From Candidatus Undinarchaeales archaeon (GTDB taxonomy: Archaea > SpSt-1190 > JASMDC01): a stretch of DNA of 37,446 bases. The stretch's first letter is position 1, and each line of letters begins with the position of its first letter. A program made the translations under genes and the position numbers. The notes under the pieces were generated by a model. The model saw only the letters and a program-made list of their open reading frames with translations, was not told the DNA's origin and ran no database searches. The stretch spans positions 1-37,446 of the forward strand of contig JASMDC010000033.1 in NCBI GenBank assembly GCA_030753015.1. Direction: 5' to 3'. Shown piece after piece: positions 1 through 37,446 of the stretch.

Positions 1-383
1 TAATTATTTCACATCTCAATCGACCGCTATTGGCAGGCCAGATGGCTCTGGCCCCAACCGATTCTTGACGCTATGGCTACACGGGGTCTAACTGATTACT
101 ATATCATTTAGAATCGCTCAACGACCTGGATGGAGATAGATGATTCGATCCTGGAAGGTGGAAAGGGCGCCGTATAACTTCCATTATTGCGGCGTGGGGT
201 GATCGGGGTAATTCGGACTCACAAATGGAGGTCAATTCAGACTAGAGGGGCGATAACTTATGTGTGCCTCTTACAGTTATCTGGAGGAAAAAGCGACGCC
301 GCATAACCCACTGTTATGTGCAGTGTCCCACGGCTTTTTGTATTCGATGTAGAACTTGAGGGAAACAGGAAACCTTTTGAAGC

Positions 384-968
384 TTGCAAACAGTTCCCGA
401 TACCACGGCGGACACATTGACCAAGATCGAGATCACTGTAGAAAACATCGTCGCATCCATCAATCTCCACTGCAAGATTCCCCTCGAAAGGTTGGCGGCG
501 GGACTCGACAACGCCGAGTACAACCCCGAGCAGTTCCCCGGTCTAGTCCTGCGCTTGACGAATCCGAAGACGGCGAGCCTGCTCTTTACCACGGGTAAAG
601 TGGTGTGCACGGGTGGAAAAAGTATTGATGACGTGCAAGCGGCGGTCGGGAAGATAAAGGAGTGCCTCGTGGGCTTCAATGTCGAGTTTCAAGGCGAGCC
701 CGATGTCGAGGTCGTGAATCTGGTGGCTTCCGTGAAGACGGACCTCGAGCTCAACTTGGACAGGCTCGCATACAAGATGGAAGGGGTGGAGTATGAGCCA
801 GAGCAGTTCCCTGGAATGGTATTCCGGACGTTGAAGCCCAAGGCGGCCATCCTCATATTCAGCACAGGCCGGTTCGTGGTGGCGGGAACGAGAAACATAG
901 AGGATGTGCAGGAAGTATTTGATATGTTACTGAAAAAACTGCGGGATATAGGCGAAATAAATCCATAA
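384..968 (+). CDS. tbp: TATA-box-binding protein
   Basis: Two TBP repeats: ENIVAS...YNPEQFPGLV...LLFTTGKVVCTG and VVNLVAS...YEPEQFPGMV...LIFSTGRFVVAG. All four intercalating Phe are present. TTG start, with an in-frame TGA at 378-380. Confidence 0.97.
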   Translation: MQTVPDTTADTLTKIEITVENIVASINLHCKIPLERLAAGLDNAEYNPEQFPGLVLRLTNPKTASLLFTTGKVVCTGGKSIDDVQAAVGKIKECLVGFNVEFQGEPDVEVVNLVASVKTDLELNLDRLAYKMEGVEYEPEQFPGMVFRTLKPKAAILIFSTGRFVVAGTRNIEDVQEVFDMLLKKLRDIGEINP

Positions 969-999
969 ATGAAGATTCATCCCTTATACGTCAAAACAA

Positions 1000-1357
1000 C
1001 CCATCGTCGGCACCCTTTATGATACAAAATTGGCTAATTAATTCACATCGCCTCAGTACAACGTTTACTTGATTACTGCGTCTATTTATCCACAGAATTA
1101 ACGAATTTGTACAGTTATGTTATAATTATGTGTCACAAAATATATTCACGTAAAGAGAATCAACGCCTTCCATTAACGCAGTCTAGCGTTTTTCGATTCC
1201 TAATAGAGTCGGGTTCAGTTCGAGACACTCCGAATAATTAGGTTCACCCAATATCTTCGTCGTGTTATTTTAACCGTTTACAATGTACCGAAAGCTGAAC
1301 GGGGGGTCGATTAGAAAAAACACTGTTTGTTGTAATTTAAAGGGTGCCGACGATGGG
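1000..1357. mobile_element. MITE-like non-autonomous element with IS1634-like ends
   Basis: Perfect 21-bp inverted repeat ACCCATCGTCGGCACCCTTTA (999-1019) / TAAAGGGTGCCGACGATGGGT (1338-1358). AT-rich interior with no ORF in the track. Ends match the neighbouring IS TIR at 10/13 nt. No TSD visible. Confidence 0.7.
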
Positions 1358-1576
1358 TAGTAAGATTATCAGTGAGATTGTAGCGTCGGTCCCGACATAT
1401 TATGCTTGCGCAAATCCAACCCGCAGCACCTGTATGGTGGGACTTATCGATGCTATGAGCTAAACCGCTATTATAATTATACATCTCGTTATCATTGTAA
1501 ATAGGTATAACGAGGTTATCCTTTTTTCTAAAATGCTGGAATCCAACTTGGCTTGGTGTTTATTAAAGATATATAA

Positions 1577-3625
1577 CCCATGTTCGTCAGTTTCCCCTGT
1601 GAATTTCGCATTCTCCAATCATAGATAAGTCTCCATTGGTGTTCCCTGTCACGTTTTTCCTGCAAAGGATGAACTGAATTGCACCAAAAACTAAGAACAG
1701 ACTTATAGAGTATAAAGTATTTAAGTACTACGTTTATTACATAATATTAGGTACAGACCATGCATTTGCTATCACACACGCGGAAGAAGAGCAGCAAGAC
1801 CTACACCTATTACAGCCTCGCAGAGTCCTACTGGGAGGACAAGAAGAACAAGAAGAGGGTGCTGTGCTACCTGGGAAGGCTCACACCACTCCAGGCCCAG
1901 AAAATACGAAATGCGCTAAGGGTCACCCGATCGCTGGACACATTCGTTGCGAGCTTTGATGACATCCTCTTCGACGACCACTGGAGCTACCTGGATGTCG
2001 CCTTCCTCAACCACCTCTGGGACGATTGGGGCCTCTCGGATGTGTTCCCGTCGCCCGAGGAAACGAGCCACACGAGGAAGAAGGACATCTCGACCGCCGA
2101 CATCGCAAAGGCCCTGACCTTCTACCGGTGCCTGGAGCCGGGGAGCTACCTCTCCTCGGCAGAGTGGTTCGAGGGGACGGCATGCGATCACATCCTCGGC
2201 ATAGACGGCTCGCACTTCAACGACTCCCGGGTGTACCGGGAGCTGACCATGATAGACGCGCTCAAGGAGAAGCTGGAGAAGTATCTCTACACCACTCTGA
2301 GGGAGCGGGACGAGGAAGCCTTCAAGGTCATCTTCTATGACCTCTCCGACTCGTACTTCGAGGGCACCAAGTGCAAGCTCGCAAAGCCGGGGATCACCAA
2401 GGCCAACGGCTTCAAGAGCAAGAAGATCGTCCTCTCCCTCCTCCTCAACTCGAAGGGTTACCCCTTCTCGTGGGAGATCCTCGAGGACTACACCTCGGAT
2501 GTCAAGACGCTCACGGCCAACGCGGACCAATGGAAGGAGCGGTTCGATCTCCCAAAGATCATCTCGGTGTTCGATCGCGGGATGGTGTCCGACGAGAACC
2601 TCAAGCACCTGGAGGAGAGCGAGACCTACCTGTACATCACCGCCCTCGACAAGGACCAAGTCGCCGGGGTGCCCGGCATCGGCATTGATCGGTTCAAGGG
2701 TCTCACGGTAGATAACGTCGGGGAGAAGGTCGCCCGCTCACGGTTCCTCACCAGGTACGACGACCAAGCATACTACGAGGACCTTGGGAAGGCCGAAGGA
2801 TCGGTCAGGCGTCACATCCTGGTGTTCAACCCCGAGCTCTTCAAGGACCAGCGGGGGCTGCGCAAGGAGCTGATCCAGAAGGCGATCGACTACCTGAAGG
2901 AGGAAGGGGCTGCGCTGCTGAAGGCGAAGAAGAGCAGGCAGGAGAAGCCGACCGAGCAACGGATCGACCGCAAGCTCAAGAAATTGAGCGTGAAGCGCTT
3001 CATCGGCTACGAACTCAAGGAAATTGAGTTGGAGAGCGGGGTGCGGACCTTCGAGCTCAGATACTGGAAGAAGGGGGAGGCGATCGAGAAGGCCAGACTG
3101 ACCGACGGCCTCTGGGTACTCGTAACCAGCATAACCAAGGATACGCAACCGGAGGAGTTCAAGCTCGGGCCGAAGGAGATCATCAGGGCCTACCGCGACA
3201 AGAACCGCGTGGAGGAGGCGTTCAGGGAGCTGAAGTCGTTCATCAAGTTCAAGCCGACATTTGTCTACACGAGGGAGCATGTCCGCGCCCACTACACCAT
3301 CTGCGTCCTCTCTTACCTCTTGGACGTGACGGTCACCAACGGGCTGCGCGAGAGCCCGATAAAGGGTGTGGGGAGCGTGGGAAAGGCGTATCAGATCATG
3401 GGGAGGTGTGAGGTCGGAAAGGTGAGTGTAAGGGGCACGGATCTCAGCGGGAAAAAGCTCATGCCATTGAACAGCACACAGAGAGCCATCTTGAAATTGT
3501 TAAATTGCGAGTATCTAGGAGAGAAGGAGTACCTGAAACCTCTGGGGATCAATAGCATGTAGAACAGACCGGAAAAATCGATGGCCTTCCTGCTAACGGT
3601 TAGAATTCAATCTGACGAACATGGG
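1577..3625 (+). mobile_element. Complete IS1634-family insertion sequence (2049 bp)
   Basis: TIRs CCCATGTTCGTCAG (1577-1590) / CTGACGAACATGGG (3612-3625). 6-bp direct repeat ATATAA at 1571-1576 and 3626-3631. Single transposase ORF. Confidence 0.95.
1760..3562 (+). CDS. IS1634-family DDE transposase
   Basis: 600 aa. N-terminal YxYxSLAESY...YLG, DDE motifs YDLSDSYFEG / VFDRGMVS / VEEAFRELKS, C-terminal HVRAHYTICVLSY. Confidence 0.95.
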   Translation: MHLLSHTRKKSSKTYTYYSLAESYWEDKKNKKRVLCYLGRLTPLQAQKIRNALRVTRSLDTFVASFDDILFDDHWSYLDVAFLNHLWDDWGLSDVFPSPEETSHTRKKDISTADIAKALTFYRCLEPGSYLSSAEWFEGTACDHILGIDGSHFNDSRVYRELTMIDALKEKLEKYLYTTLRERDEEAFKVIFYDLSDSYFEGTKCKLAKPGITKANGFKSKKIVLSLLLNSKGYPFSWEILEDYTSDVKTLTANADQWKERFDLPKIISVFDRGMVSDENLKHLEESETYLYITALDKDQVAGVPGIGIDRFKGLTVDNVGEKVARSRFLTRYDDQAYYEDLGKAEGSVRRHILVFNPELFKDQRGLRKELIQKAIDYLKEEGAALLKAKKSRQEKPTEQRIDRKLKKLSVKRFIGYELKEIELESGVRTFELRYWKKGEAIEKARLTDGLWVLVTSITKDTQPEEFKLGPKEIIRAYRDKNRVEEAFRELKSFIKFKPTFVYTREHVRAHYTICVLSYLLDVTVTNGLRESPIKGVGSVGKAYQIMGRCEVGKVSVRGTDLSGKKLMPLNSTQRAILKLLNCEYLGEKEYLKPLGINSM

Positions 3626-3935
3626 ATATAATATAAAAATGAAAAGTAATAATTCAATAGAAAATAATCTGATTATCTCAGATGGTCTATACATATCACT
3701 CCATAAAGGGGACAAACCCCAAATGGAGTCATAGGTTAATAGATCTTCTATTGAAAAAAGGGTAAGGCTTAAACCGATAATTCCAATAATTATTCCCACA
3801 CAATTTATTATTGTGTGCATATTTTCACCTTCGGATCACCATATAGCCTCATAATTGTCTTGAGACTCTTCCTTACCATCCCTAATACTAGAAGGGTGAG
3901 ATACTAGAAAAAGGTTTCGCACTCTCACGGGCGTA

Positions 3936-4057
3936 TGTCGGACAACTAGTGCATATGCGACACTCCTATGTCGTATATCGTACGGTCTCACGGAGAGTAT
4001 CCGACACTGGTTTCGTATAAACTACCGTATGTGTGGTGATATCCGACATCGGATATC
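3936..4057. repeat. Cluster of seven TATCCGACA-like half-sites in alternating orientation, including palindrome GATATCCGA-CA-TCGGATATC (4038-4057)
   Basis: Copies at 3936 (rev, 8/9), 3954 (fwd, 8/9), 3969 (rev, 8/9), 3998 (fwd, 9/9), 4011 (rev, 7/9), 4040 (fwd, 9/9), 4047 (rev, 7/9). Confidence 0.7.
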
Positions 4058-4273
4058 TACCGGAGTTATTAACCACCTAGAACATATATGTCCCGAATGC
4101 AGCTCTCCTTCGCTAGCAAATAGTAGTTCTGGGCGAACGTCTTGACCATCGTTCTATTATTCCTCCCGGTGTTCAGTTATGAACTTGTCTGCAAGCCCGA
4201 CAGGGTAGGTACGGTCTATCACAGTCTCTTCGACAGATTGACGAATAGAATCATCACTCCGTGACGTCCGGAC

Positions 4274-5301
4274 TTACTCGCCGAACATACGGTCCAGGAC
4301 CGCGTAGTCGCCGTGTGCGAAGTGGGCGCCTAGGTAGGTGTCGGTGTCCGTGATGGCCTCGAGCCCTTTGACGAGGTCGTCCCGCTCTATCCCGATGGCC
4401 GAGAGGCCGGTGTAGTCGGTGGGGAGCCCCAGCCGGCCGTAGGCTTCCCGCAGGTCCTCGTAGAGGGACGTGTCGCCTGTCTCCTCACCCAGGAGCTTGC
4501 TGGCCACAAGGGTACCGGTGGCAACCAGCTCGCCGTGGGTGGGCTTGTGAGCGGCGCCGCGGTAACGGTCGTTCTGGGCCATCATCTGGTAATAGAGCTT
4601 GTGCTCGCCGCCGACGCCGATGGCTGCGGCGCCCCCCACGATGACCCCAACGGAGTAGTTGTGGGCGTAGGTGGCCAGCTGTCGCATGCATTCCTCATCG
4701 TACCCGTTGAACCCGTCGCACACCCACTCCACTGCCTCGAAGTTCTCGGGGGCGTTGCTGCGGACGGCGTCCATGGAGAGGTCGCCGGCACGGTACTGGA
4801 CGTCGATAGAGGCACTGATGCTGGCGAAGTAGTCGCCGAACCCGGAGCGGGAGAGCCGGTCGAGGATCGCGTGATCGGTCCCGAGCATGTCTGTGAGGCT
4901 CACGATGACCGTGACGGAGCCATGGTACGCTCGGCCCGGTCCTCGCCGCCGTAGTTGAGGATGCTCTTGTCGACGCTGATGCCGGATGTCGCTATGCTCG
5001 CCGGGATGACGACCAGCTCCTTGCCCACCGCCACCGCCCGGGCCACGTCGAGGGCCGTGCAGCCGCCGTAGGCGAGCACCTTTGAGTACTGGTACTCCTC
5101 GCGTATCTCCTCGACACGGTCGGCGGAGTTGTTGTCCACCATCACCGCCTGGCCGAACTCGCTGACGAGGGGGTAGCCGTGGGACCCCGTCACGATGAGG
5201 GTGTCCTCGTCGACGTTCTCCAGCATCAGGTCGACCAGGTCGCTGTCCGTGAACTCTAGGGTGGGCAGCGGTCGCGCACCATCGTCGGTATCGGCGTCCA
5301 T
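4274..5301 (-). pseudogene. Divergent glycerol-1-phosphate dehydrogenase (EgsA/AraM)-like gene, split into two frames at ~4909 (5301-4900 and 4903-4274)
   Basis: N-part has YGGCTALDVAR and IPASIATSGI. C-part has SGFGD, GEHKLY and THGELV. One extra G at 4909-4910 gives APSR-VIVSL and a 342-aa product. TATA at 5327-5333 (minus strand). Confidence 0.7.
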
Positions 5302-5483
5302 TCGCTCAGGCCGGCCGCGGGTCCGGATATAAACGTTCTCTTGGGGCGTATCGCTGCCGTAGCTGGTCTCCAGAGCTAGGATACGGTTTGTCCTGCACAT
5401 CATGGGCGCCCCTCCGCGCGGTGGCATCGGCAGGGGAAACCTATCTAAAGCTCTCGGTCCATATCTGGTCGGGGATCGAAGGT

Positions 5484-5981
5484 ATGGACATAACCGAGGA
5501 TACCAACGAGCGGTTAGTGCTCACGTCCGACCCGTGGATGAACGTCGTCGGTGTAGCAACGCTCCTTGCGGGCCTCGTCCTCGCGATCATGGGCTACCAG
5601 ATCTTAACGGATCCGGACGCCACCTTCAACGATTACCCGCTGGTCCTCATCGGTATAATTCTGCCTATCGCCGGACTCTTCATGAGCGTCCACCACGAGC
5701 GTATCGAGGTAGACATGGCGTCCAGGCAGCTTACCAAGCGCACGCGCGACGTAACAGGCACCGTGGTCGTTGAGGTCCCGCTCTCCATGGTGAGCCACGT
5801 CAACATCTGGCCCACCCGCATCGAGAGCGGCAACTCGGCAGAGACCGCCTATCGCGTCGTCATAGGGGCGCCCGAGGGCGATGTCGTGCTGCTCGAGGAC
5901 GCCGCGCGCCCCACGGTCGAGAAGCTCGCCGCCCGCTTCGAGGCTGCCACGGACCTCAAAGTGGACTGGTCGCCCCGTTAA
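5484..5981 (+). CDS. Hypothetical membrane protein (2 TM helices + beta-rich C-terminal domain)
   Basis: 165 aa from ATG 5484, two hydrophobic segments, GC3-biased codons. Confidence 0.75.
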   Translation: MDITEDTNERLVLTSDPWMNVVGVATLLAGLVLAIMGYQILTDPDATFNDYPLVLIGIILPIAGLFMSVHHERIEVDMASRQLTKRTRDVTGTVVVEVPLSMVSHVNIWPTRIESGNSAETAYRVVIGAPEGDVVLLEDAARPTVEKLAARFEAATDLKVDWSPR

Positions 5982-6033
5982 TGGGCATCCTTCATCTTGT
6001 TATCACTTAAAAATAGTAACATTATCCGTAAAC

Positions 6034-6041
6034 TTTATATA
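6034..6041 (+). promoter_or_regulatory. Archaeal TATA box for the DHH gene pair (probably leaderless mRNA)
   Basis: TTTATATA preceded by A-rich BRE-like sequence, 23 nt before ATG 6065. Similar boxes at 8022, 12801, 23201, 27325 (+) and 5327, 11301 (-). Confidence 0.7.
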
Positions 6042-6064
6042 CTCGGAATGTCTACTATACACCA

Positions 6065-7003
6065 ATGGGGGCCGGTCGTAAGGCTGCAGTTTTCGCTCAC
6101 GCCCAGGACATGGACGGCGTGGCATCGGCCGCCATCATGAGCCGCTACCTCGAATCCCAGGGCAAGGAGGTGGAGGTCGACTTCATCAACTACGGCACCA
6201 TACAGAAGGACGTCGAGCGGATGAAGGAGCTTGCGGACACCGACATCTACGTCCTCGACTTCCATTTCGACGACCTCGACACGTTCAAGGACCTGGACGA
6301 GGTGCTCGAGCGCGGTAACAAGGTCGCCTACTGGGGCGATCATCACCCCCTATCACCTGAGCTGAAGACCGCTCACGAGCAATACGCGGCAATCACCGAC
6401 CTCTTCTCCCCTAGTGACAGATGCGCAGCTGAGATCGCCAAGGACCGGTACGCCCCCACCGATCCGATATCGCAGAAGCTGGCGCAGTACGCTCACGACC
6501 AGGACTTCTACGACAAGGAGATCGACACGGCCAACAAGATGTCCGACCTCATCTCCTCCAACTACGACAAGCAGAAGCTCGTCAGCATGATGAAGCAAGG
6601 AGAGACCTGGAACGACGAGCTCGAAGAGTCGTGGCAGAAGTACGACAACAAGCGGCAAGAGGGATACCGCAACATGGACGAGAAGGCGAAGGTGTTCACC
6701 TACGGTGATCTGAAGTGCGCCGTATCGCTTAAAGAGCCCTACCTCTCCGGGTCCGACGCGGGACACCACCTTCTGGAGAAATACAATACCGACATGATAG
6801 CGGTCATGTCCCCCAGCGGCGTCATGTCGTTCCGCCGGGCGGACGACTGCGAGGTGGACCTGGGCGAGATCGCGCAGATGTTCAACGGCGGTGGACATGC
6901 CTACGCGGCCGGTGCCAAGCTCGACCACAAGGTAAAGACCGACGAGGACTATACTCGGGCCCTCGAGACCATCGACGGGAGGCTGACCGAGTACTTCGGG
7001 TGA
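6065..7003 (+). CDS. DHH/DHHA1 family phosphoesterase (NanoRNase-like), paralog 1
   Basis: HAQDMDG, YVLD, WGDHH, GGGHAYAAG motifs. Confidence 0.92.
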   Translation: MGAGRKAAVFAHAQDMDGVASAAIMSRYLESQGKEVEVDFINYGTIQKDVERMKELADTDIYVLDFHFDDLDTFKDLDEVLERGNKVAYWGDHHPLSPELKTAHEQYAAITDLFSPSDRCAAEIAKDRYAPTDPISQKLAQYAHDQDFYDKEIDTANKMSDLISSNYDKQKLVSMMKQGETWNDELEESWQKYDNKRQEGYRNMDEKAKVFTYGDLKCAVSLKEPYLSGSDAGHHLLEKYNTDMIAVMSPSGVMSFRRADDCEVDLGEIAQMFNGGGHAYAAGAKLDHKVKTDEDYTRALETIDGRLTEYFG

Positions 7004-7007
7004 TGCC

Positions 7008-7967
7008 ATGGCTCTGATACCCGATGACGAGCGGACGGCGGCGGTGTTCACACACTCCCGAGACCTCGACGGCATCGCTTCTGCGGCCATCCTCGCCCGA
7101 TACCTCGAGGGACAGGGCAGGGACGTCACGGTCGACTTCATCGACTACACCACCCAGGACGAGGACCTGGAGCGGATGAGAACACTGAGCGAGACGGACA
7201 TCTACATCGCCGACTTCGCGTTCGACGAGGCCGAGCAGTACGAGGTCTTCGACGAGATCATAGTAAAGGGCAACCGTGTCGCCTACTGGAACGACCACCA
7301 CCCCCACAAGGACGGTGTCGATGAGGCCATCAGACGCTATGCCGAGATCGCCGACCTGCAAGGCCCGCTTCCCTACTGCAGTGCCGAGATAGCCCAGCAG
7401 CGCTACCTGCCCAACGACGCCGTCGCCCGCAAGCTTGCTGAGCTGGCACATGACAACGACTTCTGGGAGCGCAACGACGAGAACGCCAACAAGCTCGCCG
7501 ATATAATCGCCTCCGGCTACGACAAGGACAAGCTCGTCGGCCACCTCAAGCGGGGCGAGACCTGGAATCCCGAGCTGGAGCAGGCGTGGAAGGCCTACGA
7601 CACCGAGCGGAACGAGGCGTACGACCGGCTCGACGAGAGGGCCGAGGTCACACAGTACGGCTTGACCTCGTGCGTGATCTCTCTTGCCGACGACATGCTC
7701 GCCACGTCCGATGCCGGTGACCACCTCATCAACAAATGCGATACCGAGATGTCCGTCACCCTCTACCGCGACGGCCGGATGGCCTTCCGCCGGGCCGAGG
7801 GTGGGGAAGTGAACCTCACAGAGGTCGCGCAGCTCTTCGGTGGGGGCGGCCACCCGTACGCGTCGGGCGCCCATTACGGTGAGGATATCCCGGACGATGC
7901 TGCCTACGCGAACGCCTGCGACATCGTGGACACGAAGCTCTCCGAGTACTTCGCGTACGGTCTCTAG
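7008..7967 (+). CDS. DHH/DHHA1 family phosphoesterase (NanoRNase-like), paralog 2
   Basis: HSRDLDG, YIAD, WNDHH, GGGHPYASG motifs. Colinear with paralog 1. Confidence 0.92.
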   Translation: MALIPDDERTAAVFTHSRDLDGIASAAILARYLEGQGRDVTVDFIDYTTQDEDLERMRTLSETDIYIADFAFDEAEQYEVFDEIIVKGNRVAYWNDHHPHKDGVDEAIRRYAEIADLQGPLPYCSAEIAQQRYLPNDAVARKLAELAHDNDFWERNDENANKLADIIASGYDKDKLVGHLKRGETWNPELEQAWKAYDTERNEAYDRLDERAEVTQYGLTSCVISLADDMLATSDAGDHLINKCDTEMSVTLYRDGRMAFRRAEGGEVNLTEVAQLFGGGGHPYASGAHYGEDIPDDAAYANACDIVDTKLSEYFAYGL

Positions 7968-8054
7968 ACGTGATCGCTCAGGGTACTGACCTCAATTTCG
8001 CACCTTCGGGAAAAGCAAAGCTTATATACCGCCTGTCGAGCTTTTGGTATCACG

Positions 8055-8957
8055 GTGCCTGAAATGCTCTACGATTCGCCACATATCACGGTGGAAACTA
8101 CCTACGTCCCTCCCGGTGAGCGGGACGGGCTGGAGGACGGTGGCCCCATGACGCTGGACGGCTTCTGCTCCCAGCTGGCGGACACCTACCGGACCGAGGA
8201 CCGTGTGGCCGACGCGGCGTACGCCCTGACGGCCTGCATGACCGGCGACCGGCTCACGGCAACCGATCCGACATCACACCGGGACAGCATGGTGCTCGGG
8301 CTGCGCAACAGCGCCAAGAAGCTCGACGACACCGAGTTCCGCACCTTCCTCAACGGCTACATGGACAAGCTCGGGGTAAAGGACCGGCGCGAGTTCCTCA
8401 ACTCCTACAAGTTTGGGGACATCCTCGATGACGCTGCCGGCGACGAGGGCTCCGGCGTATCGTACATGGCCGCCGCCCAGCTGTGCATGGCCGCGGAGAA
8501 GGACGAAGCGCTACGCGGAACCCTGTACGACATGCGGCTTTCCACGGACACCGAGAAGAACATCAGGTTCAAGACCCTGCTGGGCCGGGGGCTTGCGCAG
8601 GCGGGCACGCTCTACGGCTCCGAGGACGCGCCCATGGTCGACAACGAGGCCACAGCATACCTGGGCCTGATCGAGGACATAGCCTCCTTCGATCCGGAGC
8701 GGATCGATGAGTACAAGGCCACAGTGGACGAGCTGCTGGGCGAGGGACACGAGGCACGCAACGTCTACCGCATCGATAACCGCATGGCCGTGGCACGCGA
8801 GGTCACCGGGTTCGTGCGCGAGCTGGCGGCGGAGATGGGTGACGAGGAGCGGGCGGCCACTGAGGCGGCACTGCTCACTGCAGTGGACCACCTGTTCGTC
8901 GACCTGGCGGATAAGGATCCCATCAAGGCCTACGCCCTCAGGCGCGAGCTAATCTGA
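8055..8957 (+). CDS. Hypothetical acidic, predicted helical protein
   Basis: 300-aa ORF with strong GC3 bias and TATA at 8022-8028. No motif recognised. Start could be GTG 8055 or the next ATG. Confidence 0.8.
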   Translation: MPEMLYDSPHITVETTYVPPGERDGLEDGGPMTLDGFCSQLADTYRTEDRVADAAYALTACMTGDRLTATDPTSHRDSMVLGLRNSAKKLDDTEFRTFLNGYMDKLGVKDRREFLNSYKFGDILDDAAGDEGSGVSYMAAAQLCMAAEKDEALRGTLYDMRLSTDTEKNIRFKTLLGRGLAQAGTLYGSEDAPMVDNEATAYLGLIEDIASFDPERIDEYKATVDELLGEGHEARNVYRIDNRMAVAREVTGFVRELAAEMGDEERAATEAALLTAVDHLFVDLADKDPIKAYALRRELI

Positions 8958-8973
8958 TCGAGCGAGGACCGGC

Positions 8974-9144
8974 TCACACCGATATCGGTGCGTCATCGAA
9001 GTTCATCAATGCGTGCGTCATGGCGTACGCCATGAAACAGGTCTTGCATACCTGGATGTCCCTGACACCTGTCGGAAGCTCTACGGACATGACGGCGATA
9101 TCGTCCGTCTGGATCCCGCACTCATCGCAAGACGCGTCGGTCAT
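8974..9144 (-). CDS. Small zinc-finger-like protein (56 aa)
   Basis: CDEC...CKTC pair. TTTAAA box on the minus strand about 26 nt upstream of ATG 9144. Confidence 0.6.
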   Translation of the reverse strand: MTDASCDECGIQTDDIAVMSVELPTGVRDIQVCKTCFMAYAMTHALMNFDDAPISV

Positions 9145-9222
9145 ATTCGAAATGGGTGCAATCATCGTTTTTAAAGGGTTGTTTACTCCGACGAGTATAT
9201 CTTAAAGCCTGTGTTCGACGTG

Positions 9223-10299
9223 CTACGAGAGGAGTTCTTTGAGCACGTCCCGGCACCGGTCGAGGTTGGCCAGAATGCATGACTCGCCGGGGCCGTGGCC
9301 GACCCCCTGTGTCCCGGGGCCGAACGTCACGGCGGGGATGCCCGCGTCGGCGAACAGCGACGAGTCGACCCATCCCCGGAAGAAGAACGGGTCCGCGTAC
9401 CCGAGCACCTTGTCCGAGGCGGCCATCACCGTCCGATAAAACGGATCGTCGGCGGGGAGCAGGTAGGGTCCCCGGTACTCGGCGGTGCTGCCCGGTCCCA
9501 GTTCCTTGAGCCCGGCGACCACCTCGTCCATGTCCTCTGTGGGCGACACGCGGCGGTTGACCGTCACGTCGGCGCGGTCGGGGATGATATTGTGGCGCAC
9601 CCCGCCCGAGAGCATGGTCACCGCCATCACGGGCAATGCTTCCATCCCCGAATGGAGGGGGGCGGGCTTGAGCCCGGCGGCCAGGCGCTCCACTTCGGCC
9701 ACCAGGTGTGCTGCCTTGTACAGGGCGTTGTCGCCGCGCTCGGGACGCGAGGAGTGCGCCGCTCGTCCCTCCAGGGTGTAGCGTACGGCCACGTTGCCCT
9801 GGCAGCCCGGGGAGATGTAGATGTGCTCGCCTACGGCCGTGGGCTCGAGGATGAGGGCCGAGTCGGGCCGGTGGCCCTCGAGGAAGTTGACCACGCCGTC
9901 GACCTGCCCCTCCACCCCGCCCTCCTCGTTGGTGGAGAAGGCAAGTATGACCGGGCGCGAAAGCTCCCAGTCGACGACGTCGAGCATCAGGGCAAGACCG
10001 CTCTTCATGTCAGAGACGCCCAGGCCGGTCATGACCCCGTCGGCCACCGTCGGCTTCCAGGGATCCTGCTCCCAGCCTGATGCTGCCGGTACCGTGTCCA
10101 TGTGGCCCGACAGGCACAGGCTCTTGCCCTTCTCGGGTCCGAGGAAGGCGGTGACGTTGTGCAGCTCGTCCCGCTCGAAGCGTACACCGGCACGCTCGAG
10201 ACGTCCGCATACATAATCGGCGATAGCGTCCTCGTTCCCGCTGATGGACTCGATGGCGACGAGGTCTGCGAGCGTCTGGTGCAGCGGCGGGAGGGACAT
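9223..10299 (-). CDS. M20 family metallo-amidohydrolase (ArgE/DapE-like)
   Basis: GHMDTV, SDMKSG, NEEGG, LEPT, AAHSSRP and C-terminal GHGPGE metal-binding motifs. Confidence 0.92.
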   Translation of the reverse strand: MSLPPLHQTLADLVAIESISGNEDAIADYVCGRLERAGVRFERDELHNVTAFLGPEKGKSLCLSGHMDTVPAASGWEQDPWKPTVADGVMTGLGVSDMKSGLALMLDVVDWELSRPVILAFSTNEEGGVEGQVDGVVNFLEGHRPDSALILEPTAVGEHIYISPGCQGNVAVRYTLEGRAAHSSRPERGDNALYKAAHLVAEVERLAAGLKPAPLHSGMEALPVMAVTMLSGGVRHNIIPDRADVTVNRRVSPTEDMDEVVAGLKELGPGSTAEYRGPYLLPADDPFYRTVMAASDKVLGYADPFFFRGWVDSSLFADAGIPAVTFGPGTQGVGHGPGESCILANLDRCRDVLKELLS

Positions 10300-10334
10300 G
10301 TCACCGGGGAATGGGCGAGATGATAAAAAACCTA

Positions 10335-11276
10335 CTACTGCCTCAGAGCCTCGATGAGGGCCACGAAGACCTCGTTGGCACCCTCGCCGAAGGTCTGCTT
10401 GGTCTGCATGTAGGAGGAGCCATCCTTGTCCAGGGCCTTCTTGAGGTTCTGGGTCTTCTCCTTGACCGAGGCGTCCTCGTGGTTGTCGTTGGAGATGACC
10501 ACGCCGGTGCCAGCGTACTGGAGCGCCCCCAGGTCGTTCATGTTGTCGCCCATGTAGACCATCTTTTCGGCTGGCATGTCGTACATCTCGGTCATGGTCT
10601 CCATGGCGTTTACCTTGGTGCAGCCGGGGATAAGAAGCTCGAACGCGTCGAAGTGGCGGGACTGGTACTCCTTGGGGATGCCCAGGCGGTCAGCGATCTG
10701 GGCGGCCTTGTCGAAGGACTTCTGACCTACCGTATCCATATGCTTTCCGTAGTAGGTCTCGTCGTCCATCTTGTCGGGACGGGCGATCTTGACCGTGGGG
10801 CGTACCTCGTTGTCCTGCCAGTAGATGTTGTCACCGCACTCCTTAGCGACCTCGACCTTGAACTGGTCGTACAGGGCCTTGATGCCTGCCGGTGGCTGGG
10901 TGATCTTCTCCTTGCCGGGAGTCGAGTAGATGCCCTGCTCGGCGACCTTGCCCTCCAGGTAGGAGGCGAAGTTGCCGGAGGCGATCGAGAAGAAGCACTT
11001 CTCCCCGGTCCGCTCCTCGTACGAGGACATCTCCTGTACCAGCGTCTTTAGCAGGTAGCCGGTGTCCTCGGAGAGCTTCTCCTCCTTGCCGCACAGGGTG
11101 AGGTTGTAGTCGGAGATGAGCGAACGGGGCTTCAGTTCCTTGAAGGTGTCTACCAGGTCCTGGTTCCAGTACTTGTCGGCGACCTCCTGGTAGTTCCCTT
11201 TTTCGACGGGGTCGAACTTCAGTTCGTATGAGCGTACCACTGCGCCGTCCTCGGCACTAATGACCCCGTCATACAT
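10335..11276 (-). CDS. HAD superfamily (Cof/IIB-like) hydrolase with rearranged N-terminus
   Basis: Motif I-like LISDYNLTL (D56), motif II-like IASGN, TKVNAM (Lys) and YMGDNMND. TATA at 11301-11308. Confidence 0.75.
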   Translation of the reverse strand: MYDGVISAEDGAVVRSYELKFDPVEKGNYQEVADKYWNQDLVDTFKELKPRSLISDYNLTLCGKEEKLSEDTGYLLKTLVQEMSSYEERTGEKCFFSIASGNFASYLEGKVAEQGIYSTPGKEKITQPPAGIKALYDQFKVEVAKECGDNIYWQDNEVRPTVKIARPDKMDDETYYGKHMDTVGQKSFDKAAQIADRLGIPKEYQSRHFDAFELLIPGCTKVNAMETMTEMYDMPAEKMVYMGDNMNDLGALQYAGTGVVISNDNHEDASVKEKTQNLKKALDKDGSSYMQTKQTFGEGANEVFVALIEALRQ

Positions 11277-11353
11277 AATCGTATATAGCGCGTTCCGCGT
11301 ATATAAAGTTTACCTTTATAGTTACTATTCACCAGTGACAACATACGAAATGC

Positions 11354-12739
11354 TCAGACTTGTTCTGCAATGATCCGGTCAATTTCGAGGATGAACGCCT
11401 CGAGGACCTCCTCGTCGATGTAGGCACCGGCAGCGATATCATGGCCACCCGATTCTCCTCCCCAGCGCTCGACAGCACCGCTGAGGGCAGCGGCCAGATC
11501 GACGCCAGCACGCACCATGCGCTGGGTGGTCCGCCCCGAGAGCTTGATACGTCCCCCAGAATCGCGGGCCGCAGCAAGGATGACGCGCTCGTGGTCGACC
11601 ATCCTCGAGCCCAGGCCCATGCCGGCGATGATACCCACCACGGTAGGCGAGATGGTCTCTGACTCGAACAGCTGGACGTAGCGGCCGATGGGAGTGGCGC
11701 CCCTCTCACGCAGCTCGTCGAGACCGCTTCGCAGCTGCTGGCGATGGTAACGGAGCATGGCGCTTGCTTTTGCGTAGTAGCCCTCCTCCTGGAGACAGAC
11801 CTTAACGCCGACGGAGGCAAGGCCCCAACGGCCGCAAGCATTGAGAAGCGTGGAGTGCTCGGTGGCATCACGCATCTCTGTGCCCTTACGTCTCGTGGGG
11901 AGGACGTAGTACTCCTTGGCCAGAGCCTCGATCCCCCATTGTGGCACGCGGCGTTCGATGCAGAATCTGACCAGGGCGTCGCCCAGCTTCACACGGTCCT
12001 CCAGCGCAAGGTCATGGTAAGTTAGAGCCCGGTCGTCCTCATCGCGCGTGGGGATGCCCTCGGCCTCCAGAAAGGTACGGCAGGCGTCCACGTCGCCGGT
12101 CATGCCCGGGAGGTACGGAGAGGACGCGTAGGAGAGCAGGACGGCCAAAGGTCGCGTCTCGCGCCCGAAGAACGATATCCCGCGGGTGGGTTCGACCGTA
12201 CCGTCCTTCTTCCCATCATCGACGGGGATACGGTTCATGGCCTCGAGACGGCCGGTACGACGGTCCTGCATGTCCCCAACGGCACCAACGATGGCGATGG
12301 GGGCAGTCTCTCTCAGACCGGCCTCCCTGGCGACTAAGTAGGCCACAGTGGACCCCGAGCACTGAGAGCCGCCGTCCACGCCGAAAAGCTGGGGATTGAG
12401 ATGCACTCCGTCGAGCTCGACACCGGTCATGGGATGGTGATGGTCGAGAATGACCGCCGGGATGCCAAGGGTGGCGATGTGGTCGAGCTGACCCGAGCCC
12501 AGGTCGACGAACACGGCGAGGTCACGACCCTTTGCGGCCCGCTCCACCTCGGGCAGCGTCTCTGCCGCAAACTGGCGCAGGTGGACGCACTTCGGGTCCG
12601 CACCGCGGGAACGGAGGACGCTGATAGCTATCGCCGCAGAGGTGATGCCGTCGGCATCGATGTGGCTCACCACGAGCGGATTCTTGGCACCCTCCATCGC
12701 GGAGAGCGCCTCTCGCACCCGTGCGTCACGTGACTCCAT
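11354..12739 (-). CDS. recJ: Archaeal RecJ-like DHH nuclease (GAN/Cdc45-type)
   Basis: SHIDADG, VDLGSG, ILDHH, GAVGD, LLNACGR, GGHDIAAG. 461 aa. Confidence 0.9.
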   Translation of the reverse strand: MESRDARVREALSAMEGAKNPLVVSHIDADGITSAAIAISVLRSRGADPKCVHLRQFAAETLPEVERAAKGRDLAVFVDLGSGQLDHIATLGIPAVILDHHHPMTGVELDGVHLNPQLFGVDGGSQCSGSTVAYLVAREAGLRETAPIAIVGAVGDMQDRRTGRLEAMNRIPVDDGKKDGTVEPTRGISFFGRETRPLAVLLSYASSPYLPGMTGDVDACRTFLEAEGIPTRDEDDRALTYHDLALEDRVKLGDALVRFCIERRVPQWGIEALAKEYYVLPTRRKGTEMRDATEHSTLLNACGRWGLASVGVKVCLQEEGYYAKASAMLRYHRQQLRSGLDELRERGATPIGRYVQLFESETISPTVVGIIAGMGLGSRMVDHERVILAAARDSGGRIKLSGRTTQRMVRAGVDLAAALSGAVERWGGESGGHDIAAGAYIDEEVLEAFILEIDRIIAEQV

Positions 12740-12831
12740 GATGATACCCTGCGGACGAAGGGTTATACCCCTTTACCCCTACTGGGCCGGTATGCAAACC
12801 TTTTTAAGGAATATGCGCACCATGGGAGGAC

Positions 12832-12958
12832 GCGGGGGTACCCGAGCTGGCCAAAGGGGCCGGACTTAAGATCCGGTGGCTTAGGGCCTTCACGGGTTCG
12901 AAACCCGCGCCCCTGCACGTCTGCGGGAGCATGAGCGAAAGTCCCGTCCCCCGCACCA
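12832..12958 (+). tRNA. tRNA-Leu(UAA) with 39-nt intron at position 59/60 (12903-12941) and encoded CCA
   Basis: Anticodon arm CCGGA-CT-TAA-GA-TCCGG and long variable arm. After removing 12903-12941: T-arm ACGGG-TTCGAAT-CCCGT, acceptor GCGGGGG/CCCCCGC, then ACCA (88 nt mature). TATA at 12801-12808. Confidence 0.9.
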
Positions 12959-12960
12959 GT

Positions 12961-13034
12961 GCCCCGATAGCTCAGCTGGCCAGAGCGCTTCCTTGGTAAG
13001 GAAGAAGTCCCGGATTCGAATTCCGGTCGGGGCT
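12961..13034 (+). tRNA. tRNA-Thr(GGU)
   Basis: Acceptor GCCCCGA/TCGGGGC, anticodon arm CTTCC-TT-GGT-AA-GGAAG, T-arm CCGGA-TTCGAAT-TCCGG. No encoded CCA. Confidence 0.95.
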
Positions 13035-13040
13035 CTTCAA

Positions 13041-13046
13041 TTTTTT
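13041..13046 (+). terminator. Oligo-T archaeal terminator after the tRNA pair
   Basis: TTTTTT 6 nt after the tRNA-Thr discriminator base. Confidence 0.6.
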
Positions 13047-13182
13047 GACCCATCTAAGCTTAACGGCGTACGATAATGGATGTATATACAATTTATGTTA
13101 AACAGTCATAATGCTCGGCCACCAAGTAATCATTAAGGCCGACAGATGCCGGTCATCCGAGCCCTCCCCCAGGGTGTCTTGA

Positions 13183-13425
13183 ATGACATATGATCAGTCC
13201 CATATCGCGAAACGGTTGGGCGTGGTGGTGGTGCTCACTATGGCCATTATATTCGTTCCAGCCGCCGCTACTGCCAGCCCTTTGCTTTTCTCGAGCCAGC
13301 TGTCCACCAGAGGTCCGCCACTTGTCGGGACGGTGCTGGGATGGCTGACGATCGAGTTCACGCTCGGTTTCATCACGGCATGCGCACTCGCTGCCCTTCA
13401 CAAGCGACGCGATCACGAGAACTGA
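13183..13425 (+). CDS. Hypothetical small membrane protein
   Basis: 80 aa, two hydrophobic stretches. Fills the gap and converges with the next gene. Confidence 0.5.
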   Translation: MTYDQSHIAKRLGVVVVLTMAIIFVPAAATASPLLFSSQLSTRGPPLVGTVLGWLTIEFTLGFITACALAALHKRRDHEN

Positions 13426-13427
13426 GC

Positions 13428-13982
13428 TCACGGCAGTTCGAAGCCCTTGGGCAGTCCATCGTGGACGGTGAACCCGCGGGAGCGGATGTCTGCGAGCAGG
13501 TCCGCCGTTCCCCGTGCATCGACGATGCCACTGAGCATGTACACGTCGCCCTGGTCCTGGACAACGGCAGTGACCATGTCGGTGTCGTAGTCGTTCTCGA
13601 CCTCGAGGTAGATGTCCTTGCTGACGGCGTCGTGACGCTGGATGTCGTCGAAATACTCGTCGACCATGCCACGTCCCAGCTCGAGCAGCAGGCTCCCGTG
13701 GAGGCGGAGGTCCTGCCCGTGGTAGTGGGAGGCCATACCGGTGTACACGGCGTCGAAATGACCGGACGCCTCGGCCCTTGCACGCACGTCGGCCGCTAGC
13801 TCGAGGGCCTCGCTGGGCCCGAGGTTCGTCTCCTCGGCGACGAACAGGTCCGTGGCCGAGAGATAGGTGGCCCGGGCCGTGAAATTGATCATGAGACCGT
13901 CACCGCTGACGTAGAGCACCATGTCGTTGTCGTCGGCGGCAGCATCGGCTATGAGCGCGTCGAAGTCGTCCCCATAGTCCAT
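13428..13982 (-). CDS. Hypothetical acidic protein (184 aa)
   Basis: Starts at MDYGDDF (ATG 13982), TTAAA box about 26 nt upstream, GC3-biased. The longer track ORF is a shadow of the upstream gene. Confidence 0.75.
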   Translation of the reverse strand: MDYGDDFDALIADAAADDNDMVLYVSGDGLMINFTARATYLSATDLFVAEETNLGPSEALELAADVRARAEASGHFDAVYTGMASHYHGQDLRLHGSLLLELGRGMVDEYFDDIQRHDAVSKDIYLEVENDYDTDMVTAVVQDQGDVYMLSGIVDARGTADLLADIRSRGFTVHDGLPKGFELP

Positions 13983-14008
13983 GCGAGATAGAGCGGTCGG
14001 GCCGCCTT

Positions 14009-14596
14009 TTAAGTTTTGCCCACAACCGCGCCGGAACCGTTGCGGCAGATGCCCACGAAGTCCTTCACGATCCACTCGTTGCGTACCTCCGGGTGGAAGA
14101 GCACGCCCCACAATTGCCGCTCCGGATGCCTGAACGCCTCCGCCCGGTCCTCGGTCCCTGCAAGGAGCCTGAACCCGGGGGGCAGCGAGGGGCCGAGGTT
14201 GTGGAGGTGGTACGCCTCGAACGACCGTTCCTTGCCGAGCACCTCGTCGTCCTCCAGGACGGTCGTCTGCTGCATCCCGATGACGGGCCATGGAGTGACC
14301 TTGCCGCCGTGGAGGGCGGCGATGAGCTGGGAGCCGGCGCAGATGCCCAGCACGGGCGTCCGGACGTTCCGGAGCCAGTCGAGCTCGCCGAGCAGCCCCT
14401 GCCACGCGTGGTCCTTGATCGCTGTGCCGCAGAGCACGATGCCGTCGGCCGCCCTGCATGCCGCTAAAGACAGGTCGCTCAGGTGGACGGTCCCTGCCAT
14501 CTCACCGGCACCCCCGACGATGGCCGACACCGGATGGACGAACTCGAACCGCGACAGTGACCCCCGCTCCCCGCACAGGTCGACGATGAGGATCAT
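14009..14596 (-). CDS. Class I glutamine amidotransferase (GuaA glutaminase-like)
   Basis: Catalytic triad motifs LGICAG and FHPE. ATGA overlap with the upstream gene. Confidence 0.92.
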   Translation of the reverse strand: MILIVDLCGERGSLSRFEFVHPVSAIVGGAGEMAGTVHLSDLSLAACRAADGIVLCGTAIKDHAWQGLLGELDWLRNVRTPVLGICAGSQLIAALHGGKVTPWPVIGMQQTTVLEDDEVLGKERSFEAYHLHNLGPSLPPGFRLLAGTEDRAEAFRHPERQLWGVLFHPEVRNEWIVKDFVGICRNGSGAVVGKT

Positions 14597-15273
14597 CTGT
14601 CCACCAGCCTCGCCTCCTCGATATGGAGCGTGCCGCTGTGGTCCGCGTACTCCACAGAGGTCTTATCGATGCGGATGCGTCTGGTGAACAGCGGGCAGTC
14701 GGTGACCAGCGTCTCCAGCTCCCCGCCCTCGCCCGACGGATTGATCTTGTATCGCTCCGCCAGCGTCGCGAGCTCGGTCACCTCGGCCGTACCGATGGTC
14801 CGGCCCAGCCACTCCTCGGTGAGGGGGTAGGCGAACACCCCCGTGACCATGACCTCGAACCCCTCGGCAAGTAGCAGGTGCATGTAGTCGAGCTGGTCGA
14901 TCTGCCAGAGGGGGTTGACGCACCAGATGTCCAGCTCCCGGCAGATGCGCTGCACCCTAGTTGCCTGGTACACGGAGGCGATGGCGCCCGTCACCACGCC
15001 CTCGATACCGTGCTCGTCCCTGGCCCGCTCGATGGCCTGCTTCATGTCCTCGAGCTCGGCCTCCTTCTCGCCGGCCGTCGGTTGGACGATGAGCGGGATG
15101 CCCATGGACTCGGCCTGGAGGGCCGTGAGGTCGATGGCCGGCGTGTGGAACATGTAGCTCTCGGGATTCGAAGAGCGCAGGGTGATGAGGCACGCGACAT
15201 CGTCGTGGGCAGCGGCGCGGTGGCAGGCGAAAACCGAGTCCTTCCCGCCGGAGAAGAGCACACCAAGCCTCAT
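14593..15273 (-). CDS. dph6: Diphthine--ammonia ligase (Dph6)-family PP-loop ATPase
   Basis: LFSGGKDS PP-loop, ESYMFH, GAIASVYQ, PLW, GEGGELET. Likely start ATG 15273. Confidence 0.9.
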   Translation of the reverse strand: MRLGVLFSGGKDSVFACHRAAAHDDVACLITLRSSNPESYMFHTPAIDLTALQAESMGIPLIVQPTAGEKEAELEDMKQAIERARDEHGIEGVVTGAIASVYQATRVQRICRELDIWCVNPLWQIDQLDYMHLLLAEGFEVMVTGVFAYPLTEEWLGRTIGTAEVTELATLAERYKINPSGEGGELETLVTDCPLFTRRIRIDKTSVEYADHSGTLHIEEARLVDR

Positions 15274-15474
15274 GGGGCCGGATGGCACCACATCCTTGAA
15301 AAGGTTACTGGCTCCGCGCGTCCAGCTCGGCGGAACCGTAGGCGTTGGCCGGCTCTCTCATGCCTGTCACGTACCTGTCGGTGGGGCCGTGGGACATCTC
15401 TTCCTCGATATTGCACATCCATCCGGGGCTGAGCGCGTTATGTCGCTGTATTTGAATAATCGTTCGGGGAACTA

Positions 15475-16143
15475 TTACATGCTGCTCCCCGTGAAGGGGC
15501 AATTACCAGTAGCCCCTTTCTCCACGGTGCCGTCCTGGTGGACGGTGAGGTCGCAATAGCAGTCCTCACATCGGCCCCAGTGGACGTTGACGAGCCACGA
15601 GCCGTCGGGCTCCTCGAGACCGGTGACCCCGGATGTGCCGAGGTCGCCCACCGCTGACCCGAGGTCGGGGTAGGCGCTCTTTATGGCGTCGAGGACGTTA
15701 TCGGGGACGTCCGCGTCGAGCGACCTGAGCGGCAGGTCGGTGGGGGCCGGAGTGGGTGTCAATGCCCGGCTGGCGGGGCAGTTGCCCTCCTTGGACTTCT
15801 CCACTGTACCGTTATCGTAAACTGTGAAGATGCAGTAGCAATCATCGCAGAATCCCCAGTGGACGTTCACGTACCAGATGCTGGCGTCCTCGACGGCATT
15901 GACCGTGTCGTCGTTGAGCTCTCCTGCGACATCACGGAGGTCGGGGTATGAATCGAGGACTGCCCTCAGCACGTCGGGCGGGACGTCTCCGACCACGGGG
16001 ACCAGCGGCTGTGATGTGACAGTCTCCGGTGATGCCGTCGCGGGGACCGTCGGTGATGCTTCGGATCCCCCATCCCCGCCCAGGCACCCGCATACGAGAG
16101 CGAGCACGAGCAGGGAGGTTAAAAGGACCCGCGGGCCTGTCAT
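15475..16143 (-). CDS. Predicted lipoprotein with two tandem ~70-aa Cys-rich repeats
   Basis: Signal peptide with lipobox-like VCGC, P/T-rich linkers, repeat WxVNVHWGxCxDCYC...GTVEK...GNCP twice. Confidence 0.85.
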   Translation of the reverse strand: MTGPRVLLTSLLVLALVCGCLGGDGGSEASPTVPATASPETVTSQPLVPVVGDVPPDVLRAVLDSYPDLRDVAGELNDDTVNAVEDASIWYVNVHWGFCDDCYCIFTVYDNGTVEKSKEGNCPASRALTPTPAPTDLPLRSLDADVPDNVLDAIKSAYPDLGSAVGDLGTSGVTGLEEPDGSWLVNVHWGRCEDCYCDLTVHQDGTVEKGATGNCPFTGSSM

Positions 16144-16166
16144 GCACCCTCTGTGACGAGGATGGT

Positions 16167-17225
16167 TTAAATCTCTTGGGCAGGGTCGGCGGCCGTGGTG
16201 CGGTCCTCCGGGTACACGATCCGGAACACCTTGACGTTACCACCCGGAGATGTGTGGACGAGCTCCACCTCGTCGGATCCCTTCCCGTCCAGGAAGAACA
16301 ACCGTGTGAAGAGCATGTCCTTGGCCTTGTCCTCCATGTACACCAGGATGTCCTTGGTGATGACCACCATACCGGGGATGATCGTGGCGTTCTGTCGGTT
16401 CGGGACGTCCATTACCTTTGGATTCCCTCCGAAGATGTAGTTGCCCAGGATGCCCTCGACGTCGGTATGGAACTCACCGTCATCGGTGAGGTTGCCCAGG
16501 CGGATGACGGGGATGAAGCGGAATTTCAAGTCCACCATGAGGTCGATTCGCGCCATAGGCTCTATGACCGTCCCGTTCGGCTGCCTGTACGGTACGTAGT
16601 TCATGAAGATGCCCGTCTGGCCGCCCCGGTCCTCGCCCGTCTCGAGTTTGTACAGGTAGGTGAACTTGGTGCCGCACGATGGCCTGACGCACTCGGGACC
16701 GGTCCGGTTCAAGTGGGCCACGGCGCACTCCTGGGGGATGCAGTCCTCTCCCACGCGCGAGATCCAGTAGAACTTGACCATGAGCCCCTTGTCGACGATT
16801 ATGTAGGCCGGGCGGGACCTGCCCTCGGTGTGGTGGTCGATGAACACCTCGCCCTCGCACTGGGGCGGCGTGCCCCGGTCGCACTTGCGGAGCGAGAAGA
16901 GCTCGTCGTCACCGGTGCTCATCAGCAACCGGCCCATGTCGACGTTCACCGGGGCGACGTTCAGCCCGTCACCGGTCACGACGTCCCTACCGGCCACGTC
17001 CTTAACCCACCGGCCGTAGTCCCACCACGTGAACACGATGGCGTTCTCTTCTGTGTTGTTGCGCATGTAGAGGAGGGCGTTGAGCCATTCCTCCTCAGGT
17101 CCAAGGGGATCGGGTCCCAGGTCGGCGGGATCCGGGGCCGCGGGAGAGAAATCGTCCTTCAGCAGCCCGATGTAGAGAGTCAGGAGAGCGATGACGAGGA
17201 TGCACGCGGCAAGGTCCCGGCGCAT
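16167..17225 (-). CDS. Single-pass membrane protein consisting of the AglB/STT3 C-terminal soluble domain
   Basis: One N-terminal TM, then WLNALLYMRNNTEENAIVFTWWDYG, DK motif DKGLMVKFYWI, MLFTRLFFLDG...VKVFRI. ATG 17225 with TTTAAA box upstream. Confidence 0.85.
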   Translation of the reverse strand: MRRDLAACILVIALLTLYIGLLKDDFSPAAPDPADLGPDPLGPEEEWLNALLYMRNNTEENAIVFTWWDYGRWVKDVAGRDVVTGDGLNVAPVNVDMGRLLMSTGDDELFSLRKCDRGTPPQCEGEVFIDHHTEGRSRPAYIIVDKGLMVKFYWISRVGEDCIPQECAVAHLNRTGPECVRPSCGTKFTYLYKLETGEDRGGQTGIFMNYVPYRQPNGTVIEPMARIDLMVDLKFRFIPVIRLGNLTDDGEFHTDVEGILGNYIFGGNPKVMDVPNRQNATIIPGMVVITKDILVYMEDKAKDMLFTRLFFLDGKGSDEVELVHTSPGGNVKVFRIVYPEDRTTAADPAQEI

Positions 17226-17329
17226 GGGCCCTCCGTGGGAGGGATGGTTTAAATGTGTTCTGGGGCCCGCCCGGGTACCGGCACGCCCCCCCCCATAGGG
17301 CTTAATGGTGCGGGCACCTTCACTTGGAT

Positions 17330-18610
17330 ATGGGGCCCGACAGCCATCCCGATCCCTTTGCAGGAAAGCGCCGCTCACGCTCGACATCCCGCTGCGTGCT
17401 CTGCCGCGGTACAAAGAACCTATGCGGGAAGCGCCGGTGCCCCGTCATCGCCCGGGCGATGGCCCTGTCTCGTACTGAACTGCAGGTCGTGGGGACCGAG
17501 GTGGCCGGCTCCTCCCCGCCGGGAGTGTTCGTGGGCAGGTACGGTTATCCGAAGGTGAGCGTGGGACCCATGCTCCCGCCGTACCACGGCGACACCGCGG
17601 TCCTGGACACACCCGAGGAATGGATGGGGCGCTCCATCCATGAAATAATCAGGTTCCGGTACTCGCTCCTGCGGGGGACGACCCCCGTCCCAGTGACCGA
17701 CCCGGGCGGGAGCCGGCTTGTTTCCGACCTTCAGGAGGTTGCCCTCTCCTCCACGCCCGTGGACGCCGAGGCCCGGTTCACCAAGCGTCCCGGCGGGAAG
17801 ATCAAGCTGAGCGCCAACGTCCAGCCCTTCGGCCCCTCGGCCCCCCTTCGGTCCTTCTCGGTCTCACCGGGGACCGCCGACCGACGGCTGGAGCGATCGT
17901 TCGGGGACACGGACCTCAAGGCAGCGGAGGCGGTGGCAGGACTCTACGATGGTGGGGTGCGGGTGAGCGCCATCCAGCGTGCCATGTCCATCGGTATGCT
18001 CGGTGTCGGCCGCCAGAGGAAGCTGGTCCCGACGCGGTGGAGCATCACTGCCACCGACTCGATCATCTCTGATACCCTGGTCGACAGGGTGAAGGACAAT
18101 CCCACCATCGACGAGTTCAGGGTCCACACCTTCCACAACCTCGACAACATCTACACGGCGATCCTCATGCCCGCCAAGTGGGCCTTCGAGTGGACCGAGG
18201 CCTGGCACCCGTCCTCGGCCTGGAACATGGCCGGGAAGCGGCCGGGGATGATATCCGACAGCGAGCCCTACGAGGGACGGACGACCTATCCGCACATAGG
18301 AGGATGCTATTTCAGCACCCGGCTGGCTGTGGCCGAGCACCTGGCGTCCGAGGGGAAGCAGGCTGCAGCGCTCGTGCTCCGTGAGATCCATCCGGGCTAC
18401 ATCCTCCCTGTCGGCGTATGGAACGTCAGGGAGAGCATCCGGGCGACCCTCAACCAGCCCTACGAGGGCTTCGACGGGTTCGAGGGGGCTTTCCGCCATG
18501 CCCTGGACCAGCTCACCATCGCACGGGAGCACTGGGTGGCTACCTGCGACCTCGTCAAGGACTCGCTCTACCAGAAGCGTCTTACCGACTACATGGGGGC
18601 GAGCGCCTGA
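17330..18610 (+). CDS. nreA: Nre family DNA repair protein
   Basis: CVLCRG..LCGKRRCP, GSSPPGVFVGRYGYPKV, RKLVPTRWSITATD, PVGVWNVRE, C-terminal PIP-like QKRLTDYM. Confidence 0.93.
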   Translation: MGPDSHPDPFAGKRRSRSTSRCVLCRGTKNLCGKRRCPVIARAMALSRTELQVVGTEVAGSSPPGVFVGRYGYPKVSVGPMLPPYHGDTAVLDTPEEWMGRSIHEIIRFRYSLLRGTTPVPVTDPGGSRLVSDLQEVALSSTPVDAEARFTKRPGGKIKLSANVQPFGPSAPLRSFSVSPGTADRRLERSFGDTDLKAAEAVAGLYDGGVRVSAIQRAMSIGMLGVGRQRKLVPTRWSITATDSIISDTLVDRVKDNPTIDEFRVHTFHNLDNIYTAILMPAKWAFEWTEAWHPSSAWNMAGKRPGMISDSEPYEGRTTYPHIGGCYFSTRLAVAEHLASEGKQAAALVLREIHPGYILPVGVWNVRESIRATLNQPYEGFDGFEGAFRHALDQLTIAREHWVATCDLVKDSLYQKRLTDYMGASA

Positions 18611-19404
18611 GCCGGGATGTCCGGGTGAGACCTCAGCGGTGCACCACGGCCCTCTCTTCGAGCGGGCTCCCGGGACTACGGTACGCGCTCAATCCCTACC
18701 TGGGGTGCGCCCATGCCTGCGCGTACTGCTATGCCCCGGCCACCCTCCGCCGTCCCGAGCTGACTGGGACATGGGGGGATGAGGTGTACCCGCGTAACAA
18801 CATCATCGACGTGCTCGCACGTGAGCTCAAGAGACGAGAGCCAGGTCTCGTGGGCATCGGGACGGTCACGGATCCCTACCAGCCTGCCGAGCGCACCTAC
18901 CGCCTCACCCGGGGATCGGTCTCGCTGCTGGCGTCATCGAGATTCCCGTTCCAGGTCCATACCAAGTCCGACCTGGTGCTCCGGGACCTCGACCTCCTCG
19001 TCCGCGCTGGCGGACGGGCTTCCGTGGGGATCACGGTCACGACGCTCGACGAGGATGCAGCGCTACGGATCGAGCCGGGGGCTTCGCCCCCTGCGAAAAG
19101 GGCAGCGGTCCTGCGACGGTGCGCAGCGGAGGGCGTGGCGACATGGGTGTTCCTGGGTCCGGTCATCCCCGGACTGAACGACTCCCCTGCCTCATTGCGA
19201 GCTGTCGTCGATCTGGCAGCAGGGACCGGGTCCCATATCATGCTCGACCGGCTCAACCTGCGTCGAGGCGTGCTCGACCGACTACGTCCGGTGATGCCAT
19301 CCTTACGGCCTGACGACCTGTCCCCGGCATGGTGGCAGCGAGTGATGACCACGGTCTCTGTGGCCTGCAAGGAGGCGGGCCTGCCCTGGCGGTCCGCGTT
19401 CTGA
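18607..19404 (+). CDS. Radical SAM protein (SplB/spore photoproduct lyase-like)
   Basis: LNPYLGCAHACAYCYA (CxxxCxxC), GTVTDPYQ, TKSDLVLRD, EPGA. Start is CTG 18607 (overlaps the nre stop) or GTG 18625. Confidence 0.9.
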   Translation: MSRDVRVRPQRCTTALSSSGLPGLRYALNPYLGCAHACAYCYAPATLRRPELTGTWGDEVYPRNNIIDVLARELKRREPGLVGIGTVTDPYQPAERTYRLTRGSVSLLASSRFPFQVHTKSDLVLRDLDLLVRAGGRASVGITVTTLDEDAALRIEPGASPPAKRAAVLRRCAAEGVATWVFLGPVIPGLNDSPASLRAVVDLAAGTGSHIMLDRLNLRRGVLDRLRPVMPSLRPDDLSPAWWQRVMTTVSVACKEAGLPWRSAF

Positions 19405-19411
19405 GGGACGA

Positions 19412-21673
19412 TCAACTGACGCTCGCGCGTCCCACTGCGACCGCTCCGTCCCTTTCCATGGCCACGTCCCGTCCGTCGAGCCTGATGGCAACCACTTCCA
19501 CGGGCGCATGGACGCGGAGGGAGATGAACCGTAGCTCGTCCGCGTACCCATCATGGACGACCTCGCGACGCACATCGGCAACACCATCGTTGATGGTGCA
19601 AATGATCCGTGTGAGCTGATAATCCCCGTGCTCGTAAGCAAGCGACCTGCCGTCGTCATCATACACCTCGCACACGGCCTCCCCCTCGGTGGGAGCGAAC
19701 ACATGGAGCGTGAGCTCGTCGCCCCGCTCCTTTGTGCTCGCGCCGTAGTTGCGTGCAGGGATGATGGCCCCCTCGCGAGCGTAGAGCGGCAGCGTGCCCA
19801 ATGGCGCATACGCCACGATGTGACAGCAACCCTCGTGCCGCTCACCCGTCCACCAGTCGGTCCAAGTGCCCGCGGGAAGGTACACGAGCCTGTGCCGACG
19901 GCCGGGGAGGTACACAGGCGCCACGAGGAGATCACGCCCCCAGAGGTACTGATCGTCGCACCGGAGCGTCTCTGGATCGTCCGGATGCTCCACAAGGAGC
20001 GCCCGCATCACCGGTACTCCGGTGAGCGATGCCTCGCGGAAGCAGCCGTAGGTGTAGGGCAAAAGCTCGTACCGGAGGCGGATGTACCGGCGACAGATGT
20101 CCTCTACCTCAGGGCCGAAGGACCAGGGCTCCTGGTCCTCCTTCTCCCTGGTGTGCGCGCGGAAGAACGGGCTGAAGGCGCCCAGCTGCGTCCATCTTAC
20201 GAAGAGCTCGGCAGAAGGATGGTAGTTGAACCCGCCGACGTCCGTTCCCACGAACGGCACGCCGGACAGGCCGAGGTTCAGGCACATGGGCATGGCCATG
20301 AGGAGGTGCTCCCAGATCGCACCGTTGTCACCGGTCCACACCGCAGCATAGCGCTGGATGCCCGTGAAACCCGCCCGCGTGAGCAGGAAGGGCCGCTCAT
20401 CGGGCCGGGCCTGTCTGAGGCCGTCCACGGTGGCCGCTGCCTCGAGCAAGGCATAGATGTTATGGACCGTGGCATGAGCGCCGGTGGCGTGCATGACGTC
20501 ATCGGGAAGAGTGTTATCGGGCTTATCGAAGGTCGCAGGCTCGTTCATGTCGTTCCAGATACCGGCCAGCCCCTGCGCGATCCACTGCGCGTTCAGCCCA
20601 GCCCACCAATCGCGCACGTCCGCCCGAGTGAAATCGGGGAACCCGGCGCGCTTGGGCCAGACCTTGCCCAGGTACACCTCGCCCGTGGGTGTCGTACAGA
20701 AGTACCCGCGCTCGAGCCCCTCCACCCATACCGGGTACCGTACGCTCTTGGAGATCCCAGGGTCCACGATCGTCACCAGATCAAACCCGTCCTCTTGCAG
20801 GTCTGCGATGAGCCCTTCCGGATCGGGGAACTCCTTCCGGTCCCAGGTGAAGCACCGGTACCGGTCCATGTAATCGATGTCCAGCCAGATGGCGTCACAG
20901 GGGACGTCCTTCTCGCGGAAGGTCCGGGCGAGCTCGCGCACCCGGTCGGCCGGGTGATAGCTCCAGCGGCACTGGTGATACCCGAGAGACCAGAGCGGTG
21001 GCAGGGGCATGTGACCCGTGAGGTCGGCGAGGCGTCGGAGGACGTCCTTTACGGTGGGGCCCTCAAGCACGAACAGGCCCGCAGGACCACCGGTCGCGCC
21101 GAAGGCGATGTCGCCGTTACCGCTCCTGTCCAGCACCATATAGGTGCGCTGGACGTTGTCGAACAGGATTCCGAAGGCCCGCCCGCGGCAGAGCACGATG
21201 ACGAAAGGATGCGACTGGTACAGCCGTCGAGTGGCCGATGTGTGGTCCCCGTTGGCGTCCGTGTTCCAGTTCTCCAGCATCTCGCCGGTCTTGTCCAGGA
21301 AGCCGGTCCGCTCCCCCCCGCCGTAATACGACGAGCCTTGCTCGACACGTCCGTCGATGGTGATAGAACCGTCGTCTTTGCGCGACGCACGCAGCTCCGT
21401 CAGGATGGGTCCGCCCCCGATACGAGACACGTCCACCCTGTCCCGGTTCCTATCAACGCTCACCCGAAGATCCTCCGTGGCGTACGCCGGTCCCGTGGAG
21501 AGCCGTTCCTCTGAGGGTGGGATCCCATCACCTGTAGGGACCACTGCAAAAGAGTCGGGCCCCTCCTCGCCGAACCGGATGCGGGTGATGCCCGTAGCGG
21601 GAAAGGTGACCATCGCAGGTGCCAGGGGCGTTGGTGGTGATGGTTGATCAGGCTCGGAGATCCTGCCTGTCAT
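19412..21673 (-). CDS. Glycoside hydrolase family 31 (alpha-glucosidase)
   Basis: GYHQCRWSY, WLDIDYM, GIWNDMNEP (nucleophile), WTGDN (acid/base), GTDVGGF, FFRAH. Confidence 0.95.
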   Translation of the reverse strand: MTGRISEPDQPSPPTPLAPAMVTFPATGITRIRFGEEGPDSFAVVPTGDGIPPSEERLSTGPAYATEDLRVSVDRNRDRVDVSRIGGGPILTELRASRKDDGSITIDGRVEQGSSYYGGGERTGFLDKTGEMLENWNTDANGDHTSATRRLYQSHPFVIVLCRGRAFGILFDNVQRTYMVLDRSGNGDIAFGATGGPAGLFVLEGPTVKDVLRRLADLTGHMPLPPLWSLGYHQCRWSYHPADRVRELARTFREKDVPCDAIWLDIDYMDRYRCFTWDRKEFPDPEGLIADLQEDGFDLVTIVDPGISKSVRYPVWVEGLERGYFCTTPTGEVYLGKVWPKRAGFPDFTRADVRDWWAGLNAQWIAQGLAGIWNDMNEPATFDKPDNTLPDDVMHATGAHATVHNIYALLEAAATVDGLRQARPDERPFLLTRAGFTGIQRYAAVWTGDNGAIWEHLLMAMPMCLNLGLSGVPFVGTDVGGFNYHPSAELFVRWTQLGAFSPFFRAHTREKEDQEPWSFGPEVEDICRRYIRLRYELLPYTYGCFREASLTGVPVMRALLVEHPDDPETLRCDDQYLWGRDLLVAPVYLPGRRHRLVYLPAGTWTDWWTGERHEGCCHIVAYAPLGTLPLYAREGAIIPARNYGASTKERGDELTLHVFAPTEGEAVCEVYDDDGRSLAYEHGDYQLTRIICTINDGVADVRREVVHDGYADELRFISLRVHAPVEVVAIRLDGRDVAMERDGAVAVGRASVS

Positions 21674-21758
21674 GCTCCCTGTCCATGGCCCATTCCTTTA
21701 TATCTGGTATCCCAGCGGATGGATAAGCGTCATAAACGATGAGCGACTAGTAGTATGT

Positions 21759-21923
21759 ATGCAGGGATCCTCTCACGGCTCGCCACGCATCTGTATCCGC
21801 GACGGCCAGCAGTACTACAAGCAGGACTGCGAGATGAAAAGGTGCCTCGACATCGCTCGATGCTGGCCACCCGAGGACGAATCTGGCAACCAGGGAGTTC
21901 AGCAGGGCATCTTCCAGTTCTGA
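21759..21923 (+). CDS. Putative small 4-Cys protein (54 aa) with C-terminal PIP-like motif
   Basis: MQGSSHGSPRICIRDGQQYYKQDCEMKRCLDIARCWPPEDESGNQGVQQGIFQF. GC3-biased codons. Fills the gap between GH31 and pgk. Confidence 0.5.
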   Translation: MQGSSHGSPRICIRDGQQYYKQDCEMKRCLDIARCWPPEDESGNQGVQQGIFQF

Positions 21924-21930
21924 GCCGAGC

Positions 21931-23103
21931 CTAGCAGCTCTTCATCCGCCGGGCGCTCTCCTCCAGCGCGGCGATACCGGGGAGCACCCTCCCCTCGAGG
22001 AAGGACATGGACGCCCCACCTCCCGTGGAGACATGGGTGACATCGTCGGCAAAACCCATGCCCTCGATGGCCGCTGCCGAGTCGCCGCCACCGATGATGC
22101 TCACTGCCTCGGAGCCGGCGATCGCTCTGGCAACTGACCTCGTACCGTTGGCGAAGCGTTCCCACTCGAACCTGCCCATGGGCCCGTTCCATACCACGGT
22201 GCGAGCGTCTGCGATGATGGACTCGTACAGCTCCATGGTCTTTGGGCCTATGTCCAGCCCGATATCGGTCTCACCGATACTGTCGACGTCGACTTCCCGG
22301 GCCGTAGCCTCGGGCTCCATGTCGGCCGCCACGGTCGTGTCGACAGGGATCGTGATCTTGGGATCGGCAAGGAGCTCGCGCGCCAGATCGAGCTTGTCCA
22401 CCTCCACGAGGGACCTACCGGTGGTCTTTCCCTGGGCGCGGAGGAACGTGTACATCATGGCGCCGCCGATGAGGATGCGGTCCACCTTGCCGAGTAGGTT
22501 GCGGATCACCTCGATCTTATCGGACACCTTGACACCACCCATGATTGCGACGAACGGGTGCTCGGGCACAGCGAGCGCCGCTCCCATGACATCCAGCTCC
22601 TTCTGAACAAGGAGGCCCGCTGCCGCGGGGAGCAGGCGTGCTACCGCGTCCACCGACGCGTGTGCTCTGTGACATGTGCCGAAGGCGTCGTTGACGTACA
22701 CGTCGCCGTAAGCGGCGAGCTTTGCGGCGAACGCGTCGTCGTTGCCCTTCTCCTCGACATGGAACCTGAGGTTCTCCAGCATGATGATGCGGTCGTGGGG
22801 TATGTCCACCGCGATGCAGTCGTGCACCTTGGCCACGGCTATGCCCAGGAGGTTACCTAGACAAATGGCCACAGGGTCCATCCGGAGCGAGTCGACCACC
22901 TTCCCCTTGGGCTTGCCGAGATGGCTGCACAGCACGACCTGCTTCGCACCCCGCTCCAGGATTGTGCGGATGGTGGGCAGGGCAGCACGGATGCGCTTGT
23001 CGTTGGCGACCTCACCGTCGTCGGTGAGGGGGACGTTGAAGTCGACGCGCACGAGGACGCGCTTGTTCGCAAGGTCGAGGTCATCGAGGGTAAGGAACTC
23101 CAT
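21931..23103 (-). CDS. pgk: Phosphoglycerate kinase (bacterial-type)
   Basis: RVLVRVDFNVPL, SHLGKP, LENLRF, NDAFGTCHRAHAS, KVSDKI, WNGPMG, GGGDS, STGGGAS. Start ATG 23103. Confidence 0.97.
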   Translation of the reverse strand: MEFLTLDDLDLANKRVLVRVDFNVPLTDDGEVANDKRIRAALPTIRTILERGAKQVVLCSHLGKPKGKVVDSLRMDPVAICLGNLLGIAVAKVHDCIAVDIPHDRIIMLENLRFHVEEKGNDDAFAAKLAAYGDVYVNDAFGTCHRAHASVDAVARLLPAAAGLLVQKELDVMGAALAVPEHPFVAIMGGVKVSDKIEVIRNLLGKVDRILIGGAMMYTFLRAQGKTTGRSLVEVDKLDLARELLADPKITIPVDTTVAADMEPEATAREVDVDSIGETDIGLDIGPKTMELYESIIADARTVVWNGPMGRFEWERFANGTRSVARAIAGSEAVSIIGGGDSAAAIEGMGFADDVTHVSTGGGASMSFLEGRVLPGIAALEESARRMKSC

Positions 23104-23234
23104 GGCCGATCGGTTGGCACGAGCAGGTTCGCGTTTAAAACACTTTCCCTGGTGCGTGAGCTTGCTCCATGGCCGCCCGGGCCCGCTCTTTTCAGCAATG
23201 TTTATATAGCGGCTGCCCAACCGACGGGCACTGG

Positions 23235-23768
23235 ATGGATGGGGAAACGTTTTATCGGGAAGACATCGAGCTGGCTCTCGACGGGTACATGGATGTCTAC
23301 CATGCCCGGGACCCAGGACCGCTCGAGCACCGGGACATCGAGGACCACGTGGTATCCTACATCGAACAGTCGTACCATGAGCTCGCTGACCCTGAGGACG
23401 TGACCCTGAAGATCTACCTGCCCGGTGTCGAGCGGGACGAGTCGATGGAGGACGCTCTTACCGAGTCGATCCATAACTACTTCGAGTTCACGGAGCGGGA
23501 GGCGCGCAAGGAGCTGCGCCATCACTACTTCAAATCTGCCGGATTGGCGGTCATGGGAGCAGGGTTCATCGCCGGGAGCGCGTTCGTGCCGGTACTGGCC
23601 GGGGTGGGCATTGGCGCCTCGATCGCTGCCGAGATCATAGGCATTGGTGGCTGGGTCGGCGAGTGGAACGCTATCTCCAACATACTCTTCGATAGCGGGG
23701 ACAAACGTGGGACTGTCGCTATGTACGACCGGCTCTCCGAGGCAAATGTCGAGTTCGTGTACGACTAA
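23235..23768 (+). CDS. Hypothetical membrane protein (2 C-terminal TM helices)
   Basis: 177 aa from ATG 23235, TTTATATA at 23201-23208, DPGPLEHRDI and GWVGEW motifs. Confidence 0.8.
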   Translation: MDGETFYREDIELALDGYMDVYHARDPGPLEHRDIEDHVVSYIEQSYHELADPEDVTLKIYLPGVERDESMEDALTESIHNYFEFTEREARKELRHHYFKSAGLAVMGAGFIAGSAFVPVLAGVGIGASIAAEIIGIGGWVGEWNAISNILFDSGDKRGTVAMYDRLSEANVEFVYD

Positions 23769-24073
23769 CCGTCCAGATTCTTCGACCACGCGTCGAGCTT
23801 CTCGTTGAGCACCTCTGAGCTCTCGAGGACCTTGTCCTGCGTGATCTCGAAGTCGAATATCAGGGACTCGATACCCAGGATCGTCACCGCAAGGATGGTC
23901 ATGCAGAACACCATTGAGATGATGCCCCGGTTCACCCTCATGACCGACAAGAACTCGTTCTGCATGAACGAACCCATGGGGATATAGACGGCACAGATGA
24001 GAAAGGCAAGAACCAGGATGCCGGTGACCGTCACGGTGTATACACCGGAGATGCGCTGCTTAGATTTTTCCAT
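23765..24073 (-). CDS. Hypothetical small membrane protein (2 TM)
   Basis: 102 aa, GGTGG RBS before ATG 24073, two hydrophobic helices. Confidence 0.7.
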   Translation of the reverse strand: MEKSKQRISGVYTVTVTGILVLAFLICAVYIPMGSFMQNEFLSVMRVNRGIISMVFCMTILAVTILGIESLIFDFEITQDKVLESSEVLNEKLDAWSKNLDG

Positions 24074-24194
24074 TGCCACCACCTGAATGAATAGGGTATT
24101 CTCAAACTTTATATCACTCAGTTTTTCTCTGCGGCGGTCCCGCGGTCCGTGGAAAGGTTTTTATCACTGCATGGCCGTCTCTTGTGCAAAGGCC

Positions 24195-27100
24195 ATGGTC
24201 GCCTCGTGCGCGGTCGGGCCAGGGGGCATCGTTCTGGGTCCGGACGAATCCGATGGGAGAGGTCGGCTCATCCGTGAGCTCGGGGACCTTCGCAGGCTCA
24301 TCGCTGAACTCGAGGAGGAGGAACTGCGTCGTGCGACGACCGAGAGGGAGCTCGCTGCGAGCGAGAAGCGGTACCGCTCCATATTCGAGCTCTCCCCCGA
24401 GACCATCGTCATGCTCGACCGGACGGGGACGGTGCTCGATATCAACGAACGGGTACATGACCTGGTAGGCTACGCGCCCAAGGAGATCATCGGCAAGCGC
24501 CTCATCGCCCTCCCCTTCCTCACGCGAGAGAGCAAGCTAACGGCAATCGCCAGGTTCGCCAAGCGCATGAGCGGGAGAAAGGTCGGACCATACGAGCTCA
24601 AGTTCGTGACCAAGGACGGCGACTATGTGATCGGTCTCGTACAAGCGACCCCCATCAAGGACGAAGAGGGCAGCATCGACGGCGACCTCGTGATGGTCTC
24701 AGATATCACGACACGCAAGTACGCGGAGGAGCGCAGGTTGCATGACAGGGGGCTGTACAAGGGTATCGCCGATAACACCCAGGATGGCCTGGTGGTCATC
24801 ATCGGCGGGAAGATCACCTATGTCAACGACCGGGTCAAGCAGATCCTCGGCTACTCGAAGAGTGAACTGGAGGGAATGAGCGGCCTCGACCTCGCGCCTC
24901 CCGAGGAGCACGACCGCATGAAGAGCTTCATGGAACGGGTGTTACGCAAGGGCGCACCGCCGGAGATGCTCGCCTTCTGGGCAGTGTGCAAGGACGGTAC
25001 CAGGCGCTACGTGCAGTACCGGTATTCCTCATTGCACCTCGGTGAGGGCGAGGACGGATACCTCGTCGTCATCACGGACATCACCGAGCGCAAGCGTGCC
25101 GAGGAAAAATTGGAGAAGAGCAAGGACCGATTCAGCACCATCTTCCACGCCGCCCCCGTGTCTCTTTGGGAGGAGGACCTGAGCGAGGTAATGGAAGCTG
25201 TCGATCGTGTCAAGGCGTCGGGCGTGAGGGATTTCCGCAGCTATCTGGAGGGACACCCTGAGTTCATCCGGAAGGCTGCAGGGATGATTAAGGTCGTCGA
25301 CGTCAACGAGGCAACCCTCCGAATGTACGGTGCCCGTACTAAAGAGGAGCTCCTCGGTTCCTTGTACAAGGTGTTCACACCCGAGTCGTTCGACGTTTTC
25401 AGTGAGGAGCTCATAGCCATTGAGAAAGGGAAAACGTACTTCGAGGCCGAGGCTGTCAACAAGACCCTCCAGGGTAAGCGAATGGATATCCTGATAACAC
25501 TTTCAATACCGTCTGGGACGACCGGATTCAAGAGCCTGATAGTGGGCATTATGGATATCACGGCCCGCAAACAGGTGGAGCAAGAGCTCAAGGAGAGCCG
25601 TGCCCTCTACAAGACAGTAACGGAGAGCACCAAGGACGGCCTCGTCCTCATCCGCGAGGGACGGATGGTGTACGCCAACGACCGGGTGTGCGATATCCTC
25701 GGGTATTCACACGAGGAGTTCAAGGTGCTCTCAGGCCTGGATCTCGCGGCACCGGAGGAGCGGCCACGGTTGATGGACTTCATGAGACGTGTCTTGAAGG
25801 AGGGCGAACCCCCTGGGGAACTGGAGTTCTGGATCGTCCGGAAGGACGGTGAACGGCGGTGTGTCCAGTACCGCTACTCGCCCATCGCCAACGACGAGCG
25901 GGGAGCGGGATACCTCGTGCTCGTCACCGATGTCACGATGCGAAAGCATGCTGAGGAGGAGCTCAACAGCTGGTTGTTGCTCGAGAAGGTCATCGCTGAC
26001 ATATCCTCCCGCTTCGTCGGTGTGTACGACATGGACGAGGCCATCGACGCCACCCTCGAGGACATGGGGACCATGAGCGGTGCGGGCCGTGCCTACATCT
26101 TCTTCATGAGCGAGGATGGTACGACCATGGACAACACAAATGAATGGTGTGCCGAGGGCATCAGCTCGAAAAAGGACACGCTCAAGGGAGTGCCTTCCTC
26201 GATCTTCCCCTGGATCAATGCACGGCTCCGTCGCGGCGAGGTCGTGCACGTACCCGATGTGGCGAAATTGCCATCGAAGGCGATTGAGGAGAAGCGTGCC
26301 CTCGAGGAACATGGAGTGAAGTCCATCCTCGCACTGCCCTTGATGGTCCACGGTACGCTCGCCGGCTCAATCGGTCTGGACAACCTCAACGAGGGTGGTG
26401 AGTGGCACGAGGACGTCCTCACCCTCTTGAAGAGGACCTCGCGTGTCATCAGCAACGCCCTCGAGCGCTGGCGCGCCGAGGAAGCGCTCGTCAGGAGCGA
26501 ACGCAAGTACCGCACCCTCGTGGAGACGCTCCCTCAGCGTGTCTTCCACAAGGATCGGGACTCAGTCTACATTTCGTGCAACGAGTGCTATGCTCGCGAC
26601 CTCGGTATTGCTCCCGACGAGATAGCGGGGAGGACAGACCTCGAATTCTACCCGAAGGCTCTTGCACAGAAGTACCGTGCTGACGATAGACGCATCATGG
26701 AGAACGGGCGGATCGAGGAGCTCGAGGAGCGGTACATCAAGGACGGCAAGGAGGTCTGGATCCGCACCGTCAAGGTCCCCGTCAAGGACGGGGATGGGAA
26801 CGTCATCGGTGTGATGGGCATATTCTCGGACATAACCGAGCAGAAGAGAGACCAGGACGACCTCCGGAGGGAGCACAAGCTCCTCTCCCGTGTCGCTGAG
26901 AAGATACCTGCCGCTATCGTCGTCGCTGACCGCAAGGGCCGCATAACGTTCGCCAATCAACGAGCGGAGGACGTTCTGGGCCTAACGAAGGACGCGATCA
27001 CCCAGCTGACCTACAATGCACCCGAATGGAAGATCACTGCCATCGATGGCAGACCACTACCCGAGGAGAAGCTACCCTTCAGGTTGGTCCGGGACTCCAA

Positions 27101-27320
27101 GCGGTCCCAATCGGGGATACTCCTCGCCATCGAGTGGCCCGGGGGCAAGCGCGTTGGCATCTCCACGGACGGATCCCCGATCATGGGCTCGGAGGGCGAG
27201 GTCGATGCGGTGGTGTTCACCTTGAAGAACGTGCCCCTCAAGCGAACGAGAACGCGTGGGAAAAAGGATGTGGATAATGGCCTCACGGGGAGACGGAAGG
27301 GCTCTACAAGGTCCCGCTGA
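24195..27320 (+). CDS. Multi-PAS/PAC + GAF sensor protein without a recognisable output domain
   Basis: About six PAS/PAC units (DITTRK, DITERK, DITARK, DVTMRK, DITEQK junctions) and one GAF (AYIF...EWCAEG...ILALPL...GSIGLD). No H/N/G boxes or GGDEF seen. Start uncertain. Confidence 0.9.
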   Translation: MVASCAVGPGGIVLGPDESDGRGRLIRELGDLRRLIAELEEEELRRATTERELAASEKRYRSIFELSPETIVMLDRTGTVLDINERVHDLVGYAPKEIIGKRLIALPFLTRESKLTAIARFAKRMSGRKVGPYELKFVTKDGDYVIGLVQATPIKDEEGSIDGDLVMVSDITTRKYAEERRLHDRGLYKGIADNTQDGLVVIIGGKITYVNDRVKQILGYSKSELEGMSGLDLAPPEEHDRMKSFMERVLRKGAPPEMLAFWAVCKDGTRRYVQYRYSSLHLGEGEDGYLVVITDITERKRAEEKLEKSKDRFSTIFHAAPVSLWEEDLSEVMEAVDRVKASGVRDFRSYLEGHPEFIRKAAGMIKVVDVNEATLRMYGARTKEELLGSLYKVFTPESFDVFSEELIAIEKGKTYFEAEAVNKTLQGKRMDILITLSIPSGTTGFKSLIVGIMDITARKQVEQELKESRALYKTVTESTKDGLVLIREGRMVYANDRVCDILGYSHEEFKVLSGLDLAAPEERPRLMDFMRRVLKEGEPPGELEFWIVRKDGERRCVQYRYSPIANDERGAGYLVLVTDVTMRKHAEEELNSWLLLEKVIADISSRFVGVYDMDEAIDATLEDMGTMSGAGRAYIFFMSEDGTTMDNTNEWCAEGISSKKDTLKGVPSSIFPWINARLRRGEVVHVPDVAKLPSKAIEEKRALEEHGVKSILALPLMVHGTLAGSIGLDNLNEGGEWHEDVLTLLKRTSRVISNALERWRAEEALVRSERKYRTLVETLPQRVFHKDRDSVYISCNECYARDLGIAPDEIAGRTDLEFYPKALAQKYRADDRRIMENGRIEELEERYIKDGKEVWIRTVKVPVKDGDGNVIGVMGIFSDITEQKRDQDDLRREHKLLSRVAEKIPAAIVVADRKGRITFANQRAEDVLGLTKDAITQLTYNAPEWKITAIDGRPLPEEKLPFRLVRDSKRSQSGILLAIEWPGGKRVGISTDGSPIMGSEGEVDAVVFTLKNVPLKRTRTRGKKDVDNGLTGRRKGSTRSR

Positions 27321-27354
27321 CAGCTTTATTAAGCATGAAAGGGCACTTTGGTCT

Positions 27355-27672
27355 ATGGTCCTCAGGAAGCTCTCCCGTCTTCTCGCGCCCGATGTGTTCA
27401 ACGAGCTCGAATCGCTCCGCTCGCACAACGAACAGCTCGTGGTCATCCAACGGTACAGTGACGTCGAGAAGACCAAGCTCTACGAAGCGAACCAGCTCCT
27501 TTCCCGGCGCCATGTAGAGAGCAAGCGGCTGCTGGCCGATATGATCTCAGGCTTCGAGGATATCTTCGAGGAACAGTTCATCTCGCAACGTGGAGCCCTC
27601 CCGCCCGTCGAGCAGAACGAGTTCCCGGAAACGGCCGAGATCGACGACGAGGACGACGATTGGCGTACCTAG
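27355..27672 (+). CDS. Hypothetical coiled-coil protein with acidic tail (105 aa)
   Basis: TTTATTAA at 27325 before ATG 27355. GC3-biased. Confidence 0.7.
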   Translation: MVLRKLSRLLAPDVFNELESLRSHNEQLVVIQRYSDVEKTKLYEANQLLSRRHVESKRLLADMISGFEDIFEEQFISQRGALPPVEQNEFPETAEIDDEDDDWRT

Positions 27673-27716
27673 ACGGTCATGATTTCCTGCCGCTATCGTC
27701 GTGTAGAACAATCCTT

Positions 27717-28496
27717 CTAGGCCGAGTCTTCCTGAGGCGTCCACACCTGTGCGTTCTCGGGCGCAGCCTGCTGCTCGCCACCCTGGTAGGCCGTCTGTTC
27801 GGTGGCTGCCGGGACGAAGAACGGACCGCTGGCGAAACCTTCCTGCTGGCCCTCCTGCGTGGGATACCCGGCGCCGTAACCGTATGACGCGTTATCTGTG
27901 GATGGGTACGAGGTGGAAGGTGCGAACTGGAAGCGCATGTCCACGAGCTCCTCCGATGAGCCCGCCTTGTAGTACTGGGACATCAGCTCGTCATCCTCGA
28001 CCATCTCGGCGGCCTTGCCTTTCTCCGGCTCATCCTCCTCTATGATACTCTTTGCGAGCATCCCGACGCCTGCGAGGAAGAGGAGGAAGGGGAACACCAT
28101 CACGATCTTCACCATCAATGTAGGGTCCGTGTAGTAGTAGAAGGTCGCCTGACCGAGGAGGTTGAAGCCCGGCTTCACTGCATCATAGCACTTCTGCATG
28201 TTCGACTCATCCGATATCATTGTATTGCATGTCTGCATACCGAGCCGGGGAGTGTTAAGGCCAATCACTCCGGCGACATTGGTGATGCAGCCGTCGCGCA
28301 GGTCTGGATTGCGTACTTCGTCGCATGCATCGAGCGCGCTCGGGGGGAACGACTGTGCTACGTCCTTGGAGACCGCGACGAAGCACGCGTCCCGCTCAGC
28401 AGCATCCACGATCGAAGCACAATTGGACAGGTCGTCGGAAGAGATAGCCATGAATAGGACAAGAATTAGTGTCATGACTATCGTTTTGGTGCCCAT
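27717..28496 (-). CDS. Type I membrane protein with CxxI-x5-RDxC repeats, paralog 2
   Basis: Signal peptide, repeats CASIVDAAERDAC / CDEVRNPDLRDGC, one TM, acidic Q/Y/G-rich tail. Confidence 0.8.
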   Translation of the reverse strand: MGTKTIVMTLILVLFMAISSDDLSNCASIVDAAERDACFVAVSKDVAQSFPPSALDACDEVRNPDLRDGCITNVAGVIGLNTPRLGMQTCNTMISDESNMQKCYDAVKPGFNLLGQATFYYYTDPTLMVKIVMVFPFLLFLAGVGMLAKSIIEEDEPEKGKAAEMVEDDELMSQYYKAGSSEELVDMRFQFAPSTSYPSTDNASYGYGAGYPTQEGQQEGFASGPFFVPAATEQTAYQGGEQQAAPENAQVWTPQEDSA

Positions 28497-28586
28497 GGTC
28501 CTTCCACAACCCCGGGGGTAATTCATTTCCTATTAATATATATTAAGTCACTCCTAGTATAAAAAGCTGCCCCGGGGGGAACCGGA

Positions 28587-29237
28587 TCACTGCTGGTATT
28601 GGAAGCCTTCAATCTGCTGGGATGGATCGGTGATAGTGTCCCCCGAGGTGAAGGATATTTCCTCCCCGCCCAAGGACGAGCCGCCCTCGTACCAGAACTG
28701 CTGGAACTGGTCACCGGAACCTCCGGGTGGTATGTACTCATCGTACATCATCTGGCGCTGCTCCTCGACCTCGGCCTCCTCGGAGGACTTCTTCATGGAA
28801 AATACTATGTAGATGACACCGAGGATGAAGATCAGGAGCGGGATGGACATCACGCCCATGATGATGATGCTTGGATCGGACCAGTAGAGGAAGCGTATAC
28901 GGCCCGTCCCCGAGAAGTAGGGCGAGATACCATCGAAGCACTCGGCACGGTCCTCTTTGAGAGTATCGCAGATCTCCAACGCCCCTGTCTGGTTCACCAA
29001 GACGATGAACTTGATGATCGCGATGTTGCACCTGTCACGTGTGAGTGTGCTCTCGATATTGGCGCACGCTCCCGGAGCCTCCTTGGGGAGCTTCGAGGCG
29101 ATGATGGGGGCCACCTGGTAGTAGCACTGGTCCCGCTCCTCCGGTGAGGACTGCTTAGGGCACTCTTCGATGAAACGGTAGGAGAGGGCAGGTATAAGCA
29201 GGAGGAGCAAGATGGCGACGAGGACCCTTCCCCTCAT
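28587..29237 (-). CDS. Type I membrane protein with CxxI-x5-RDxC repeats, paralog 1
   Basis: Signal peptide, repeats CPKQSSPEERDQC / CANIESTLTRDRC / CDTLKEDRAEC, one TM, acidic tail. Confidence 0.8.
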   Translation of the reverse strand: MRGRVLVAILLLLLIPALSYRFIEECPKQSSPEERDQCYYQVAPIIASKLPKEAPGACANIESTLTRDRCNIAIIKFIVLVNQTGALEICDTLKEDRAECFDGISPYFSGTGRIRFLYWSDPSIIIMGVMSIPLLIFILGVIYIVFSMKKSSEEAEVEEQRQMMYDEYIPPGGSGDQFQQFWYEGGSSLGGEEISFTSGDTITDPSQQIEGFQYQQ

Positions 29238-29284
29238 AGTACAGCTTAGACGGTTAATCTTTATTAAGGCTAGGGAGAGGGGGC

Positions 29285-31744
29285 TCACTCCGCGTAGGTT
29301 ATGACCCGTGCGATGGAAACGACGCTGTTGTCCTCGCGAAGGTCGATGACCCGTACACCGCGGGCCTGCCGTCCCTGCTTAGAGACCTTCCCGGCCTCGA
29401 GCTTGATGGTGACCCCTTCGGACGTGATGACGAGGAACTGCTCGTCCTCGGCGAAGAAGCGCATCCCGACGAGGGTGTCCGTGCGCCCGAGCTTGATCGC
29501 GATGATGCCCTTGCCGCCGCGGTGCTGGTGGCGCAGCTGACTGGGTGCGACACGCTTGCCCTTGCCCTCCGTTGTGACGAAGAGGAGGGTTCGCTCCTTG
29601 TCGACCAGGGCCATGGCAACGACCTTGTCGCCCCGGGTGAGCTTCATGCCCCGGACCCCCTGCGATGCGCGGCCCTGGGCACGGACCTCGGTCTCTGGGA
29701 AGCAGATCATCTGGCCGAACTTGCTGGCAAACACGACCTCTTGGTCGCCGTCGGTGAGGCGCACGTCAACGACGTCGTCGCCCTCCACGACATTGATGGC
29801 CCGCAGGCCCTGTCGGCGTGAGCCGTACTCCTTGAGCTCCGTCTTCTTGATGCGGCCCTGGCGGGTGGCGAACACCAGGTGCATCCCCTCCTCCTCGAAG
29901 TCCTTGACCCGTATCATGGCCGAGATGAGCTCGTTCTGGAGCTTGGGGATGACGTTCACCACGGATGTTCCCTTAGCCTGACGCCCCAGCTCGGGAACGC
30001 GGTAGGCCTTATCGAGGAACATCTGGCCGTTCTCGGTAAAGAACACCAGGTAGTCGTGTGTGGAGCATACCAGACATTCGATGACGTAGTCCTCATCCCT
30101 AGTGGTCAGCGAGCCTTTGCCCACACCGCCGCGACCCTGGACACGGAAAGCGTCCACCTTCTGCCGCTTGATATAACCCTGGGATGTGAGAGTGACGACC
30201 ACGTCCTCCTCCGGGATGAGCGCCTCGATGTCGATGTCGTCCAACTCGCCGGGAACGATCTCTGTTCGCCGTTCGTCACCGTACTTCTCCTTGAGCTCGA
30301 TGAGCTCCTTCTTGATGATGGCCAACCGCTTCTTTTCGTCGGCGAGGATGGCCTCGAGCTTCTTGATGCGCTTGCGAAGCTCCTTGGCCTCGTTCTCGAC
30401 CTTCTGCCGCTCCATGCCGGTCAGGCGTGAGAGCTGCATGGCGAGGATGGCGTTGGCCTGGACCTCGGAGAGCTTGTAGCCTTTCATGAGGCCGCTGCGT
30501 GCGGTGTCGACGTCCTTGGCCTTGCGGATGAGGTCGATGACCTTGTCGAGGTTCGCGAGGGCGATGAGCAGGCCCTCAAGGATGTGGAGGCGTGCTTTTG
30601 CCTTCTTGAGCTCGAATTGGCACCGTCGCGTGACCACTTCTAGGCGGTGGTTGATGAAGTGACGGATCATCGCCTTGAGGGGCAGCCGTTTGGGTTCGTT
30701 GTCCACGAGCGCCACCGTGTTGACGCCGAAGGTGCTCTGCATGGCCGTGTGCTTGAACAGCTGGTTCTGGACCACGTCGAGCTGGGCGTCGCGGGAGAGC
30801 TCGATGACGATGCGCATTCCCTGCCTGTCCGACTCGTCACGGATGTTCGAGATGCCGATGATCTTCTTATGGTTGGCGAGCTCGGCCATCTTCTCGATGA
30901 GGCTGGCCTTGTTGACGTAGTAGGGGAGCTCGGTGACGATGATGGCATGGCGGCCCTTGCGGACCTCTTCTACCTGGGTGCGTGCCTTGACGATGATGCG
31001 GCCGCTGCCGTGCTCGTAGGCGTTGCGGATGCCGGCCATACCCACGATGATACCGCCGGTGGGGAAGTCGGGCCCCTTGACGACCTGCATGAGCTCGTCC
31101 AGCTCGGCTTCCGGCTTGTCGATCACCAGCACGCACGCGTTCAGGACCTCGCGCAGGTTGTGCGGCGGGATGTTCGTGGCCATGCCCACAGCGATACCCG
31201 AGGAACCGTTGAGGAGGAGATTGGGAAGGATTGAGGGGAGCACGATAGGCTCTTGGAGGCTCTCGTCGAAGTTGGGACGGAAATCAACCGTCTCCTTGTC
31301 GATGTCCTTGAGCAGCTCAATGGCGACCTTCGTGAGACGTGCCTCAGTATAACGCATGGCGGCGGCCCGGTCGCCGTCGATGGAGCCGAAGTTGCCGTGG
31401 CCGTCCACCAGTAGGTAGCGTAGGGAGAAGTCCTGGGCCATCCGGACCATGGTGTCGTAGACCGCCGTGTCGCCATGCGGGTGGTACTTACCCAGCACCT
31501 CGCCCACCACGCGGGCCGACTTCTTGTGGGCCTTGTTCGGAGTGAGTCCGAGCTCCATCATGGCGTAGAGGACGCGCCGGTGCACGGGCTTGAGCCCGTC
31601 CCGGACATCGGGCAGGGCCCTACCGACGATGACGCTCATGGCATAATCGATGTAGGACTTCTGCATCTCGTCCTCGATCTCGATGTTGAGGGTCTTTGCA
31701 GAGACCGGGGCCGGCTTTTTATTCTCGCTCTTCTTCTTGGCCAT
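29285..31744 (-). CDS. gyrA: DNA gyrase subunit A
   Basis: [29 protein letters not shown] (catalytic Tyr), GyrA-box QGRGGVG, beta-pinwheel repeats. Confidence 0.98.
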
Positions 31745-31754
31745 GCTCGCTCCC

Positions 31755-33680
<1,926 letters not shown>

Positions 33681-33825
33681 CTAGCCGAAATACGATGTAA
33701 ATGCCGTTTATTATCACTATTTACGTAGTTTCTCACCCGAATTATAGATGTTTTCCGCAGAAGTGTGGGGTGTAGTAGCGAGGTCGTAACAAAAAGTGGT
33801 TTTCTGAGACCGGGAAGGGGGTGGT

Positions 33826-34425
33826 TTACGCCCGTGTTCCCTCGTGAAGCCGGTCCAGATCCGCGATCCCAAGAAGCTCCATAGCGGCGGCTGTGGCTGC
33901 TAGACGGGCTGTCGCACGGGTAGTGCCTGCACCCACGACGACGACGTCATCGTGGCCGGGCTTTCTCCCTTTCAGGATAGCGCGGAGCGTCCGCCGGTTG
34001 AACTGGATGCCCTCGGGCATGACATGACCGCGCCCTGGCTCCGTTATGAACACAGATGCTCCGCTCCCGCCTGCCCTCACGGCAGCATCGTGGAGCGCTA
34101 CAGTGTCCTCCAGCCGATGCCTGGCCCCACGGACCACTACGAGCGCATGACGCCCTGGTGCGGTGATGCCGCGTGCATTGACGAGCACGGGACCGTCGAT
34201 TGCAGCACGTGTGACCGCATGGCCCTCCTCGGAGACCTCGTGACCCGTTGAAAATGGACGTGCGAGGCCCTTGTCGACCAGCCGGGTGAGGAGCTTTCTC
34301 ATGTGCCCGCTCCCAAGCCCCATCTCATCCCCCAGACGTTTTCTCCCCGCGGCCTTGCGGGCAAGAAGATGGAGGGCTAGATACGCGTGGGCGGGGCAAT
34401 CATGGGGAGGGATCCTCGTAGTCAT
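33826..34425 (-). CDS. Winged-helix protein resembling the archaeal DUF4443 family
   Basis: N-terminal GRKRLGDEMGLGSGHMRKLL HTH and LHDAAVRAGGSGA motif. Family recalled by eye. Confidence 0.65.
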   Translation of the reverse strand: MTTRIPPHDCPAHAYLALHLLARKAAGRKRLGDEMGLGSGHMRKLLTRLVDKGLARPFSTGHEVSEEGHAVTRAAIDGPVLVNARGITAPGRHALVVVRGARHRLEDTVALHDAAVRAGGSGASVFITEPGRGHVMPEGIQFNRRTLRAILKGRKPGHDDVVVVGAGTTRATARLAATAAAMELLGIADLDRLHEGTRA

Positions 34426-34438
34426 CGTATAAGGCCCC

Positions 34439-34963
34439 CTATAATAGTACGGCGTAGGAGAGCGCCCCTGCTGCCGCTATGGCATAGCCAAGGAAGCCGC
34501 CGAGGTCGTACCCGTCCTTACCATCATGGTCATGGTCCTTCTCGTAGCCACGGTCATCATCATCATCGTGGTGGTGATCGTCGTCGTAGTCTTCCTTTTT
34601 CCCCTTCCGCTCGGCTGAAGGGTGGGCGCGCTTGCCCGCAGGGTCCTCGTCCTTCTTCGCGGACCCTTTCTTCTTCTTCTCCTTGCCCTTCGTTGCCTTG
34701 CTGCCGCCGAAGAAGTGTTTGTCGAGGGAATCACCGACCTCCTCGTTGTACTTCTTCTTCCCCTGCTCCTTGAGCACGTATGCGGAGTAGCCTACGTGGT
34801 ACCCAAGACCGGTGGTGATTACGTAGGCGCCCTTGATGGTGGGGAGGGCGGCCTCGAGAAGAGGCGTCGCATGGATGCCGACGAGCATACCTAGAGTGCT
34901 GTACAGGGTCCGCTCCCAGTACACCCCTAGATCCTCGGTGAAGTACTCCGACATCTTTTTCAC
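34439..34963 (-). CDS. Hypothetical membrane-associated protein with Lys-rich and His/Asp-rich low-complexity tracts
   Basis: 174 aa with KGKEKKKKG, DYDDDHHHDDDDD..DHDHD and a hydrophobic C-terminus. TTTAAA box at ~34995-35000. Confidence 0.75.
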   Translation of the reverse strand: MKKMSEYFTEDLGVYWERTLYSTLGMLVGIHATPLLEAALPTIKGAYVITTGLGYHVGYSAYVLKEQGKKKYNEEVGDSLDKHFFGGSKATKGKEKKKKGSAKKDEDPAGKRAHPSAERKGKKEDYDDDHHHDDDDDRGYEKDHDHDGKDGYDLGGFLGYAIAAAGALSYAVLL

Positions 34964-35244
34964 CCGTTCTTCTGGGCCGGTTCATCCCGCAATGTTTAAA
35001 TGTATTTCGTATTTTATGGGCGCGGCCCCCATTAACGACGTATCCGGGGCTTAAGTGGCGATAAAACGGATATTCCTGCGTTTATTCAATCATTGGACGA
35101 ATATTGCTGGCCATAGGCTCAGTCTAGAAAGCATCTTCCTGTACGCCAACTACGTTCTGTCCTCCGACCTCGGGTCAGAGCTCCAGCTCCTTCCAGTGAA
35201 ATGGTGGCATACGACCCCCTATTGCATGAACGTCGGCTCCGGTC

Positions 35245-36375
35245 TCAGAGCTTGATCTTGTCGGTCATGCCGACAGAATCGAAGGCCTTGAAGAACATGG
35301 CGGCGCCGAAGTAGGCGCGTGCCTCCAGGGCCTTGAGCGTCTCCGGACCTACTGCGTAGATCTCGTCGTAGAACTGCTTGATGGCGTTCTTCGAATAGGT
35401 GCCGAAGATCTCGACATCGCGGGTCTTACCCTTCTTGGCGGCGTCCTCGCGGTAGGTGTCCAGCGTCCACTCATAGATGCGCTGGTAGAGCTCGGGTTCG
35501 AAGATCTCGAAGGTCTCCCATACGATGTTCATCCAGAAAGTACCCACGTTGCCCTTGAGGATGTGGCCCTTGGGGAACGTGGTGTTGATGAGCCGCAGCG
35601 GCGTTCCTGTGATGCCGTGCTGAGCGACCTTCACGTTCATGGGGGCTATGGCCTGGGCGATGTCCACCGTGCGGGGGATGTTGATGGTCACCTGCTCGAT
35701 GGGATTGCCGTTCTTGTCGAAGATGTTGCCGTGGCTCGAACCGTTGGCGATGGCCAGGAGGTCGGGCTCGACGCCGTTCTCCTTCAGGGCCTTGATATAG
35801 GTGGACGCCTCGTCCGCGGTGGTGAGCACAAGACCGCTGGTGTCCTTCTTACCTACCTCGCCTACCTCGCACTCGAGGCCGAAGTCCTTGGAGCCGTAGT
35901 GGTCAGCGATGTAGTGTGCCAGCTCAGTGGTCACGTTGATGTTCTTCGCCAGCTCCTCGCGGGTGGTCTTCCCGCTGTGGTCGAAGAGGTAGGACGCGTC
36001 GATTGCAAAGGACGTGAACCCGGCGTCGATCTGGCCTTTGATGAGCTTCTTCGTGGAAGCGATGTCGTCGGCGTCACCCTTCTTGAGGGTGATGTGGTCG
36101 GCGTGGAGGGCCCAGTAAGGCCATCCGATCTCGTCGGCTATCGACATGACGGCCTTCGCGTACGACTCGGGTGTATGGCCGGTGTACCCGCCCTCGAGGT
36201 TGCACTCGCTGCGGGCCAGCTCGAAGATGATGGGTGCCTTGAGGTCCTTGGCAGCGCGCAGGATGCCGCGCACGACGCCAGGCACGACGCGGGTGTTGGC
36301 GGCCATGATGATGGCCTTCTCGTTGATCAGGGATTGGATGATGCGGTTTCCGGGCTTGGGCGGGTTGGTCGCCAT
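35245..36375 (-). CDS. fba: Class II fructose-bisphosphate aldolase
   Basis: LHADH, FTSFAIDAS, ECEVGEVG, IANGSSHG, AQHGITG, KGNVGT. GGAG RBS spacing favours ATG 36375. Confidence 0.93.
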   Translation of the reverse strand: MATNPPKPGNRIIQSLINEKAIIMAANTRVVPGVVRGILRAAKDLKAPIIFELARSECNLEGGYTGHTPESYAKAVMSIADEIGWPYWALHADHITLKKGDADDIASTKKLIKGQIDAGFTSFAIDASYLFDHSGKTTREELAKNINVTTELAHYIADHYGSKDFGLECEVGEVGKKDTSGLVLTTADEASTYIKALKENGVEPDLLAIANGSSHGNIFDKNGNPIEQVTINIPRTVDIAQAIAPMNVKVAQHGITGTPLRLINTTFPKGHILKGNVGTFWMNIVWETFEIFEPELYQRIYEWTLDTYREDAAKKGKTRDVEIFGTYSKNAIKQFYDEIYAVGPETLKALEARAYFGAAMFFKAFDSVGMTDKIKL

Positions 36376-36569
36376 GGGATTCATCTCCTATTTGCTATCT
36401 ACCGCTCAACGAGCGAGTATTTTTAACTTTTTTTACTTCGGCGGGAAGCCCCTTGCGTCAGCTAGGGGTAGTTCACTTGCATCGGTCGATGCGCACATCG
36501 ATTACAGGCGTTAGCGGCATGCATAAAAAGATTGTATGTCTAACAACTATCAATAAAGGGGGAGGTATT

Positions 36570-37446
36570 GTGCGAGGACGCAGAACGCTCGTCGGATTAT
36601 TCATCCTGCTTCTCGTCCTTTCGGCCGCTGACAGCGGTGCCACACGGACGACGGGATCCATCGTGAAGACGATGGACGGTGCCACGGAGGTGTACCATGC
36701 CGACTGCGGGAACACGGAGGCCCGACTGCGGGTGCATAAAGGCCAGTCGTGCACCGGTGATTTCACGGTCTCTTTCGTGGACTATGGCGTCGCCTCGAAC
36801 GGCGACGACGACACCGATCCTTCTACGGGAACGAGCCCTGTCTGGAGAATGGTCTTCAAGCGTTGGCGGTCTTGGGCATGCACGTTCTCGACCTGCTATT
36901 CGACGCACAATTGTGATCCGGGCGATGAGCCCGACGCCCAGGTCACCTTCGACCAGGATGTCGTGACGGTCGTCATGACCCCTCAGGTCTTTGGGAAGGA
37001 CACAACGTATGATCCGCTCCCGGGGCTCATTCATTCCACGACCTTCCGCCTCACGTCCGACTGCCGTCTGGGTATCCAGTCCACGTTCGAGGCAACCGGC
37101 ACCATGCCTGACCGGAGCATGGGTGTCGAGCTGTCAGCACAGAATCCTTCCAACTGGGGGGACGATGCTCAGGACGGTGCGTACGCCCATATCGATGGTT
37201 CGTTCCAGAGCGAGCTGCGGCCTGCCTCATCGAACACGTACGCGGACTACTCCCTCGAGGAAGCGGGGCAGTCCGCAGGCCTCTGCAATGCAGAGTCCAC
37301 GAGCGGTCTCTGCACACATGTCACGACGACGACCGGGTACTCTTCGAGCTCGACCGGTCATGTAGGTGTCAATATGAAGGAGGCCTGGGACTCGGGAGCA
37401 GCTTTCTTGAGAGCGTGCAATGAAGGCGGTTGTTCTTCGAGCTACT
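36570..37446 (+). CDS. Secreted Cys/Ser/Thr-rich protein (partial, runs off the window end; absent from the ORF track)
   Basis: GGAGGT then GTG 36570. Signal peptide RGRRTLVGLFILLLVLSAADS. Frame stays open for 292 codons to the end. Confidence 0.75.
   Translation, partial: MRGRRTLVGLFILLLVLSAADSGATRTTGSIVKTMDGATEVYHADCGNTEARLRVHKGQSCTGDFTVSFVDYGVASNGDDDTDPSTGTSPVWRMVFKRWRSWACTFSTCYSTHNCDPGDEPDAQVTFDQDVVTVVMTPQVFGKDTTYDPLPGLIHSTTFRLTSDCRLGIQSTFEATGTMPDRSMGVELSAQNPSNWGDDAQDGAYAHIDGSFQSELRPASSNTYADYSLEEAGQSAGLCNAESTSGLCTHVTTTTGYSSSSTGHVGVNMKEAWDSGAAFLRACNEGGCSSSY

Follow-up and report, generated by a model that had tools for sequence, protein, structure and literature searches.

The question raised by this locus is where the gene for tRNA-Leu(UAA) ends, and whether a part of it has to be removed before a functional tRNA is obtained. 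The gene lies on a stretch of 37,446 nucleotides (the window, by which we mean the whole stretch that was analysed) from a Candidatus Undinarchaeales archaeon. An earlier note, made from the letters of the window, had proposed that the gene carries a non-canonical T-loop intron at position 59/60, placed in a relaxed BHB motif. This proposal is upheld by the cloverleaf that is obtained after removal of the intron, by the recurrence of the same design in four genes of the genome, by the uninterrupted paralogs and by the comparison with a sister genome. Judged from sequence comparison, we consider it likely, with a probability of roughly 85%, that the 59/60 intron is spliced out by the endonuclease EndA and that the exons are ligated by RtcB to a canonical tRNA-Leu(UAA).

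The genome to which the window belongs (G000) comprises 3.85 Mb in 117 contigs with a G+C content of 60%; its phylum is represented by 17 species genomes in the taxonomy used, and the members outside this genus measure 0.6-1.2 Mb. It is a metagenome bin of a marine archaeon with an estimated contamination of 5%, and the same genes are present in the sister genome (G001). The description of the host as gyrase-bearing holds, as both GyrA and GyrB are encoded in the window, together with archaeal markers (a diphthamide synthase, Nre and a DHH/GAN-like protein).

Anatomy of the interrupted gene

All features of the gene are located on the forward strand. Exon 1 (12832-12902) extends from the 5' strand of the acceptor stem to T-loop position 59, and exon 2 (12942-12958) comprises T60, the 3' strand of the T stem, the 3' strand of the acceptor stem, the discriminator A and an encoded CCA; neither exon differs from its counterpart in G001. 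Between them lies the 39-nt intron (12903-12941). The T stem, formed by ACGGG (12892-12896) and CCCGT (12943-12947), serves as the outer helix of the motif, and on it stands a central helix of four Watson-Crick pairs between TTCG (12897-12900, T-loop positions 54-57) and CGAA (12936-12939). A bulge of three nucleotides follows each strand of the central helix on its 3' side, AAA at 12901-12903 and AGT at 12940-12942. In all these elements the description given in the earlier note was exact, including its coordinates. The endonuclease cuts such motifs after the second bulge base on each strand, which places the predicted cuts between 12902 and 12903 and between 12941 and 12942; as an internal check, the same rule also recovers the canonical anticodon-loop introns of this genome.

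The two features that define the archaeal BHB, a 4-bp central helix and a bulge of 3 nt on the 3' side of either strand, are therefore present, and the outer helix, which is the T stem itself, has 5 bp where at least 2 bp are expected. On the intron side, where a strict hBHBh' motif requires an inner helix of at least 2 bp, a single pair is stacked on the bulge and is followed by a C-A mismatch. Because there is only this one stacked pair, as had been noted before, the motif is classified as relaxed hBH and not as strict hBHBh'.

When 12903-12941 is removed by script, ARAGORN recognises the remainder of 12832-12958 as a canonical class-II tRNA-Leu(UAA) of 88 nt with the T-loop TTCGAAT, a 5-bp T stem, seven Watson-Crick pairs in the acceptor stem, U8 and A9 free, the discriminator A and an ACCA end, in agreement with the product that had been predicted. 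In the uncut sequence a tRNA-Leu(UAA) is also called, at 12832-12918 by ARAGORN and at 12832-12917 by Rfam (37.9 bits), and in this unspliced model the T stem has 4 bp, U8 is paired and the T arm contains a mismatch and an extra base (ARAGORN drawing, Rfam). The finders make this call because the intron starts with a decayed, in-register copy of tRNA positions 60-73 (12903-12917), which is evident from comparison with the 3' exon.

The predicted course of maturation would be as follows. In the precursor with its 39-nt intron, the 4-bp helix between T-loop positions 54-57 and the last four intron bases to be paired would stack on the T stem, so that two 3-nt bulges four base pairs apart are presented as an hBH motif. 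EndA would cut in both bulges and RtcB would join the halves, restoring the canonical T-loop and the encoded CCA end.

Secondary structure prediction agrees with this arrangement in part. In the minimum free energy (MFE) fold of 12888-12951 both helices, the T stem and the 4-bp one, are formed, as is the 3' bulge of three nucleotides; the 5' side is a 5x2 internal loop, beyond which lies an imperfect hairpin whose tip has 6 bp. The hairpin within the intron (12912-12927, 6 bp with a 4-nt loop), found in the MFE folds, is partly kept in G001, where the MFE fold of the T arm and intron is not the BHB. Compared with shuffled sequences the folding energies reveal no excess stability (z = -0.95 and -1.13), and because they are no better than those of shuffles the case rests on comparison and not on thermodynamics. 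A C/D-box RNA within the intron was considered and rejected, as 39 nt is too short and the box motifs were not seen in the letters.

The surroundings of the gene suggest a small transcription unit. An A/T-rich, TATA-like box (12800-12809) that precedes the tRNA 5' end by about 22 nt is the putative promoter of a Leu-Thr pair and is kept in G001 with one change. Comparable A/T-rich boxes are found 25-40 nt upstream of three of the seven other stand-alone class-II tRNA genes viewed (Leu-CAG, Leu-UAG and Ser-CGA), and none is found at the remaining ones (Leu-CAA, Ser-UGA, Leu-GAG and Ser-GGA). The gene for tRNA-Thr(GGU) follows 2 nt downstream (12961-13034; ARAGORN, Rfam 66.3 bits) and is itself followed by a run of six T (13042-13047), likely an archaeal terminator; tRNA-Leu(UAA) and tRNA-Thr(GGU) are probably co-transcribed. 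In a Pfam search at E <= 0.01 the six neighbouring ORFs gave no match, hence no integrase or element remnant was found among them.

Support from paralogs, relatives and the sister genome

The spliced product resembles its relatives closely. From the T-loop to the discriminator it is identical to the uninterrupted paralogs Leu(UAG) and Leu(GAG), which reach 56.8 and 47.4 bits in Rfam as against 37.9 bits for the unspliced Leu(UAA), and its 3' part also equals that of Leu(UAA) in another archaeon (G022). Leu(UAA) genes were recovered from other archaeal genomes in twelve cases, four of them from other families of the same phylum, and all twelve are uninterrupted and have T60 like the spliced product. 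In the genome under study, 12832-12958 is the sole tRNA-Leu(UAA) gene found.

An assembly artefact is excluded, because contigs from independent DNA metagenome runs bridge the intron with no differences; an intron-less joint was not seen in the four metagenome runs examined. All 20 runs listed with this stretch are DNA metagenomes.

The comparison with G001 separates exon from intron clearly. Within 12832-12958 all five differences fall inside the intron (5 of 39 positions, as against 0 of 88 in the exons), and over the four orthologous precursors of this design, described below, 2 of 347 exon positions differ as against 19 of 127 intron positions (Fisher p = 6e-10). In Leu-CAA the intron-side helix has undergone a compensatory double change, an A-U pair in one genome corresponding to a G-C pair in the other. 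The four genes thus have constrained exons and introns that vary while the helices are kept, with one compensatory pair among them.

Three further introns at the same position

The genome was scanned for every BHB-compatible excision (1,583,789 candidates), and ARAGORN was run on the spliced versions, which yielded 178 calls that span the junction. Most of these are spurious: an intact tRNA is present, and a stretch further downstream can stand in for its end. Four T-loop cases were picked by inspection, each with a 5-bp outer helix, the same junction and a gene that is absent or distorted when uncut. Besides Leu-UAA itself (the window, G000:C44, 12832-12958, forward strand, 39-nt intron) these are Leu-CAG (G000:C49:31842-31962, 33-nt intron), Leu-CAA (G000:C23:79592-79485, reverse strand, 23-nt intron) and Ser-UGA (G000:C49:26885-27002, 32-nt intron). 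All four are class-II genes that share the 59/60 site, and their intron sequences are mutually unrelated. The fold of Leu-CAA is a perfect hBHBh'.

The three further genes escape detection when they are read without splicing. ARAGORN does not detect Leu-CAG, Leu-CAA or Ser-UGA in the uncut genome, and in Rfam the uncut sequences score 19-24.6 bits, below the cut-off of 29 bits. If Leu-CAA and Ser-UGA are left out, the anticodons CAA and UGA are absent from the genome; if the intron-containing Leu-CAG gene is left out, CAG is covered only by an ARAGORN call in which 5 of 7 acceptor positions are paired.

Alternative readings of the locus

The readings that compete with splicing have to be weighed against these comparisons. 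The functional tRNA could end at 12917 without any splicing, and 12918-12958 would then be an inert 3'-end leftover, for example an attachment-site repeat. Both ARAGORN and Rfam call the unspliced tRNA above threshold, the upstream pseudo 3' end pairs at 7 of 7 positions with the 5' strand of the acceptor stem (all of them Watson-Crick in G001), and intact tRNA genes with an orphan 3'-end copy behind them do occur, as at locus L093. However, such a tRNA requires a T stem of 4 bp, an additional base separating it from the acceptor stem and an A at position 60, where both paralogs and all 12 Leu(UAA) genes from elsewhere have T. Moreover, the supposedly inert 12936-12958 (23 nt) has no change relative to G001, whereas the intron has its five in 39, and the genes of the same design, Leu-CAG, Leu-CAA and Ser-UGA, yield no tRNA at all unless they are spliced. 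We therefore regard an unspliced tRNA as very unlikely. The gene could also be a decaying pseudogene, with UUA codons read by other means, and the weak intron-side helix and the odd internal repeat would suit such a gene. That it is the only gene with a UAA anticodon found, that none of its 88 exon positions differs from G001, and that it keeps a promoter-like box and its tandem arrangement with tRNA-Thr make decay hardly credible.

If the gene is spliced, the cuts could still fall at other offsets, for example after the third bulge base, which would give A60, or spliced and unspliced forms could both be made. The MFE fold shows, on the 5' side of the motif, an irregular 5x2 internal loop, and a shift by one base on both sides would still leave a T-loop of 7 nt. 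The standard offset, on the other hand, gives the T60 of the relatives and paralogs and also recovers the canonical introns of the genome, and it agrees with the boundary between conserved exon and variable intron in the four genes; other cuts or mixed products are accordingly given a very small chance. Splicing at the standard offset is the preferred reading.

A single EndA with a basic loop, and a ligase

The earlier note had inferred that the host possesses an EndA of the (alpha-beta)2 or epsilon2 form, since non-canonical introns were taken to need an enzyme of broad specificity. This inference fails on gene content, as there is one EndA gene and no second subunit. The gene encodes 193 aa in an open frame of 238 aa from stop to stop, and PF02778 (N-terminal) and PF01974 (C-terminal) each match it once. 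No second locus was found genome-wide with these two Pfam families even at E <= 10, and no second copy was detected among 27,152 ORFs of at least 70 aa by phmmer --max or with a phylum profile built from 15 EndAs; across the phylum, each of the 17 genomes has one match. A gene for a beta subunit was not found and appears to be absent from the gene complement, unless it is a very divergent one. The three-unit epsilon form (about 390 aa) is excluded, because the gene has 193 aa with one N-terminal and one C-terminal domain. A single gene with one N-terminal and one catalytic C-terminal domain, for which about 180 aa are expected, characterises the alpha4 type, and classification of the genome's EndA, which the note had suggested as a check, thus gives an alpha-type enzyme. 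It is most likely a homotetramer.

The residues of the active site are in place. Tyr123, His139 and Lys170 are invariant in all 15 aligned EndAs and were aligned to 1a79; the alignment comprises 15 of the 17 phylum EndAs, and two that matched over residues 84-191 only were omitted. The best solved relatives are the alpha4 enzyme of M. jannaschii (1a79, E = 4.2e-28) and the alpha subunit of N. equitans (3iey_A, E = 4.1e-25); among named records, the nearest EndA locus, with 95% identity, belongs to a Candidatus Undinarchaeota archaeon. Like the M. jannaschii enzyme, the EndA studied here is encoded by a single gene with one N-terminal and one C-terminal domain and an aligned catalytic triad. 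It differs from 1a79 in a basic insert: 15 residues separate the catalytic Tyr and His where 1a79 has 9, an insert of six residues. This stretch aligns without gaps to 3iey_A, and its Arg and Lys residues fall on K93, K94, K96 and R97 of a basic loop (residues 90-98) that has the same length and the same place in the N. equitans alpha subunit. Unlike the enzyme studied here, for which no beta gene was found, the N. equitans enzyme has a separate beta subunit (3iey_B). The Lys/Arg-rich insert is present in all 17 EndAs of the phylum and is absent from the matches in Hadarchaeota, Methanomethylophilaceae and Thermoplasmata. G031 and G117, two unrelated genomes that are rich in 59/60 inserts, each have one alpha-type EndA with a similar insert.

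In accounts of related enzymes, the EndA of M. jannaschii is described as narrow in specificity (PMC6379350), and Hirata et al. (2012, PMC3488258) regarded the loop 90-98 of N. equitans, which adjoins the active site, as a possible source of broad specificity. The loop was named L3 by Kaneta et al. (2018, PMC5829648), who reported it in alpha4-type EndAs of several DPANN lineages and of Hadesarchaea; in the same source, alpha4 EndAs that bear L3 co-occur with more disrupted tRNA genes. We suggest that the basic, Nanoarchaeum-type L3 loop beside the active site may be what allows the enzyme to tolerate the weak intron-side helix. Of the earlier claim, the idea of a broadened enzyme survives, in another form: an alpha-type EndA with an L3 loop would take the place of the two-subunit or three-unit enzymes. 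Two published observations count against the preferred reading. The alpha4 enzymes characterised so far are described as processing strict motifs only (PMC3488258, PMC5829648), and in the corresponding loop of the ARMAN-2 enzyme the replacement of two Lys by Ala is reported to leave cleavage unaffected (PMC3488258).

The ligase that would join the exons is also encoded in the genome, RtcB being found with 586 bits.

Distribution of the 59/60 design

The design was searched for in 401 sampled archaeal genomes with the pattern GGGTTCRAA, a gap of 10-40 nt, YGRANN and then TCCC, with the reversed pattern as a control. Matches are present in 123 of the 401 genomes and in 94 of 268 genera, as against 12 genomes for the reversed pattern. 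Some of the matches are chance ones, about ten by estimate, namely those that begin with an intact T arm; no tRNA underlies the match in G013 (locus L044), and in G230 the pattern falls on an intact tRNA-Leu with a hairpin behind it. The rarity that the earlier note had implied for such introns, as typical of Thermoproteales and some DPANN, is accordingly overstated.

Covariation was followed in a set of 40 distinct inserts, from which five were dropped (two with an intact T arm and three with an incomplete T stem). In all 35 remaining inserts, some of which are orthologs and hence not independent rows, position 57 pairs with its partner in the intron, as A-T in 18, G-C in 15 and G-T in 2, with no mismatch.

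There are published precedents. In an account of 217 archaeal genomes analysed with tRNAscan-SE 2.0, whose archaeal mode examines 60 nt of flanking sequence with BHB models, 673 non-canonical introns are given beside 1533 canonical ones (PMC8450103). The nearest described case is that of ARMAN-2 (Ca. Micrarchaeum acidiphilum; Fujishima et al. 2011), whose pre-tRNA-Cys carries a 13-nt hBH intron at 59/60 that is reported to be cut in vitro by the ARMAN-2 enzyme, and whose pre-tRNA-Pro carries introns at 53/54 and 59/60 (PMC3239211). As far as these accounts describe it, the ARMAN-2 pre-tRNA-Cys(GCA) shares with the gene studied here the 59/60 position, the hBH motif on the T stem and a DPANN-affiliated host. 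It differs in the length of its intron, in belonging to class I and in being served by a three-unit epsilon2 enzyme (PMC3239211), whereas here the Leu-UAA intron has 39 nt, the interrupted tRNAs are of class II only, EndA is a single alpha-type gene, a copy of the 3' exon is present and cleavage is a prediction. Among the papers listed for the phylum, none deals by title or abstract with tRNA introns of Undinarchaeota. The type and the position of the intron are common in Archaea, and apart from the decayed copy of the 3' end the finding is real yet ordinary.

A decayed copy of the 3' exon and a possible origin of the intron

The feature that sets the Leu(UAA) intron apart is the copy at 12903-12917. 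Compared in register with the 3' exon, it matches at 10 of 14 positions in G000 and at 11 of 14 in G001; in a post hoc test, 12 of 20,000 shuffles of the intron reached 10 matches for G000 and none of 20,000 reached 11 for G001. A local alignment of the whole intron to the 3' exon was equalled by 407 of 5000 shuffles in G000, which is weakly significant, and by 25 of 5000 in G001. Of some 36 further inserts with the same design, the genuine introns reach at most 6 of 14, and the lone case with 7 is a chance match to an intact tRNA; a copy of the 3' exon was found in none of about 35 other introns of this design examined. Among the genomes of the phylum with a recovered Leu(UAA) gene, the Leu(UAA) intron is confined to one genus.

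A direct, imperfect repeat of the 3' segment of the tRNA stands just after each splice site, the repeats being 24 nt apart. A tandem duplication of 39 nt that included the trailer was considered as their source and rejected, as the 24-nt stretches that follow the two copies agree at 7 of 24 positions, no better than by chance. We tentatively propose that the intron is young and preserves a trace of its birth, although this seems to us somewhat doubtful. The self-complementary TTCGAA and the T stem could have formed a ready-made hBH motif with a copy of the 3' segment lying downstream; an EndA of broad specificity might then have begun to splice to this downstream copy, and the upstream copy would have been free to decay.

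Routes by which such introns are gained have been proposed before. Sugahara et al. (2012, PMC3293823) considered mobile elements that integrate at the attachment sites of tRNA genes, and Rogers and Bendich (2025, PMC11782384) considered direct repeats bordering the introns; a 2026 preprint still calls the arrival of such introns open. The present case is like these published routes in the direct repeat after each splice site, and unlike them in that Pfam reveals no integrase or element remnant and that only 24 nt lie between the repeats.

Implications for the genome and for archaeal tRNA splicing

What, then, does this locus mean for the organism and for its relatives? The general picture of archaeal introns is left unchanged. 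For the annotation of the genome, the design is a trap: standard finders miss Leu-CAG, Leu-CAA and Ser-UGA, and the false 3' end at the start of the Leu-UAA intron leads them to a wrong model of that gene. Unless the spliced forms are taken into account, the genome would appear unable to read several Leu and Ser codons. For the splicing machinery, the gene content and the motifs lend support to the published idea that alpha4-type EndAs with a Nanoarchaeum-type loop may handle relaxed motifs, and with the four precursors a set of natural substrates, graded from strict (Leu-CAA) to relaxed (Leu-UAA), is available for testing it on an enzyme that bears L3. Finally, the decayed repeat is a possible trace of the arrival of an intron and, if the Leu(UAA) intron is indeed young, would provide a concrete and datable example of a route by which a 59/60 intron arises.

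Other tRNA genes of the genome

The T-loop intron of tRNA-Leu(UAA), located at position 59/60, is not the sole one of its kind in the genome under study (G000), as 59/60 introns are also present in tRNA-Leu(CAG) (G000:C49:31842-31962), tRNA-Leu(CAA) (G000:C23:79592-79485, minus strand) and tRNA-Ser(UGA) (G000:C49:26885-27002). All of these genes were missed by ARAGORN, and in their uncut form they score under the Rfam cut-off. A canonical intron, 28 nt in length, is carried by tRNA-Ile with the anticodon UAU (G000:C22:36877-36978); a pre-tRNA-Ile(UAU) is likewise known from ARMAN-2 (PMC3239211). Just 5/7 acceptor pairs are formed in further intron-mode calls of ARAGORN, at G000:C62:113730-113853, G000:C32:61936-62131 and G000:C40:158155-158309, which are probably false or mis-modelled.

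Two of the intron-containing leucine tRNA genes are members of tandem pairs: Leu(UAA) is followed by Thr(GGU), with the junction spanned by positions 12955-12961 of the window, and Leu(CAG) is followed by Val(CAC), with the junction spanned by G000:C49:31959-31967. In both pairs the encoded CCA is separated from the next tRNA by 2-4 nt. An encoded CCA is found in only about 7 of the 48 ARAGORN calls of this genome.

Comparison with other archaea

The 59/60 pattern (GGGTTCRAA, a gap of 10-40 nt, YGRANN, then TCCC) was searched in 401 archaeal genomes. It matches seven times in G031, a 1.2-Mb archaeal genome unrelated to G000, where (locus L027, G031:C5) tRNA-Leu(CAG) carries a 47-nt 59/60 intron in a strict motif and tRNA-His(GTG) a 41-nt 59/60 intron. 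The tRNA splicing endonuclease (EndA) of G031 is single and alpha-type, and likewise bears a basic insert. Six matches were found in genome G304, where EndA domains match twice within an ORF of 393 aa (L108, G304:C6:144102-144569); the epsilon2 enzyme of ARMAN-2 is of the same size.

In another archaeal genome, G230, a hairpin comes after an intact tRNA-Leu(CAG) (L093, G230:C1, 1440-1625), and about 100 nt downstream of them the 3' end of a tRNA-Leu recurs as an orphan copy. This copy is a direct repeat of the type that integrated elements leave behind.

Genomic surroundings and genome size

Directly downstream of the Leu(UAA)-Thr(GGU) pair, at 12900-13300 of the window, G+C falls to 46-54%. 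No Pfam match was obtained for the window ORFs of 343 aa (13428-14459, minus strand), 415 aa (16167-17414, minus strand) and 600 aa (1760-3562, plus strand). The EndA gene of G000, on contig C31, is adjoined by a 389-aa ORF (positions 1962-3131 of locus L001, minus strand), which by eye resembles an IS200/IS605-type TnpB bearing a C-terminal zinc-ribbon motif.

The phylum, represented by 17 species genomes, is known as a group of small-genome symbionts, and its members outside the genus of G000 and its sister genome G001 have genomes of 0.6-1.2 Mb. With genomes of 3.6-3.85 Mb and 60% G+C, the estimated contamination of G000 being 5%, this genus is a striking size outlier in its phylum.
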